This document shows, piece by piece, positions 1 to 64,000 of a DNA stretch of 64,000 bases; positions within the stretch are counted from its first letter, which is position 1; each line of letters starts with the position of its first letter. The notes under the pieces are model-generated. The model saw nothing but the letters and a program-made list of their open reading frames with translations. It did not search any database and was not told the DNA's origin. This DNA is from Actinomycetota bacterium (GTDB lineage: Bacteria; Actinomycetota; Thermoleophilia; Gaiellales; F1-60-MAGs149): assembly GCA_016870485.1 (NCBI GenBank), contig VGBM01000008.1, positions 23,999 to 87,998 of the forward strand. Reading direction: 5' to 3'. Position numbers and translations under genes: made by a program.

Positions 1-370
1 ACGGGCGCGACGCCGCGGGGCGGCCGCTCGTGCGCGACCTGCGGCTCGTGGCCGGCAGCGCCGTCCGGCCCGGTGTGCGCGGGCTGCGGCTGTCCTGGGA
101 GGGCATCCTGCCCGGGGAGCGCGAGGGCACCGCGGTCTGCCGCGCCGCCGAGCGCGTCGTCTCGGGCGCCGGCGGAGCGCTCGCGGGCGGCTGCCGCACG
201 CGCGGGGCGTGGGCGGCGGCGCGCTGGCGGCTCGTCTACGACCCGGGCAGCTCGGATCCCGGGGCCGCGCCGTTTCTCCCCGCGGCGAGCGCCTGGTCGC
301 GGCCCGCGACCCGTCCGGGCGCGTCCGCCTCCGTCCCGGTCCTGCCGCGGGCCTGCGCTACCCTTCGCGC

Positions 371-613
371 GTGGACCTCGGCGTCGTCAAGGAGCTCATC
401 GAGGGCGCGCTGCCGGGCAGCCGCGCTACGGTCGAGGACTTCATGGGCGCCGGCGGCGACCACCTCGCCGTCCGCGTCGAGGCCGAGCAGTTCGCCGGCA
501 AGAGCCTGATCGAGCAGCACAAGCTGATCTACGCCGCGGTGCAGGCCCAGCTCGACTCGGGCGAGATCCACGCGCTCTCCATCACCACCGTCCCGATCCA
601 GCCTGGAGCCTGA
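371..613 (+). CDS. BolA family protein
   Basis: Tail of ORF 209..613: VKELIEGALPGSRATVEDFMGAGGDHLAVRVEAEQFAGKSLIEQHKLIYAAVQAQLDSGEIHALSITT matches the BolA fold signature (H...F.G.s...rH..vy..L...iHAL). In-frame GTG at 371. The gene ends 2 nt before the Grx gene. Start uncertain. Confidence 0.8.
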   Translation: MDLGVVKELIEGALPGSRATVEDFMGAGGDHLAVRVEAEQFAGKSLIEQHKLIYAAVQAQLDSGEIHALSITTVPIQPGA

Positions 614-615
614 GC

Positions 616-954
616 ATGAGCGTCATGTCCGACGAGCAGATCTACGACGAGATCGTCGCCATCATCAACGGCAACCGCATCGCCCTGTTCATGAAGGGCA
701 CGCCCGAGGAGCCCCGCTGCGGGTTCTCGGCGCGGGTCGCCGAGCGCCTGATCGAGTCCGGCGTCGAGTTCGTCTCGGTCGACATCCTGCCGGATCCGCG
801 GATCCGCCAGCAGTTGACCGCGTTCTCGAGCTGGCCGACCACGCCGCAGCTGTTCGTGTCGGGCGAGCTGATCGGCGGCTGCGACATCGTCGAGGAGCTG
901 CACGCCACGGGCGAGCTGGCCGGCATCCTCGCGGCCGACGCGCCCGCGGAGTAG
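616..954 (+). CDS. grxD: Monothiol glutaredoxin, Grx4 family (CGFS active site)
   Basis: MSVMSDEQIYDEIVAIINGNRIALFMKGTPEEPRCGFSARV...TTPQLFVSGELIGGCDIV. CGFS motif with the canonical flanks. ATG at 616 within ORF 73..954. Confidence 0.92.
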   Translation: MSVMSDEQIYDEIVAIINGNRIALFMKGTPEEPRCGFSARVAERLIESGVEFVSVDILPDPRIRQQLTAFSSWPTTPQLFVSGELIGGCDIVEELHATGELAGILAADAPAE

Positions 955-1094
955 CCCCGCCGGCCCTCTGTTAAGGGCCTGAACACGGACTACGCGGAGG
1001 CGCTACGGAGCGTTCACGTCCGCGCAACTTCGGCCTCGCACCATGGATCTGCGACCCCGCCCACCGCGGGGTCCCGGATCACACGGAGGCCGAC

Positions 1095-1814
1095 ATGAAC
1101 CCGCACATCCTCACCGCCGTCCGGGAGACCCGCTTCTTCGAGGGCCTCTCCCCGGATCGGGCGACGCGCGCCGCCAGCGCGTTCCACCTGCGCACGTGCG
1201 AGCGGGGGGAGACGATCTCCGGCGTCGCCGACCAGGAGCCCAGCACGTACGTGATGGTCTCGGGCGTCGCTCGCGCCGTGCGGGTCAACCACGACGGCCG
1301 CTGCCTGACCAGCGGGCTCCTCGACGGCGGGATGGCCTTCGGCCGACTGCCGTACGCCGCCGACGAGGCGACGGAGCAGGTCGAGGCGCTCGTCGAGTGC
1401 GAGGTGCTGCGCGTGCCGACGCGCGACCTCGAGTCCCTCGCCGCCGTCGACCCCCTGATCGCGCGCAGCCTCGCCCAGTCGAACGCGCAGCGCCTGCGCG
1501 CCGCCGAGGCGCGGCTCGCCGCGCTCGCCTTCCAGCCGGTGCCGGCGCGCCTCGCGGGCGTCGTCCTCGAGCTCGCCGACCACTTCGGCAAGGTCACGCC
1601 GGAGGGCGTTCGCCTCGACGTTCGGCTCACGCACGGCGCGCTCGCCGAGATGACCGGCACGACGCGCGAGACCCTGACCAAGGTCTCCGGCTGGCTGCGC
1701 ACGGAGGGCATCAGCTCGATCGAGCGCCGCGCGATCTGGGTGATGGACTGGGAGGCCCTCGAGGCCGTCCACGCCGGCGCACGCTGCATGCCCGGGCGCA
1801 CGGCGCGGGCCTAA
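1095..1814 (+). CDS. Crp/Fnr family transcriptional regulator
   Basis: N-terminal cNMP-binding-like beta-barrel (FFEGLSPDRATRAASAFHLRTCERGETI) and C-terminal HTH (THGALAEMTGTTRETLTKVSGWLRTEGI). Confidence 0.85.
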   Translation: MNPHILTAVRETRFFEGLSPDRATRAASAFHLRTCERGETISGVADQEPSTYVMVSGVARAVRVNHDGRCLTSGLLDGGMAFGRLPYAADEATEQVEALVECEVLRVPTRDLESLAAVDPLIARSLAQSNAQRLRAAEARLAALAFQPVPARLAGVVLELADHFGKVTPEGVRLDVRLTHGALAEMTGTTRETLTKVSGWLRTEGISSIERRAIWVMDWEALEAVHAGARCMPGRTARA

Positions 1815-1835
1815 CCGACTGCTAGGGTCCCGGCC

Positions 1836-2747
1836 GTGCCCCGCCTGGTCGCCGTCGGCTCGATCGCGTACGACTCGCTCGAGACGCCCTTCGGGCGCCG
1901 CGAGCGGGCGCTGGGCGGCTCCGCGGTCCACTTCGCCCTCGCCGCGCGCCTCTTCACCGAGGTCGGCGTGGTCGGGGTGGTCGGCGACGACTTCGACGGC
2001 GAGCCCGTGCTCGCCGAGCGCGGCGTCGACACGAGCGGCATCCAGGTCGTCACGGGCGGCGCCACGTTCGCCTGGGAGGGGCGCTACGGCTACGACCTGA
2101 ACGTGGCGGAGACGCTCGACACCCGCCTCGGCGTGTTCGAGCACTTCGACCCGCAGCTCGGTCCCGCGCACCGAGACGCGCCGGTGCTCTTCCTCGGCAA
2201 CATCCAGCCGGACCTGCAGCGCTCCGTGCGCGCCCAGTCGAACGCGGCCTTCGTGGCCCTCGACTCGATGAACCTCTGGATCGAGATCGCGCGGGACGCG
2301 CTCGTGGCGGCGATCGGCGAGGTCGACGCCGTCATCCTCAACGACGGCGAGGCGCGCCAGCTGACCGGCGAGGCGACCCTCGTGCGGGCGGCCCGCGCGA
2401 TCAGCGCGCTCGGCCCGCGCATCGTCGTCATCAAGCGCGGCGAGTACGGGGCGGCGCTGTTCGTCGACGGGCGCTTCTTCGGGGTGCCCGGCTACCCGCT
2501 CGAGGAGGTCTTCGACCCGACGGGGGCGGGGGACTCGTTCGCCGGCGGCTTCGTCGGCTACCTGGCCGCCTCCGGCCAGACCAGCCCGGACCTCGAGCAC
2601 CTGCGCCGCGCCGTCGCCTACGGCTCGATCGTCGCCTCCTTCAACGTCGAGGAGTTCGGGACGGAGCGGGTGCAGCGGCTCGCACGCGACGAGGTCGACG
2701 GGCGCGTGCGCGACTTCCACGCGATGACGTCGTTCGTCCTCGGCTGA
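1836..2747 (+). CDS. PfkB family carbohydrate/nucleoside kinase
   Basis: 303 aa ending with the PfkB signature DPTGAGDSFAGGFVGYL. Ribokinase-like layout. Confidence 0.85.
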   Translation: MPRLVAVGSIAYDSLETPFGRRERALGGSAVHFALAARLFTEVGVVGVVGDDFDGEPVLAERGVDTSGIQVVTGGATFAWEGRYGYDLNVAETLDTRLGVFEHFDPQLGPAHRDAPVLFLGNIQPDLQRSVRAQSNAAFVALDSMNLWIEIARDALVAAIGEVDAVILNDGEARQLTGEATLVRAARAISALGPRIVVIKRGEYGAALFVDGRFFGVPGYPLEEVFDPTGAGDSFAGGFVGYLAASGQTSPDLEHLRRAVAYGSIVASFNVEEFGTERVQRLARDEVDGRVRDFHAMTSFVLG

Positions 2748-2796
2748 GGGGCGCACCCGCGTCGCCGGACGGGCGCCGGTTGGTAGCCTGCGGGCC

Positions 2797-4710
2797 GTGA
2801 AGGTCCACCTCCCCGACGGCACCGAGCTCGAGCTCCCCGACGGCGCGACCGGACTCGACTGCGCGCGCGCGATCGGCGAGCGCCTCGCGAAGGCCACGGC
2901 TGCGGTCGAGGTCGACGGCGAGCTGCGCGACCTGCGCCTGCCCCTGCCCGACGGCGCGCACGTGCGCATCATCCGCGTCGGCGACCCCGAGGCCCTCGCC
3001 GTGCTGCGCCACTCGACGGCGCACGTCCTCGCTGAGGCCGCCCGCCACGTCTTCCCCGGCGTGAGGATCTCGATCGGTCCGGCGATCGACAACGGCTTCT
3101 ACTACGACTTCGACTTCCCCGAGCCGATCGGCGAGGCGGACCTGCAGCGGCTCGAGGACGAGATGCGCCGGATCCTCAAGACGCGCCACGCCTTCGAGCG
3201 CGGCACGGTGGAGCGCGACGCGATCCGCCAGCGCTTCGTCGACGAGGACGAGGCGTACAAGGTCGAGCTGATCGACGACCTGCCCGTCGACGAGCCCCTG
3301 ACGGTCTACACGCAGGACGACTTCACCGACCTCTGCCGCGGCCCGCACCTGCAGGACACGGGCCCGATCAAGGCCTTCACCCTGACGCACCTCGCGGGCG
3401 CCTACTGGCGCGGCGACGCGACGCGGCCGATGCTGACGCGGGTCTACGGCACCGCCTTCTTCACGCAGGAGGACCTCGACCAGCACCTGCGCAACATCGA
3501 GGAGGCGCTCAAGCGCGACCACCGCCGGCTCGGGCGCGAGCTGGACCTCTTCTCCTTCAACGACGCCTCGCCGGGCGCGCCCTTCTGGCACCCGAAGGGC
3601 ATGGTCGTCTGGAACACCCTCGTCGACATGTGGCGCGAGGAGAACGGGGCGCGCGGCTACCAGGAGGTGAAGACGCCGATCCTCTACGCGTCCGACCTCT
3701 GGAAGACCTCCGGCCACTGGGACAAGTTCCGGGACAACATGTACCTGCTCGAGATCGAGGAGCGCGCCTTCGGCATGAAGCCGATGAACTGCCCGGCGCA
3801 CTGCCTGATCTTCGGCAGCGAGCGCCGCTCCTACCGCGAGCTGCCGCTGCGCATGAACGAGGTCGGCCTCGTGCACCGCCACGAGCCCTCCGGCACGCTG
3901 CACGGGCTGATGCGGGTGCGCCACATCACGCAGGACGACGCGCACCTCTTCATCACGGTCGACCAGATCGAGGAGGAGGTGCAGGGGGTGCTCCGCTTCG
4001 CGCTCGACCTCTACGAGCTGTTCGCGATGGACTACCGGATCGAGCTCTCCACACGGCCCGCGGTGCGGGTCGGGGACGACGCGATCTGGGACAAGGCCGA
4101 GGAGGCCCTGCACCGCGTCCTGCAGGCCCGCGGGATCGAGTACCGGGTCAATGAGGGCGACGGCGCCTTCTACGGCCCGAAGATCGACCTGCACCTGACG
4201 GACTCGCTCGGCCGCTCCTGGCAGTGCGGCACGGTCCAGCTCGACTTCAACCTGCCGGAGCGCTTCGAGCTCGCCTACACGGGCGCGGACGACCGCGACC
4301 ACCGACCCGTGATGATCCACCGCGCGCTGCTCGGCAGCTTCGAGCGCTTCATCGGCATCCTGATCGAGCACTACGGCGGGGCGTTCCCGCTCTGGCTTGC
4401 GCCGGTGCAGGCCGTGATCCTGCCGATCTCGGACCGCCACCACGAGGCCGCTGAGCTCGCCTGCGCGACGCTGAAGGCGGCCGGGCTGCGCGCCCAGGTC
4501 GACGCCCGCGGCGAGTCGATCGGCAAGCGCATCGCGGAGGCCGAGACGCAGAAGGTTCCGGCGATGCTCGTGATCGGCGACCGCGAGGCGGAGGCGGGGG
4601 CGGCGGCGGTGCGCCGCCACGGCGGCCACGACCTCGGCACGCAGCCGCTCGCCCGCGTCGTGGAGGAGCTCGCGCAGGAGCGCGACGCCCGCGTCGTCCA
4701 CGGCGCGTAG
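2797..4710 (+). CDS. thrS: Threonine--tRNA ligase
   Basis: 637 aa with TGS domain, second additional domain (RHSTAHVLAEA), class II core (FGMKPMNCPAHCLIF, HRHEPSGTLHGLMRVR) and anticodon-binding domain. Confidence 0.97.
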   Translation: MKVHLPDGTELELPDGATGLDCARAIGERLAKATAAVEVDGELRDLRLPLPDGAHVRIIRVGDPEALAVLRHSTAHVLAEAARHVFPGVRISIGPAIDNGFYYDFDFPEPIGEADLQRLEDEMRRILKTRHAFERGTVERDAIRQRFVDEDEAYKVELIDDLPVDEPLTVYTQDDFTDLCRGPHLQDTGPIKAFTLTHLAGAYWRGDATRPMLTRVYGTAFFTQEDLDQHLRNIEEALKRDHRRLGRELDLFSFNDASPGAPFWHPKGMVVWNTLVDMWREENGARGYQEVKTPILYASDLWKTSGHWDKFRDNMYLLEIEERAFGMKPMNCPAHCLIFGSERRSYRELPLRMNEVGLVHRHEPSGTLHGLMRVRHITQDDAHLFITVDQIEEEVQGVLRFALDLYELFAMDYRIELSTRPAVRVGDDAIWDKAEEALHRVLQARGIEYRVNEGDGAFYGPKIDLHLTDSLGRSWQCGTVQLDFNLPERFELAYTGADDRDHRPVMIHRALLGSFERFIGILIEHYGGAFPLWLAPVQAVILPISDRHHEAAELACATLKAAGLRAQVDARGESIGKRIAEAETQKVPAMLVIGDREAEAGAAAVRRHGGHDLGTQPLARVVEELAQERDARVVHGA

Positions 4711-4882
4711 GCCGTCGCAGATGGTGCGAGACGCGGTGGAAACCGCGTACTGATGCGGGTGGAGCGCACGGGCGGGGCGTCCGTACCGTGCTACGATCGC
4801 CCGCGTCGGTCGGCCCCGGGCCTGCCGTCACCCACCCGATCAACGAACGGAGACCACCACCCTTGCGCACGGAGCACCAGCC

Positions 4883-5983
4883 TTGAGGCCACGCGGCGGA
4901 TTCGACCGCCCGCCGGACGAACCGCGCGTCCGCATCAACGAGGCCATTCGGGTACCGCAGGTGCGCCTGATCGGCGCAGACGGTGAGCAGATCGGGGTCA
5001 AGGACCGGGACGAGGCGCTGGAGTACGCCTGGAACCTGAACCTGGACCTCGTCGAGGTGGCCGCCGACGCTCGCCCGCCCGTCTGCCGGGTGATGGACTA
5101 CTCGAAGTACAAGTACGAGCAGGAGCAGAAGGCCAAGCTCGCCCGCAAGCACCAGAACGTCATCGTCATCAAGGAGATCAAGCTGCGCCCGAAGGTCGGC
5201 CAGCACGACTACGAGACGAAGCGCGGGCACGTGATCCGGTTCCTCAAGAAGCGCGACAAGGTCAAGGTCACGATCATGTTCCGCGGCCGCGAGATGACGC
5301 ACCCCGAGCGCGGCCGCGACCTCCTGCTGCGCCTCGCCGAGGACCTCAAGGAGCTCGCGGTCATCGAGTCGGAGCCGCTGCAGGACGGCCGCAACATGGT
5401 GATGATGTTGGCCCCCTCCAAGCAGCTGATGAAGGAGGACGGCAAGGCTGAGAGCGGAGAGGACGAGGATCGCCCCGTCAAGCCCGCGCCCACCGTCAAG
5501 CCCACCCCGACGCCCGTCGCCACGGAGACCCAGGCGCCCGAGCCCGCCGTGGTGGGGGTCGCCGAGGTCGTCGCCGAGGTTGAGGAGGCCGCACCGGCGG
5601 CCGCGGAGGCCGAGCCCGTGGAGGCGGTCGCCGAGATCGTGGTGGCGGAGACCGCTGCCCCGGTTGCGGACCCGAAGCCGGAGCCCGCCACGGCCCCGGC
5701 CGCCGCCAAGCCGGTGGCGAAGCCGAAGGCCACGGCGAAGCCGAAGGCGCCCGCCAAGCAGAAGGCCGCTGCGGCGGAGAAGCCCGCGGCGAAGGCCCCG
5801 GCCAAGCCGAAGGCGCCCGCCAGGCCCAAGGCGGCCGCGGCGGAGAAGCCCGCCGCGAAGGCCCCGGCCAAGCCCAAGCCGGCGGCCGCCGCGAAGGCGC
5901 CCGCCAAGCCGAAGACGACCACCACCCGCAAGACGACCACCGCCAGGAAGCCTGCTGCCGCGCCCGACGCCGACAACGGGTAG
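4883..5983 (+). CDS. infC: Translation initiation factor IF-3 with a long C-terminal low-complexity extension
   Basis: Residues ~17-180 are canonical IF3 (RINEAIRVPQVRLIGADGEQIGV...IKEIKLRPKVGQHDYETKRGHVIRFLKKRDKVKVTIMFRGRE). Residues 181-366 are an acidic then Lys/Ala/Pro-rich tail. The TTG start at 4883 is uncertain, because IF3 genes often use atypical start codons. Confidence 0.93.
   Translation: MRPRGGFDRPPDEPRVRINEAIRVPQVRLIGADGEQIGVKDRDEALEYAWNLNLDLVEVAADARPPVCRVMDYSKYKYEQEQKAKLARKHQNVIVIKEIKLRPKVGQHDYETKRGHVIRFLKKRDKVKVTIMFRGREMTHPERGRDLLLRLAEDLKELAVIESEPLQDGRNMVMMLAPSKQLMKEDGKAESGEDEDRPVKPAPTVKPTPTPVATETQAPEPAVVGVAEVVAEVEEAAPAAAEAEPVEAVAEIVVAETAAPVADPKPEPATAPAAAKPVAKPKATAKPKAPAKQKAAAAEKPAAKAPAKPKAPARPKAAAAEKPAAKAPAKPKPAAAAKAPAKPKTTTTRKTTTARKPAAAPDADNG
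5762..5880 (+). repeat. In-frame 66-nt tandem duplication inside the infC tail (KAAAAEKPAAKAPAKPK unit)
   Basis: aaggccgctgcggcggagaagcccgcggcgaaggccccggccaagcc at 5762 recurs nearly identically at 5828 (aaggcggccgcggcggagaagcccgccgcgaaggccccggccaagcc). The period is 66 nt. Confidence 0.85.
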
Positions 5984-6009
5984 TCTGCCGCGCAGCTCGA
6001 GGACGCACG

Positions 6010-6207
6010 ATGCCGAAGGTCAAGACCAACTCCAGCGCCAAGAAGCGCATGAAGGTGTCCGGCAAGGGCAAGATCGCCCGTCGCCAGGCCATGGAGTCGC
6101 ACCTGCGCGGCAAGATGACGGCCAAGCGCCGCCGCAAACTGAGCCAGGATCAGCCGATGGCGAAGGCCGACTACAAGGAGGCCCTGCGCCTCCTCGGGAA
6201 GCGGTAG
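6010..6207 (+). CDS. rpmI: 50S ribosomal protein L35
   Basis: MPKVKTNSSAKKRMKVSGKGKIARRQAMESHL... Position between infC and rplT. Confidence 0.97.
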   Translation: MPKVKTNSSAKKRMKVSGKGKIARRQAMESHLRGKMTAKRRRKLSQDQPMAKADYKEALRLLGKR

Positions 6208-6216
6208 GGACGCCCG

Positions 6217-6579
6217 ATGGCCCGCGTCAAGCGCTCCGTCAGCGCCAAGAAGAAGCGCCGCAAGGTCCTCGAGGAGGCCTCCGGGTACTGGGGCCTCAAG
6301 TCGAAGCTGTACCGCCAGGCGAAGATGCAGGTCGCCCGCTCGGGCAACTACGCCTACCGCGACCGCCGCGTCCGCAAGCGCGACTTCCGCTCGCTCTGGA
6401 TCGTCCGCATCAACGCGGGCGCCCGCCAGCACGACCTCTCGTACTCGCAGTTCATGCACGGCCTCAAGGTGGCCGGCGTGACCGCGGACCGCAAGGTCCT
6501 CGCGGACCTCGCGCTGAACGAGCCCGCGGCCTTCGGCGCCCTCGCCGAGAAGGCCAAGGCCGCGCTGGCCGCCGCGTAG
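6217..6579 (+). CDS. rplT: 50S ribosomal protein L20
   Basis: [26 protein letters not shown]...[24 protein letters not shown]. Confidence 0.97.
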
Positions 6580-6590
6580 GCGGCGCCCGC

Positions 6591-7337
6591 GTGGAGCCGA
6601 TCCGCAGCCTGCGGAACCCGGCGCTGCAGCGCGTGCGCGCGCTCCGGCGCACCTCCGAGCGCCGCGCGCAGGGCCGGTTCGCCGTCGAGGGCGAGGACCA
6701 GGTCCTGGCGGCGATCCGCGCCGGTGCCGTGCTCGAGGACCTGCTCGTCCGGGAAGGCGCTTCCGCGCCCGCGGGGGCGGGGGTCGAGCCCCTCGTCGTG
6801 GCGGCGGAGGCGATGGACCGCATCTCGGCGGTCGCCTCGGGCAGCCGCGTGATCGCCGTCGTGCGCGCCGACTCGATGCCGCAGCCGCCCGCCGGGCTCT
6901 CGGGCGTGGGCCTCGTCCTCTGCGGCGTCTCCGACCCGGGCAACGTCGGCACGCTCCTGCGCACCGCTGCCGCCTTCGCCGCCGAGGTCGTGGTGCTGGG
7001 GGCGCCGAGCGCCGACCCGACGGCCCCGAAGGCGGTGCGGGCCGCGACCGGGGCGACGTTCGCCGTGCCCACTCTCGCCGTGGACGACCCCGCGCTGGCC
7101 TACCCGGAGGCGCGCCTCGTGGCCCTCGACGCCAAGGGGGACCGCGACCTCGCCGGCTGCGACCTGACGGGCCCCGTCCTGATCGCACTCGGCGCCGAGC
7201 GCGAGGGTCTGCCCGCGTCGGTGCGCGACCGCGCCGACGTCGTCTGCCGCATCCCGCAGTCGGACCGCGCCGAGTCGCTCAACGTCGCGGCGGCCGGCGC
7301 GATCGCGCTGTCGATGGCGTACCGGCTCAGCACCTGA
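6591..7337 (+). CDS. TrmH/SpoU family RNA 2'-O-methyltransferase
   Basis: GTG at 6591 in ORF 5580..7337. RSLRNPALQRVRALRRTSERRAQGRFAVEGEDQV (substrate-binding N domain), then the SPOUT motifs GVSDPGNVGTLLRTAAAF, LGAEREGL and IPQSDRAESLNVAAAGAIAL. The position after rplT is typical. Confidence 0.88.
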   Translation: MEPIRSLRNPALQRVRALRRTSERRAQGRFAVEGEDQVLAAIRAGAVLEDLLVREGASAPAGAGVEPLVVAAEAMDRISAVASGSRVIAVVRADSMPQPPAGLSGVGLVLCGVSDPGNVGTLLRTAAAFAAEVVVLGAPSADPTAPKAVRAATGATFAVPTLAVDDPALAYPEARLVALDAKGDRDLAGCDLTGPVLIALGAEREGLPASVRDRADVVCRIPQSDRAESLNVAAAGAIALSMAYRLST

Positions 7338-7400
7338 CCCGCCCCGGCGGCATCGATATCGATCGGCGCGTCGCAACTCGCCGAGGCGGGGCCGGCGCTC

Positions 7401-8120
7401 CTAGCGCCGCTGCGCGATCACCACGAGGTCGCCCGTGCCGTCCTCGCGCACGGGCCCGCCGGCGAAGTCGCCCCAGGCGGTGATCACCTCGAAGCCGGCC
7501 TCCTCGACGAGCCGCAGCCAGTGCTCGGCGGGCACGGGGTGGAGGATGAGGGTCGTGGTGCGGCCGCGCATCTCGACCTCGATCCGCGTGGTGCCGTCGG
7601 CGCGGTGCCAGTCGGCCCGCTCCTTCGCGCCCGAGTCGCGGTGGTACCACTGGCCCTGCGTGGCGTCGATGTCCTCGGGCGTGGGCGAGAAGACGTCGAA
7701 GGCGAGGAAGCCGTGCTCCGCGAGCAGGTCGCGGGCGGCCCCGAAGGCGGCCAGGCGTGCGGCGTCGTCGGGCAGGTGCAGGAGGCTCCGGAAGGGGATC
7801 AGGACGCGGTCGTACGCACCCTCGACACCGGGCGCGAGCAGGTCGCCGGTGCGGACCTCGACGCGCTCGAGGACGCCGGCCTCCGCGGCGTTCAGGCGCA
7901 GGCGCTCGCGCATGGCGTCGGAGGGGTCGACGGCGATCACGTCGTAGCCGGCCTCGGCTAGCGGGATCGCGATGCGGCCCGTGCCGGCGGCCAGCTCGAC
8001 GATCGGCGCCTCGGACCCCTGCGCCATCCCGAGGTAGTGGGGGATGTCCTCGACGACCTCGAGGCACCACGCGTCGTAGATGTCGGCGATCGCCGCGTAC
8101 TCGTCGACGGGGTCCGCCAC
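7401..8120 (-). CDS. Class I SAM-dependent methyltransferase, substrate unknown
   Basis: GTG at 8120 in ORF 7401..8642. Motif I VELAAGTGRIAIPLAEAGYDVIAVDPSDAM. The start lies 2 nt after the hisIE stop, so it is probably co-transcribed with the his operon. Confidence 0.8.
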   Translation of the reverse strand: MADPVDEYAAIADIYDAWCLEVVEDIPHYLGMAQGSEAPIVELAAGTGRIAIPLAEAGYDVIAVDPSDAMRERLRLNAAEAGVLERVEVRTGDLLAPGVEGAYDRVLIPFRSLLHLPDDAARLAAFGAARDLLAEHGFLAFDVFSPTPEDIDATQGQWYHRDSGAKERADWHRADGTTRIEVEMRGRTTTLILHPVPAEHWLRLVEEAGFEVITAWGDFAGGPVREDGTGDLVVIAQRR

Positions 8121-8122
8121 GG

Positions 8123-8761
8123 CTAGCCCCGGAGCCAGCGCGGTGCCAGGCCCTCGCGCTCGGCGAGGACGTCGAGGACGCGCAGGGGGTCGGTGCCGTC
8201 GCGGGCGAGCAGCACCAGCAGGTGGAAGAGGACGTCGGCGGCCTCCTCGGCCTGGTGGTCGCTTCCGGGGGCGGCCTCGAGCACCTCCGCGGCCTCCTCG
8301 GCCACCTTGCCGGCGGCCACGTCGCGGTCGGCGGCGAGCAGGCGCGCCACGTAGGACGTCTCGGGGTCGACGCCGCGGCGGGCCGCGATCGTCCCGGCGA
8401 GGCGACTGAGCAGGGGGCCGGCGTCGTCGCCCCAGCAGGAACGGGTCCCGGTGTGGCAGGCGGGGCCGGCGGGCGAGACCAGCACGAGCAGCGCGTCCCG
8501 GTCGCAGTCGAGCCGGACCGACTCGACCTCGAGGACGTTGCCGCTCGTGGCGCCCTTCTCCCAGAGCTCGTGGCGCGAGCGCGACCAGAAGGTCGCCCGG
8601 CGCGTGGTGAGCGTCTGCGCGAGAGCGTCGGCGTTCATCCACGCCATCATCAGCACGGTGCCGTCGACGGCGTCCTGGCAGACCGCGGGGATCAGCCCGG
8701 CGTCGTCGTAGACCGGCTCGCCCGTGAGGGTCAGCGCATCGGCAGGCTCCTGGCTCGGCAT
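8123..8761 (-). CDS. hisIE: Bifunctional phosphoribosyl-AMP cyclohydrolase / phosphoribosyl-ATP pyrophosphatase
   Basis: ATG at 8761 in ORF 8123..9139. HisI part [26 protein letters not shown]...[28 protein letters not shown]. HisE part [25 protein letters not shown]...[14 protein letters not shown]. The start overlaps the hisF 3' end by about 31 nt. Confidence 0.92.
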
Positions 8762-9483
8762 GCGTCCTTCACCTCCTCCACCGTCGAGATCGCGTCGTGG
8801 AAGATGCTCGCAGCCAGGGCGGCGGAGACCCCGGCCTCCAGCACGTCCGCGATGTCCGCGGGGCCGCTGGCGCCGCCCGAGGCGATGATCGGCACGTCGA
8901 CGGCGTCGAGGAGGCGCGCGTAGAGGTCGAGCGCGTAGCCGGCCTGCGTCCCGTCCTGGTCCATGGCGGTCACGAGCAGCTCGCCCGCCCCGCGCTCCAC
9001 GGCCTCCACGGCCCACGCGACGGCGTCCCGGCCGGTCGGGCGGCGGCCGCCCGCGGCGACGGCCTCCCAGGCCCCGTCGGGGCCCCTGCGGGCGTCGATG
9101 GCGACCACGATGCACTGCGAGCCGTGGCGCTCGGCGCACTCGGCCACGAGACCGGGGCGGTCGAGGGCCGCCGAGTTGATCGACACCTTGTCGGCGCCGG
9201 CGCCGAGCAGGTCGCGCACGTGCGGCTCGTCGGAGACGCCGCCGCCGACGGTCAGCGGCACGTCGATCCGGGTGCCCGCGCCCTCGACCTGCGCGAGCAG
9301 CCCCTGCCAGGACTCGTCGCCCGCGGTGATGTTGAGCCAGCAGATCTCATCGGCACCCTGCTCGGCGTAGCGCAGGGCGGCGTCGACGGGCTCCCCGCAG
9401 TCGCGCAGGTTGACGAACTCGACGCCCTTGACGACGCGGCCGCCGGAGACGTCGAGGCAGGGGATGATGCGACGGCGCAGCAT
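8731..9483 (-). CDS. hisF: Imidazole glycerol phosphate synthase, cyclase subunit
   Basis: [33 protein letters not shown]...PLTVGGGV...[17 protein letters not shown] overlap with the hisH stop at 9483. Confidence 0.96.
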
Positions 9484-10088
9484 CAGGCGGGCTCCCAGGC
9501 GAGGAAACGCGAGAGGAGCTGCCGGCCGGCCTCGGCCGAGCGCTCCGGGTGGAACTGCGCCCCGGCCACGGAGCCGCGCACGACCATCGAGGCGATGGTC
9601 GCGTCGTCGATGCTCGTGATCGCGAGGGCGGACGGGATGTTGGCGGTGACCGCGTAGGAGTGCGCGAAGTACGCCACGGCGGGCAGGTCCCGGGTCAGCG
9701 GGTGGTCCTGCAGGGGCTCGACATCGTTCCAGCCGAGGTGGGGCAGGCGTGCGGCGCCGCGGATCCGGTGCACGCTGCCGTGCAGGAGCCCGAGGCCCGC
9801 GCAGTCGTCCTCCTCGGAGCGGTCGAAGAGGACCTGCAGCCCGACGCAGACGCCGAGCAGCGGCACGTGGCGTCGCGCGGCGTCGCGGAGGGCGTCGGCG
9901 AGCCCACGGGACTCGAGCGCGGCCATGGCGGCCCCGGCCGCGCCCTGGCCGGCCACCATCAGGCGCTCGGCGCCCGCCACGGCGTCCGGATCGGCCGAGA
10001 CCGCCACCCGCGCGCCGCAGCGCTCGAGCGCGGCGGTCAGCGAGCGCACGTTGCCGCCCCCGTAGTCGACGATCAGGACCGAGGCCAC
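9483..10088 (-). CDS. hisH: Imidazole glycerol phosphate synthase, glutamine amidotransferase subunit
   Basis: VLIVDYGGGNVRSL...LLGVCVGLQVLF...GAQFHPERS (Cys-His-Glu triad context). Confidence 0.95.
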   Translation of the reverse strand: MASVLIVDYGGGNVRSLTAALERCGARVAVSADPDAVAGAERLMVAGQGAAGAAMAALESRGLADALRDAARRHVPLLGVCVGLQVLFDRSEEDDCAGLGLLHGSVHRIRGAARLPHLGWNDVEPLQDHPLTRDLPAVAYFAHSYAVTANIPSALAITSIDDATIASMVVRGSVAGAQFHPERSAEAGRQLLSRFLAWEPA

Positions 10089-11794
10089 TACAGGGAGCCC
10101 TTGGTCGAGGCGATCGCGCCGGCCCGGCGCGGATCGATCGACCAGGCCGCGCGCAGCGCGCGGGCGAGCGCCTTGAAGGCCGCCTCGGCGACGTGGTGGT
10201 CGTCCTCGCCGGACGCCTCCACGTGGATGGTGGCGCGGGCATTGACCGCGATGCAGTCGATCAGGTGCGCGACGAGGCTGGTCGGCAGCTCGCCGATCCG
10301 GTCGGCGGTGAAGGCGATCCGCACGGTGCTGGAGCCACGGCCCGAGAAGTCGACGACGGCCCGGCCGAGCGCCTCGTCGAGCGGTGCGGAGGCGTCGCCG
10401 AAGCGTTGGATGCCGACGCGGTCGCCGAGCGCCGCGTCGATGGCCTGGCCGAGCACGATGCCGCAGTCCTCGACCGTGTGGTGCGGGTCGATGTGCGTGT
10501 CACCCGTGCAGGCGAGGTCGAGGTCCATCAGGGAGTGGTGCCCGAGCGCGGTCAGCATGTGGTCGAGGAAGCCGATGCCCGTGGCCACGAGCGCCTGCCC
10601 GCCGCCGTCGAGGGTGGCCTGCAGCCGGATCGCCGTCTCCTTCGTGGTGCGCTCGATCAGCGCGCCGCGGCCGAACGTCGCCGCGCCGACGGCCGGATCG
10701 TGCGGCGCGGGGGCGGGGCGGCCCAGCAGCTCGGCGAGGCCGGCCAGCAGCCGGTCGTTGTCGGCCGGGACCGACACGCAGGCGCGGATGCAGTCGGCGA
10801 GCAGGGGCTCGTGCCCGAACGTGCGCACCACGAGCCCGCGCGCCGCGAGCTGCGCGAAGGCGTCATCGCCCTGCCAGGGCGTGCGGGCGAGCACGAAGTT
10901 GGCGGCTTCGCCCACGACCTCGAGGCCGAGCTCGCGCACGCCGGCGGCGAGCCGCTCGCGCTCCGCCCGGTAGGCCGCCGTGTCGCGCCGCATGACGTCG
11001 ACGTGGCGCAGGGCCAGCTCGGCGCCGAGCGCGGAGCCGGTGGAGAGGGAGCCGGGCGGGCGCAGCGCGTCGATCGAGCCCGCGATCCCGGGATTGGCGA
11101 TCGCGTAGCCGGCGCGCAGGGCGCCGAGGCCCCAGCCCTTCGAGAAGGTGCGGACGATTACGAGGTTGGGGCAGTCGTCGAGGAGTCCGCTGTGGTCCTG
11201 CGCACCCCCGAACTCGAGGTAGGCCTGGTCGACGGCCACGACGCCGGGGCAGCGCGCGGCGATGGCCCGGATCCGCTCGGCGGGGACCTCCTCCCCCGTC
11301 GGGTTGTTCGGCGAGCAGAGCCAGACGAGGCGCGCCCCCTCGGCGCGGCGCTCGACCTCGTCGAGGTCGAGGCGCAGCCCGCCGCCGGGCAGCGGGTCGA
11401 CGAGGTCGACCTCGGCGCCGGCCATGCGGGCGCCCGTGGCGTGCAGCTGGTAGGTGGGGCGCGGAACGACGGCGCGATCGCCGCGCCCGAGCGCGATCCA
11501 GGCGGTCAGGAGGATGGCCTCGTCGCCGCCCGCGGTCGGCACGACGTGGTCGGGCGTCAGCCCGACGTAAGCCGCGATCGCGCGCTTGAGGTCGGCGTAG
11601 TCGGCCTCGGGGTAGGAGGAGACCGACTGCGCGGCGATCGTGCGCGCGATGCCGGGCCACCACGAGGGGTTCAGGGGCAGCGTGTTGAGGTCGAAGCGGG
11701 CGACGTCGCCCGCGGGCACGCCCTCCTGCCAGCGGTACGGCGACGGCTTCGCCAGCTCCGGGCGGATCCAGGGGATGTCGAGGGGCTCGCTCAC
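10088..11794 (-). CDS. hisC-hisB: Fusion protein: histidinol-phosphate aminotransferase (N) + imidazoleglycerol-phosphate dehydratase (C)
   Basis: One uninterrupted 568-aa frame. Residues 1 to ~365 are HisC-like (SYPEADYADLKRAIAAY, CSPNNPTGEEV, VRTFSKGWGLGALRAGY). Residues ~375-568 are IGPD (ERTTKETAIRLQATLDGGG, GIGFLDHMLTALGHHS, DPHHTVEDCGIVLGQA, HHVAEAAFKALARAL). I saw no in-frame start or stop in the PAPAPHDPAVGAATFGRG linker. Confidence 0.9.
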   Translation of the reverse strand: MSEPLDIPWIRPELAKPSPYRWQEGVPAGDVARFDLNTLPLNPSWWPGIARTIAAQSVSSYPEADYADLKRAIAAYVGLTPDHVVPTAGGDEAILLTAWIALGRGDRAVVPRPTYQLHATGARMAGAEVDLVDPLPGGGLRLDLDEVERRAEGARLVWLCSPNNPTGEEVPAERIRAIAARCPGVVAVDQAYLEFGGAQDHSGLLDDCPNLVIVRTFSKGWGLGALRAGYAIANPGIAGSIDALRPPGSLSTGSALGAELALRHVDVMRRDTAAYRAERERLAAGVRELGLEVVGEAANFVLARTPWQGDDAFAQLAARGLVVRTFGHEPLLADCIRACVSVPADNDRLLAGLAELLGRPAPAPHDPAVGAATFGRGALIERTTKETAIRLQATLDGGGQALVATGIGFLDHMLTALGHHSLMDLDLACTGDTHIDPHHTVEDCGIVLGQAIDAALGDRVGIQRFGDASAPLDEALGRAVVDFSGRGSSTVRIAFTADRIGELPTSLVAHLIDCIAVNARATIHVEASGEDDHHVAEAAFKALARALRAAWSIDPRRAGAIASTKGSL

Positions 11795-12645
11795 GGGATC
11801 AGGTGCTCGATGGGGACGACGAGCAGTCCGCTCGCGCCCGCCTCCTTGAGAGGATGCAACAGCCGGGGCAGATCCGCGACATCGACGACCGCGTGCACCG
11901 CGTGCATGTCGGCCCGGGCCAGCGGCAGCACCGTCGGGGCGTCGAGCCCGGGCAGGAGCGCCAGGATGCGGTCCAGCGCCACGTCCGGGGCGTTCAGCAT
12001 CAGGTAGCGCTTGGGCCGGGCGGCCAGCACCGACTCGACGGCGGTCCGCAGCACGGCGACGCGGTCGTCGTCGGCCACGCGGTCGGCGGCGATCAGGACC
12101 GCCTCGGAGCGCAGCACCGTGTCGATGATGCGCAGGCCGTTCTGGCGCAGCGTCTCGCCGGTGGAGACGAGGTCGCAGATCGCGTCGGCGGCGCCGATCG
12201 TGGGGGCCAGCTCGATCGACCCCGACAGGGTCGTCACGTCGGCCTCGACGCCGTGCTCCGCCAGGTGGGACCGCAGGACGTGGGGGTGGGAGGTGGCGAT
12301 CCGGCGGCCCGCCAGGTCGCCCACGGTCGCGATCCCCGCCTCGACGGGAGCGGCGAGGGCGAGCGTGCAGGCCCCGAAGCCGAGCGCCACGAGCACGCCG
12401 AGGCCGGCAGCGCCGTGCTCGGCGAGCTGGTTGCCTCCGACGACGCCGACGTCCGCCGCGCCGTCGCGCAGCAGGGTGGGGATGTCGTCCGTGCGCGCGT
12501 AGAGGAGCTCAACCCCCTGACCCGCGACCGGCACGAGCAGCCGCCGGTCGTCGCCGGGGATGGGGATCCCGGCGTCGGCGAGCAGGCTGCGCGTCGGGTC
12601 GGCGAGGCGCCCCTTGGAGGGCACCGCGATGCGCAGGGCGCTCAT
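11791..12645 (-). CDS. hisG: ATP phosphoribosyltransferase, long form
   Basis: ATG at 12645 in ORF 11791..12705. MSALRIAVPSKGRL...DLVSTGETLRQNGL, plus a C-terminal regulatory domain (KRYLMLNAP...). ATGA overlap with the upstream regulator gene and GTGA overlap with the hisC-hisB start. Confidence 0.94.
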   Translation of the reverse strand: MSALRIAVPSKGRLADPTRSLLADAGIPIPGDDRRLLVPVAGQGVELLYARTDDIPTLLRDGAADVGVVGGNQLAEHGAAGLGVLVALGFGACTLALAAPVEAGIATVGDLAGRRIATSHPHVLRSHLAEHGVEADVTTLSGSIELAPTIGAADAICDLVSTGETLRQNGLRIIDTVLRSEAVLIAADRVADDDRVAVLRTAVESVLAARPKRYLMLNAPDVALDRILALLPGLDAPTVLPLARADMHAVHAVVDVADLPRLLHPLKEAGASGLLVVPIEHLIP

Positions 12646-12947
12646 CGGGGCCGGCCCAGCCGGTCCAACACGGCCCGATAGCCGCCTTCGCCGTGGCGCA
12701 GCCACTGGGCGACGCGGGTGACGGTGGCGGTCGAGGCGCCGAGGCGCTTGGCGACCTCGGCGTAGGGCAGGCCGGCGTCGACGAGGCGCGCCGCCTCCAG
12801 CCGCTGGGCCAGCGCCCCGAGCTCGGTGAAGGAGCAGACGTCGCGCAGGAACGCGAGCATCGTCTCGCGGTCGTCGATCTCGATAAGCGCGTCGGCGAGC
12901 TGCTCGACGGCCGGGGTCCTCCAGGTGGTCTCCGCAGATTGTTTCAT
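12642..12947 (-). CDS. TrpR-like YerC/YecD family DNA-binding protein (candidate his regulator)
   Basis: 101 aa: ...LADALIEIDDRETMLAFLRDVCSFTELGALAQRLEAARLVDAGLPYAEVAKRLGASTATVTRVAQWLRHGEGGY. This is the typical YerC/YecD (Trp repressor-like) layout. It is the first gene of the his operon. Confidence 0.8.
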   Translation of the reverse strand: MKQSAETTWRTPAVEQLADALIEIDDRETMLAFLRDVCSFTELGALAQRLEAARLVDAGLPYAEVAKRLGASTATVTRVAQWLRHGEGGYRAVLDRLGRPR

Positions 12948-12948
12948 C

Positions 12949-12966
12949 GTGTTAGCATGCTAACAC
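12949..12966. promoter_or_regulatory. 18-bp perfect palindrome GTGTTAGCATGCTAACAC, candidate shared operator with overlapping divergent -10 elements
   Basis: It fills the 20-bp gap between the regulator start codon (12945-12947, minus) and the hisA GTG (12968). The dyad centre is equidistant (10.5 bp) from both start codons. TAGCAT (TANNNT-like -10) reads outward on both strands. Confidence 0.65.
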
Positions 12967-12967
12967 A

Positions 12968-13726
12968 GTGAACGGCCCCCGTGACGACTTCCTGCTCTAC
13001 CCGGCGATCGACCTGGTCGCCGGCCGGGCGGTGCGGCTTCTGCACGGGCAGTTCGACCAGATCCTGACGAACGAGCTGGACGACGCTCTCGAGCGGGCGC
13101 GCCGCGTCTGGGAGGCCGGCTCGCGCGCCCTGCATGTGATCGACCTCGATGCGGCGCGCAGTGGGGAGCCCGCCGAGCCGAACCGCGGCCTCGTCCGCGC
13201 GATCGCCGCCGCGAAGCCCCCGACGGGGCTCCTGCAGGTCGGCGGGGGCCTGCGCAGCGCCGCGGCCGTGGACCGCCTGATCGCCGATGGCGTCGACCGC
13301 GTCCTGATCGGCACCATGGCCTTCCGGGAGCCCGAGCTCCTCGACGCCCTGATCGCGCACCACGGCGCGGCGATCGCCGTCGCCATCGACAGCCGCGGGG
13401 GCAGCGTGCGCATCGCCGGCTGGCAGGAGGACGCGGGCGTCCCCGTGGCGGAGGCGGCGCGCGAGCTCGTCGACCGCGGCGTACGGCACCTCCTCGTCAC
13501 CGGGATCGACCGCGACGGCTCCCTCGCCGGTCCCGACCTCGCGCTCCTGGAGGGCGTCCTGGCGGCCGTGGCGGGGGGCCGGGCCGGGGTGATCGCCGCC
13601 GGGGGCGTGACCACGGCGGGGGACGTGCGGAACGCCCGCGCCCTCGGCTGTGCCGGCGCCGTCGTCGGCCGGGCGCTCCTGGACGATCCGGACCTGCTCG
13701 CCGAGCTGCTCGCCGCGGCCGCCTAA
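12968..13726 (+). CDS. hisA: ProFAR isomerase HisA (a PriA-type bifunctional HisA/TrpF cannot be excluded)
   Basis: LLYPAIDLVAGRAVRLLHGQFDQ...LQVGGGLRS...LLVTGIDRDGSLAGPD...IAAGGVTTAGDV. Confidence 0.92.
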   Translation: MNGPRDDFLLYPAIDLVAGRAVRLLHGQFDQILTNELDDALERARRVWEAGSRALHVIDLDAARSGEPAEPNRGLVRAIAAAKPPTGLLQVGGGLRSAAAVDRLIADGVDRVLIGTMAFREPELLDALIAHHGAAIAVAIDSRGGSVRIAGWQEDAGVPVAEAARELVDRGVRHLLVTGIDRDGSLAGPDLALLEGVLAAVAGGRAGVIAAGGVTTAGDVRNARALGCAGAVVGRALLDDPDLLAELLAAAA

Positions 13727-14044
13727 CAGCGCCGATCCGACCACCGCCTCGAAGGGTGATTGAGGGGTACGCATGAACCTCAGGCTCAGATTTCTGCGGT
13801 TTCACTTGAGCGTTTTCGGCCGCCTGGGCGTGATCGAGACCGTTCCGTTACGCACAGCTTCTCGCGACGAAACACGATAAATAAGCCAAAGATGGGGAAT
13901 ACCCTCAGCCTTCGGTTGAGGCATTTACGAAAACGCAACCGGCTCGAGCTTGCGGGTAGCATGGGATTGCCCGTACAGTCTCGATCTCTTTAGAGGGTTC
14001 TGCCCTCAGTCAGAGACCGAGACTCCTAACCGTCGATCTGAGAA
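13727..14044 (+). promoter_or_regulatory. AT-richer structured 5' leader upstream of the NlpC/P60 gene (candidate riboswitch or cis-regulatory RNA)
   Basis: Visibly lower GC than the flanks (GATAAATAAGCCAAAGAT, CATTTACGAAAAC). Hairpins at 13903-13921 (CCUCAGCC/GGUUGAGG) and 13952-13974 (GCGGG/CCCGU). A three-tier hairpin at 13978-14023 (GUCUCG/CGAGAC, UCUCU/AGAGA, GAGGG/CCCUC) ends 21 nt before the ATG. Confidence 0.5.
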
Positions 14045-15115
14045 ATGACTTTCCAGCGTACCACCCGCACCGTCGCCCTCGTCCTGGTCGTCCTCGTCGC
14101 GTTCTCGGGGGTCGCCGACGCCAAGCGCAAGAAAAAGCGCAAGCCCGCCCGCGCCGTCGCCACGCTCCCCGCCGAGGGGCGCAACCTCCACCAGAGCGCG
14201 ATCTCGGTCGTGCTCGCCGCCGGCGTGATGCCGGGCGCGACCGCCGAGACGATGCGCCCGGATGAGCCGCTCGACGGGCCGGCGCTGCAGGCGTTCGTGC
14301 AGGCCGCCTTCCCCAAGACCGGCAAGCGCGTGCGCCAGATCGCGGCGGGGCAGACCGTGACCATGGGCGACGTCAACGCGATCTTCGTCGAGGCCGCCGG
14401 GATGGGCCCGACCGCGGTGCGCGCGGAGGAGCTGATCGCGAACGCCGGCTACGTGGTGCGCCCGGGCCTCGGCACCGAGATCGTCGCCCGCCTGATGCGG
14501 CTGCGGACGAACCTCGATCAGGCCGAGGACGCCAAGGAGCACGCCTGGTACGAGCAGGCCTCCCGCGGCGACGCGATCTGGTCGACGGCGGTCGTCCTGA
14601 AGTGGGGTGGCTGGGAGAAGCAGTCCGCGATCGACACGGTCGAGCTGCTCGCGCAGGTCCCGCAGACGGCAGGCCCTCAGCACGACGCGATCCAGCGGGC
14701 CTTCGACTTCATCGGGATGCCCTACATCTGGGGCGGCACCTCCGAGCAGCCGCAGATCCTGTTCGGGGCGAACACCGCGGGCGGGTTCGACTGCTCCGGC
14801 TTCACATGGCGCATCCTTGCGCTCGACCCGACGGCGCCGAAGCAGGCCGCGAAGAACTTCGGCGGCCGCACCACGTTCGAGATGGCCCGCACGGCCAAGC
14901 CCGAGCAGCGACTGCCGCGCGAGGCGATCCAGCCCGCCGACATCCTCCTGTTCGGCCCGGGCGGCCTGACCGGGGCCTCCGACGGCATCAACCACACCGG
15001 GATGGCGATCTCGCCGCAGCTGTTCATCCACTCCTCGGGGCAGGGCGTCGCCCTGGCCCGCTGGGACACGGGCTACTACCTCGACCGGCTCGCCTTCGGC
15101 AAGCGGATCCTCTAG
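14045..15115 (+). CDS. Secreted NlpC/P60 family peptidoglycan hydrolase
   Basis: Signal peptide MTFQRTTRTVALVLVVLVAFSGVADA. C-terminal NlpC/P60 domain PYIWGGTSE...GFDCSGFTWRI...INHTGMAISPQLFIHS (Cys and His catalytic residues). Confidence 0.9.
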   Translation: MTFQRTTRTVALVLVVLVAFSGVADAKRKKKRKPARAVATLPAEGRNLHQSAISVVLAAGVMPGATAETMRPDEPLDGPALQAFVQAAFPKTGKRVRQIAAGQTVTMGDVNAIFVEAAGMGPTAVRAEELIANAGYVVRPGLGTEIVARLMRLRTNLDQAEDAKEHAWYEQASRGDAIWSTAVVLKWGGWEKQSAIDTVELLAQVPQTAGPQHDAIQRAFDFIGMPYIWGGTSEQPQILFGANTAGGFDCSGFTWRILALDPTAPKQAAKNFGGRTTFEMARTAKPEQRLPREAIQPADILLFGPGGLTGASDGINHTGMAISPQLFIHSSGQGVALARWDTGYYLDRLAFGKRIL

Positions 15116-15139
15116 GCGCGGCCGGCGCCCGCGGGGCCG

Positions 15140-15628
15140 CTAGGCCCCGTGGCAGCGCTTGTACTTGCGCCCGGACCCACAGGGGCAGGGGTCGTTGCGC
15201 CCGACCTTCGCGCCGCCGAAGCGGGCGTCGAGGCTCGGCAGATCGTCCACCGCGGTCTCGATCGGCCCGGCGTCGGTGGCGGCGCGGACCCGCTCGAGCT
15301 CCAGCACCTCGTCGTGGTCAAGGGTCAACACCGTCTCGACGGGATCGGGGTGCGCGACGGGCCGCGGCGGGTCGCCCGCGGCGAGGCCGAGGCCCTCGAG
15401 CAGGGCGACGGCCTCTTCCGCGTCGAGCTCGCTCGGGACCGCCGGCACGTCGAGGCGCGACGGGGCCACGAGGCGGAAGCGCTCCCACGCTGCGAGGTCG
15501 CCGGGGCCCTGCGGGCCGACCAGGCCCTCGAGCGCGCGCCGGCGCCGGCCCGCGGGGCCGTCGAGGGCCCGCAGGACGTCCGCGAGGCGGGGCGGGAGCC
15601 AGTGCGTCCAGCCGAGATCCAAGCGCAC
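15140..15628 (-). CDS. SEC-C metal-binding motif protein
   Basis: The C-terminus [20 protein letters not shown] is the SEC-C zinc motif. The rest is unassigned. Confidence 0.75.
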
Positions 15629-15675
15629 AGCCTAGCGGCGTCGGGTAGGCTGGCCCCGACCGAAGGAGGGGTGCC

Positions 15676-16587
15676 GTGGCGGACGCCGATCTCGACCAGA
15701 TCCTCGACGACGTGGAGGAGCTCAGGGAGCGCACGCGGGTCGTGGATCTGGCCGGCGGGCTGACGAACCACAACTACCGCGTCGACGCCCCCGGCGGCGC
15801 CTACGTGGTGCGGATCTCCGACCCGGACACGGGCCTCCTCGCGATCGACCGCGACAACGAGCACGTCAACACGGTCGCCGCCGCCGAGGCCGGCGTCGGG
15901 GCCCGCGTCGTCGCCTATCGGCCCGAGCATACGATGCTGGTGCTCGAGTTCCTTGAGGGCATGGAGACGATGTCGAAGGAGGCGATGCAGCGCGGCGACC
16001 GCCTCGCGCAGGCGGCGGACGCCATGCGCCGGCTGCACGCCGGGCCGGCCTTCCGCGACCGCTTCGACATGTTCCGGATCCAGGCGGGGTACCGGGAGGT
16101 CTGCGGCGCGCGTGGCTTCGCGCTGCCCGACCGCTACGACGACTTCGCCGCGCAGGTGCGGCGGCTCGAGGAGGCGATGCGCGTCTGGCCCGAGCCGCTC
16201 GTGCCGTGCAACAACGACCTGCTCGCGGAGAACTTCCTCTGGGACGGGTCCGGCTTCCGGCTGATCGACTACGAGTACTCGGGCATGAACGAGGCCTCGT
16301 TCGAGATCGGCAACGTCTGGAGCGAGTCCGACCTGACCCTCGACCAGCTCGAGGAGCTCGTCGGCGCCTACTGGGGCGAGGCGACGCCGGCCAGGGTCGC
16401 GCGCGCCCGCATGTGGGGGCTGATGTCGAAGCACGGTTGGACCCTCTGGGGCGTCATCCAGCACAACCTCTCCACCATCGACTTCGACTTCTGGGAGTGG
16501 CTGATGGACAAGCACGAGCGCGCCATCGCCGAGTTCGACGGCCCCGCCTTCGACGGCCTGCTCGCCGACATCGCCGAGGATGGCTGA
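15676..16587 (+). CDS. Phosphotransferase, APH / choline-ethanolamine kinase family
   Basis: GGLTNHNYRV nucleotide-loop region and Brenner/catalytic motif CNNDLLAENFLW...RLIDYEYSGMN. Confidence 0.82.
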   Translation: MADADLDQILDDVEELRERTRVVDLAGGLTNHNYRVDAPGGAYVVRISDPDTGLLAIDRDNEHVNTVAAAEAGVGARVVAYRPEHTMLVLEFLEGMETMSKEAMQRGDRLAQAADAMRRLHAGPAFRDRFDMFRIQAGYREVCGARGFALPDRYDDFAAQVRRLEEAMRVWPEPLVPCNNDLLAENFLWDGSGFRLIDYEYSGMNEASFEIGNVWSESDLTLDQLEELVGAYWGEATPARVARARMWGLMSKHGWTLWGVIQHNLSTIDFDFWEWLMDKHERAIAEFDGPAFDGLLADIAEDG

Positions 16588-17515
16588 GCGCCCGCTCCTG
16601 CTCGTCCGCTACCGGATCGGCGGGGGGCTGTTCGACCGGGTCGCGGAACGCTGCGAGGTCGCCTTCATGGACGGCCCCGTGCTCGACCGCGCCACGGACG
16701 ACCAGCTGGCCCGCGCCTGGGGCGTCTGGACGTTCGGCGAGCGGATCGACGCGGACCTCCTCGCGCGGATGCCCGCGTTGCGCTGCGTCGTCAACTTCGG
16801 CGTCGGCGTCGACGGGGTCGACCGGGCGGCGCTCGCCGCGCGCGGGATCGCCTTCGTCTGGCCGGTCGGCGCGAACGCGGAGGCGGTCGCCGACCACGCG
16901 CTCGCCCTGATTCTCGCCGTCCGCCACCGGATCGTCGAGGGCGACCGGCTCGTGCGCGCGGGCGGCTGGGAGGCGCCCGGCTACCTGCCGCTCGAGAGCG
17001 CCGACCTGCACGCCGCCCGCGTCGGCCTGGTCGGGCTCGGCGCGATCGGCCGCGCCACGGCGCGCCGGCTCGCCGGCTTCGGGGCCGAGCTCGCCTACGC
17101 GACGCCGCGCCGCCAGCCGGCCGACGTCGAGGCGGCGCACGGCATCCGCCACCTGCCGCTCGACGAGCTGCTCGCGTGGGCCGACATCGTCAGTCTGCAC
17201 TGCCCGCTGACCGACGAGACGCGGGGGCTGATCGACGCGCGCCGGATCGGCCTCCTGCGCCCCGGCGCCGTCCTCGTCAACACGGCCCGCGGCGGGGTGG
17301 TCGACCAGGACGCGCTCGTCGCGGCCCTCGCGGAGGGCCGCCTCGGCGGCGCCGGCCTCGACGTCTTCGCCGACGAGCCGCACGTGCCGCCCGCGCTGCG
17401 CGCGCTGCCGCAGGTGGTCCTCACCCCGCACGTCGCCGACGCCACGCCGGGCGCCGAGGCCGCGCTGATCGCGCACTGCGCCGCCGCGGCGCTGGCGCTC
17501 CTCGACGCGGGCTAG
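16580..17515 (+). CDS. D-isomer-specific 2-hydroxyacid dehydrogenase (glyoxylate/hydroxypyruvate reductase-like)
   Basis: NAD motif VGLVGLGAIGRATARRL, LVNTARGGVVDQDAL, and catalytic His context TPHVADAT. Confidence 0.88.
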   Translation: MAERPLLLVRYRIGGGLFDRVAERCEVAFMDGPVLDRATDDQLARAWGVWTFGERIDADLLARMPALRCVVNFGVGVDGVDRAALAARGIAFVWPVGANAEAVADHALALILAVRHRIVEGDRLVRAGGWEAPGYLPLESADLHAARVGLVGLGAIGRATARRLAGFGAELAYATPRRQPADVEAAHGIRHLPLDELLAWADIVSLHCPLTDETRGLIDARRIGLLRPGAVLVNTARGGVVDQDALVAALAEGRLGGAGLDVFADEPHVPPALRALPQVVLTPHVADATPGAEAALIAHCAAAALALLDAG

Positions 17516-18357
17516 CTGCGGCCGCCGCGGCGCGGCCGGAAGACCTGCTCGAGCTCCGCGGCCGTGAAGCCGGGGGCGACCGCGCCGTCCGTGGCGTAGC
17601 GGAAGACGACGACGCGGAAGACGGCGCCGACGATCTGGCTGATCACCAGCGTCACCACCAGCATCCCGATGCCGACGACGACGAGCGGGATGCCGGCCGC
17701 GGCCGTGCCGTTCGACCAGACGATCGCGCCGGGGACGATCAGGGCCAGGGCGAGCAGGACGCCGAGCAGGGACACGATCCCGATCGCCGCGTTGCCGACC
17801 AGGGACTCGCCCCAGCGCTCGCGCACGACGCCCGTGGAGCGCTTGAGGGTCGCGAACGGGCCGAGGCCCTCGAGGGCGAGGATCGGCAGGGCGAAGAAGC
17901 TGGCGATGCCCCAGGCGAGGCCGCCGAGGCCCTGCACGAGGGCGCCGCCGATCCCGCCGAGCTTGTCGGCGAGGATCTGCAGGACCAGGCCGACGGTGGC
18001 GCTGACGAGGCCCCACTGGACGATCACGCCGAGGCGGCTCACGGCCATCCGCAGCCCGCCGCCGAGCGTCGGGTCGCGGCCCTCGAGCGCCTCGTTGGCG
18101 TTGTGGGCGGCGGCGACGCCGAAGAAGGTCGCGCCGATCGAGGCGCCGAGGAGCAGGATCGCGAGCAGGACCCAGCCGAGCAGCGTCGCGTCGCCGAAGG
18201 CGAGGAAGCCGCCGATCCCGATCGGCAGCACCACGAGCAGGGTGTAGGCGATCGCCGCGGCGGCGCTGAGGAGCGGGAACGCGACGAGGCTCGGCTCGGA
18301 GCGCACGATGCGCCAGCTCGCGCCGGCCAGCCGGAAGCCCATGCGGATCCGTCCCAT
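17512..18357 (-). CDS. Polytopic membrane protein of unknown function
   Basis: 281 aa with about 6 hydrophobic helices and strong GC3. No catalytic motif recognised. Confidence 0.7.
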   Translation of the reverse strand: MGRIRMGFRLAGASWRIVRSEPSLVAFPLLSAAAAIAYTLLVVLPIGIGGFLAFGDATLLGWVLLAILLLGASIGATFFGVAAAHNANEALEGRDPTLGGGLRMAVSRLGVIVQWGLVSATVGLVLQILADKLGGIGGALVQGLGGLAWGIASFFALPILALEGLGPFATLKRSTGVVRERWGESLVGNAAIGIVSLLGVLLALALIVPGAIVWSNGTAAAGIPLVVVGIGMLVVTLVISQIVGAVFRVVVFRYATDGAVAPGFTAAELEQVFRPRRGGRS

Positions 18358-18388
18358 CCCGGGGACCGTACCACGGGCCCGCGCGGGC

Positions 18389-19642
18389 TCAGGAGTCCGG
18401 GTCGACGGGCGGCCGTGCGTCGAGGAGGCCGAGCCTTCCGGCCAGCCAGCCGGCCGTGGTGGCCTGCAGAAGCAGGGTCGTCGCGACTGCGAAGGTGACC
18501 AGCGTGGCGACGAGCTCGGCCCCGGGCACGCCCTGCGCGAGCAGGCTGCCGGCGAGCGCGACGGGCACGACGCCCGTCTCGCGGCACCAGGCGATGAAGC
18601 CCGCCTCCGGCAGGGTCCAGCCGGCTCGGCGGTCGAGGCCGAGCCCGACGGCCACCGTCAGGGGCCGCGCGACGAGGATGAAGACGGCCATCACGGCGAG
18701 GCCCGCCCAGAGGTTGTCGTAGAGCAGGCCGAGGTCGAGGTTGAGGCCGAGCACCACGAAGATCGTGAGCACCACGAGGTCGACGGTCTCCGCGGTGTAC
18801 GTCTCGAGCGCCTGCTCCTGACGGTGGTCGTGGTCGATCCGGAAGAGGTCCTTGTTGCCCACTACGAGGCCCGCGATGAAGGCGGCCAGGTACGGCGAGC
18901 CGCCGAACACCTCGCTCTCCACGTATCCGATCGCGACGATCGCGAGCAGGGTCGCGGCGGCCGACTCGCGCAGGACGCCGAAGCGGCTGCTCGACAGGAG
19001 CAGGGCGATCAGGAGCCCGCCGCCGAGGCCGAAGCCGACGCCGATCACGATCGCCTGGAGCAGGTCCAGGACGGGGCCGCCGGCGATCTCGAGGCCGCTG
19101 CCGATCGCGCCGCCGGCGACGACGATGCCCGTCACGGTGACGGTGGCGATCGCCGCTATCGTGTCGTTGAGGGCGCTCTCGGCGATCACGGTCTGGGCGA
19201 CGCGGGGGCGCAGGCCGAGCCGGTCGAAGAGCGGGATCAGGATCGCCGGGTCGGTGGCCGACAGCACGGCCCCAGCCAGGAGGCCGATCTGCCAGGGTAC
19301 GCCGAAGGCGAGCGAGACGGCGACGGCGACGACGCCGGCGGTGATCATCACGCCGGGCCCGGCGAGCAGGAGCAGGCCGACGGCGGAGCGGGAGATGACG
19401 CGCAGCGAGATGCCGAGGCCGCCGTGGAAGAGGATCAGCGCGACGCCGATCGTGAACAGGAGCTCCGCGCCGAGGCTATCGATCGGGACGTCGACGAGGC
19501 CGAGGACGGTCGGGCCGGCGAGCACGCCGAGCACGACCAGCACGACCATCGAGGGCAGCCGCAGGGTTCGGGCGATCGGCAGCGCGAGGAGCGCCACGGC
19601 GAGGACGATGCCGGTGGTGAGAAGCACCTGCGCGGCGTCCAT
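18389..19642 (-). CDS. Cation:proton antiporter (Na+/H+ exchanger, CPA1-like)
   Basis: ATG at 19642 in ORF 18389..19975. MDAAQVLLTTGIVLAVALLAL...LFHGGLGISL...GAVLSATDPAILIPLF...ESALNDTIA. Confidence 0.88.
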   Translation of the reverse strand: MDAAQVLLTTGIVLAVALLALPIARTLRLPSMVVLVVLGVLAGPTVLGLVDVPIDSLGAELLFTIGVALILFHGGLGISLRVISRSAVGLLLLAGPGVMITAGVVAVAVSLAFGVPWQIGLLAGAVLSATDPAILIPLFDRLGLRPRVAQTVIAESALNDTIAAIATVTVTGIVVAGGAIGSGLEIAGGPVLDLLQAIVIGVGFGLGGGLLIALLLSSSRFGVLRESAAATLLAIVAIGYVESEVFGGSPYLAAFIAGLVVGNKDLFRIDHDHRQEQALETYTAETVDLVVLTIFVVLGLNLDLGLLYDNLWAGLAVMAVFILVARPLTVAVGLGLDRRAGWTLPEAGFIAWCRETGVVPVALAGSLLAQGVPGAELVATLVTFAVATTLLLQATTAGWLAGRLGLLDARPPVDPDS

Positions 19643-19793
19643 AGCGATGATTGTACGCCCCCCCCCGGCGGGCGGGGGGCGCGCCGCCGCCCGGATGCCG
19701 TCCGACCCACTCGCTAACGTTGCGTTCCCCGTCGAATGAGCGGGACCTAGGTTACGAGCCGCCACCGATGGGGTGGACGAAGAGGAGAGCAGG

Positions 19794-23333
<3,540 letters not shown>

Positions 23334-23358
23334 GCCGCCGCGAGAGCTGACGGAACCC

Positions 23359-23384
23359 GACGGGGCGCCTACGGGCGCCCCGTC
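23359..23384 (+). terminator. Stem-loop after nrdJ (GACGGGGCGCC-UACG-GGCGCCCCGUC)
   Basis: Perfect 11-bp GC-rich stem with a 4-nt loop, 26 nt after the nrdJ stop. The U-tail is weak (GUCGUU). Confidence 0.6.
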
Positions 23385-23460
23385 GTCGTTCCGGCCCGAC
23401 CATCGCGCCCGTGCGGGCCAGCGCGTAGGCTTCCCCGCAGTCCGACCAGGGGAGAGCAAC

Positions 23461-24459
23461 ATGGCCGACACCTTCAAGGCGCTGATGCTGCGCGAGACCG
23501 ACGACGGCGTGGCCGCCGCGATCGAGGACGTGCCGGTGGCCGACCTGCCCGAGGGCGAGGTGCTCGTCAAGGTGGAGCACTCGACGCTCAACTACAAGGA
23601 CGGGCTCGTCGTCGACGGCAACAAGGGCCGCCTGGCCCGCACCTTCCCGCATATCCCCGGCATCGACCTCGCGGGCACGGTGCTGGAGTCGTCGGACGCG
23701 CGCTACGCCGAGGGCGACTGCGTCGTGATCACGGGCTGGCACATGGGCGAGCGCTACTGGGGCGGCTTCTCGGAGCTCCAGCGGGTGCGCGCCGACTGGC
23801 TCGTGCACGTCCCGGAGGGAATGACCACGCGCCAGGCGATGGCCGTCGGCACCGCCGGGCTGACCTCGATGTTCGCGCTGATGGCGCTCGAGGCGCACGG
23901 CCTCGCGCCCGGCGGCGAGCGCCCCGTGCTCGTGACGGGCGGCGCCGGCGGCGTCGGCTCCGTGGCGATCGCGCTGCTCGCGCGCAACGGCTACGCGGTC
24001 GCGACCTCCACCGGCCGGCCCGAGCTCGGCGACTACCTGCGCTCGCTCGGCGCGTCGGAGATCATCGAGCGCGCCGAGCTGACGGAGGAGTCGTCCGCGC
24101 CGCTCGAGGGCGAGCGCTGGGCGGGCTGCATCGACGCCGTCGCCGGCCCGACCCTCTCGCGCGTCCTGCGCCAGGTCGAGAAGGGCGGCTCCGTGGCCGC
24201 CTGCGGCCTCGCCGGCGGTGCCACCTTCGAGGGCCACATCATGCCGTTCCTCCTGCGCGGCGTGAACCTGCTCGGGATCGACTCCGTGACGGTGCCGTAC
24301 GCGCACCGCGTCGAGGCGTGGCGGCGGGTCGCCGCCGAGCTCGACCTTGCGCTCCTTGACGAGATGACCTCGGGCTGCGCGCTTGAGGACGTGCCGGGGC
24401 AGGCCAAGGCGATCCTCAAAGGCCAGGTCCAGGGCCGCCTCGTCGTGGACATCGGCTGA
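23461..24459 (+). CDS. YhdH/AcuI-type NADPH-dependent quinone/acrylyl-CoA reductase (MDR family)
   Basis: FKALMLRETDDGVAAAIEDVPVADLPEGEVLVKVEHSTLNYKDGL...PGIDLAGTV...VLVTGGAGGVGS. Confidence 0.85.
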   Translation: MADTFKALMLRETDDGVAAAIEDVPVADLPEGEVLVKVEHSTLNYKDGLVVDGNKGRLARTFPHIPGIDLAGTVLESSDARYAEGDCVVITGWHMGERYWGGFSELQRVRADWLVHVPEGMTTRQAMAVGTAGLTSMFALMALEAHGLAPGGERPVLVTGGAGGVGSVAIALLARNGYAVATSTGRPELGDYLRSLGASEIIERAELTEESSAPLEGERWAGCIDAVAGPTLSRVLRQVEKGGSVAACGLAGGATFEGHIMPFLLRGVNLLGIDSVTVPYAHRVEAWRRVAAELDLALLDEMTSGCALEDVPGQAKAILKGQVQGRLVVDIG

Positions 24460-24464
24460 GCCAG

Positions 24465-25616
24465 ATGAGCACCCCGGCGCCCATCGAGATGCCCGCCGAC
24501 ATCGCGCAGGCGGTGCGCCGGCAGAAGGGCGCCCTGCGCACGCTGCGGGCCGAGGGGCTGATCCTCCCGCTGCTGCTGCTCGTGCTCGTGCTCGGCTCGA
24601 CCGGACTGGAGGCCGGCGTCGGCACCGGCATCGCGCTCGTGCTCGCCTTCCTGCCCCTGCCGCTCATCGCGGCGATCATGTTCCGGCTCGACCGCTTCGA
24701 GCCCGAGCCCACCCGCATCCTCGTGCGCACGTTCCTATGGGGCGCGGGTGCCGCCACCTTCGTCGGCATCGTCATCAACACGACGGTCGGGCTGACGGCG
24801 GGGGACTTCGCCGCCACGGTGATCTCGGCGCCCGTCGTCGAGGAGAGCGCGAAGGCGCTCGCGCTTCTGTTCGTGATTCGCAGGCGGCCGGGGTTCCTCG
24901 ACGGCGTCCACGACGGCCTCGTCTACGCCGTCTGGGTCGCGCTCGGCTTCGCGATGGTGGAGAACGTCCTCTACTACGCCGAGGCCTTCATCACCGAGGG
25001 CTGGGGCGGGATCACGCTCCTGTTCGCGCTGCGCGGGGTGATGACGCCGTTCTGTCACCCGATCTTCACCGCGATGACCGGCATCGGGATCGGCGTCGCG
25101 GTAGCGCGGGGCTGGGGCCGCGGCGGGCTCGCGTTCGGGCTCCTGCTCGGCCTCGCCGTGGCGATCATCCTCCACGCCCTCTGGAACCTGTCCGCGATGA
25201 CGGGCGCCACGATCACGGTGTACCTCGTCGGCTACCTGCCGCTGGCCGCGATCGGCATCGCGCTGCTGCTCGGCGGCTCCCGCCGCGAGCGCCGCATCCT
25301 GACCCGCGGCCTCGCCCCCGAGGAGGCGGCGGGCACCCTGCCGGCCGCGGAGGTGGCGCTCCTGACCGCCCGCGGACGCGCGCGGGCTAAGCTGCGGCGC
25401 CGGGCCCGGCGCGCCGGGCGCGAGGCGCGGCGGATGCTGCACCAGTACGAGGCGGCCGCCTACGAGCTGGCGCACGCCAACGCCGTCGGCCGGCGTCCGG
25501 GTGGCCCCGAGCCCGCCGCGGCCGCGGCCGCCTACCGGGCCTGCCTGGTCGAGGCGCGGGCGTGGCTCGTGCGCGACGCGCCCGGCGTCCTGCCCGCCGT
25601 AGCCTCCGCGGGCTAG
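24465..25616 (+). CDS. prsW: PrsW family intramembrane glutamic/metallo-protease
   Basis: FRLDRFEPEP, VVEESAKALALLFV, YAVWVALGFAMVENVLYY, and HPIFTAMTGIGIG motifs. Confidence 0.85.
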   Translation: MSTPAPIEMPADIAQAVRRQKGALRTLRAEGLILPLLLLVLVLGSTGLEAGVGTGIALVLAFLPLPLIAAIMFRLDRFEPEPTRILVRTFLWGAGAATFVGIVINTTVGLTAGDFAATVISAPVVEESAKALALLFVIRRRPGFLDGVHDGLVYAVWVALGFAMVENVLYYAEAFITEGWGGITLLFALRGVMTPFCHPIFTAMTGIGIGVAVARGWGRGGLAFGLLLGLAVAIILHALWNLSAMTGATITVYLVGYLPLAAIGIALLLGGSRRERRILTRGLAPEEAAGTLPAAEVALLTARGRARAKLRRRARRAGREARRMLHQYEAAAYELAHANAVGRRPGGPEPAAAAAAYRACLVEARAWLVRDAPGVLPAVASAG

Positions 25617-25625
25617 GGTGCCGTC

Positions 25626-26876
25626 ATGCGCGTGGTGATCATCGGCGGTGGCGTCGTCGGCCTCGCCTGCGGCTGGTCGCTCGCCCGCCGGGGCGCCGAG
25701 GTGGTGGTGCTCGAGCGCGCCGTGATCGGCGAGGGCGCCTCCAAGGGCAACACGGGCTGGGTGTCGCCGACGATCTCGACGCCGCTCGCCTCGCCCGGCA
25801 CGCTGGCGATGGGGCTCAAGAGCGCCCTCGACCCCAACGGCGCCCTGGTCATCCGCCCCGAGCTCGACACGCGCTGGCTGCGCTGGCTGTGGTCGTTCCG
25901 GGCCGCCGCCTCCCGCGAGCGCTTCCTGCGCGGCGTCGAGGCGCTGCACAGCCTCAACCGCCGCACGTTCGAGGTGCTCGACGCGTACGCCGACGACGGC
26001 GTGCCGTTCGAGATGCACGGCGGCGGCATCCTCGTCCTCGGCAAGACGGCGAAGGGCATCAGCTGGTTCGCACCCGTCTTCGAGGACCTCCGCAAGGTCG
26101 GCTTCGAGGGCGGCATCGAGGAGCTCACGCCCGAGGAGGCGCGCCGCATCGAGCCGGCGCTCAGCGACGACATCGGCCACGTGATCCGCACGACCGTCGA
26201 CCGCTACGTGCAGCCGCAGAGCCTGATGCGCGGCCTCGCCGACCGCCTCGTCGCGCTCGGGCACGACGTCCGCGAGGGCGTGGCCGTCGCGGGGCTTGCG
26301 CCGGCCGGGGACGGGCGCTGGCGCGTCGCCACCGACCAGGGCCCGGTCGAGGCGGACCGCGTGATCGTGGCCTCCGGGGCCCAGAGCCCGGCGCTGCTCG
26401 GCCCGCTCGGCCTCGACGTGCCGATCGTGCCCGCCAAGGGGTATTCGATCACGCTGCGCGGCGAGGGCACGCGGCCCTCGCAGGCGCTCTACATGACGGA
26501 GGCCAAGATCGGAGTCTCCGGCTTCGACGAGGGCGTGCGCATCGCGGGCGTCTTCCAGCTGCCCGGCCGCGACCTGATGGTGGACCGCCGCCGGCTCGAC
26601 CACGTGGTCGAGCAGGCCTGCTCGTACCTGCGCGACTGGCACCCGGCCGCCACCGAGGCCTCGGTCGAGGGCTGGGCCGGCTGGCGGCCCGCCACGCCCG
26701 ACTCGCTGCCCCTGCTCGGGCCCGTCCCGGGCCGCGACGGGCTGTTCCTCGCCACCGGCCACGGGATGCTCGGCGTGACGCTCGCGCCGTCCACCGGCGA
26801 GCTCCTGGCCGAGATGGTGGTCGACGGCGCGCGGCCCGCCTGGGTCGAGCCGATGCGGCCCGACCGGCGCTTCTGA
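25626..26876 (+). CDS. FAD-dependent oxidoreductase (DadA / D-amino-acid dehydrogenase-like)
   Basis: MRVVIIGGGVVGLACGWSLARRGAEVVVLER dinucleotide fold. DAO-family length and C-terminal GHGMLGVTLAPSTG. Confidence 0.8.
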   Translation: MRVVIIGGGVVGLACGWSLARRGAEVVVLERAVIGEGASKGNTGWVSPTISTPLASPGTLAMGLKSALDPNGALVIRPELDTRWLRWLWSFRAAASRERFLRGVEALHSLNRRTFEVLDAYADDGVPFEMHGGGILVLGKTAKGISWFAPVFEDLRKVGFEGGIEELTPEEARRIEPALSDDIGHVIRTTVDRYVQPQSLMRGLADRLVALGHDVREGVAVAGLAPAGDGRWRVATDQGPVEADRVIVASGAQSPALLGPLGLDVPIVPAKGYSITLRGEGTRPSQALYMTEAKIGVSGFDEGVRIAGVFQLPGRDLMVDRRRLDHVVEQACSYLRDWHPAATEASVEGWAGWRPATPDSLPLLGPVPGRDGLFLATGHGMLGVTLAPSTGELLAEMVVDGARPAWVEPMRPDRRF

Positions 26877-26908
26877 CGCTCCGTCGGGGCGCTGGTTAGC
26901 ATGGCGCC

Positions 26909-27541
26909 ATGCATCCGAGACTGCACGTCAGCGAGCACCCGCTCGTCCAGCACAAGATCGCGCTCCTGCGCGACGCCGAGACCTCGACGCGGGACTTCCG
27001 GGCGCTGTCGAGCGAGATCGCGGGCGTGCTCGCCTACGAGGCGACGCGCGACCTGCAGCTCGAGGACGTCGAGGTCACCACGCCGATCAAGGCCACGGTG
27101 GGCCGCAAGGTGACGGGCAAGAAGGTGGGGGTGGTGCCGATCCTGCGCGCCGGCGTCGGCATGCTCGACGGCGTGCTCGCGATGATCCCGGTCGCCCGCG
27201 TCGGCTTCCTCGGGGTCTACCGCGACGAGGAGACGCTGCAGCCGGTCTCGTACTACGAGAAGCTGCCGCGGGAGCTCGGCGAGCGCACGATGCTGATCCT
27301 CGACCCGATGCTGGCCACGGGCGGCTCGGCCTCGTTCGCGGCCACGGTCTGCAAGGAGCGCGGGGCGCGCTCGGTCAAGCTCCTGTCCATCATCGCGGCG
27401 CCCGAGGGCGTCGAGCGGATGGCCGCCGACCACCCCGACGTGGAGGTGCACGTCGCCTCGCTCGACGAGTGCCTCAACGAGCACGGCTACATCGTGCCGG
27501 GGCTCGGCGACGCCGGCGACCGGCTCTGGGGCACGCGGTAG
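26909..27541 (+). CDS. upp: Uracil phosphoribosyltransferase
   Basis: HPLVQHKIALLRD...VPILRAGVGMLDG...LDPMLATGGSA...YIVPGLGDAGDRLWGT. Confidence 0.96.
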   Translation: MHPRLHVSEHPLVQHKIALLRDAETSTRDFRALSSEIAGVLAYEATRDLQLEDVEVTTPIKATVGRKVTGKKVGVVPILRAGVGMLDGVLAMIPVARVGFLGVYRDEETLQPVSYYEKLPRELGERTMLILDPMLATGGSASFAATVCKERGARSVKLLSIIAAPEGVERMAADHPDVEVHVASLDECLNEHGYIVPGLGDAGDRLWGTR

Positions 27542-27549
27542 TCAACAAA

Positions 27550-27596
27550 GGGGTCTGGTCTTCAGAGGGGCCAGACCCCGCTGTAAACCAGACCCC
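27550..27596. terminator. Hairpin between convergent upp and the permease remnant, with duplicated 3' arm
   Basis: GGGGTCTGG (27550-27558) is complementary to CCAGACCCC at 27571-27579 and to a second copy at 27588-27596 (direct repeat CCAGACCCCGCT twice). AT-richer context. Confidence 0.5.
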
Positions 27597-27604
27597 GCTA
27601 TCAA

Positions 27605-28392
27605 CTACCGGCTTGGCCACGCCAGCCGGATCGCCGCGGCGAGCAGGAACGCCGGCAGGGTGGCGCCGAGCGCGCCGTCGAACAGCGGCGCGATGTGGTC
27701 GCTCACGCCCAGGATGCGCGTCGGGCTGAGCCACTCGTAGAGCAGGAAGCCCGCGACCCAGGCGATGATCGTGGCGTGCGGGGCGACGGGGCGGATGCGG
27801 TCGGCGAAGACCGCGCCGAACAGCGGCACGAACACCGCGCCGAGCAGGTACACGATCGCGATGGCCACGAGCGGCGTGACGAAGCGCTTGAGCACGCGGC
27901 GCGTGACGTTCTCCGGTCCCACGATCGAGAGCACGGTGCCGATGACTCCCGCGGCGACGGCGAACGGCCAGCGCGCGTGAACGCCGACGATCAGCCGCGC
28001 GGCCTCCGCGATGACGAGGATCTCGAAGGTCCCCAGCCGAAGCCCTGGATGATGTTCAGCGCGGTGGGGAGGTACGAGCCGCGATCGCCGAGCGCGCGCC
28101 GCAGCACCACCATGCCGGGCTGCCCCGAGGCTGCGCCGAGCGCGCCGGCGGCGGCGAGCATCGGTCCGCCGATCACACCGCCGACGACGGTCGCGATCAG
28201 CGCGCGCGTGGACCCGGCGCCGTAGGCGATCAGCCCGGCGCCGGCCACGATGCCGAGCAGGCTGATGCCCATGTTCGACCAGAGGACGGCGACGTCGAAG
28301 CCGGTCAGGTGCCGCCGTTCGACGGGGATCGGCTCGGTGACCGGACGGGTGTCGGACTCGAGGTGAAGGGGAACGTGCGTGATCTCCGGCAG
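27605..28392 (-). pseudogene. Decayed NCS1 (purine-cytosine/uracil-type) permease
   Basis: Fragments lie in two frames: ...PVTEPIPVERRHLTGFDVAVLWSNMGISLLG...GQPGMVVLRRALGDRGSYLPTALNIIQGFGWG, then a -1 shift near 28030-28032 into TFEILVIAEAARLIV...PLFGAVFADRI.... There is no ATG/GTG/TTG upstream of the conserved IPxxER segment. About 260 codons remain, which is much shorter than I expect for an NCS1 permease. Confidence 0.6.
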
Positions 28393-28443
28393 CGATGGAA
28401 ATGGATGCCGGCACGCTGTCCCGCGCCGTCGAACGCCGTGATC

Positions 28444-29700
28444 TTAGCCGAGCAGCAGGGAATTGATGTGCGCCGCAGCGGCGGCGCCGCTGATCAGCGC
28501 GCCCTCGAACCAGCCCGCCTCCTCGTGCGCCACGTCGGAGCCGGCGAATGCGACACAGGCAAACGGTGCAAAGCGCGCAGGATCCACGAGGTCGGCCTGT
28601 CCGGCGGGGGCGGTCAGCCACGTGCCGAGTGAGCGCTCGTCGCCGACCCAGTCGTGATGCGTGAACTGCACGAGCTCGCCCTCGGGGAAGAAGGCATGCA
28701 GCGCACGCTCGATGTCGCTACGGCTGCCGGGATCGAAGCCGTCAACGGTCCACCCGAAGCCCGTGACGCGTACGACGTCGTCGATCGCGTCATCGGCGTA
28801 CCACCAGTGGAGGCCCTCGCCGGCGCCCACGGCGATGCCGTGCGGCTCGATGTCGCGCACGAGCATGAGGACCTTGAGCGCCGACCCGGCGTTGGCGCCG
28901 GCGGCCTCGGCGACGGGCACGGGCCAGGCGGGCGAGCACGAGATCGCGGGCAGGCAGTTGATGGGGACCGCGATTACGACGGCGCGGGCGCGCCACGTGC
29001 GCCCGTCGGCTGTCGTGCAGACGGCGCCGTCAGTCACGTCGAGCGCGGTGACAGGCGCGTCGAGCTCGACGGTGATGCCATCGGCGGCCATCGCCTCGGC
29101 GAGGGCGCTCCAGCCGGCGCCGGGGCCGTGTGCCAGACAGGTGAGCAATCCGCTGAGACCACCGTGCCCGGCGATCGATCCAATCGCGTCGACGACGGAG
29201 CCGGCCTCCGGCGGCGCGCCGCCCGTCAACTGCCACCAGCCGAGCAGGAAGTCGCGCACGGCGGGCGTCGGTTCCAGATCATCGATGTACTGGAGGGCGG
29301 AGCGATCCGCCCCCGTGAAGGTGCCCACGCCGTAGTCCTCGGCATCGGCGGCAATCCGCGCCAGCGCGTGCTCCAGCGACGGCAGCTCGTCCCATGGGAC
29401 TGGCAGGCCGTGTCGGAGCTCGCCACCCGTGCGCCAGCGCGCGCGCAGCTGCGTGGGGAAGTCCCGCGTGGGCTGCTCGTAGCGCGCGAGCTCGGACTTC
29501 ACCTGTACGTGCTCGGGCGTGAACCACGAGCCGCCGAGCTCGACGAGGCGACCGTCCAGGGTCGAAGTGCGACCGCGGCCGCCGACGCGGTCGCGTGCCT
29601 CGAGCACGACGACGGAGTGGCCCTGATCCGCGAGATCGCGCGCAGCGCGCAGACCCCCGAGGCCGGCGCCGATCACAACCACGTCACAGAAGGCGTCCAT
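28444..29700 (-). CDS. Flavin-containing amine oxidase family protein
   Basis: DVVVIGAGLGGLRAARDLADQGHSVVVLEARDRVGGR... C-terminal FAGSDVAHEEAGWFEGALISG. Confidence 0.88.
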   Translation of the reverse strand: MDAFCDVVVIGAGLGGLRAARDLADQGHSVVVLEARDRVGGRGRTSTLDGRLVELGGSWFTPEHVQVKSELARYEQPTRDFPTQLRARWRTGGELRHGLPVPWDELPSLEHALARIAADAEDYGVGTFTGADRSALQYIDDLEPTPAVRDFLLGWWQLTGGAPPEAGSVVDAIGSIAGHGGLSGLLTCLAHGPGAGWSALAEAMAADGITVELDAPVTALDVTDGAVCTTADGRTWRARAVVIAVPINCLPAISCSPAWPVPVAEAAGANAGSALKVLMLVRDIEPHGIAVGAGEGLHWWYADDAIDDVVRVTGFGWTVDGFDPGSRSDIERALHAFFPEGELVQFTHHDWVGDERSLGTWLTAPAGQADLVDPARFAPFACVAFAGSDVAHEEAGWFEGALISGAAAAAHINSLLLG

Positions 29701-29726
29701 GAAGGGGACTCTAGTCGCCGTGGGCG

Positions 29727-30455
29727 TCAGAGACCCAGTGCCGAGCCATCAACGAGACGCGTGGCGGCGGCTTCGCCGATCACTTCTGCGGCCATGTCGC
29801 GCGCGATATCGAGACGCACGGGTGAATGCGCACCATGCCCATCGGAGCCGATCAGGTTGATCAGTCCCTCGGCGAGCAGGCGACGCGACTCGACGTCGGT
29901 GTTGGGCCCATCGGCGCCGGTCAGGCCGGACGCGTCGATCTGCAGCAGCGCGCCGGCGTTCTTCATGCGCTCGGCGAACCCGGGATCGGGCGGCTCGCGG
30001 CGCCAGGCGGCGCGGCGCTCGGGGTGCGCGAGGATCGGCGTCAGTCCCTCGGCGCGGATGCGCCGGATCAGGCGCTCCATCGTGGCGTCGCCGAACCAGG
30101 GGCCGGCCTGCGGGCCGTCCATCAGCACGATCTCCGTGCCCTCGAGACGGAAGCGCGCGGGATCGTCGTTGGGGCGCAGGCGGTGCGGGCGTGCCGTCAC
30201 TTCGAAGCCGAGGCGCACCTCGATGCCCGTGGGCGCCTGCGCCTGCAGGGCGGCGAAGTGGCGGCGGATGCGCGCGACGCGCTCCTGCGAGGCGTTCCAG
30301 TCGTGATACGGCGGCACGACGTGCGGCGTCGCGAAGACGAGCCGCGTGCCGCTGTCGCGCGCCTCGGTCAGCAGTTCGATCGCGTGCTCGAGCGACTGCG
30401 CACCGTCGTCCACGCCGAAGACGAGGTGGGAGTGGACATCGACGAAGCCGGGCAC
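29727..30455 (-). CDS. PHP-domain protein-tyrosine phosphatase (CpsB/YwqE-like)
   Basis: GTG at 30455 in ORF 29727..30671. FVDVHSHLVFGVDDGAQSLEHAIELL...ATPHV...ILAHPER...GSDGHG. Confidence 0.8.
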   Translation of the reverse strand: MPGFVDVHSHLVFGVDDGAQSLEHAIELLTEARDSGTRLVFATPHVVPPYHDWNASQERVARIRRHFAALQAQAPTGIEVRLGFEVTARPHRLRPNDDPARFRLEGTEIVLMDGPQAGPWFGDATMERLIRRIRAEGLTPILAHPERRAAWRREPPDPGFAERMKNAGALLQIDASGLTGADGPNTDVESRRLLAEGLINLIGSDGHGAHSPVRLDIARDMAAEVIGEAAATRLVDGSALGL

Positions 30456-30513
30456 GAGGCCAGTGTGCCAAGCCGCATCCCGTGCCCGTGGCAGCCCCTG
30501 CGACGATCCGACG

Positions 30514-31161
30514 GTGCTGTTCCTGCTGCCGCCCAGCGAGGGCAAGGCCCAGCCCGTCAAGGGCCGACCGCTCGACCTCGTACGCCTCTCCTTTCCGTCC
30601 CTCACCGCCGAGCGCGAGCGTCTGCTCACATCCGAGCTGCGCGCGGCACCGGCGCTGCCGGCCCGCGACATCTACACGGGTGTGCTCTACGCCGCGCTCG
30701 ACCTGCCCACGCTGCCGGCGGCGATTCAGCGGCGCTTCGTGATCATCTCGGCGCAGTACGGCGCGGTGCGTCCCAGTGATCGCATCGCGACCTACAAGCG
30801 CGAGATCGACGCCAAGCGCTGGCGCCCGCTGTTGGATCCGGAACTCGTGAAGGCGGCAGGACGGGGCGTGATCCTCGACTGCCGGTCGGCGACGTACGTG
30901 GCCGCCTGGCGTCCGCGCGGCCCGCTGGCCGAGCGCACGGCGCACGTGTCGGTCGTCCGGGAGGTCGCCGGCGCGCGCACGGTGGTCTCGCACGACGCGA
31001 AGAAGACGCGCGGTGAGGTCGCGCGCTTCGTGGCGGAGACGGGGGAGACGCCGCGGACCGTGGACGCGCTCGCCGCGCTGGTTCGGCTGCGATTCCCTTG
31101 CGAGCTGGATCAGCCGGAGCAGCCCGACGCCCCTTGGCGCCTCAGGATCGTGACGACCTAG
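30514..31161 (+). CDS. yaaA: YaaA (UPF0246/DUF328) peroxide-stress family protein
   Basis: GTG at 30514 in ORF 30346..31161. VLFLLPPSEGK hallmark, ARDIYTGVLY, SHDAKKTRGEVARF. Confidence 0.8.
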   Translation: MLFLLPPSEGKAQPVKGRPLDLVRLSFPSLTAERERLLTSELRAAPALPARDIYTGVLYAALDLPTLPAAIQRRFVIISAQYGAVRPSDRIATYKREIDAKRWRPLLDPELVKAAGRGVILDCRSATYVAAWRPRGPLAERTAHVSVVREVAGARTVVSHDAKKTRGEVARFVAETGETPRTVDALAALVRLRFPCELDQPEQPDAPWRLRIVTT

Positions 31162-32081
31162 GCGAGGTGCGCCGCGAGGCGCGCGAAGGTCTCGACTCCG
31201 AGCGGGTCGCGCTCGTCGCGCACGGGGTGGATCGCAACGTGATCGGCGCCCGCCGCGTGGTGCGCGCGCAGGCGCCCGACGATCGCGTCCTCGTCGCCCC
31301 AGAAGACGAGCTCGTCGACGAGCCGATCGGAGCCGCCGTCGGCGACGTCGTCCTCCGTGAAGCCGAGCCAGAGGAGGTTCTTGAGGTAGTTCTCGGCCCC
31401 GAGGTACCACTCGATCTCGGCCCGGGCTTTGGCGCGGGCGACATCCGGGTGGGTCTCGAGCACGACCTTGTGCTCGACGAGGAGCAGCGGATCGGGGCCC
31501 ATCACCTCGCGGGCGCGGCGCGTGTGGTCGACCGTCACGAGGTACGGGTGAGCGCCGAGCGAGCGCTCGGCCGCGAGCCGCAGCATCGGCGGGCGCAGCC
31601 CCGCCAGGACGACGTGAATCGGCGGCTGGTCGTCGCCGAGCGGCACGGCGTCACCCGCCTGCGCCATCGCGTCCAGGTACGCGCGCATCGTGGCGACGGG
31701 CTTGTCGTACACGTAGCCGCGGGCGGTGACCAGCGGGCGGTGGCTCACTCCGAGGCCGAGGATGAAGCGATCATCGGAGGCGTCGGCCAGTGTGCGCGCG
31801 GCCTGCACGGATGCGCGGGCATCGCGCGACCAGATGCTGGCGATGCCGGTGGCGACATGCAGCCGCTCGGTCGCAGCGAGCAGCGTGGCAGCGTTGGTGT
31901 ACGCCTCGTGGCTGTCGAGCGTCTCGGGGTACCAGAGGCAGCCGTAGCCCGTCGCCTCGATCGCCCGTGCTGCGTCGCGCATCGCCGCAACAGGGGCGTA
32001 GGCGAACCCGAACGACCACGCGCCCCACGGCCCGATCGCGCTGCGGGTCCGTGCGCGGTCGGCGGCGAGGTCGGCGTCCAT
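31158..32081 (-). CDS. LLM-class (luciferase-like) F420-dependent oxidoreductase
   Basis: ATG at 32081; the longer ORF start would run into the tRNA. FILGLGVSHRPLV...GAHPYLV...DELVFWGDEDAIVGRLRAHHAAGADHV. Confidence 0.75.
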   Translation of the reverse strand: MDADLAADRARTRSAIGPWGAWSFGFAYAPVAAMRDAARAIEATGYGCLWYPETLDSHEAYTNAATLLAATERLHVATGIASIWSRDARASVQAARTLADASDDRFILGLGVSHRPLVTARGYVYDKPVATMRAYLDAMAQAGDAVPLGDDQPPIHVVLAGLRPPMLRLAAERSLGAHPYLVTVDHTRRAREVMGPDPLLLVEHKVVLETHPDVARAKARAEIEWYLGAENYLKNLLWLGFTEDDVADGGSDRLVDELVFWGDEDAIVGRLRAHHAAGADHVAIHPVRDERDPLGVETFARLAAHLA

Positions 32082-32084
32082 CGA

Positions 32085-32155
32085 AGCGGGTAGGGAGAAT
32101 CGAACTCCCGTATTCAGCTTGGAAGGCTGCTGCTCTACCATTGAGCTATACCCGC
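32085..32155 (-). tRNA. tRNA-Gly (anticodon UCC)
   Basis: Reverse complement GCGGGTATAGCTCAATGGTAGAGCAGCAGCCTTCCAAGCTGAATACGGGAGTTCGATTCTCCCTACCCGCT folds as a cloverleaf. The anticodon loop is CUUCCAA. Confidence 0.93.
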
Positions 32156-32252
32156 GGGAGCCCGCCGGAGGGGTCCAGTGCGCAGTGTACGCGGGGCCGC
32201 CGGGCGCCCGTGGCGCCAGCGTTGATGCGGGGAATTCGGTGATTTACATCTT

Positions 32253-32283
32253 TTAGTCCCGAACCACTTGCATTTCGGACTAA
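32253..32283. promoter_or_regulatory. Imperfect inverted repeat TTAGTCCCGAA-N9-TTTCGGACTAA upstream of the ECF sigma gene
   Basis: 10 of 11 arm positions pair, with one bulged C. It lies in an AT-richer 172-bp gap 45-75 nt upstream of the sigma ATG and about 100 nt upstream of tRNA-Gly on the other strand. Confidence 0.4.
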
Positions 32284-32327
32284 GTCGTGTATAACTACCT
32301 CCAACACCGGAGCTGAAAGGCACTGCG

Positions 32328-32894
32328 ATGTCCCTCATCCGACCTACCGATACCGACGAGTCCCTTGTCGCCCGCACCGCACAGGGCGACACGGACGCCT
32401 ACGCGGAGCTCTACAGGCGCTACCTTCCCGTCGTCCGTGCGTTCGCTCGGCGCCGCACCGGCGACGTCGATCGCGCCGACGAGCTGACGCAGGAGATCTT
32501 TCTCGACGCGTGGCGTAGCGCCGGCCGCTACGACCCGAAGGTCGCCCCGGTCGCCGCGTGGCTGCGTACCATCACCGCGCGCCGCGCCGTCGACTGGACG
32601 CGCCGGGCCGCCGTGCGCCCGCCGCTGGCCCAGCACGAGGGCCGCGAGGTCGCCGAGGACAGCAAGGACGCCGAACTGGTCGAGCGCATCGACTTCGTCG
32701 ACGCCATCAAGGATCTGCCTGAGGCGCAGCGCGAGACGCTCGCCCTCGCCTTCTACGGGGACCTCACGTACCCGGAGATCGCCGAGCGCACGGGCACTCC
32801 GCTCGGCACGGTCAAGAGCCGCGCGCTGCTGGGCATGCGCCGCCTCGCGACGAACGCCGCCGCGACGGACGCCCGCCCGCACCTCACGGGCTAA
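32328..32894 (+). CDS. ECF (sigma-24 type) RNA polymerase sigma factor
   Basis: Region 2 (YAELYRRYLPVVRAFARRRTGDVDRADELTQEIFLDAW) and region 4 (LPEAQRETLALAFYGDLTYPEIAERTGTPLGTVKSRALLGMRRL). Confidence 0.9.
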   Translation: MSLIRPTDTDESLVARTAQGDTDAYAELYRRYLPVVRAFARRRTGDVDRADELTQEIFLDAWRSAGRYDPKVAPVAAWLRTITARRAVDWTRRAAVRPPLAQHEGREVAEDSKDAELVERIDFVDAIKDLPEAQRETLALAFYGDLTYPEIAERTGTPLGTVKSRALLGMRRLATNAAATDARPHLTG

Positions 32895-32931
32895 CCACGC
32901 CCGGCCCGTCCCCCAAAACCGAAGGACTCTT

Positions 32932-33831
32932 ATGAGCGATTCCCCCGTCCTCGTCACTGGCGCCACCGGCTTCATCGGTGGCCGCCTGGCCCGCCGCCTC
33001 GTCGACGCCGGCGTCCCCGTCCGCGCGATGGCGCGCAGCGCGTCGGCCGCCATCGCCCCGGGCGCCGAGCTCGTGATCGGCGACCTGACCGACCGGACCT
33101 CGCTCGAGGCGGCCTGCGCGGGCGTCTCCGCCGTCATCTCGTGTGCGGCCATCACCGGTGACAAGAAGGCGCCCCCGGGCGGCTACGACGTCGTCAACGC
33201 CGACGGCATCGGCGCGCTCGCCGAGGCCGCGACCGCGGCCGGCGTCGGCCGCCTGATCCACTTCGGCGGCATCGACACCGCCGGCGCGAAGCCGGGCCCG
33301 TACCTGACGGGCCGCCGGCGCGGGGAGGAGCGCATCAAGGCCGCGGGCGTCCCCTGGACGATCCTGCAGCCCTCCGTGCAGTTCGGGCCGGGCTCGCCCT
33401 TCATCCGCGCGATGGCCGGCCTCGTCAAGGCCCCCGTGGCCCCGGTCGCCGGCAGCGGCCGCACGCGGATCCAGATGATCCACGTCGACGACGTTTGCCG
33501 CGCCGCCCAGGACTGCCTGACGGGCGACGGGCGGCTCGGCCGCTACGTCGAGCTCGGCGGCCCCGAGGCCGTCGAGTACGACCGCGTCCTCGACATCATC
33601 GGCGGCGCCATGGGTAAGGCGAAGGTGCGCAAACTGCACGCCCCGCTCGCGCTCGTAAGGCTGCAGGCGACGCTCCTGCAGGTGCTGCCGAATCCACCGG
33701 TCACGCCGGCGGCCGTTGAACTGCTCGAGAAGGACAACGTCGCCGCGTCGCTGGACGTGGTCGAGCGCGAGTTCGGCTTCCAGCCGGTCGGCTTCGCCGC
33801 GCACGTCGCCTCGCACGGCCTCGAACTCTGA
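32932..33831 (+). CDS. NAD(P)H-binding atypical SDR (NmrA/NDUFA9-like)
   Basis: VLVTGATGFIGGRLARRLVDAGVPVRAMARS Rossmann motif. 299 aa. Confidence 0.75.
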   Translation: MSDSPVLVTGATGFIGGRLARRLVDAGVPVRAMARSASAAIAPGAELVIGDLTDRTSLEAACAGVSAVISCAAITGDKKAPPGGYDVVNADGIGALAEAATAAGVGRLIHFGGIDTAGAKPGPYLTGRRRGEERIKAAGVPWTILQPSVQFGPGSPFIRAMAGLVKAPVAPVAGSGRTRIQMIHVDDVCRAAQDCLTGDGRLGRYVELGGPEAVEYDRVLDIIGGAMGKAKVRKLHAPLALVRLQATLLQVLPNPPVTPAAVELLEKDNVAASLDVVEREFGFQPVGFAAHVASHGLEL

Positions 33832-33850
33832 TCGCGGATACTGCGGCCCC

Positions 33851-34444
33851 GTGGGCCGCCTGATTCTCGCCTCGACGTCGCCGCAGCGGCGCGCCATCCT
33901 CCAGGAGCTCGGCGTCGACTTCGAGGTCGTCGCGCCGGCCTACGACGAGGTGCCGCTGCCGGGCACGGCCGCGGAGGTGGTCGCGGCGCGCGCGCTCGGC
34001 AAGGCCCGTACGGTGGCGGCGCTGCGTCCTGAGCGGCCCGTGGTGGGCGTCGACACCGAGGTCGTCCTCGCCGACGACGCGGTGCTCGGGCAGCCTGCGG
34101 ACGCCGCCGCGGCCGTGGCGATGCTGCGGCGCCTCGCGGGCCGCGAGCACCGCGTCCTGTCCGGGGTGGCGGTGATCGGGGCGGGGGAGGCGACCGCGTG
34201 CGTCGAGACCCGCGTGCGGCTGCGGGCGCTGACCGACGCGGAGCTCGCGGACTACGTGGCCACGGGCGAGTGGCGAGGCCGGGCCGGGGGCTACGCGATC
34301 CAGGCGGGCGGCGGCGGCCTCGTGGCGTCGATCGACGGCGACCTCGACAACGTGATCGGCCTACCCGTGGCGGCCCTGCGCGCGCTCCTGGCCGCGGAGG
34401 GCCAGCTCCTGCCCGTGGCGGGAGGGAACCCCGCGACGACGTAG
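33851..34444 (+). CDS. maf: Maf-like nucleoside triphosphate pyrophosphatase
   Basis: GTG at 33851 in ORF 33716..34444. LILASTSPQRRAILQELGVDFEVV...GVDTEV...GKP-like segment...AGGYAIQ. Confidence 0.9.
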   Translation: MGRLILASTSPQRRAILQELGVDFEVVAPAYDEVPLPGTAAEVVAARALGKARTVAALRPERPVVGVDTEVVLADDAVLGQPADAAAAVAMLRRLAGREHRVLSGVAVIGAGEATACVETRVRLRALTDAELADYVATGEWRGRAGGYAIQAGGGGLVASIDGDLDNVIGLPVAALRALLAAEGQLLPVAGGNPATT

Positions 34445-34507
34445 AATCCGACAGCAGAAGCGGCTGTTCCTGCCGCTGAGGGGGCTCCCATCGGTATCAA
34501 GAACTGG

Positions 34508-35542
<1,035 letters not shown>

Positions 35543-35586
35543 CGCGCGGCGTGCCGGGCGCCGACCCTGTGCGAGACTGACGGCCG

Positions 35587-36543
35587 ATGCAGTACGCCAA
35601 CCTCCCGACTCCCAGGAGCACCGACCAGCGGCCGCTCGCGGCCGGGATCGTCGGCGCCTCCGGCTACGCCGGGCAGGAGCTGGCGCGGATCCTGACGGGC
35701 CACCCGCAGATCCGCCCCGCGGTCCTGCAGGCGCGCTCGGACGGCTTCGACCCGATCGACGCCGCCGGCCTCGCGGGCTGCGACGTGGTCTTCCTGGCGC
35801 TGCCGCACGGCGAGTCGCGCGCGCTCGGGGGGGAACTGCTCGAGCGCGGCACCCAGGTCGTCGACCTCGGCTCGGACTTCCGCGTCGACGGCTGGACGTA
35901 CGGCCTGCCCGAGCTCAACCGCGAGGAGGTGCGCGTCGCGCGCGCCATCGCGAATCCCGGCTGCTACGCGACCGCCGCGATCCTCGGCCTGGCGCCGCTC
36001 GCCGCCGCCGGCTTGATCGACGGCCCCGTGCACCTCGACGGCAAGTCGGGCGTGACGGGCGCGGGGCGAACCCCCTCGGAGAAGACGCACCTGCCGGAGC
36101 TCCACGGCGGCGTCACCCCGTACGCCGTGACGGGCCATCGCCACCTCGCCGAGATCGAGCAGGAGTTGACGCGCCTCGCCGGCACGGAGCGGCAGGCCAC
36201 CTTCGTGCCGCACCTCCTGCCCACCTCGCGGGGGCTGCTCGTGACGGCCCACGTGCGCCTCGTTGAGCGGCTCGACCAGGCCGACGTCGACGACCTCTAC
36301 GCCGCCCGCTACGCGGACGAGCCGTTTGTGCGCCTCGGCGGCCACCCAGCGCCGCAGCGCCTCGCCGGCTCGAACGTCTGCTGGCTCAACGCCTGGGCGG
36401 ACGAGCGCACGGGCGCGGTGCTCGTGGAGTCCGCGCTCGACAATCTCGTCAAGGGCGCCGCGGGCCAGGCCATCCAGAACGCCAACGTCATGCTCGGCGT
36501 GGACGAGGCGGCGGGGCTCGACACCCAGGGGTTGTGGCCGTAG
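35587..36543 (+). CDS. argC: N-acetyl-gamma-glutamyl-phosphate reductase
   Basis: AGIVGASGYAGQELARIL...IANPGCYATAAILGLAPL...LDNLVKGAAGQAIQNAN. Confidence 0.95.
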   Translation: MQYANLPTPRSTDQRPLAAGIVGASGYAGQELARILTGHPQIRPAVLQARSDGFDPIDAAGLAGCDVVFLALPHGESRALGGELLERGTQVVDLGSDFRVDGWTYGLPELNREEVRVARAIANPGCYATAAILGLAPLAAAGLIDGPVHLDGKSGVTGAGRTPSEKTHLPELHGGVTPYAVTGHRHLAEIEQELTRLAGTERQATFVPHLLPTSRGLLVTAHVRLVERLDQADVDDLYAARYADEPFVRLGGHPAPQRLAGSNVCWLNAWADERTGAVLVESALDNLVKGAAGQAIQNANVMLGVDEAAGLDTQGLWP

Positions 36544-37697
36544 GCGCGGCGTACCCCCGCGGCTTCGCCGCCGCGGGCGTGACCGCCGGCCTCAAGGCCT
36601 CGGGCCGTCCCGACATCGCCCTCGTCGCCGCAGGGGCCGCGGTCCCCGCCGCCGCCGTCTTTACGAGCAGCCGCACGGCGGCGCCGCCCGTGGTCGTCTC
36701 CCGCCGAGCGATCGCGGACGGCCGGGCTCGCGCGGTCCTCGTGCAGAGCGGCAACGCCAACGCCGCGACCGGCGCGCAGGGCCTGCGCGACGCCGAGCGG
36801 ATGGCCGGGCTCGCCGCGCGGGCGCTCGGCGCCGAGGCGGGCGACGTGCTCATCGCGTCGACCGGGGTGATCGGCGTGCCCCTGCCGATGGACCTCGTCG
36901 AGCCCGGGATCGCCGCTGCTGCGGCCGCGCTCTCGCCCGACGGCGGCGCCGACGCCGCGACCGCGATCATGACCACCGACAACGCCCCGAAGACCGCGCA
37001 GCGCGACGCCGGTGGCGCGCGCGTGGGGGGGATGGCCAAGGGGGCGGGGATGATCCGCCCGGACCTCGGCACGATGATCGCCGTCGTGACCACGGACGCG
37101 GCGCTCCCGCCGGAGTCCGCTGACCGCATCCTCCGCGACGCCGTCGACCGCACCTTCAACCGCATCACCGTGGACGGCTGTGCGTCGACGAGCGACATGG
37201 TGGCCCTGCTCGCGAGCGGGGCCGCCGGCCCGGTCGACGAGGCCGCCGTCGCCGACGCCGTGGGCGCGGTCTGTGAGGACCTCGCGCTGCAGATCGTGCG
37301 CGACGGGGAGGGGGCCCGCCGGATCGCGCGCTGGACGGTGACGGGCGCGACCACGGACGCGGAGGCCCGCCGGGTCGCCTACGCGGTGGCCGAGGCTCAG
37401 CTTGTGCGCTGCGCGCTGCACGGCGGCGACCCCAACTGGGGTCGAATCATCGCCGCGATCGGCGCGAGCGGCGCGGACGTCGACCCCGAGCGGATCGCGG
37501 TCGCGATCGGCGGCATCCCGCTCTGCGCGGGCGGCACGGCGGTCCCTGTGGCCGACCCTGCGGCGCTCGACCGCGCCGCCGCGGCCGACACCGTCGAGGT
37601 CGCGATCGGCCTCGGCGACGGGGCCGGGACGGCCGTCGTCTGGGGCTCCGACCTCTCGCAGGCCTACGTCGAGCTGAACGCGGAGTACACCACGTGA
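36534..37697 (+). CDS. argJ: Bifunctional ornithine acetyltransferase / N-acetylglutamate synthase
   Basis: GFAAAGVTAGLKASGRPDIALV...NANAATG...KGAGMIRPDLGTMIAVVTTDA (autoprocessing Thr)...CALHGGDPNWGRI. Confidence 0.94.
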   Translation: MAVGAAYPRGFAAAGVTAGLKASGRPDIALVAAGAAVPAAAVFTSSRTAAPPVVVSRRAIADGRARAVLVQSGNANAATGAQGLRDAERMAGLAARALGAEAGDVLIASTGVIGVPLPMDLVEPGIAAAAAALSPDGGADAATAIMTTDNAPKTAQRDAGGARVGGMAKGAGMIRPDLGTMIAVVTTDAALPPESADRILRDAVDRTFNRITVDGCASTSDMVALLASGAAGPVDEAAVADAVGAVCEDLALQIVRDGEGARRIARWTVTGATTDAEARRVAYAVAEAQLVRCALHGGDPNWGRIIAAIGASGADVDPERIAVAIGGIPLCAGGTAVPVADPAALDRAAAADTVEVAIGLGDGAGTAVVWGSDLSQAYVELNAEYTT

Positions 37698-38371
37698 CCG
37701 GGGCGCTCGTGGCCAAGCTGGGCGGCAACGCCCTCGCGCTTCTGCCCGACGCGCTGGCGGCCGCCGACGGACGCCCGCTCGTGCTCGTGCACGGCGGCGG
37801 TGCGCAGATCACCGCGCTGATGGAGCGCCGCGGCATCCCCGCGCGGTTCGTCGACGGCCGCCGCTTCACGGACCTGCCGACGCTCGCCTGCGTCCGCGTC
37901 GCCCTCGCTGACGTCTCCGACGAGCTGGTCGGCGTCCTGCGCGGCCTCGGCCGCGAGGCGCAGCCCTTCCGCCACGGCGAGCTCGTCACCTGCAGCCGCC
38001 GCGCGGACCTCGGCCTCGTCGGGGATCCCGTCGCCGTCGACACTCGGCCGCTGCTGGACACCTGGGAGCTCGAGCGCGTCCCCCTGATCGCGCCGATCGG
38101 GTGCGACGGCGACTCGCCCCGCCTCCTCAACGTCAACGCCGACGACGTGGCGAGCGCGGTCGCGGTGGCCGTTCGGGCCGACGAGCTCGCCTTCCTGTCC
38201 GACGTGCCGGGCGTCCTCGACGACGCGGGCGACGTCCTCGCCGAGATCTCCGCTGCGGCGCCGCCCGCGGCCTCCGGCGGGATGCTGCCGAAGCTCGAGG
38301 CCTGCGCCGCGGCGCTCGCGGGAGGCGTGCGGCGCGTCCGCATCGGCGCCGGCACGGAGGTGCAGCTGTGA
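37694..38371 (+). CDS. argB: Acetylglutamate kinase
   Basis: VAKLGGNAL...LVLVHGGGAQI...NVNADDVASAVA...GGMLPKLEA. GTGA overlaps at both ends. At 225 aa it is rather short. Confidence 0.88.
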   Translation: MTGALVAKLGGNALALLPDALAAADGRPLVLVHGGGAQITALMERRGIPARFVDGRRFTDLPTLACVRVALADVSDELVGVLRGLGREAQPFRHGELVTCSRRADLGLVGDPVAVDTRPLLDTWELERVPLIAPIGCDGDSPRLLNVNADDVASAVAVAVRADELAFLSDVPGVLDDAGDVLAEISAAAPPAASGGMLPKLEACAAALAGGVRRVRIGAGTEVQL

Positions 38372-39540
38372 GCCTGTCCGAGCGCGGTGAGCGCGTGATG
38401 ATGACGAACTACCCGCCGCGCCCGCTCGGGCTCGTGCGCGGGGAGGGCTGCTGGGTCTGGGACGAGGACGGCAACCGCTACCTCGACCTGATCGCCGGGA
38501 TCGCGGTCGTCACGCTCGGCCACGGCCATCCGGCGCCCGCACGCGCCCTCGCCGAGCAGTCGGCCGTGCTCGGGCACGTCTCCAACCTCTACTGGACCGA
38601 GCCCGTGCTCGCCCTCGCCGAGCGGCTGTGCGCGCTGAGCGGGATGGAGCGCGCCTTCTTCTGCAACTCGGGCGCCGAGGCCAACGAGGCCGCGATCAAG
38701 CTGATGCGCCGCCACGGCCGCGAGACGGGCGGTGCCGCGAAGCACCGCATCGTCTGCCTCGAGGGCGCCTTCCACGGCCGCACGCTCGGGGCGCTGCAGG
38801 CGACCTGGGCTCAGCCGAAGAAGATCCCGTTCGAGCCCCTGCCCGCCGGCTTCGATCACGCGCCGCGCGACGACCCCGACGCCCTCGAGGTGCTGGTCGG
38901 CCCGGAGACCGCGGGGGTCCTGATCGAGCCGATCCAGGGCGAGGGCGGTGTCAACGTCATCGACGAGACGGTGCTGGAGCGGGCCCGGGCGGCCTGCGAC
39001 CGCCACGGCGCGCTGCTCGTCTTCGACGAGGTGCAGACGGGGATCGGCCGCACGGGCGCGTGGTTCGCGTACCAGCGCACGGGGGTGCGGCCCGACGCGG
39101 TCGCGCTCGCCAAGGGCCTCGGCTCGGGCCTGCCGATCGGCGCGCTGCTGTCCCGCGACCTCGCGACCGGCTTCCAGCCGGGCGACCACGGCACCACGTA
39201 CGGCGGCTCGCCGGCGATCTGCGCGGGCGCCCTCGCGGTCCTCGACGCCGTTGCCGCCGAGGACCTCGTCGGCAACGCCGCGCGGATCGGCGAGCGCCTC
39301 CAGCGCGACCTCGGCGCCCTCGCGGGGGTCGGCGCGGTGCGCGGCGCGGGCCTCCTGCTCGCCGTCGAACTCGAGGCGGGCGACGCGGCCGGGGTCGCCG
39401 CCGCCTTGCGCGCCGAGGGCGTCCTCGTTAACGCGGTTACCGAGACCGCGCTGCGGATCGCGCCACCCCTCGTCCTCGACGCCGACCAGGCCGACCTCCT
39501 CGTCGCCGCGCTCGGCCGCGTCCTCGCGGCGCGCGGCTGA
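38368..39540 (+). CDS. argD: Acetylornithine aminotransferase
   Basis: GTG at 38368 in ORF 38101..39540. FFCNSGAEANEAAIKL...LVFDEVQTGIGRTGAWFAY...LAKGLGSGLPIGA. Confidence 0.93.
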   Translation: MSLSERGERVMMTNYPPRPLGLVRGEGCWVWDEDGNRYLDLIAGIAVVTLGHGHPAPARALAEQSAVLGHVSNLYWTEPVLALAERLCALSGMERAFFCNSGAEANEAAIKLMRRHGRETGGAAKHRIVCLEGAFHGRTLGALQATWAQPKKIPFEPLPAGFDHAPRDDPDALEVLVGPETAGVLIEPIQGEGGVNVIDETVLERARAACDRHGALLVFDEVQTGIGRTGAWFAYQRTGVRPDAVALAKGLGSGLPIGALLSRDLATGFQPGDHGTTYGGSPAICAGALAVLDAVAAEDLVGNAARIGERLQRDLGALAGVGAVRGAGLLLAVELEAGDAAGVAAALRAEGVLVNAVTETALRIAPPLVLDADQADLLVAALGRVLAARG

Positions 39541-39582
39541 CCGCTTGCGGCGGGGCACCGGGTCTCGCACACTTCAGGCACC

Positions 39583-39780
39583 GTGAAGCGCGCCTACGAC
39601 TACCTCGTCTCGTTCGGGCTCGGCTACTTCTTCGGACTCGGGGCGCTCGCGCTCCTGCACTTTCTGACCTCGTGGCCCGAGTCGTACGACCAGGCGGCGC
39701 TCCTGGCGATCCTCAGCGGCGCCGGCGCCGTCGGCACCCGCCTCTACAACGAGCGGCTGCGGTCGGACGCCGGCGAGTAG
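39583..39780 (+). CDS. Small two-helix membrane protein, unknown function
   Basis: 65 aa with high GC3. YLVSFGLGYFFGLGALALLHFL and AALLAILSGAGAVG hydrophobic segments. Confidence 0.55.
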   Translation: MKRAYDYLVSFGLGYFFGLGALALLHFLTSWPESYDQAALLAILSGAGAVGTRLYNERLRSDAGE

Positions 39781-39790
39781 GCTCCGGGGC

Positions 39791-40444
39791 GTGACGCGCC
39801 TCGCCGAGCGGATCCGCCCCGCGCAGGGCCGGCCCGCGGGGGCGCTCGTCCTCCTGCACGGCCGCGGCGCAGATGAGCACGACCTGACCGCCCTGATCGA
39901 GGTGCTCGACCCGGACCAGCGGCTCGTCGGGGTGACGCCGCGGGCGCCCGCGCTGTCGCCGGGCGGGGGGCATCACTGGTATGAGGTGGAGCGGGTCGGC
40001 TATCCCGACCCGGCGAGCTTCACGGCCGCGGCCGAGGCGCTCGGGGACTGGCTCGACGACCTGCCCGCCCGGATCGACGTCCCTGCCGAGCGGATCGTGC
40101 TCGGCGGCTTCTCGCAGGGCTGCGTGATGGCCTACGCGACGGGCCTCGCCGCCGACCGCGAGCCGCCGGCGGCCCTGCTGGCCCTCGTCGGTTTCGTGCC
40201 GCACGTCGCCGGCCACGCGCTCGACCTCGCCTCCGTCGACCGCCCGCCCGTCGCGATCGCGCACGGCTCGCGCGACCCCGTCATCGACGTCTCGTTCGGG
40301 CGTGCGGCTCGCGACGAGCTGGTCGCGGCCGGAATGGACGTGACCTACCGGGAGACAGCGGTCGAGCACACGATCGATGCGGACTGGCTGCCCGACCTGC
40401 GCCGCGCGATCGGCCTCGCCCTGCGCCCGCCCGCGCACGGCTGA
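39791..40444 (+). CDS. Alpha/beta hydrolase (phospholipase/carboxylesterase family)
   Basis: VLLHGRGADEHDL..., nucleophile elbow GGFSQGCVMA, HGSRDPVI. Confidence 0.85.
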   Translation: MTRLAERIRPAQGRPAGALVLLHGRGADEHDLTALIEVLDPDQRLVGVTPRAPALSPGGGHHWYEVERVGYPDPASFTAAAEALGDWLDDLPARIDVPAERIVLGGFSQGCVMAYATGLAADREPPAALLALVGFVPHVAGHALDLASVDRPPVAIAHGSRDPVIDVSFGRAARDELVAAGMDVTYRETAVEHTIDADWLPDLRRAIGLALRPPAHG

Positions 40445-40447
40445 GGG

Positions 40448-41245
40448 CTACTGGATGGTCGCGGCGGTCCAAGCCAGCGGCTTGAGCTGCATCAGCTCGC
40501 TCGTCACCGGCATCGGCGCCGTGGTGACGGTGACCTTCGCGCCCGGGCGCACCTGTCCGACCAGCTCGACGGGGGCCCGAAGGGCGATCGCGCCGCGCCG
40601 GTCGATGCGCTCGCCGGACGACGACGTGACCGAGGTCGGGCGGATCACGAGCCGCCCGGCGTCGCCGTGCGTGGCGGCCCAGGCCACGGTGCCTCGGATC
40701 GTCAGCGTCATCTGGTTCGCCTCGGTGGCCATCGCGGGGTCGTTCGGGTTCGCCTGCACGATCGTCGCGCGCTGCAGCCACTGAAACGGCGAGACGGCGG
40801 GCTGGCCGTAATGGAGCTCGAAGTGGAGGTGGCACGGCGTGCCCTGCGCGTCGCCCGTGCGGCCCACGTACGAGATCACCTGGCCCTCCTTGACGCGGGA
40901 GCCGTTGCGCAGGCCCTTCGCCATCGCGCTCGATTCGTTGCCGGCGACGCCCATGTGGATATAGCGGTACCAGGAGCCGCGGCCGACGAGTGTGACCATC
41001 CAGCCGGAGCGCGACCCCCAGTCGAGTCGGACCGTGCCGTCGACGACGGCGATCACGGGCGTGCCGCAGGGGGCGAGCAGGTCGTTGCCCTCGTGCACGC
41101 CGGCGCCGCGGGGTACGCCGAAGTCGTCGGTGTAGGTCGCACCGCCGACGACGGGGAACAGCGTGAACGGCGCGTTGCGCGGTGCCGCCACGGCGGCGGG
41201 GGCGGCGGCGATCAGGCCGATGAGGGCGATCAGGACGAGGCGCAT
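40448..41245 (-). CDS. Secreted M23 family metallopeptidase
   Basis: ATG at 41245 in ORF 40448..41488. Signal peptide MRLVLIALIGLIAAAPAAVAAP. HEGNDLLAPCGTPV...YIHMG...GTPCHLHFELH (HxxxD / HxH zinc motifs). The C-terminal ~100 aa are unassigned. Confidence 0.88.
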   Translation of the reverse strand: MRLVLIALIGLIAAAPAAVAAPRNAPFTLFPVVGGATYTDDFGVPRGAGVHEGNDLLAPCGTPVIAVVDGTVRLDWGSRSGWMVTLVGRGSWYRYIHMGVAGNESSAMAKGLRNGSRVKEGQVISYVGRTGDAQGTPCHLHFELHYGQPAVSPFQWLQRATIVQANPNDPAMATEANQMTLTIRGTVAWAATHGDAGRLVIRPTSVTSSSGERIDRRGAIALRAPVELVGQVRPGAKVTVTTAPMPVTSELMQLKPLAWTAATIQ

Positions 41246-41465
41246 GGTTCCGCGCCGGCAGGCTGCGCCGACGGGGCGAAGACTACCCGCGGAACGCCCG
41301 CAGGGGTGTAACGGTTCGGTCTCCCGTGCGCCGCGGGTCCTCCGAAGCCGCTCGCGGAGCGGGAATCCGCCGTTGCGGCGTGCGCGGTTAGCCAGTCCGG
41401 GTATCATCCGCACGAAAGCACCGCACGCGCCCGGGTCGCCGCGTCGGACCTCGCCCCGCAGACCG

Positions 41466-42566
41466 ATGGCCAACGATCCCCGCCGCACGCCGCTCTACGA
41501 CCGGCACGTCGAACTCGGTGCGCGCATGGTCGATTTCGCGGGCTGGGAGATGCCCGTCTACTACGTCGGCATCAACGAGGAGCACCGCGCCGTGCGCGCC
41601 CGCGCCGGCCTCTTCGACGTCTCCCACATGGGCCAGATCGAGGTCACGGGCTCCGGCGCCGAGGCGCTTCTGCGCAAGGCGCTCGCGAGCGACATCGACC
41701 GCCTCGAGGAGGGCCGGGCCCAGTACTCGTTCCTGCTCAACGACAAGGGCGGGATCGTCGACGACCTGATCGTCTACCGGCTGCCCGCGGGCCGCTGGCT
41801 GCTCGTCGTCAACGCGGGCACCACGCAGACCGACGTCGTGCACCTGAGGGCCCTCAAGCAGCGCGGGGCGGCCCTGCGCGACCTCAGCGCCGAGACGGCG
41901 ATGGTGGCGCTGCAGGGGCCCGTGGCGCTCGAGCTGCTCGCCGACATCTGGCCCAAGAGGACGCCGGCGCCCGAGACGATCCCCGTCTTCGGCTGCGTGG
42001 AGCGCGTCGTGGCCGGCGTGCCGTGCCTGGTGGCCCGCACGGGCTACACGGGCGAGCCGGGCGTCGAGCTGATGTGCGCCGCGGACCGCGGCGGCGACCT
42101 CTGGGACGGCATCCTCGCCCGTCGTGAGCACGGCGTGGTGCCGAGCGGGCTCGGCGCGCGCGACACGCTGCGCCTCGAGATGGGCTACCCGCTGCACGGC
42201 CACGACATCGACCCCAAGACGACCCCGATCGAGGCCGGCCTCGGCCGCTTCGTGCACCTCGGCCGCCCGTTCGTCGGCAGCGCGGTGCTCGAGCGCCAGG
42301 TGGCCAAGGGCGTCAAGCGCCGCCTCACCGGCCTGCGCCTGATGGACCGCGCGATCCCGCGCGAGGGCTACGCGGTCCTCCAAGACGGCGCCAAGGTGGG
42401 GGCGGTGACCAGCGGCACGCTGTCGCCGAGCATCGACCGCGGCATCGGCCTCGCCTACATCCCGCCGGAGATCGCCGAGCCCGGCACCGTCCTTCAGATC
42501 GACATCCGCGGGCGCGAGCGCGACGCCGAGGTCGTTCCCCTGCCGTTCCACAAGAAGGAGGGCTGA
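41466..42566 (+). CDS. gcvT: Glycine cleavage system aminomethyltransferase (T protein)
   Basis: ATG at 41466 in ORF 41163..42566. RTPLYDRHVELGARMVDFAGWEMPVYY...GLFDVSHMGQIEVTG. Confidence 0.96.
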   Translation: MANDPRRTPLYDRHVELGARMVDFAGWEMPVYYVGINEEHRAVRARAGLFDVSHMGQIEVTGSGAEALLRKALASDIDRLEEGRAQYSFLLNDKGGIVDDLIVYRLPAGRWLLVVNAGTTQTDVVHLRALKQRGAALRDLSAETAMVALQGPVALELLADIWPKRTPAPETIPVFGCVERVVAGVPCLVARTGYTGEPGVELMCAADRGGDLWDGILARREHGVVPSGLGARDTLRLEMGYPLHGHDIDPKTTPIEAGLGRFVHLGRPFVGSAVLERQVAKGVKRRLTGLRLMDRAIPREGYAVLQDGAKVGAVTSGTLSPSIDRGIGLAYIPPEIAEPGTVLQIDIRGRERDAEVVPLPFHKKEG

Positions 42567-42570
42567 GCAC

Positions 42571-42957
42571 ATGCCCGCCGAGGAGAGCTACCCCGACGAC
42601 CTGCGCTACCACCGCGACCACGATTGGGTGCGGGTCGACGGCGACGAGGCGGTGTTCGGCATCACCTGGCATGCGCAGGACGCGCTGGGCGAGGTCGTCT
42701 ATTTCGAGCCCCCCGCCGTCGGCGCGGCGGTGGCCGCGGACGGCTCGTACGGCTCCCTCGAGTCGGTCAAGGCCGTCTCCGACGTGATCGCGCCCCTGGC
42801 GGGCACCGTGACCGCGGTCAACGACCGCGTCGTCGAGTCCCCCGAGCTCGTCAACGAGGACCCGTACGGCGACGGCTGGCTGATCCGCGTCACGCTCGCG
42901 GACCCCGCGTCGGTCGAGACGCTGCTCGACGCCGCGGCCTACCGCGCCCTGCTCTGA
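42571..42957 (+). CDS. gcvH: Glycine cleavage system H protein
   Basis: LRYHRDHDWVRVDGDEAVFGITWHAQDALGEVVYFE...SLESVKAVSDVIAPLAG (lipoyl-lysine motif). Confidence 0.96.
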   Translation: MPAEESYPDDLRYHRDHDWVRVDGDEAVFGITWHAQDALGEVVYFEPPAVGAAVAADGSYGSLESVKAVSDVIAPLAGTVTAVNDRVVESPELVNEDPYGDGWLIRVTLADPASVETLLDAAAYRALL

Positions 42958-42997
42958 TCCGACGCGGGGCGCCGCCCCGTGCGACGATGAGGGCCTG

Positions 42998-43375
42998 ATG
43001 GAGGAGCGCGAAGGGTCCTGCCGGCGCTGCCGGGTCTACTGCGACTGGGTCGTCGACCCGCTCGGCTGCTTCGGCTGCGCGCGCCTCTACGCGTACGACG
43101 CCAAGGACGGCCGCCGCTACGTCGGCTGCGTCGAGGGCGTGCACGGGGCGGAGGTCGATCTCGCCGTGCTCGAGGCCTGCCGTGACGAGGGACGCCCGTT
43201 CGGCGGCATCCGCGCGCTGCGCGCGCCGCTCGCCGTCTGCGCGGCCCAGGTCGAGCGCGCCTACCCGCGGCGCGAGCCGGACATCGGCTGCGTCAACCCG
43301 GAGTTCGACGAGCCGCCCGGCGGCGGCGCGTTCACGGTCACCGTGCGCGACGCGCCCGGGCCGCGCGAGCGCTGA
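42998..43375 (+). CDS. Cysteine-rich hypothetical protein (9 Cys; CxxCxxxC...CxxC)
   Basis: 125 aa with nearly uniform G/C at third codon positions. MEEREGSCRRCRVYCDWVVDPLGCFGCARLY... I recognise no family. The 3' end overlaps convergent nfo by 38 nt. Confidence 0.6.
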   Translation: MEEREGSCRRCRVYCDWVVDPLGCFGCARLYAYDAKDGRRYVGCVEGVHGAEVDLAVLEACRDEGRPFGGIRALRAPLAVCAAQVERAYPRREPDIGCVNPEFDEPPGGGAFTVTVRDAPGPRER

Positions 43376-44225
43376 CGCCGCGCCTGTGCATGGCGCGCAG
43401 CGCCGTGATCTCCTCGGCATCCGGGCCCTGCCCGTCGTGGCCGGGCGTCTCCAGCAGCATCGGCAGGTCCCGCAGCTTCGGATGCGACAGGGCCACGGCG
43501 AGGCCCGCGCCCATCTCGCCCGCGCCGACGTTGGCGTGGCGGTCGCGGTTCGAGCCGCACGCGGCCTGCGCGTCGTTGACGTGCAGGCAGCGCAGGCGCT
43601 CGATGCCGACGCGCTGATCGAGCTCGCGCACGAGCCGGTCGAGCGCGTCGGGATCGGTCATGTCCACGCCCGACACCCACGCGTGGCAGGTGTCGATGCA
43701 GAGCCCGAGGCGGGGGTCGTCGACGGCGTCGATGATGGCGGCCAGCTCGACCGGGTCGCGGCCGATCGTGCCGCCCGCGCCGGCCGAGTTCTCGAGCAGG
43801 AGCCACGGGCCGTCGAGGCGCTTGAGCGCAGCCTTCAGCTCGCGCGCGATCTGGGGGAGGGTGGCGTCGAGCCCGCGGCCCTTGTGCGACCCGACGTGCA
43901 GCACGACGCCGTCGGCGGCGATCGCGTTGGCCACGTCGATGGTGGTGCGCAGTGCGGTGCGGCTCTTCTCGAGCAGGTCGGGATCGTCGGTCGCGAGGTT
44001 GATGAAGTAGATCGCGTGGCAGACCAGGTAGGCGACCTCGCCCGACTCGCGCGCCGCGCGCAGGGCCGCGAGGTCCTCGGGCCGGTGGTTGGTCGGCTTC
44101 CACGTACGCGCGCTCTGGATGAAGACCTGGGCCGCGTCCGCGCCGATGGCCCGCGTGCGGCCCGGCACGTTGCCGAGGCCGCCCGCGGCGGAGATGTGCG
44201 CGCCGGCGATCACCCGTCGCAGCAT
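43338..44225 (-). CDS. nfo: Deoxyribonuclease IV (endonuclease IV)
   Basis: ATG at 44225 in ORF 43338..44318. IAGAHISAAGG...VCHAIYFINLA...VLHVGSH...LLLENSAGAG...CIDTCHAW...LHVNDA. Confidence 0.92.
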   Translation of the reverse strand: MLRRVIAGAHISAAGGLGNVPGRTRAIGADAAQVFIQSARTWKPTNHRPEDLAALRAARESGEVAYLVCHAIYFINLATDDPDLLEKSRTALRTTIDVANAIAADGVVLHVGSHKGRGLDATLPQIARELKAALKRLDGPWLLLENSAGAGGTIGRDPVELAAIIDAVDDPRLGLCIDTCHAWVSGVDMTDPDALDRLVRELDQRVGIERLRCLHVNDAQAACGSNRDRHANVGAGEMGAGLAVALSHPKLRDLPMLLETPGHDGQGPDAEEITALRAMHRRGVSARAARARRAR

Positions 44226-44253
44226 AGGGACGGGGGCCGATACGGTTCCCGTC

Positions 44254-45690
44254 ATGAGCGTCCGCGTCCGCTTCGCACCCTCGCCCACCGGCTTCCTGCA
44301 CGTCGGCGGCGTGCGCACGGCGCTCTACAACTGGCTGTTCGCCCGCCACCACGGCGGCACGGCCGTCCTGCGCATCGAGGATACGGACACCGAGCGCGAG
44401 ACCGCGGGGGCGATCGAGCAGATCCAGCGCTCGCTCGACTGGCTCGGGCTCGACTTCGACGAGTCGCCCGCGACGGGCGGCCCGCACGGCCCGTACCGCC
44501 AGTCGGAGCGGATGGAGCGCTACCGGGACGCCGTCGAGCGCCTGCTCGAGGCGGGGCACGCCTACCGCTGCTACCAGACCGCCGAGGAGCTCGAGGCGGC
44601 CCGCGAGCGCGCCCGCCACACGGACGACCCGGCGGCGCCAACGCGGCTGCACCGCGACCTCACGCACGAGCAGGTCGCGCGCTTCGCGGCGGAGGGGCGG
44701 CCGGCGATCATCCGCTTCCGCACGCCGCTCGAGGGCGAGACGGTGGTCGAGGACCTCGTGCGCGGGCGGATCGCCTTCGAGCACCGGCTGCTCGGCGACA
44801 CGGTGCTGATGCGCGGCGACGGCGGCTCGACCTACCAGCTCGCCAACCCGCTCGATGACCTCGAGATGGGCATCACCCACGTGATCCGCGGGGAGGACCT
44901 GCTGCCTTCGACGCCGCGTCAGCGGCTCCTCGTCGAGGCCCTCGGCGGCGCGTTCCCGCAGACGGCGCACCTGTCGATGATCCTCGGGTCCGACAAGAAG
45001 CGCCTCTCGAAGCGCCACGGCGCGGCCAGCGTGGAGGAGTTCCGGGAGGCGGGCTACGTGCCGCAGGCCCTTGTCAACTTCCTCGCCCTGTGCGGCTGGA
45101 GCTGGGACGCCGAGACGGAGATCATGTCGCTCGCGGAGCTCGTCGAGCGCTTCTCCCTCGAGCGGGTGAACCCGGCGCCCGCTGTCTTCGACCACGAGAA
45201 GCTGGCGTGGATGAACGGGACCTACCTGCGCGCCCTCGACGCGGACGCCTACGCCGGGGCGCTGCGCGCGCACCTCGCCGACGCGGCGTCGCCCCTTGCG
45301 GACGCCGAGCGCCTCGACGAGCTCGTGCCGCTGGTGCAGGAGAAGCTCGGGGCGCTGGGCGAGTTCGACGGGCTCGTCGGGTCGCTCGTCGAGGAGCGCG
45401 ACCCGGACCCCGAGGCGTGGGCCCGGCTGACCGCCGACGAGCGCGCCGGCGCCGTCCTCGAGGCGGCGGCGGCGGCCCTGACCGGCCTCGAGCCGTTCGA
45501 TGCCGAGGCGGTGGAGGGGGTGCTGCGCGGCGTCTGCGAGGCGCTCGACCTGAAGCCGCGGCAGGCGTTCCTGCCGATCCGCATCGCGATCGCCGGCTCG
45601 ACGGTGGCCGCGGGGCTCTACGAGTCGATCGCGTTCCTCGGCCCGGACGAGGCGCTGCGGCGCCTCGCCCGCGCCCGCGCTGCCGTGTGA
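44254..45690 (+). CDS. gltX: Glutamate--tRNA ligase
   Basis: ATG at 44254 in ORF 44089..45690. VRVRFAPSPTGFLHVGGVRTALYNWLFA (HIGH-type) and KLSKRHG (KMSKS). Confidence 0.96.
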   Translation: MSVRVRFAPSPTGFLHVGGVRTALYNWLFARHHGGTAVLRIEDTDTERETAGAIEQIQRSLDWLGLDFDESPATGGPHGPYRQSERMERYRDAVERLLEAGHAYRCYQTAEELEAARERARHTDDPAAPTRLHRDLTHEQVARFAAEGRPAIIRFRTPLEGETVVEDLVRGRIAFEHRLLGDTVLMRGDGGSTYQLANPLDDLEMGITHVIRGEDLLPSTPRQRLLVEALGGAFPQTAHLSMILGSDKKRLSKRHGAASVEEFREAGYVPQALVNFLALCGWSWDAETEIMSLAELVERFSLERVNPAPAVFDHEKLAWMNGTYLRALDADAYAGALRAHLADAASPLADAERLDELVPLVQEKLGALGEFDGLVGSLVEERDPDPEAWARLTADERAGAVLEAAAAALTGLEPFDAEAVEGVLRGVCEALDLKPRQAFLPIRIAIAGSTVAAGLYESIAFLGPDEALRRLARARAAV

Positions 45691-45736
45691 GCGGGCGCGC
45701 AGGAGGTCGGGCGGACAGCGCGTATCGTGGGCCTGG

Positions 45737-46249
45737 ATGGCCACCAAGCAGCGCAGGGCGAAGCGGGACGAGCCGGACGCGTCCGAGCCGCGCTCGCGCA
45801 CGGGCCGGCAGATCCTCGCCGCGATCATCGCGGCGGTCGTGCTCGTCGGCGTGACCGCGACCGCGACGGCGATCGTGGTGTCCGCGACGACGGGCGGGAC
45901 GGCGGCGAGCGCGACGGCCTCCGATCCGACCGGCCAGGACGGCGGCGTTGCCGACGAGGCGCTCGAGCGGGCCCGCGCAGCCGGCTACAAGGAGGGCGCG
46001 CGCGACACGCGCCAGCAGGCCAAGGAGCAGCTGCAGGCGCGCTACCGGCAGGGCTACGCGAAGGGCTACGCGGAGGGGCGCGAGGAGGTGATCGACTCGG
46101 CCAGCTCGTCCGGGGGCTTCCAGGACGGCTACAACACCGGCGTGAAAGCCGCCGAGGAGGCTTACAGGAAGATCATCCAGCAGGCCCAGCGCATCATCGC
46201 CGAGGCCAACCAGACGCCCGTGGCGACGGCGCCCGACGTCCAGCCCTAG
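45737..46249 (+). CDS. Membrane-anchored hypothetical protein with GYxxGxxxG-type repeats
   Basis: Basic N-terminus, one TM helix (ILAAIIAAVVLVGVTATATAIVV), then AAGYKEGARD...RQGYAKGYAEGREE...GFQDGYNTGVKAAEEAY. Confidence 0.65.
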   Translation: MATKQRRAKRDEPDASEPRSRTGRQILAAIIAAVVLVGVTATATAIVVSATTGGTAASATASDPTGQDGGVADEALERARAAGYKEGARDTRQQAKEQLQARYRQGYAKGYAEGREEVIDSASSSGGFQDGYNTGVKAAEEAYRKIIQQAQRIIAEANQTPVATAPDVQP

Positions 46250-46273
46250 CGATCGGCCCCCGGCGGGGTCAGG

Positions 46274-47659
46274 TCAGGCGGTGAGGTCGGACGCCATCTC
46301 CTCGAAGGCGTCGACGAAGCGCGCGCAGTCGTCGATCGTGTGGGCGATCGACAGCGTCCACTCCTCCTCGCGGCCCGGGGTCATGAAGACGCCGCGGTTC
46401 ATGTTGTAGAGCCACGCGAGGTCGCAGAGCTCGCCGTCCTGCTGGGCCTTGAACGACTCGTAGTCGACGATCGGGTCCCTGGCGAACGTGACGCAGCCCT
46501 TCGAGCTGATGCCGACGGTGTAGCCGGGCAGGTTGTGCTGCTCGAGGATCGTCGAGCAGCGGTCCAGCATGTAGTCGTTGAGGGCATCGAGGTGCGCGTA
46601 GGCCTCGGGCGTGAGCACGTCGATCAGGTTGGCGCGCGCCGCGGCCATGCCGAGCGGGTTGCCGTTGTACGTGCCGACCTGGTAGACGGAGCCGTCGCGG
46701 ACGCACTCCATCGCCTCGTCGGTGCCGCCGATCGCGCCGATCGGCAGGCCGCCGCCGAGCGCCTTCGCCAGCGTGACCATGTCGGGCGTCACGCCGAACT
46801 TCTCGACGGCGCCGCCGGCGGCGATCGTCATGCCGGTCTTGACCTCGTCGAAGATCAGGATGATCCCGTGCTTCTTCGTGATCGCGCGGACGGCCTCGAG
46901 ATAGCCCGGCTCCGGCAGGACGACGCCGAGGTTCATCATCGCCGCCTCCATGATCACGCAGGCGGGTAGGCGGCCCTCGGCGGCCAGCGCCTCGACGCGG
47001 CGCTCCATCGCCGGCGCGTCGTTGAACGGCACCGGGATCGTCAGGTCGGAGACGGACTTCGGGATGCCGCCGCCGTAGGGCAGCGACTCGTAGTTCTCGC
47101 GGTCGCCGATCGCGGCGTACGGGACGCCGATCGAGACCATCACGTAGTCGTGGTGGCCGTGGTACGACCCGAAGATCTTCATGATCGTGTCGCGCCCCGT
47201 CGCGGCCCGCGCGATCCGGATCGCGTCCATCGTGGCCTCGGAGCCGGAGTTCGTGTAGCGCCACTGCGGCAGGCCCCAGCGCCGCTGGAGCTCCTCGGCG
47301 ACGACGATGGCGTCCTCGGTGGGCGCCGCGAAGTGCGTGCCCTCCTGCATGCGCCGCGTCACGGCCTCCGTGATCACGGGGTGGGCGTGGCCCTGCACCA
47401 TCGAGCCGAAGCCGTTGTGGAAGTCGATCATCTCGGTGCCGTCGACGTCCCAGACGTGGCTGCCGACGCCGCGCTCGAGGTAGATCGGCCACGGATCGCG
47501 CAACTGGTACGAGGAGGCGACGCCGCCCGAGAGGGCGTGGGAGGCGCGCTCGTACATGCGGCCGGAGCCCGCCGTGTTCGCGTCCAGCTTCGTGGCCTCG
47601 CGCGCGGTCAACTCGGCGATCCGCTCGCGGTCCAACTCGATGGGGGTGCGCACGGCCAT
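46274..47659 (-). CDS. Class III (GSA-aminomutase-like) PLP-dependent aminotransferase
   Basis: ATG at 47659, preceded by GGAGGA (reverse complement of tcctcc at 47667-47672). FHNGFGSMVQGHAHP...YTNSGSEATMDAIRIAR...IFDEVKTGMT (PLP Lys). It lacks the HemL SPVRAF motif. Confidence 0.85.
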   Translation of the reverse strand: MAVRTPIELDRERIAELTAREATKLDANTAGSGRMYERASHALSGGVASSYQLRDPWPIYLERGVGSHVWDVDGTEMIDFHNGFGSMVQGHAHPVITEAVTRRMQEGTHFAAPTEDAIVVAEELQRRWGLPQWRYTNSGSEATMDAIRIARAATGRDTIMKIFGSYHGHHDYVMVSIGVPYAAIGDRENYESLPYGGGIPKSVSDLTIPVPFNDAPAMERRVEALAAEGRLPACVIMEAAMMNLGVVLPEPGYLEAVRAITKKHGIILIFDEVKTGMTIAAGGAVEKFGVTPDMVTLAKALGGGLPIGAIGGTDEAMECVRDGSVYQVGTYNGNPLGMAAARANLIDVLTPEAYAHLDALNDYMLDRCSTILEQHNLPGYTVGISSKGCVTFARDPIVDYESFKAQQDGELCDLAWLYNMNRGVFMTPGREEEWTLSIAHTIDDCARFVDAFEEMASDLTA

Positions 47660-47744
47660 GATCAATCCTCCTCGCGCTGATCGCGCGTCCGATGCGCTGT
47701 ACGATAGGGCCACCCGGGGCGGCCCGTCAACGTTGAGGCGCCCC

Positions 47745-48479
47745 TCAGGAGGCGGTGAAGATCGACTCCGCGGCGGCCTGGCGCTCGCGGATCAGCCGCT
47801 CGACGGCCTCGTCGTCGCCGGTGCGCAGGAGCTCGACGGGATCGGGGTCGCCGTTGACGATCCCCTCGAAGAAGACCTTGCGGTCCTCGTACGTGGGGAA
47901 CAGGTCCTTGGCCCAGCCGCGCAGCCCGTTGAGGCGCTCGGCGAGGCGCGCGTAGGGCTCGCCGTACATGTCGGCGATCTCGCGCTTCATGCGCTTGGCG
48001 AGCGCCGGGCTGGCGCCCGACGTCGAGATCGCGATCGCGATCGGCCCGGACCGCACGATCGCGGGCAGGATGAAGTTGCACAGGGGCGGCACGTCGACGA
48101 CATTGACGAGCATCGCGCGCGCCTCGGCCTGCTCGTAGATCTCGACGTTGAGGGCGGTGTCCTCGGTGGCGGCGACCACGAGCAGGTGCCCCTCGAGGTC
48201 GGCGGGCGCGTAGGGGCGCTCCGCGAGCGTGATCGCGCCCTCGGCGGCGAGCGCGCGGACCTCGTCGCCCGCGTGCTTGGCGACGACGTGGACGCGGGCG
48301 TTGGCGGCGAGGAGCCCCTCGACCTTCTCGAGGCCGATCGGGCCGGCGCCGACGACGAGGCAGGACCGGTCGCCGAGGTCGAGGCAGGCCATGTAGAAGG
48401 ACTTCTCGAGCATCTTGGCGTTGCAGGTGGCGTCGCAGCGCTCGAGCTTGGCCGGGCAGACGCAGGGACGGTAGGGCAT
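47745..48479 (-). CDS. sirC: Precorrin-2 dehydrogenase / sirohydrochlorin ferrochelatase (CysG N-domain, SirC/Met8-like)
   Basis: LDLGDRSCLVVGAGPIGLEKVEGLL...NVVDVPPLCNFILPAIV...IAISTSGASPALAKRMKREI. The N-terminal 22 aa (MPYRPCVCPAKLERCDATCNAK) keep high GC3. An alternative start is the ATG at 48413. Confidence 0.82.
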   Translation of the reverse strand: MPYRPCVCPAKLERCDATCNAKMLEKSFYMACLDLGDRSCLVVGAGPIGLEKVEGLLAANARVHVVAKHAGDEVRALAAEGAITLAERPYAPADLEGHLLVVAATEDTALNVEIYEQAEARAMLVNVVDVPPLCNFILPAIVRSGPIAIAISTSGASPALAKRMKREIADMYGEPYARLAERLNGLRGWAKDLFPTYEDRKVFFEGIVNGDPDPVELLRTGDDEAVERLIRERQAAAESIFTAS

Positions 48480-48533
48480 GGCACGAAGCCTATCGTGGGC
48501 CGCGCGGCGCCGGATGGGTCACCATGGGGCCCG

Positions 48534-49622
48534 ATGAGCGCCGTTCGCCACCTCTACGTGCACGTCCCGTTCTGCGCCCACCGCTGCGGCTACTGCGACT
48601 TCACGACGGTGACGGGGCACGATGAGCGCCACGCGGCCTACGTGGACGCGCTGGTCGCGGAGCTCGCCGTGCGCGGCGGCTGCCTCGCGGACCCGCTGGA
48701 GACCGTCTACCTCGGCGGCGGGACGCCGTCGCGGCTCGGCCCGGACCTCCTCGGCGCCCTGCTCGAGCGGCTGCCGGGGGCGCAGGCGGAGACGACGGTG
48801 GAGTGCAACCCCGAGGACGTCACGGACGACCTCGCCCGCGTCCTCGCCGCCCGTGGCTGCCGGGTGTCCCTCGGCGCGCAGACCTTCGCGCCGGAGCTCC
48901 TCGCGGTGCTCGAGCGGCGCACCGGCCCCGACGGGGTCCGCGCGGCCGTCGGCCGGCTGCGTGCGGCCGGCGTCGCCTCGCTGTCTCTGGACCTGATCTT
49001 CGGGATCCCGGGCGAGCGCGCCGACGACCTTGAGCGCGACCTCGACGCCCTCGTCGAGCTGGCCCCCGACCACGTCTCCGCGTACGAGCTCGAGGCCAAG
49101 CCGGGCACGCGCTTCACGGTCCACCACGGCGCGGCCCTGGTGGAGCAGGCCGAGCGCCTCGAGGACCACCTCGACCGCGTCATCGACCGCCTCGGGGCGG
49201 CCGGGTACGACTGGTACGAGGTCGCCTCGTTCGCGCGGGGTCCGGGGCACCGCGCCGTCCACAACACCGCCTACTGGCAGGGGCGCGACTACCTCGGCCT
49301 CGGCATCGGGGCCGTCTCCACGGTGGCCGGGGAGCGGCGCGCGAACGGGCCCCGGCTCGCCGCCTACCTCGACGACCCCGCGGGGGCGCCGCACGCGCTC
49401 GAGCCGATCGACGCCGAGACGGCGGCGCGCGAGCGGCTGATGCTCGGCCTGCGCCTCGCCGACGGCGTCGCGCTCGACGGCGACCTCGCCGGCCTCGTCG
49501 ACCCGGCCGGCGTCGACCGGCTCGTGCGCGCCGGGGTGGCCCGCCACGAGGGCGGTACACTGCGCCTCGAGCGGCGCGGCCGGATGCTCCTGCACGACTG
49601 CGTCAAGGAGATCCTGCGATGA
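48534..49622 (+). CDS. hemW: Radical SAM heme chaperone HemW (HemN-like)
   Basis: ATG at 48534 in ORF 47556..49622. LYVHVPFCAHRCGYCDF (CxxxCxxC), YLGGGTPS, and position upstream of hrcA. Confidence 0.92.
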   Translation: MSAVRHLYVHVPFCAHRCGYCDFTTVTGHDERHAAYVDALVAELAVRGGCLADPLETVYLGGGTPSRLGPDLLGALLERLPGAQAETTVECNPEDVTDDLARVLAARGCRVSLGAQTFAPELLAVLERRTGPDGVRAAVGRLRAAGVASLSLDLIFGIPGERADDLERDLDALVELAPDHVSAYELEAKPGTRFTVHHGAALVEQAERLEDHLDRVIDRLGAAGYDWYEVASFARGPGHRAVHNTAYWQGRDYLGLGIGAVSTVAGERRANGPRLAAYLDDPAGAPHALEPIDAETAARERLMLGLRLADGVALDGDLAGLVDPAGVDRLVRAGVARHEGGTLRLERRGRMLLHDCVKEILR

Positions 49623-50668
49623 GCGCCGACCCGCCCGACATCGAGCTGACCCCGCGCCGGCGCGAGGTGCTGCGCGCCGTGATCGAGGAGCACATCTCGA
49701 CGGGCCAGCCCGTCGGCTCGCAGACCCTGGTGCGCCGGCACGGCTTCGAGACCAGCGCGTCCACGCTGCGCTACGAGCTCGCCTGGCTCGAGTCGGTCGG
49801 CCTGCTCGGCCATCCCCACACCTCGGCCGGGCGCGTGCCGACGGAGCTCGGCTACCGCTTCTACGCGGGCGTGCTGCTCGAGGAGCGCCCGGCGGTGCAG
49901 CCCCTGCCCGTGGAGCTCGGTGACGCGAGCCGCGAGGTCGACGAGGCGCTGCGGGCGACCACCGAGGCGCTCTCGCAGGTGACCAGCCTGCTGGCCATCG
50001 CCAGCGCGCCGTCCTTGCCCGTCGCCGACATCCGCCACGTCGAGGTGCTGGCCCTGCAGCCGCAGGTCGTGATGGTGGTCGTGATTGCGGGCTCGGGCGC
50101 GGTCGCCAAGCGCACGATCGTGTTCGACGCCCCGGTCGACCCGGGGCTCGTCGAGTGGGGCCGCGCGTACCTCAACGAGACGCTCGCCGTCGGGTCGATC
50201 ACGGAGCGCGCGGTGCGTTCCCGCCTCGAGGACCCCGGCCTCGACGTGCGGGAGCGCGCGTTCCTCGACCCGATCGCCCCGGTCTTCCACGACCTCTTCG
50301 AGGCCGGCCCCGACCGGCTCGTGGTCGGCGGGGCGTCGCGCCTGATGCGCGAGCTGAGCGCGCGCGAGCGCGACCAGGAGGGCCTCAGCGCCCTCGCCGG
50401 CGCGCTCGAGGAGCGCGCCGACATGCTCGACCGCCTGCGCGCCGCGCTGCGCGGCGACGCCGTGACGGTGCGGATCGGCGAGGAGCACGGCGAGCCGGCG
50501 CTCAGGCCCGTGGCGATGATCACGGCGGGCTACGGCCCGCCGCGGCGCGCGCTGGGCGCCGTCGGCGTGATCGGGCCGGTGCGGATGGACTACGCGCAGG
50601 CGATCGTCGCCGTGCGCGGCGCGGCGGCCGTGCTGAGCGCGTACGTCGAGGACGTCTACGAGGACTGA
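49619..50668 (+). CDS. hrcA: Heat-inducible transcription repressor HrcA
   Basis: LTPRRREVLRAVIEEHISTGQPVGSQTLV...STLRYELAWLESVGLLGHPHTSAGRVPT. ATGA overlap with hemW. Confidence 0.95.
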   Translation: MSADPPDIELTPRRREVLRAVIEEHISTGQPVGSQTLVRRHGFETSASTLRYELAWLESVGLLGHPHTSAGRVPTELGYRFYAGVLLEERPAVQPLPVELGDASREVDEALRATTEALSQVTSLLAIASAPSLPVADIRHVEVLALQPQVVMVVVIAGSGAVAKRTIVFDAPVDPGLVEWGRAYLNETLAVGSITERAVRSRLEDPGLDVRERAFLDPIAPVFHDLFEAGPDRLVVGGASRLMRELSARERDQEGLSALAGALEERADMLDRLRAALRGDAVTVRIGEEHGEPALRPVAMITAGYGPPRRALGAVGVIGPVRMDYAQAIVAVRGAAAVLSAYVEDVYED

Positions 50669-50678
50669 GCGGGCGCCG

Positions 50679-50876
50679 GTGAACTGGGCGCTCCTCGGCG
50701 CCGGGGCGGCCCTCGCCGCGTACCAGGCGTGGGCGATCAGCGTGCGCTGGGCGGAGGCGCGCGGGCTGCCCCCGGCAGAGCGCCGCGTGATGCTGTGGGT
50801 GCTCGCGTTCACGCGCGGCCTCGGGCTCCTGCTCGGCCTCGTCCTGATCGGCGGCGCGCTCCTGCGCATGGGCTGA
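50679..50876 (+). CDS. Small membrane protein, unknown function
   Basis: 65 aa with two hydrophobic helices and high GC3. It lies between hrcA and dnaJ. Confidence 0.5.
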   Translation: MNWALLGAGAALAAYQAWAISVRWAEARGLPPAERRVMLWVLAFTRGLGLLLGLVLIGGALLRMG

Positions 50877-50915
50877 CCCGGAGGGGCCGCCGCCCGAGGC
50901 GGGATACCATCCCCG

Positions 50916-52037
50916 GTGATGGCGGCCAAGCCCGACTACTACGACGTGCTCGGGGTGCCGCGCGACGCCTCCGACGACGACATCAAGCGCGCCTTCCGCG
51001 GCCTCGCGCGGCAGCTGCACCCCGACGTCAACCCGGGCGACCCCGCGGCCGCGGACCGCTTCCGGATCGTGGCGGAGGCCTACGAGGTGCTGTCCGTGCA
51101 GGAGACCCGCCTGCAGTACGACCGCTTCGGGCACGCCGGTGTCTCGGGGGCCGGGATGGGCGGCCAGGGCTTCGGCAACCTCGACGACATCCTCGGCATG
51201 TTCTTCGGCGACGGCCTCTTCGGCGGGCGGGCGCGCGGGCCGATGGCCGGCGCGGACGCGGCCACCGCGACCTCGCTGACCCTGCGCGAGGCCGCGCGCG
51301 GCGTCCAGCGCGACCTCGACGTCGAGGTCGTGATCCACTGCGACCGCTGCGCCGGCTCCGGTGCCGAGCCGCCGACGCGGCCGATCCCGTGCCCCACCTG
51401 CGGCGGCGCGGGGGAGGTGCGGCAGGTCTCGAACACGCCGCTCGGGCAGATCGTGCGGCAGCTGCCGTGCAGCGCCTGCCGCGGGCGCGGCGCCACCGTC
51501 GAGACCCCGTGCGCGGACTGCGGCGGGCAGGGCCGGCGCCCGGAGCGGCGCACGGTCAGCGTCGGCATCCCCGCGGGCGTCGACTCCGGTCAGCGCGTGC
51601 GCGTCGTCGGGCAGGGCCACGCCGGCGATCCGGGCGCGCCGCCCGGCGATCTCTACGTGGGCATCCAGATCGAGGACGACCCCGCGCTCGTGCGCGACGG
51701 CCTCGACCTGCACGTCCTCGTCGACCTCACGGCCACCCAGGCGATGCTCGGCGCGACCGTGCACGTGCCGACGCTCGACGGCATGGAGACGATCGTGCTG
51801 CAGTCCGGCACCCAGCCGGGCGAGCGGCGCACGCTCCGCGGGCAGGGCGTGCCGATGGTCGGCAACGAGGCGCGCCGCGGCGACCTCCACGTCACGTTCG
51901 CGGTGCACATCCCGCGCAAGCTCGAGCCCACGGCCCGCCAGCTCGTCGAGGAGCTCGACCGGCAGATCCCCGAGGACGCCTACAAGGCCGACACGGGCCT
52001 GTTCGGGCGGCTCCGGCGCGGGTTCGGCAGTGGCTGA
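50916..52037 (+). CDS. dnaJ: Molecular chaperone DnaJ
   Basis: J domain DYYDVLGVPRDASDDDIKRAFRGLARQLHPDVNP. Four CxxCxGxG repeats (CDRCAGSG, CPTCGGAG, CSACRGRG, CADCGGQG). The start is GTG 50916 or ATG 50919. Confidence 0.96.
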   Translation: MMAAKPDYYDVLGVPRDASDDDIKRAFRGLARQLHPDVNPGDPAAADRFRIVAEAYEVLSVQETRLQYDRFGHAGVSGAGMGGQGFGNLDDILGMFFGDGLFGGRARGPMAGADAATATSLTLREAARGVQRDLDVEVVIHCDRCAGSGAEPPTRPIPCPTCGGAGEVRQVSNTPLGQIVRQLPCSACRGRGATVETPCADCGGQGRRPERRTVSVGIPAGVDSGQRVRVVGQGHAGDPGAPPGDLYVGIQIEDDPALVRDGLDLHVLVDLTATQAMLGATVHVPTLDGMETIVLQSGTQPGERRTLRGQGVPMVGNEARRGDLHVTFAVHIPRKLEPTARQLVEELDRQIPEDAYKADTGLFGRLRRGFGSG

Positions 52038-52531
52038 GCCGGCGCTCCGCCGGCTTGAGGTCGCGATGGACGCGGCGCGCCGGGAGGAGGCGATCGCCGT
52101 GCTCGTCGAGCGCTTCCCGGACGGCTTCGAGGAGACCGCCGCGGGGTTCGCGGTTGTCGTGGACGCCGCCGCGCCCGACCCCGGGCCTCCTCTCGATCCT
52201 GGCCGCCGTCTGGGGGCACGGGCGCGTCACCGCGCGGGAGCTCGATCCGCACGCCGTGGCCGCGGCCCGGGCCAACGTCGAGCACAACGCGCTCGGGGAC
52301 CGGATCGCCGTCCAGCAGGCCGACGTCCTGACGGCGCCCCTGCCCGCCGGCGACCCGGCGCTCGCGAACATCGAGTGACGCGTGGTCGAGGCCCTGCTCG
52401 CCCGTGACGGGTTGCCCGCGCGGGTGATCGCGAGCGGCCTGCGCGCCAACGATCCGCTCGTCCTCGGCCCGAGGCGGGTCGAGGCGGAGCGGGTCGGGGA
52501 CGGCTGGCGGACGCCGCTTCTGACCCGCTAG
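52030..52531 (+). pseudogene. prmA: Remnant of ribosomal protein L11 methyltransferase gene
   Basis: N-domain-like LRRLEVAMDAARREEAIAVLVERFPDGFEETAAGFAVVV (frame of 52030). After a frame change near 52180-52190 comes LLSILAAVWGHGRVTARELDPHAVAAARANVEHNALGDRIAV...ALANIE. An in-frame TGA follows (52376-52378), then VVEALLARDGLPARVIASGL...GDGWRTPLLTR. The central AFGTGxHxTT...DxGxGSG part is absent. Confidence 0.6.
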
Positions 52532-52534
52532 GGG

Positions 52535-54274
52535 TCAGCGCATCGTCTCGATGAAGCTGTCGATCGCGATCGGCGGCGTCGGCGGGCTCGTCGTGGCGTC
52601 GCCGAACCAGGCCTTGAAGGCGGCCTGCTGCGCGGGCCGCAGGCTCTCCGGCAGGGGCGCCTGGATCTCGGTGGCCATCGCTACGCCCAGGAGCGCCTTG
52701 AGGGCCTTGACGCCCGTCGCGCGGTCGGGGTCCGCGTAGACGTTGTCGAGCTCCCGGCGGCCCCGCGGCGTGCGGTAGTCGTACGCCTCCCAGTCGATCT
52801 CCTGCGCGTGGTCGATCTGGTACCCGCCGTCCTTCCAGTACGCGTAGCGGGCGATCTTGCCGAGGCGGGTGCGCACCGCCGTGATGTGGTTGGCGCCCGG
52901 GTAGACCTGCGTGCCGTCGCCGCCGAGCTGCGCGGGCAGCGCGGCGATCTCGTCCGTGGCGTGCGCGACGAAGCGCCGGCCCGGCGCCTTCGGGTTCGTG
53001 AGCGCCTTCGCGATCGACGGGCGCTTGGCGATCTGCGCGTAGCGGCCGTCCTCGCGCCAGCTCTCGGAGCCCGTGGCCAGCGTCAGGAGCAGCGGGGCGA
53101 GGTCGACGCTCGAGAAGAGCTGCGGACGGTCGATCTTGGCCTGCGGGGTCCAGCCCCCGGTCGGGTCCTTGATGATCAGGGGCACGCGCGAGCCCTCCTC
53201 GTAGAAGGAGAAGCCCTTGCCGCGCATGCCGTGCGCGCCCGCGTACTCGCCGTGGTCCGACGTGAAGACGACGATCGTGTTGTCGGCGAACGGCGACTGC
53301 GAGAGCGCCTTCAGCGCCGAGAAGATCTCGAGGTCGACGTCGAACGTCATGCCCGCGTACGTGTCGAGCATCTTGCGCCACGGCTCGGGCACGCGACGGT
53401 CGTCGGGGAGGTCGCCGAACGAGTCGTTGTGGGCGTCGACGGACGAGCGCTGGAGCTGCGGCTTGCCCTGCGCCTCGCGCTCGGCGTTGGTCTCGTAGTT
53501 GGCGGCCATCTCGCGGAAGATCCGGCGCGGGTGCTGCTGGCCCTGGATGCGGCGCGTGTAGTACGGGTAGAACTGGATGTCGTGTGGGTTGATCAGGCTC
53601 AGCACGGTGCACCACGGGCCGCCGTCGGCCGGGCGGCTCCACAGCCACTCGCGGAACTGCTGGCGCGTGATCGGGTCCATGAACTGGCCCTGGCCGGCGC
53701 CGCCGTCGGGGGACGGGCAGGTGCCGTAGTAGGCGTCGGGGACGGTGAAGCCGTAGGCCTCGTAGGGGTTCGGCATGCAGCCGTTGACGGTGCCGGGCCC
53801 GGTCACGTCCGAGGGCGTGATGTGCCACTTGCCGACCCAGAAGGTCTCGTAGCCCTGCTGGCGCAGCATCGTCCCGAACGTCGGGAAGCCGGGGTTCAGC
53901 TCGGCCGAGCCCGTCGTGGCGAAGATGCCGATCTGGTGCGTGTAGAGGCCCGTCGCCTGGGCGGCGCGGGCCGGGGTGCAGTCGTTCGAGACCGTGTAGT
54001 AGTGGGTGAAGCGCACCCCGTCGTCGCCGAGCTTGGTGATCGACGGGCAGACCGCGCGCTGCATCGCCGGCCCCATGAACGCGTAGGGCGACCGCAGCTG
54101 GTCGACCATGATGAAGAGGATGTTCATCCCGCCCTTGGGGCCCGCCTGGCCCCGGGCGGCGGGCATCGTCCACTTCGGCAGGGCGGACAGCGCCCCGGCC
54201 GCCAGGCCGCCCGCGGCGGCGTACTGCAGCAGCGACCTGCGCGACAGGCCGCCCTCGTTCGTCGCTGTGCTCAT
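52535..54274 (-). CDS. Tat-exported Cys-type sulfatase
   Basis: Twin-arginine signal GGLSRRSLLQYAAAGGLAAGA. Sulfatase motifs ILFIMVDQLR and SNDCTPARAAQATGLY (C-x-P-x-R formylglycine site), SDHGE. Confidence 0.9.
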   Translation of the reverse strand: MSTATNEGGLSRRSLLQYAAAGGLAAGALSALPKWTMPAARGQAGPKGGMNILFIMVDQLRSPYAFMGPAMQRAVCPSITKLGDDGVRFTHYYTVSNDCTPARAAQATGLYTHQIGIFATTGSAELNPGFPTFGTMLRQQGYETFWVGKWHITPSDVTGPGTVNGCMPNPYEAYGFTVPDAYYGTCPSPDGGAGQGQFMDPITRQQFREWLWSRPADGGPWCTVLSLINPHDIQFYPYYTRRIQGQQHPRRIFREMAANYETNAEREAQGKPQLQRSSVDAHNDSFGDLPDDRRVPEPWRKMLDTYAGMTFDVDLEIFSALKALSQSPFADNTIVVFTSDHGEYAGAHGMRGKGFSFYEEGSRVPLIIKDPTGGWTPQAKIDRPQLFSSVDLAPLLLTLATGSESWREDGRYAQIAKRPSIAKALTNPKAPGRRFVAHATDEIAALPAQLGGDGTQVYPGANHITAVRTRLGKIARYAYWKDGGYQIDHAQEIDWEAYDYRTPRGRRELDNVYADPDRATGVKALKALLGVAMATEIQAPLPESLRPAQQAAFKAWFGDATTSPPTPPIAIDSFIETMR

Positions 54275-54402
54275 GTTCGGCCCCCCTCCGGTCTGCGGTT
54301 GCGCTGCCCGGGAGCGTACACCTCCGCGAATGCGGCTTCGGGATGACGGCGCACCTGTAGCCCGGGTTCGGTGCGGCCCGCGGGCGGGCTACGCTCCCGC
54401 GC

Positions 54403-55101
54403 GTGGCCCACGTCTTCCGCTTCTTCCTGACGCCCTCCGACGGCGTGGCGCCTGGGGCGACCGTCGCGCTCGATCCCGACGACGCCCACCGCGTGCGCAA
54501 GGTGCTGCGGCTCGGGGCGGGGGAGACGGTGGAGGCGGCGGACGGTGCGGGCCGGGTCTTCGCGGCCTCGGTCGGCGACCCCGGCCGCGGCACGCTCGTG
54601 ATCGGCGCGGAGCTGCCCGGCCAGCCGGACCTCGCGCCGATCCGGGTCCTGCTCGCGCAGAGCGGGCCGCGTGCCGACGACGCCGTCGAGAAGCTCGTCG
54701 AGCTGGGGGTGGCCGAGATCGGCCCGCTGCTCGCCGCGGGGCGCCGCCAGAAGGCCCGCCTCGACCGCTGGGAGCGGGTCGCCCGCGGCGCGGCCGCGCA
54801 GGCCAAGCTCGCCCGGGTGCCCGCGATCCTGCCGCCCGTGGCCCTCACCGACGCCCTCGCGTCCGCTGCGGTGGTCTGCTCGCATGAGGGCGCCGACGCG
54901 CAGCCGCACGCCGCCTTCGCCGCGGCCGGAAGCCCGCTCGTCCTTCTCGTCGGTCCGGAGGCCGGGTTCTCCCCGGACGAGCTGGACGCGGCCCGGGCGG
55001 CGGGTGTCCCGATCGTCTCGCTGGGACCGACGGTGCTGCGCACGGAGACCGCGGCGATCGTCGCGGCGACGCTCGCCCGCGCGCATCTCGCGCACGCCTG
55101 A
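54403..55101 (+). CDS. rsmE: 16S rRNA (uracil1498-N3)-methyltransferase
   Basis: HVFRFFL...DDAHRVRKVLRLGAGE...LLAQSGPRADDAVEKLVELGV...LLVGPEAGFSPDEL...LGPTVLRTETAA. Confidence 0.9.
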   Translation: MAHVFRFFLTPSDGVAPGATVALDPDDAHRVRKVLRLGAGETVEAADGAGRVFAASVGDPGRGTLVIGAELPGQPDLAPIRVLLAQSGPRADDAVEKLVELGVAEIGPLLAAGRRQKARLDRWERVARGAAAQAKLARVPAILPPVALTDALASAAVVCSHEGADAQPHAAFAAAGSPLVLLVGPEAGFSPDELDAARAAGVPIVSLGPTVLRTETAAIVAATLARAHLAHA

Positions 55102-55160
55102 CGCGGCTACCCTGCGCCGCCCGCCTCGACGGCGCGGGCCTCGAGGGGATCGATCCGCGC

Positions 55161-55265
55161 GTGCGCGTGGTGCGGGAGTCCGCCGAGGTGGTCGGGCGGG
55201 TGGTGGCGGCCCGCGGGACGGCTATCCTCCGGGACGGCAGGATCTACGGCGAGGTGACGGCATGA
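55161..55265 (+). CDS. Possible unannotated 34-codon ORF translationally coupled to yqeY
   Basis: The frame ending TGA 55263-55265 overlaps the yqeY ATG (ATGA). G/C dominates third positions across 55101-55262 in this frame only. The first canonical start is GTG 55161, with GAGGGG 12 nt upstream. No homology recognised. Confidence 0.3.
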   Translation: MRVVRESAEVVGRVVAARGTAILRDGRIYGEVTA

Positions 55266-55699
55266 TCGAGCGGGTCGAGGCGGATCTGAAGGCGGCGCGC
55301 CTCGCGCGTGACACGGAGCGCGTCGGCGCGCTCTCGCTGCTGCTCGCCGCGCTCAAGGACGTGGAGAAGGCGCAGGGGTCGCTCGACGAGTCCGCGGCCA
55401 TCCAGGTCTTGACGCGCGAGCGCAAGCGCCGCGCCGAGGCGGCGGAGAGCTTCCGGGAGGGCGGCCGCGAGGCTGACGCCGTCAAGGAGGAGGCGGAGGC
55501 CGCCTTGATCGACGGCTACCTGCCCGCGGCGCTCGGCTCCGACGAGCTGCAGGAACTCGTCCAGCAGGCGATCGCGGAGGTGGGGGCGACCGAGGCCAAG
55601 GACCTCGGCGCCGTGATGAAGGTGCTGACGCCGCGCACCCAGGGCCGCGCCGACGGCAAGGCGGTCTCGACGGCCGTCCGCGAGGCGCTCGGCGGGTGA
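55262..55699 (+). CDS. yqeY: GatB/YqeY domain protein
   Basis: ATG at 55262 in ORF 54671..55699. MIERVEADLKAARLARDTERVGALSLLLAALKDVEK...ELQELVQQAIAEVGATEAKDLGAVMKVL. Confidence 0.88.
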   Translation: MIERVEADLKAARLARDTERVGALSLLLAALKDVEKAQGSLDESAAIQVLTRERKRRAEAAESFREGGREADAVKEEAEAALIDGYLPAALGSDELQELVQQAIAEVGATEAKDLGAVMKVLTPRTQGRADGKAVSTAVREALGG

Positions 55700-56643
55700 C
55701 GCGGACCGCGTTCACCGTCTCCGACGCCTTCGCGCGCGAGCTGGCCTCGCGCGAGGACGAGGTGCTGCGGGCGGTGGCGCAGGCCGCGACGTGCCGGGTC
55801 TACCTGCGCGGCGACGAGGTGGTCCTCGACGGCGACGACGGCCAGGTCGGCCGCGCGCGGTCGGTGTTGGCCGAGCTCGGCGCCCTCGTCGACCGCGGGC
55901 TGCCGCTCGAGACGCAGACCGTCGAGGCCGTGACGGGCGTCCTGTCGGCCGCCGGCAAGGCGGACGACGTGCTCGGAGGCGTCGTCTGGCGCCACCGCAC
56001 GACCACGATCCGCCCCCGCACGCTCAACCAGAAGCGCTACGTGGACGCGATCCGCTCCTCGACGATGACGTTCGGCTGCGGCCCGGCCGGCACCGGCAAG
56101 ACCTACCTGGCGATGGCGCTCGCGGTCGCCGCCCTCGACGAGCGCCGGGTCTCCCGCATCATCCTGACGCGCCCCGCCGTCGAGGCGGGCGAGCGGCTCG
56201 GGTTCCTGCCGGGCGACCTGATGGCCAAGGTCGACCCCTACCTGCGGCCGCTCTTCGACGCCCTCTACGACATGATGGACGGCGAGCGCGTGACCGCGCT
56301 GCTGGAGCGCGGCGTGGTCGAGGTGGCGCCGCTCGCCTTCATGCGCGGCCGTACCCTCAACGACGCCTTCATCATCCTCGACGAGGCGCAGAACACGACG
56401 CGCGAGCAGATGCGGATGTTCCTGACGCGGCTCGGGATGGGCTCCAAGGTGGTGGTGACGGGCGATCCGACCCAAATCGACCTGCCGCGCGACTCGGCCT
56501 CCGGTCTGATCGAGGCCCGCGACGTCCTGCGCGGCGTCGAGGGCATCGAGGTCATCGACTTCGACCGCGACGACGTGGTCCGCCACAAGCTCGTCCAGCG
56601 GATCGTCGAGGCCTACCGCAGCGCGGACGACGCCGGGGCCTAG
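55696..56643 (+). CDS. phoH: PhoH family ATPase (PhoH/YbeZ)
   Basis: Walker A GPAGTGKTYLAMALAV, ILTRPAVEAGERLGFLPGD, ILDEAQNTT, and VVTGDPTQIDLP. Confidence 0.94.
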   Translation: MTRTAFTVSDAFARELASREDEVLRAVAQAATCRVYLRGDEVVLDGDDGQVGRARSVLAELGALVDRGLPLETQTVEAVTGVLSAAGKADDVLGGVVWRHRTTTIRPRTLNQKRYVDAIRSSTMTFGCGPAGTGKTYLAMALAVAALDERRVSRIILTRPAVEAGERLGFLPGDLMAKVDPYLRPLFDALYDMMDGERVTALLERGVVEVAPLAFMRGRTLNDAFIILDEAQNTTREQMRMFLTRLGMGSKVVVTGDPTQIDLPRDSASGLIEARDVLRGVEGIEVIDFDRDDVVRHKLVQRIVEAYRSADDAGA

Positions 56644-56645
56644 CG

Positions 56646-57089
56646 GTGGTCGACGTCGACGACCGCGCGGGCTCGGGCGCGGACCCGCTGGCGGTCTCCG
56701 ACGTGGTCGAGGCCGTGCTCGCCGCCGAGGGCGCCGGCGAGTGCGAGGTCGGCGTCGTGATCCTCGACGCGGGGGCGATGCGCGAGCTGAACCGCGAGCA
56801 CCGCGGGATCGACGAGCCGACCGACGTGCTGGCCTTCCCGATCGACGACGAGCCCGCGGAGCTGCCGGGCGTGCCGCGCCTCCTCGGCGACGTCGTGGTC
56901 TGCCGCGAGGTGCTCGAGGCCCAGGCGGGCGAGGCCGGCATCGCCGTGGGGGCGGAGCTGACCGACCTGCTCGTGCACGGCGTCCTGCATCTGCTCGGCC
57001 ACGACCACGAGACCGATCAGGGCGAAATGCTCGCCCGCCAGGACGCGCTGGTCGCCGGGCTCGCGCCGATCCCGTACCCCGCGGCCTGA
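56646..57089 (+). CDS. ybeY: rRNA maturation endoribonuclease YbeY
   Basis: GTG at 56646 in ORF 55791..57089. TDVLAFP...HGVLHLLGHDHE zinc motif. Confidence 0.93.
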   Translation: MVDVDDRAGSGADPLAVSDVVEAVLAAEGAGECEVGVVILDAGAMRELNREHRGIDEPTDVLAFPIDDEPAELPGVPRLLGDVVVCREVLEAQAGEAGIAVGAELTDLLVHGVLHLLGHDHETDQGEMLARQDALVAGLAPIPYPAA

Positions 57090-57196
57090 CCCCGACGCGC
57101 CGCCGTGCGCCCTCGGTGCGCCCCCGCGCCGGAGCGGCGCGCGTCCACGCGGGACCGGTCCGCCGCCGCGCCCCAGGTCGCGGGCAGACTCGGGCC

Positions 57197-58153
57197 ATGG
57201 ACTGGGAGCCGGGTGCACGCGGGACCATCATCGCCGGGCGCTATCGCGCGTCCGGCGAGCTGCGCCGCCGCGGGATGATCGAGGCAACGGACCTGGAGGC
57301 TCCGCCGCAGCGCGCCGCGTGCCGGCTGATCGGCGTGCCGGGCGACCCGCAGACCGTGGACGCGTGGCAGCGCGCCTGGGTCGACGCGGAGGCCGCCGCC
57401 CGGATCCCGTCCCTCCGTGCCATCGTCCGCGACGACGAGGGCGACGCGTGGGCCGTGCTCGACCCGCCCCGGGGCGTGCCCGGTCAGGCCCTGCCCGCCG
57501 ACGCCCGCGCCCAGGCCCGGGCGATGGGGATTGCGCTGGCCCGCACGGGCCTCGACGCCGGCGACGTGACGGCCTCGATGCTGGAGGTCGACCCCGACGG
57601 GGCGCTCGTGATCGACGGCGTCGCGTGGCTCGGCGGCGACCTGCCGCCGTGGTCCGCGGGCGAGCGCCTCGCGGCGCTCCTGCCGGAGGCGGAGGCCGCC
57701 CCGGCGCCGGAGCCCCCGCTGCGCCGGCGGGCCCGTGCGCGGCGTGCGCCCCGACCGGGCCGGCGTCTGCTCGTCGTCGCCCTCGCGCTCCTCTGCCTCG
57801 CCGGCGCGGGCCTCGCCCTCGCGCTGCCGACGCGCTCGCAGGAGCTCGCCCCGGCGCCGGCCGACGACGCCCTCGTCGCACCCGCGGAGCCGGACATCCT
57901 GCTCGACGCGATCGCCGTCCCGGCGCCCGCCGCCGCACCGGAGCCGCCGGTCGCCGCCGAGCCGACGCCGAAGCCCGCGGCCCCGCCGCCTCCGCAGACC
58001 GTCACGGTGGTCGTCACGGTGGAGGCGCCCGCGCCGGCGCCCGACCCGGCCGCGGCGACCGCGCCGCCGGCGCTGCCGGCTCCCGCGGCGGCCGTGCCCG
58101 AGCTCCCGCTGGCCGGCGCCGCCGCGCCCGAGCTGCCCGTCGCCGACGGCTGA
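57197..58153 (+). CDS. Single-pass membrane protein with degenerate kinase-like N-domain and Pro/Ala-rich exterior
   Basis: ATG at 57197 in ORF 56741..58153. IIAGRYRASGELRRRGMIEATDL...AACRLI resembles Ser/Thr kinase subdomains I-II, but the Gly loop, VAIK Lys, HRD and DFG are not conserved. Then an Arg-rich stretch, a TM helix LLVVALALLCLAGAGLALAL, and a PA-rich tail. Confidence 0.6.
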   Translation: MDWEPGARGTIIAGRYRASGELRRRGMIEATDLEAPPQRAACRLIGVPGDPQTVDAWQRAWVDAEAAARIPSLRAIVRDDEGDAWAVLDPPRGVPGQALPADARAQARAMGIALARTGLDAGDVTASMLEVDPDGALVIDGVAWLGGDLPPWSAGERLAALLPEAEAAPAPEPPLRRRARARRAPRPGRRLLVVALALLCLAGAGLALALPTRSQELAPAPADDALVAPAEPDILLDAIAVPAPAAAPEPPVAAEPTPKPAAPPPPQTVTVVVTVEAPAPAPDPAAATAPPALPAPAAAVPELPLAGAAAPELPVADG

Positions 58154-58166
58154 TAGCGTCCCGCGC

Positions 58167-59027
58167 ATGGCCGTGCGCGACATCGAGGTGCGGCCCGTCG
58201 GGCCCTACGACCTCGTGCGCAGCGCCCGCGCCTGCGACCGCCTGACCCGGCGGCTCGAGGACGGCGTCCTCATCACTGCCGTCGGCCGCGACGGCACGGC
58301 CCGCATCCGCCAGCGGCCCGACGACACGCTCGGGATCCGGCTCGAGGCGGACGATCTCGACGCGGCGTGGGCGCGCCTGCGCTTTGAGCTCGCCCTCGAC
58401 GACGACCCCTCGCCGCTGCTGCGCGCGCATCGCGCCGATCCGCTGCTCGGCCCGCTCCTGCGCCGCTGCCCCGGGCTGCGGCCGCTGCGGGCCGGCAGCG
58501 CGGCGCACGCGGCGCTGCGGGCCTTCACCGGGCAGCTGATCAGCTTCCGGGAGGCGCAGGCGATCGAGCGGCGCATCCTGCGGCTCGCCGCCCCCGCGGC
58601 GGGGGCGGGGTTACTCCGGTCGCCGACGGCGGCGGAGATCAGCGGGCTGGGGACCGCGCGCATCACCGGCTGCGGGCTCGCCCCCAAGCGCGCCGAGGCG
58701 ATGGTGCGGCTGCTCGGCCGCGTCGACCTCGAGCGGCTCGGCGGGCTCGACCCCGCCGCCGTCGACGTGCGGCTCCGGCGCGAGGCGCAGGTCGGGCCGT
58801 GGAGCGTGGGGGTGATCGCGCTGCAGGGCTGGGGCTGGCCCGACGCGGGCCTCGTGGGTGACCTCGGCCTGATGAAGCTGGCCGGAGCGCTCAACGGGCG
58901 CGCCCCGGAGGTCGCGGACACCGCGGCGCTGCTCGCGCCCTACGCGCCGTGGCGCGGGTTGGCGAGCATGCACCTGATGGGACACCCCCTGGCGCGGCAG
59001 CGGCGGCCCATGCGGGCCGCCGCCTGA
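58167..59027 (+). CDS. HhH-GPD DNA glycosylase (AlkA-like 3-methyladenine glycosylase II)
   Basis: ATG at 58167 in ORF 57735..59027. FTGQLISFREAQAIERRI...GCGLAPKRAEAM...VGPWSVGVIALQGWGWPDAGLVGDLGL. Confidence 0.78.
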   Translation: MAVRDIEVRPVGPYDLVRSARACDRLTRRLEDGVLITAVGRDGTARIRQRPDDTLGIRLEADDLDAAWARLRFELALDDDPSPLLRAHRADPLLGPLLRRCPGLRPLRAGSAAHAALRAFTGQLISFREAQAIERRILRLAAPAAGAGLLRSPTAAEISGLGTARITGCGLAPKRAEAMVRLLGRVDLERLGGLDPAAVDVRLRREAQVGPWSVGVIALQGWGWPDAGLVGDLGLMKLAGALNGRAPEVADTAALLAPYAPWRGLASMHLMGHPLARQRRPMRAAA

Positions 59028-59029
59028 GG

Positions 59030-59102
59030 CGCCCCCGAGACGATTTGAACGTCTGACCCCAGCCTTCGGAGGGCTGTGCTCTATCCCCTGAGCTACGGGG
59101 GC
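59030..59102 (-). tRNA. tRNA-Arg (anticodon CCG)
   Basis: Reverse complement GCCCCCGTAGCTCAGGGGATAGAGCACAGCCCTCCGAAGGCTGGGGTCAGACGTTCAAATCGTCTCGGGGGCG. The cloverleaf has anticodon loop CUCCGAA. Confidence 0.93.
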
Positions 59103-59158
59103 GGGCGCAGGGAGGATAGCGGAGGGCCCCGGGTCCCCCCTGACCTAGGGTTCCGGGC

Positions 59159-60169
59159 ATGGAGCTGCGCGCCCGGATCCAGGAGCTCGTCCTCGCCGAG
59201 CCCTTCGAGATCGCGCGCGGCGTCTCCACGCACGAGCCGACCCTCGTCGTCGAGATCGAGCACGGCGGGATCGTCGGGTTCGGGGAGGGGGCGCCCGTCG
59301 ACTACCACGGCGAGACGACCGCGGCGATGTTCGCCGAGGCCACCGGCGACGTGCCCGCGCTGATCGGCGAGGACCCGTTCGCGCTCGAGGCGACCATGCG
59401 GCGGCTGCGCTCCGAGGGCCTGATGGGCGGGACGCGGATGGCCGTCGACGGTGCGCTGCACGACTGGATCGGCAAGCGCCTGGGCCAGCCCACGTGGCGG
59501 CTGCTCGGCCTCGAGCCCGTCAGCCCGGCGACCTCGTTCACGATCGGCATCGACACCGTCGCGGGCACCGCGGACAAGGTCCGCCGCGCCCAGGACTACC
59601 GGATCCTGAAGGTCAAGGTCGGCGGTGCCGCCGACCTCGAGCGCCTCGAGGCGGTCCGCGCCGGGTTCGCCGGTCCGATCCGGATCGACGGCAACGAGGG
59701 CTGGGACCTCGACATCGCGCGCGCCATCACTCCGGACCTCCTGCGCCTCGGCATCGAGTTCGTCGAGCAGCCGTTCCATCGCGACGACCTCGACGCCTAC
59801 CGCGCCTACCGCGAGCTCGACCGCCGCCTGCCCGTCATCCTCGACGAGTCCTGCCAGGACGCGTCCGACGTGCCCGTGGCCGCGGAGCTCGCGGACGGCG
59901 TCAACATCAAGATCGCGAAGACCGGCGGCATCCGCGGTGGCTTCTCCTTGGCGCGGGCGGCGCGCGCGCACGGCCTCGACGTGATGATCGGCTGCATGAT
60001 CGAGTCCGAGCTCGGGATCGGGCAGGCCGCGCAAATCGCGTCGCTGACCGACTACGTCGATCTCGACGGCCACCTGCTGATCGAGGACGGCCCCTTCGGC
60101 GGGCTCGGCCTCGTCGACGGCGTCGTCACCGTCAGCGATCGGCCCGGGATCGGGGTGGAGGCTCGGTGA
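59159..60169 (+). CDS. Enolase-superfamily dipeptide / N-acyl amino acid epimerase (MR/MLE family)
   Basis: ILKVKVGG, IRIDGNEGW, FVEQPF, ILDES, NIKIAKTGGI, and GCMIESELG metal and acid-base motifs. Confidence 0.88.
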   Translation: MELRARIQELVLAEPFEIARGVSTHEPTLVVEIEHGGIVGFGEGAPVDYHGETTAAMFAEATGDVPALIGEDPFALEATMRRLRSEGLMGGTRMAVDGALHDWIGKRLGQPTWRLLGLEPVSPATSFTIGIDTVAGTADKVRRAQDYRILKVKVGGAADLERLEAVRAGFAGPIRIDGNEGWDLDIARAITPDLLRLGIEFVEQPFHRDDLDAYRAYRELDRRLPVILDESCQDASDVPVAAELADGVNIKIAKTGGIRGGFSLARAARAHGLDVMIGCMIESELGIGQAAQIASLTDYVDLDGHLLIEDGPFGGLGLVDGVVTVSDRPGIGVEAR

Positions 60170-61218
60170 CGGAGCGCCTCGCGATCTTCGCGGAGGGCCT
60201 CTGGGAGCGCTCCGATGCCAAGACGGGGCACGGCGTCCTGCGCTTCGGCGACCGCGACGTGGCCTGCGTGATCGACAGCAGCCGCGCCGGCGAGCGCAGC
60301 GCCGAGGTCGTGCCGTTCGCGCGGCGCGACGTCCCGATCGTCGCCGACGTCGACGCCGCGATCGCGCTCGGGGCGACGGCGATTCTGATCGGGGTGGCCC
60401 CGTCCGGCGGCCGCCTGACGCCGGCCTGGCGCGAGGCGCTCCTGCACGGGATGTCGCAGGGGCTCGACGTGGAGGCGGGCCTGCACACGCTCCTCGCCGA
60501 CGACCCCGACCTCGCGGCCGCGGCGCAGCAGTACGGCGTGCGTCTGCGCGACCTGCGCACGTCGCCGACCGATCTCGGCGTGCCGCGCTTCGACCTCTCG
60601 CGCCCGCCGGGGCTGCGCGTCGCCCACACCGTGGGGACGGACTGCGCGATCGGCAAGATGTCCACGGGGCTTGAGCTGCACCACGGGGCGCTGGCCCGCG
60701 GCGAGCGCTCCGCGTTCGTAGCGACCGGGCAGACGGGCATCGCGATCACAAGGTGGGGGATCGCCGTCGACCACGTCATCGCCGACTACATCGCCGGGGC
60801 GGCGGAGCGGCTGGTCGACATGGGCGCCGAGCACGGCGACCTGCTCTGGGTCGAGGGCCAGGGGTCGCTCTTGCACCCCGGCTACAGCGGCGTTACCCAC
60901 GGCCTCCTGCTCGGCTGCCAGCCCGACGTGCTGATCCTGCAGCACCTCGCGGGGCAGACGGTCAACGACGACTACACGACCCGGCCGATCCCGCCCCTCG
61001 CCGACGTGATCGCGCTCTACGAGGACGCGGTGCGCGCGGTCAAGGCGGCGCCGGTGGCCGCGATCGCCCTCAACACGAAGGACCTCGACGACGCGGGGGC
61101 CCAGCGCGCCATCGCCGCCGCCGAGGACGCCACCGGGCTCGTCGCGGACGACGTGGTGCGCAACGGGCCCGTGCGCGTGCTGGACGCCGTGCTGCAGCGC
61201 CTCGCGGCCGTGACGTGA
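60166..61218 (+). CDS. DUF1611 family protein (DgcN-like putative N-acetyltransferase)
   Basis: GTG at 60166 in ORF 59494..61218, with a GTGA overlap with the epimerase. AIFAEGLWERSDAKTGHGVLRF...GTDCAIGKMST...LWVEGQGSLLHPGYSGVT. Confidence 0.75.
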   Translation: MTERLAIFAEGLWERSDAKTGHGVLRFGDRDVACVIDSSRAGERSAEVVPFARRDVPIVADVDAAIALGATAILIGVAPSGGRLTPAWREALLHGMSQGLDVEAGLHTLLADDPDLAAAAQQYGVRLRDLRTSPTDLGVPRFDLSRPPGLRVAHTVGTDCAIGKMSTGLELHHGALARGERSAFVATGQTGIAITRWGIAVDHVIADYIAGAAERLVDMGAEHGDLLWVEGQGSLLHPGYSGVTHGLLLGCQPDVLILQHLAGQTVNDDYTTRPIPPLADVIALYEDAVRAVKAAPVAAIALNTKDLDDAGAQRAIAAAEDATGLVADDVVRNGPVRVLDAVLQRLAAVT

Positions 61219-61225
61219 TCGTTAC

Positions 61226-61253
61226 TTGACCCGAACGCGTGTTCGGGTAAAGT
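61226..61253 (+). promoter_or_regulatory. Sigma-70-type promoter TTGACC-16 nt-TAAAGT for the LysM gene, near-leaderless
   Basis: TTGACC at 61226-61231 and TAAAGT at 61248-61253. The ATG is at 61263, 10 nt after the -10 element, with no Shine-Dalgarno sequence. Confidence 0.6.
61232..61245. promoter_or_regulatory. LexA operator (SOS/Cheo box) 1: CGAACGCGTGTTCG
   Basis: Perfect CGAAC-N4-GTTCG palindrome that almost fills the -35/-10 spacer. Confidence 0.7.
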
Positions 61254-61255
61254 TC

Positions 61256-61269
61256 CGAACATATGTTCG
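61256..61269. promoter_or_regulatory. LexA operator (SOS/Cheo box) 2: CGAACATATGTTCG
   Basis: Perfect CGAAC-N4-GTTCG palindrome spanning the predicted transcription start. It contains the LysM ORF ATG (61263-61265). Confidence 0.7.
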
Positions 61270-61532
61270 ACGTCCGCATCATCCGCTCGCTCGGCCTCCT
61301 GCTCGCCATCCTCGCCCTCGTGATCGCCATCGGGCTGCGCACGGCGCCCGCGAGCGACGCCACCGCGCCGCCCGTGGCCTACACGGTGCAGCCCGGGGAC
61401 ACGCTCTGGGACATCGCCGACCGCACCTACGCCGGTGACCCGCGCGACCGGCTGGGGGAGATCCGGGAGCTGAACGACCTCGAGGGGGGCACACTCCAGG
61501 CCGGTCAGACCCTGCTCCTGCCCGGCGACTGA
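61263..61532 (+). CDS. Small membrane-anchored LysM domain protein (YneA/ChiZ-like)
   Basis: 89 aa. TM helix IIRSLGLLLAILALVIAIGL, then a LysM domain YTVQPGDTLWDIADRTYAGDPRDRLGEIRELNDLEGGTLQAGQTLLLP. Confidence 0.85.
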   Translation: MFDVRIIRSLGLLLAILALVIAIGLRTAPASDATAPPVAYTVQPGDTLWDIADRTYAGDPRDRLGEIRELNDLEGGTLQAGQTLLLPGD

Positions 61533-61677
61533 GCCCGCCACGACACCGCAAGATGTTGGCGTTGTGTTGCGCCGGTGAGGCCTCGAGCCGGGGCGTGTGA
61601 GGATCGTGTTAGGAGTCCGGCAGGATTCGGCTCCGGGGCTGGAAGCGGGTCGCGGGCCGCGGGATCCTGACCGGGCC

Positions 61678-62631
61678 ATGACTGCCACCGCCTCCCCCAA
61701 GCGCCCCGCGCGCACCCTCAAGGCCGTCCCCTCGGATGGCGCATTCGACGACGCCGCCCAGGCCGACGAGGTCGAGATCGACGACTCGTTCGACGACACG
61801 CCCGAGGTCGACCTCCTGTTCACCTACGTCCGCCAGATCGGCGATGGGCGCCTGCTCACCGCCGGCGAGGAGGCCGCGCTCGCCCGCCGCAAGGACCTCG
61901 GCGACGAGGCCGCCAAGCGCGAGCTCGTCGAGCGCAACCTGCGCCTCGTGATGTCGATCGCCCGGCCCTACAGCCAGGCCTCCGGCGTGCCGCTCCTCGA
62001 CCTGATCCAGGAGGGCAACGTCGGCCTGATGCGGGCCGTGGAGAAGTTCGACCACACCAAGGGCTTCAAGCTGTCCACGTACGCGACCTGGTGGATCCGC
62101 CAGGCGATCAGCCGCGCGATCGCGGACCAGGGCCGCACGATCCGCCTGCCCGTCCACGTCGTCGACAACCTCAAGCGGCTGCGCAAGGCCGATCGGCGCC
62201 TGCGCCAGGAGCTCGGTCGCCCCGCGACCCCCGAGGAGCTGTCGGAGGCCACCGGACTCGGCCTCAAGAAGGTGACCGCGCTGCTCGATATCGTCGACGA
62301 CCCGGTGTCGCTCGACGTCGGCGTCGGCGACGGCGACTCGGACATCGCCGACCTCGTCGAGGACCCGCACGCCGTGCGCCCGGACCAGCGCATCAGCGAG
62401 GGCAGCGTGACCCGCGACCTCGCGGAAGCGCTCGACCAGCTCCACGACCAGGAGCGCCGCGTCGTCGAGCTCCGCTTCGGCCTCGACGGCGAGGGCACCC
62501 GCACCCTCGACGAGGTGTCGAGCGAGCTCGGCTGCACCCGCGAGCGGGTCCGGCAGGTCGAGGGGCGGGCGCTGAGCACGCTGGCCAAGGCCAACCCCGA
62601 GCTGCGCGAGTACCTCGCCCAGACCGCCTGA
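61678..62631 (+). CDS. RNA polymerase sigma-70 factor, group 1/2 (RpoD/SigA-like, short N-terminus)
   Basis: ATG 61678 (alternative GTG 61597). Regions 1.2-2 ([22 protein letters not shown]...[37 protein letters not shown]), 3, and 4 ([39 protein letters not shown]). Confidence 0.92.
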
Positions 62632-62640
62632 GGCGGTCTG
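62620..62640 (+). terminator. Perfect 9-bp hairpin whose loop is the sigma gene stop codon (CAGACCGCC-TGA-GGCGGTCTG)
   Basis: The inverted repeat is read directly from the sequence. There is no U-tract, so a role as an intrinsic terminator is uncertain. Confidence 0.4.
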
Positions 62641-62709
62641 TGATGGGGGGCCTCACGCCCGGGACCGCCGCACCCCCGTAGAATCAGGCCCGTGACGGCT
62701 ACGGGGGGG

Positions 62710-64000
62710 ATGCGCGTCTACCGCTTCGAGGAGCCGGTCGCGGACAGCCTCGGCCCGCGCACACCCCGGAGGAAGCCCCGGCGGCGCGTGCCCTGGAGGG
62801 CCGCGCTCGGCATCCTCGCGCTGATCGGCATCGCCGTGGGCGCGGTGCTGTGGCTCGGGCGCCCCACGGACGGGCTGATCCGTGAGGGCGTGCGCATCGA
62901 CGGCGTCGACGTGGGGGGGATGACCCCCGCGGAGGCGAAGGCGGCGGTGCGGGCGCACGGCGAGGCCGTGGTCGACCGGGGCCTCGTCGTCGTCGCGGAC
63001 GGCAACCGCTTCGTGATCGACACGGCGGCCATCGACCTGCGCCCGAACGCGGGCGCCGCGGTCAAGAAGGCGCTCGGCGAGCCGGACTTCGTGGAGCGGG
63101 TGCGGATGCGCCTCGGCCTCTACGAGTCCGTCGACCTGCCGCTGACCTTCCTCTTCAAGCGCAAGCCGTACATGAAGGCGACGCTGCCGATGCGCCAGGC
63201 GGTCACGTACGCGCCGCAGTCGGCGACGGTCGCGGCGGACGGGCGCCGCTTCCCGGTCACGCCGGCGCGCGACGGCCGCGTCCCCAACATGGTCGCGCTC
63301 GGCACCGCCGTGCGCACGCTCTCGACCAGCGGTCCCGTGATCGAGGTGCCCGTCAAGCCGGTGTCCCCGGCGATCTCCACCGAGCAGGCGGAGGAGCAGG
63401 CCGCCAGGGCCCGCACCTTCGTGGCCAGGCGGCACGACGTGGACCTCAAGGGCGACGTCAACCGCGTGCCCCAGGACGTGATCCGCCGCGCCGCCGGCTT
63501 CAAGGTCGGCAAGCGCACGATAACGTTCCGGATCAGCCAGGGGCCGCTGCGGGCGTGGTTCTCGCAGCTCTACGGCTCGCGCGAGCGCGCGCCGCGCGAC
63601 GCCCGCTTCACGATCAACAAGGACGGCTTCGTGCGCATCATCGGCGGCCGCCGCGGGCGCGGGGTGGACGTCGGCGGGCTCGTCGCCGCCTGGCAGGTCG
63701 ATCCGTCCCAGACCCTGACTCCGATCACGTTCGGGCCGCGCGAGCCGGCCCTGACCACGGACGAGGCGCGCACGCTCGGCATCAAGCAGGTCGTCGGCGA
63801 GTTCTTCACGCCGTACTCGGGCGGCGCCCGCGTCACGAACATCAAGCGCGCCGCCGAGATCCTCGACCAGATGATCATCCCCGCCGGCGGCACCTTCTCG
63901 CTCAACGAGGCGCTCGGGGAGCGCACCGAGGCGCGCGGGTTCGTCGAGGCGCCGATGATCGGCGAGGGCAACGTCCTCAAGGACGCCGTCGGCGGCGGCG
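62710..64000 (+). CDS. VanW family protein (partial, 3' end beyond the window)
   Basis: The frame is open from ATG 62710 (or GTG 62692) to the window end, so it is absent from the ORF track. One TM helix ([19 protein letters not shown]). VanW domain [52 protein letters not shown]. Confidence 0.8.

Follow-up and report, generated by a model that had tools for sequence, protein, structure and literature searches.

Gene organisation of the locus

The window, a 64-kb stretch of DNA from an actinobacterium known only from MAGs, contains towards its end a gene for an 89-aa protein with a LysM domain, preceded by a compact promoter with two palindromes of the type CGAAC-N4-GTTCG. The gene lies between an MR_MLE and DUF1611/DgcN-like gene pair and a gene for a group-2-like sigma-70 factor, all on the plus strand. 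The features of the region are as follows (window coordinates, with the supporting evidence in parentheses):

59159-60169, plus strand: MR_MLE gene (Pfam, NCBIfam)
60166-61218, plus strand: DUF1611/DgcN-like gene (Pfam, NCBIfam)
61216-61218, plus strand: TGA stop codon of the DUF1611 gene
61226-61231, plus strand: -35 hexamer TTGACC (promoter scan)
61232-61245, no strand: LexA box 1, CGAACGCGTGTTCG, a perfect palindrome filling the spacer between the -35 and -10 hexamers
61246-61247: GG, between box 1 and the -10 hexamer
61248-61253, plus strand: -10 hexamer TAAAGT (promoter scan)
61254-61255: TC, between the -10 hexamer and box 2
61256-61269, no strand: LexA box 2, CGAACATATGTTCG, a perfect palindrome spanning the predicted transcription start and the start codon
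61263-61265, plus strand: ATG of the LysM gene, inside box 2
61263-61532, plus strand: LysM gene (YneA-like), 89 aa (ORF, Pfam, NCBIfam, AlphaFold2)
61272-61343, plus strand: N-terminal hydrophobic helix, residues 4-27, a signal-anchor or transmembrane (TM) segment (AlphaFold2)
61374-61523, plus strand: LysM peptidoglycan-binding domain, residues 38-87 (Pfam, AlphaFold2/DSSP, Foldseek)
61678-62631, plus strand: group-2-like sigma-70 factor gene (Pfam regions 1.2, 2, 3 and 4)

The reading frame at 61263-61532 has a GC3 of 0.97, which is of the coding type. It is separated from the DUF1611 gene by a gap of 44 bp (61219-61262). The preliminary description of this DNA had presented a different 44-bp string as the intergenic region; the length is right, but the quoted string spans 61226-61269 and includes 7 nt of the LysM reading frame.

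Promoter and operators

A promoter scan of positions 61000-62000 identified the TTGACC/TAAAGT pair, with a spacer of 16 bp, as the sole sigma-70-like site, with 0.0 expected. Both the scan and the coordinates agree with the earlier placement of box 1 within this spacer. The two boxes are separated by 24 bp, centre to centre, and, as had been described, both are perfect; they are the only two occurrences of CGAAC-N4-GTTCG in the 64-kb window, while shuffled sequences predict 0.04, and none of 100 shuffles of the window contained two or more matches. Sites with one mismatch occur only at 29975 and 33762, both within coding regions. Box 1 in the spacer and box 2 over the predicted start and the ATG are thus placed so as to occlude the promoter.

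The sequence also bears out the description of box 2 as covering the expected transcription start and containing the ATG, with no Shine-Dalgarno sequence; no GGAGG-like element precedes the LysM start codon. An in-frame TAA (61248-61250) lies within the -10 hexamer and forms the 5' limit of the LysM reading frame, so that no start codon farther 5' is possible. The end of the -10 hexamer is 9 nt from the ATG and, given the standard distance from the -10 element to the start of transcription, the mRNA may therefore carry a leader of 2-4 nt rather than being strictly leaderless. Overall the predicted leader is 0-4 nt long, and the earlier term 'near-leaderless' suits it.

Identity of the motif and position of lexA

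The actinobacterial LexA motif, established for S. venezuelae in Streptomyces by ChIP-seq and SPR, is tCGAAC-N4-GNNCGa (PMC9380542), and the sequences at 61232-61245 and 61256-61269 both fit this consensus. A scan of metagenomes that used the DNA motif alone returned 120 matches, eight of which are promoters of lexA from other lineages, where the same tandem double-box layout precedes lexA itself. The same boxes are found in 15 divergent lexA-LysM intergenic regions of Acidimicrobiales, Bifidobacterium, other Actinomycetota and Bacillota. The occurrence of the boxes on lexA promoters and between lexA and LysM genes therefore identifies the motif as the LexA operator in Actinomycetota and Bacillota, as the preliminary description had assumed, and we infer that LexA binds both boxes in the host organism. 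One perfect box is also present upstream of recA in another lineage (locus L057), and a LexA profile search retrieved a marine divergent lexA-LysM pair (P0028), again from another lineage.

The LysM gene is not adjacent to lexA, either in the window, as was originally stated, or in its relatives. Searches of the window by tblastn with LexA and RecA of E. coli and B. subtilis, and with 15 LexA sequences derived from the loci, found neither lexA nor recA (best E 0.03), and no lexA is present in the 61 kb upstream or 2.5 kb downstream of the LysM gene. Likewise, lexA was not found within 10 kb on either side of the orthologous LysM genes of relatives.

The 89-aa protein

The protein consists of a TM helix and a LysM domain, as first described, with no catalytic domain. 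The Pfam LysM model (PF01476) matches residues 40-87 with a score of 44.7 bits against a cutoff of 20.9 (E 1.2e-11). The AlphaFold2 model has a pLDDT of 83.7, rising to about 95 in the block of residues 11-20 of the helix at 4-27. According to DSSP the LysM domain comprises strand 38-41, helices 48-55 and 60-71 and strand 83-86, which is the beta-alpha-alpha-beta fold, and the best Foldseek matches are solved LysM domains (46-48% identity, rmsd 2.1 A). The hydrophobicity of the helix is retained in all homologues, and the GDTLW motif and the helix-2 Asn of the LysM domain are invariant.

The N-terminal helix could instead be a signal peptide that is cleaved off, in which case the LysM protein would be secreted. 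However, homologues carry D, E or S at the would-be signal peptidase cut position, which argues against cleavage. The distribution of charges around the helix fits no single topology clearly, and an N-in/C-out orientation is suggested by the role of LysM domains. The layout is that of a small bitopic protein with a single N-terminal TM helix plus a LysM domain at the C-terminus, the latter presumably on the extracytoplasmic side.

Among 18,950 NCBIfam models, the best match was YneA (NF010723), aligned between residues 13-88 of the protein and positions 9-86 of the 87-position profile. The HMM comparison that had been recommended thus supports YneA as the closest family over nearly the full length, but the match, at 39.8 bits, does not reach the equivalog cutoff of 60. 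LysM proteins encoded beside lexA in Bacillota and Actinomycetota reach roughly the same score. LysM homologues adjacent to lexA outside Bacillus also remain under this cutoff (22-54 bits), which indicates that the equivalog model is narrow. Sub-threshold NCBIfam matches include DipM, MltD and ActS. In a BLASTP comparison with a Bacillota protein encoded next to lexA, identity was 41% across the TM and LysM regions (E 3e-15). The lexA-linked homologues from actinobacteria (L026, L030, L076 and others) have long N-terminal regions and fall outside the clade of the 89-aa protein in a crude NJ tree.

Conservation of the boxes and the cassette

Orthologous genes were retrieved by protein similarity, not by the motif, and comprise 19 distinct loci from Actinomycetota MAGs with 35-94% protein identity. 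The preliminary description had been staked on the boxes being conserved upstream of such genes, and they are. Box 2, including the ATG that lies within it (CGAACAnATGTTCG), has no mismatch in 18 of the 19 promoters; box 1 is perfect in 14, has one mismatch in two and is absent from three. The sequence TTGAC(A/C/G) occurs 0-2 nt 5' of box 1 in 16/19 orthologous promoters and in 97 of 99 metagenomic copies, and relatives have a TAnnnT-type hexamer ending 8-9 nt before the ATG, at a spacing of 16-18 bp from the -35 element. In relatives at 69% protein identity both boxes are still perfect, while the flanking coding sequence has diverged. No further perfect boxes were found on the loci of the clade.

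The metagenomic copies show the same pattern. Of the 120 matches to the bare DNA pattern, 99 are distinct TM-LysM reading frames of 78-89 aa whose start codon is the ATG inside box 2. In all, the analysis encountered at least 118 distinct sequences of this gene type. The half-sites stay constant and the N4 between them varies freely (23 different N4 sequences in the metagenomic set); in sequence terms, this combination marks a binding site for a dimeric protein. The N-terminus Met-Phe is invariant, because the sequence of box 2 dictates the first two codons.

Genomic context

Throughout the clade the MR_MLE/DUF1611 pair precedes the LysM gene at a distance of 0-3 kb, and it probably represents conserved context outside the SOS unit. 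The terminator scan found no terminator between the DUF1611 and LysM genes. On the other side, the sigma-70 gene is 145 nt downstream on the same strand, with no terminator detected between the two. This adjacency is limited to loci L001-L010, L136, L218 and L219; other members of the clade keep the boxes but have an RNase Z-like gene, pyrR and pyrB downstream. Since the downstream gene varies across the clade, it is the LysM gene that the promoter serves, and the sigma gene, confined in this position to the sub-clade of the window, was ruled out as the conserved cargo. Read-through from the SOS promoter into the sigma gene is possible in this sub-clade only. The spacer between the LysM and sigma genes has conserved blocks of its own and an inverted repeat, suggesting that it holds an independent promoter or a 5' UTR. 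In the window clade the sigma gene is followed by a VanW/PG_binding_4 gene, and the 10 kb on either side of a relative's locus include the sigma gene, VanW, an oxidoreductase, a PIN toxin pair and cytochrome oxidase genes.

Comparison with known SOS division inhibitors

The closest known system is YneA of B. subtilis (BSU17860; NF010723), which, like the protein described here, is small (about 90-105 aa for the group) and pairs a single TM helix at the N-terminus with an extracellular LysM domain. Its promoter also carries LexA boxes of the CGAAC-N4-GTTCG type, and its LysM domain has the D-T-L-W loop that is invariant in the proteins of the clade. YneA needs the D-T pair of this loop for peptidoglycan binding and toxicity; its TM helix docks on FtsW, the LysM domain binds peptidoglycan, and septal wall synthesis is blocked (PMC13396833). 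Unlike yneA, the gene in the window is not divergent from lexA and belongs to an actinobacterium with 74% GC. The proteins of the clade also differ in that the cytoplasmic N-terminus has only 3-8 residues and no tail follows the LysM domain, and their start codon is embedded in the operator without a Shine-Dalgarno sequence.

ChiZ of M. tuberculosis (Rv2719c), a protein of about 165 aa whose cytoplasmic N-terminal region is long, disordered and Arg-rich, comes from the same phylum, is damage-induced and LexA-regulated, and likewise has just one TM helix and, towards its C-terminus, a LysM domain on the extracytoplasmic side. The long N-terminal region expected of a ChiZ orthologue is absent from the 89-aa protein, in which the TM helix begins at residue 4 and the TAA at 61248 excludes a longer N-terminus; in addition, chiZ is divergent from lexA. 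For lack of this cytoplasmic region, the likeness to ChiZ is looser than that to YneA, so that of the YneA/ChiZ resemblance originally claimed the YneA part stands better. ChiZ is predicted to act on FtsW as YneA does (PMC13396833). It has also been described as a cell-wall hydrolase, and it was reported to function without its LysM domain (PMC3989709); members of the family may therefore differ in mechanism.

Other small bitopic damage-induced inhibitors, namely SosA (S. aureus), DivS (C. glutamicum), and SidA and DidA (Caulobacter), target the late divisome proteins FtsW, FtsI and FtsN, and SosA and DivS are controlled by LexA (PMC6851548, PMC3989709, PMC4211646). All four differ from the 89-aa protein in having no LysM domain and no detectable sequence similarity, and the genes of SosA and DivS adjoin lexA. 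SulA of E. coli is likewise an SOS checkpoint effector controlled by LexA, but it is cytoplasmic, binds FtsZ directly and is unrelated in fold and mechanism. Adjacency to lexA is typical of the Gram-positive SOS division inhibitors (PMC6851548). The LysM gene, in contrast to those of all characterised inhibitors of this group, instead neighbours the DUF1611 and sigma-70 genes, and divergent adjacency to lexA is not mechanistically required for this class.

Proposed function and alternative explanations

We consider it rather likely that the locus is a self-contained LexA-controlled SOS cassette, whose YneA-like product most likely delays division. In the undamaged cell, LexA dimers on the two operators built into the sigma-A-type promoter (TTGACC, 16 bp, TAAAGT) would exclude RNA polymerase. 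Upon DNA damage, RecA-stimulated self-cleavage of LexA would free the promoter, and the LysM gene is expected to be induced. Translation of the resulting mRNA, which would be leaderless or near-leaderless (0-4 nt ahead of the AUG) and lack a Shine-Dalgarno sequence, would yield the 89-aa bitopic protein, in which a very short cytoplasmic stretch at the N-terminus is followed by one TM helix and by LysM on the extracytoplasmic side. The parallel with YneA of B. subtilis suggests that the protein is most likely a division inhibitor, which would hold back division until repair is complete.

A LexA-repressed gene could also serve the cell wall in a way unconnected with division, its product being a damage-induced peptidoglycan-binding factor for autolysin modulation, wall protection or remodelling, or the recycling of murein peptides, at which the adjacent MR_MLE/DUF1611 genes hint. 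LysM is a generic peptidoglycan-binding module of many kinds of protein, which the sub-threshold matches to DipM, MltD and ActS reflect; moreover, the gene travels clade-wide with the MR_MLE/DUF1611 (DgcA/DgcN-like) pair, the window clade has the VanW/PG_binding_4 gene after the sigma gene, and ChiZ has itself been called a hydrolase (PMC3989709). However, the protein consists only of the TM helix and LysM and has no catalytic domain, YneA is its best family match over the full length, and the characterised SOS-induced TM-LysM mini-proteins are all division inhibitors (PMC6851548, PMC13396833), so that a non-division role appears unlikely. Quite improbable is a further possibility, that the key output of the promoter in the sub-clade, in addition to the function of the LysM protein, is a co-transcribed group-2-like sigma factor. 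The common strand, the distance of only 145 nt with no intrinsic terminator detected and the conservation of the adjacency among close relatives of the window agree with this idea; against it, the rest of the clade keeps the boxes with the RNase Z-like gene, pyrR and pyrB in place of sigma, and the blocks and inverted repeat in the spacer suggest that the sigma gene has a promoter or 5' UTR of its own.

The identity of the repressor can be questioned as well, given that lexA was not recovered in the window or within 10 kb of the genes of relatives; the palindromes might then be bound by another regulator with the same half-sites, and the gene would show no damage response. We know of no regulator other than LexA for CGAAC-N4-GTTCG. 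The same motif in the same tandem layout is found on lexA promoters and in lexA-LysM intergenic regions in two phyla, and it fits the experimentally defined actinobacterial LexA site (PMC9380542), which makes another regulator very unlikely. Hardly credible, finally, is the reading of the inverted repeats as an RNA terminator or attenuator hairpin of the MR_MLE/DUF1611 operon instead of protein operators. Box 1 and its flanks do fold into an 8-bp hairpin (-13.2 kcal/mol, z -3.9), and the two boxes can pair on a read-through RNA (-22.6 kcal/mol), but no U-tract follows, the terminator scan was empty, and the z-score of the 72-nt fold is only -1.76. Furthermore, the repeats are in exact register with the conserved -35 and -10 elements and the start codon, only the 5+5 half-site bases, and not the extended stem and loop, are conserved in relatives, and the changes seen preserve the half-site sequence rather than pairing alone. 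On this conservation pattern the hairpin reading was rejected.

Within the favoured interpretation, a LexA-controlled division inhibitor, a more speculative scenario, which we hold to be doubtful, is that the SOS checkpoint gene left lexA in this clade and became a minimal fused cassette of overlapping promoter, operators and start codon, with two possible consequences. One is that read-through from upstream would be translationally silent: MR_MLE/DUF1611 transcripts reaching the LysM gene are proposed to be untranslatable because they lack a Shine-Dalgarno sequence and their AUG would be buried in the inter-operator hairpin (-22.6 kcal/mol). Only the transcript from the LexA-released promoter would then be translatable. 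The other is that the transcript may run into the group-2 sigma gene, in which case the sigma regulon would join the SOS response in the sub-clade of the window.

Implications

The cassette is most likely the counterpart in this clade of the known YneA/ChiZ division-stop switch, with no new mechanism. The preliminary interpretation is thereby supported, since all of its points that sequence analysis could address held up. It provides a testable candidate for a DNA-damage division checkpoint in a large and almost wholly uncultured group of soil and freshwater Actinomycetota (Thermoleophilia/Gaiellales-like and unclassified MAGs). The locus also illustrates that effectors of the YneA/ChiZ type need not adjoin lexA, so that searches based on synteny miss such genes. 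The arrangement TTGACA-box-TAnnnT-box(ATG) represents a compact natural SOS promoter, predicted to be doubly repressed and near-leaderless, in which the operator sets the Met-Phe codons. Such a stereotyped promoter could help to recognise LexA regulons in metagenomic data, or could be used as a tightly controlled, damage-inducible part.

Other features of the window

No CIRCE element was found near hrcA in the window. At Rfam gathering thresholds the window contains one RNA gene, a tRNA. A 1.4-kb gap upstream of nrdJ was considered as a possible site of nrdR or lexA; both were ruled out, the gap being occupied by a Na+/H+ exchanger gene on the minus strand.

Predicted promoter and operators of the LysM gene

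The LysM gene is preceded by two perfect CGAAC-N4-GTTCG palindromes, spaced 24 bp from centre to centre, the second of which contains the start codon:

61216-61218, TGA stop codon of the DUF1611 gene
61232-61245, box 1, the 14-mer CGAACGCGTGTTCG
61256-61269, box 2, the 14-mer CGAACATATGTTCG, with the ATG inside
61263-61265, ATG of the LysM gene, within box 2
61263-61532, LysM gene, 89 aa

The sequence of 61219-61275 reads TCGTTAC TTGACC CGAACGCGTGTTCG GG TAAAGT TC CGAACATATGTTCG ACGTCC. Both 14-mers, the -35 and -10 hexamers, the embedded ATG and the lack of a Shine-Dalgarno-like sequence ahead of it are present as listed in the preliminary description; the 44-bp string quoted there is also correct, but it spans 61226-61269 and is not the intergenic gap, which occupies 61219-61262. 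These are the only two copies of the motif in the 64-kb window. Dinucleotide-preserving shuffles contained 0.04 copies on average, with two or more in none of 100, and the extra sites found in a mismatch-tolerant search of the window all fall within coding regions. A promoter scan of 61000-62000 identified TTGACC-16-TAAAGT as the sole sigma-70-like site (expected number 0.0) and detected no terminator in this region, including the stretch between DUF1611 and the LysM gene. The -10 hexamer comprises an in-frame TAA (61248-61250), which excludes a LysM start codon further upstream, and is separated from the ATG by 9 nt, a distance from which ordinary promoter geometry predicts a leader of 2-4 nt. 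The mRNA would thus be near-leaderless, as proposed earlier, in having a short leader rather than in being strictly leaderless.

Conservation of the promoter

A protein search returned 16 homologues, 15 of which are exactly 89 aa long. In seven loci with proteins about 69% identical to that of the window, the gene order MR_MLE, DUF1611, LysM, sigma-70 is the same, and the 44-45-bp gap retains both perfect boxes amid diverged coding sequence. A protein-based scan with one genome per species yielded 80 loci; together with the earlier loci it provided 19 distinct promoters of small LysM genes that follow an MR_MLE/DUF1611 pair at a distance of 0-3 kb. The source MAGs carry the labels Actinomycetota, Thermoleophilia, Gaiellaceae or ‘Actinomycetes’, and the proteins are 35-94% identical to that of the window. 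The element CGAACAnATGTTCG with its embedded start codon is perfect in 18 of the 19, while box 1 is perfect in 14, carries one mismatch in two and is absent from three. In these clade promoters TTGAC(A/C/G) lies 0-2 nt 5' of box 1, 8-9 nt separate a TAnnnT-type hexamer from the ATG, and the -35/-10 spacers measure 16-18 bp. All clade members begin with Met-Phe, a consequence of the overlap between operator and start.

In the close relative L008 (2587-2880), box 1 is CGAACGCATGTTCG; from the ATG within it the LysM reading frame is open throughout, making a product eight residues longer (MFGYSSEH-MFD...) possible. In the window, the TAA within the -10 hexamer closes the matching frame. In the MAG and metagenome copies L019, L024 and L136 the LysM ORF is broken by a frameshift or premature stop while boxes and ATG are intact; these breaks more likely reflect assembly indels than pseudogenes.

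The motif as a probable LexA operator

The window motif equals the LexA consensus of Streptomyces venezuelae, tCGAAC-N4-GNNCGa, determined by ChIP-seq and SPR (PMC9380542). In 15 loci of the protein-based scan, belonging to Acidimicrobiales, Bifidobacterium, other Actinomycetota and Bacillota, the LysM gene is divergent from lexA in the classical yneA/chiZ arrangement, and nearly all of these intergenic regions carry the same boxes. When metagenomes were scanned with the DNA pattern alone (box, 8-12 nt, CGAACAnATGTTCG), 99 of the 120 matches were distinct, complete TM-LysM ORFs of 78-89 aa starting at the embedded ATG, about six more were truncated or frameshifted copies, and eight were promoters of lexA itself. 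A LexA protein found independently (P0028) is adjoined by a LysM gene, and in locus L057 (around 2893) a recA match is preceded, at a distance of about 225 bp, by a perfect box.

No lexA was found in the 64-kb window or within +/-10 kb in relatives, and a LexA profile search gave 7,997 clusters, with none linkable to clade contigs among the 120 listed. Since lexA of this lineage was not retrieved, the link between motif and LexA is indirect, but it is nevertheless strong, and the LysM gene is very probably LexA-controlled.

Across loci L022-L084, lexA-divergent LysM genes are widespread (Acidimicrobiales, Bifidobacterium, other Actinomycetota, Alicyclobacillus and Clostridia MAGs); the intergenic region of these pairs holds one to three LexA boxes.

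The encoded protein and its relation to YneA and ChiZ

The third-position GC of the ORF (0.97) is that of real genes in this 73.8%-GC genome. Residues 40-87 match Pfam LysM (E 1.2e-11). An AlphaFold2 model built from 17 homologues (pLDDT 83.7) comprises a single long helix (residues 4-27), a linker and a strand-helix-helix-strand LysM fold (38-86), whose top structural matches are solved LysM domains, including that of a Thermus NlpC/P60 protein (46-48% identity, rmsd 2.1 A). The helix would be a signal anchor or, alternatively, a cleaved signal peptide. Among 18,950 NCBIfam models the YneA cell-division suppressor is the top match, aligning residues 13-88 with profile positions 9-86 of 87, at 39.8 bits against a cutoff of 60. 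This model is narrow: lexA-adjacent LysM mini-proteins of Alicyclobacillus, other Bacillota, Clostridia, Bifidobacterium and other Actinomycetota have YneA as top or near-top match with 22-54 bits, all under the cutoff, so the window protein is as YneA-like as these. It is 41% identical to one lexA-linked homologue over TM and LysM (E 3e-15).

The TM helix of YneA targets FtsW TM7, whereupon the peptidoglycan-binding LysM domain blocks septal wall synthesis; both domains are needed, and ChiZ is predicted to bind likewise (PMC13396833). The D-T-L-W loop and helix-2 Asn of LysM are invariant among homologues, the window protein included, and the hydrophobic character of the N-terminal helix is conserved; on these grounds the role of YneA is provisionally assigned to the window protein. 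ChiZ and the lexA-linked actinobacterial proteins have long Arg-rich N-terminal regions; in clade members just 3-8 residues precede the helix. A crude neighbour-joining tree lacking bootstrap support groups the 37 clade members together, with lexA-linked proteins outside. Every Gram-positive SOS division inhibitor characterised so far has its gene beside lexA (PMC6851548), whereas the LysM gene of this clade is not so placed.

The proposed YneA/ChiZ-like nature is supported by boxes kept in relatives, by the motif on lexA promoters and by a TM-LysM protein with YneA as best match. Judged by sequence, the element is a further member of this known kind, a candidate SOS-controlled TM-LysM division inhibitor. 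It defines a large, previously uncharacterised clade of uncultured Actinomycetota without linkage to lexA and with an unusually compact promoter-operator-start cassette; a literature search found no paper describing it. Public annotation names these proteins just ‘LysM’ or ‘nucleoid-associated protein YgaU’; the latter (JGI; P0008, P0013 and P0015) is taken over from the E. coli LysM/BON protein and is misleading for TM-LysM mini-proteins.

Proposed regulation and alternatives

LexA dimers on box 1, in the -35/-10 spacer, and on box 2, over the start site and ATG, would block RNA polymerase; upon DNA damage, LexA self-cleavage would release the near-leaderless mRNA of a predicted bitopic TM-LysM protein with a septal role like that of YneA. 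Taken as a whole, a LexA-controlled gene whose product inhibits division appears somewhat favoured.

Four other explanations fit the conservation data less well. The palindromes could act as an RNA hairpin, since read-through RNA can fold by pairing of one box with the other (-22.6 kcal/mol, z -1.8), which buries the AUG; however, the half-sites are fixed and the four central bases vary freely, as would be expected of a contact site for a dimeric protein and not of an RNA stem. No structure forms at the predicted native 5' end. The pairing, together with the missing Shine-Dalgarno sequence, might restrict translation to transcripts started at the SOS promoter, a suggestion given little weight. 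A regulator other than LexA could bind the palindromes, a reading that faces the identity of the motif with the LexA consensus. Co-induction of the sigma factor from the SOS promoter would suit the window, but a sigma gene follows in its sub-clade only, and elsewhere an RNase Z-like gene and then pyrR and pyrB are found; the downstream gene not being conserved, the LysM gene is the cargo of the promoter. Another envelope role of the LysM protein would accord with the conserved upstream pair, which suggests D-Glu or murein-peptide metabolism; the kept YneA features point instead to division inhibition.

Gene neighbourhood

59159-61218, MR_MLE and DUF1611 pair, preceding the LysM gene by 0-3 kb in the whole clade (including L011-L027)
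61533-61677, spacer from the LysM stop to the sigma-70 ATG, with conserved blocks
62692-63999, VanW/PG_binding_4 protein, envelope-related, encoded immediately downstream of the sigma gene (conserved in L001-L007)
14045-15115, NlpC/P60 protein, envelope-related
24465-25616, PrsW-family intramembrane protease, envelope-related
19773-23333, class II (B12-dependent) ribonucleotide reductase, 1186 aa
10088-11794, - strand, 568-aa ORF with HisC-like and HisB domains

MR_MLE is an enolase-superfamily epimerase or racemase. Among NCBIfam models, the DUF1611 protein scores highest with the D-glutamate N-acetyltransferase DgcN (230 bits, cutoff 480), and a search of metagenome and related loci found DUF1611 in 40 of them.

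The LysM-sigma spacer may serve the sigma gene as its promoter or as a 5' UTR element. The blocks AATGTTGsCGTTGTGT and GTTAGGAGTCCGGCAGGATTC are common to the six aligned sequences (window, L001, L005, L008-L010), and an invariant 8-bp inverted repeat, CAGGATTC...GAATCCTG, flanks some 35 variable nt and stops just short of the sigma ATG; the spacer has no Rfam match and a fold z-score of only -0.9.

The reductase lies 38 kb from the LysM gene with no lexA or nrdR nearby; in loci L088-L097, which are lexA-linked, a reductase of this kind lies two genes away from the lexA-LysM pair. At Rfam gathering thresholds the window enzyme showed no cobalamin riboswitch, and its residues 300-372 give a weak, sub-threshold TACO1/YebC_N match. 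The 568-aa ORF combines a class I/II aminotransferase (HisC-like, 43-350) with an imidazoleglycerol-phosphate dehydratase (HisB, 405-547), and is a hisC-hisB fusion or else a pair of genes merged by crude ORF calling.
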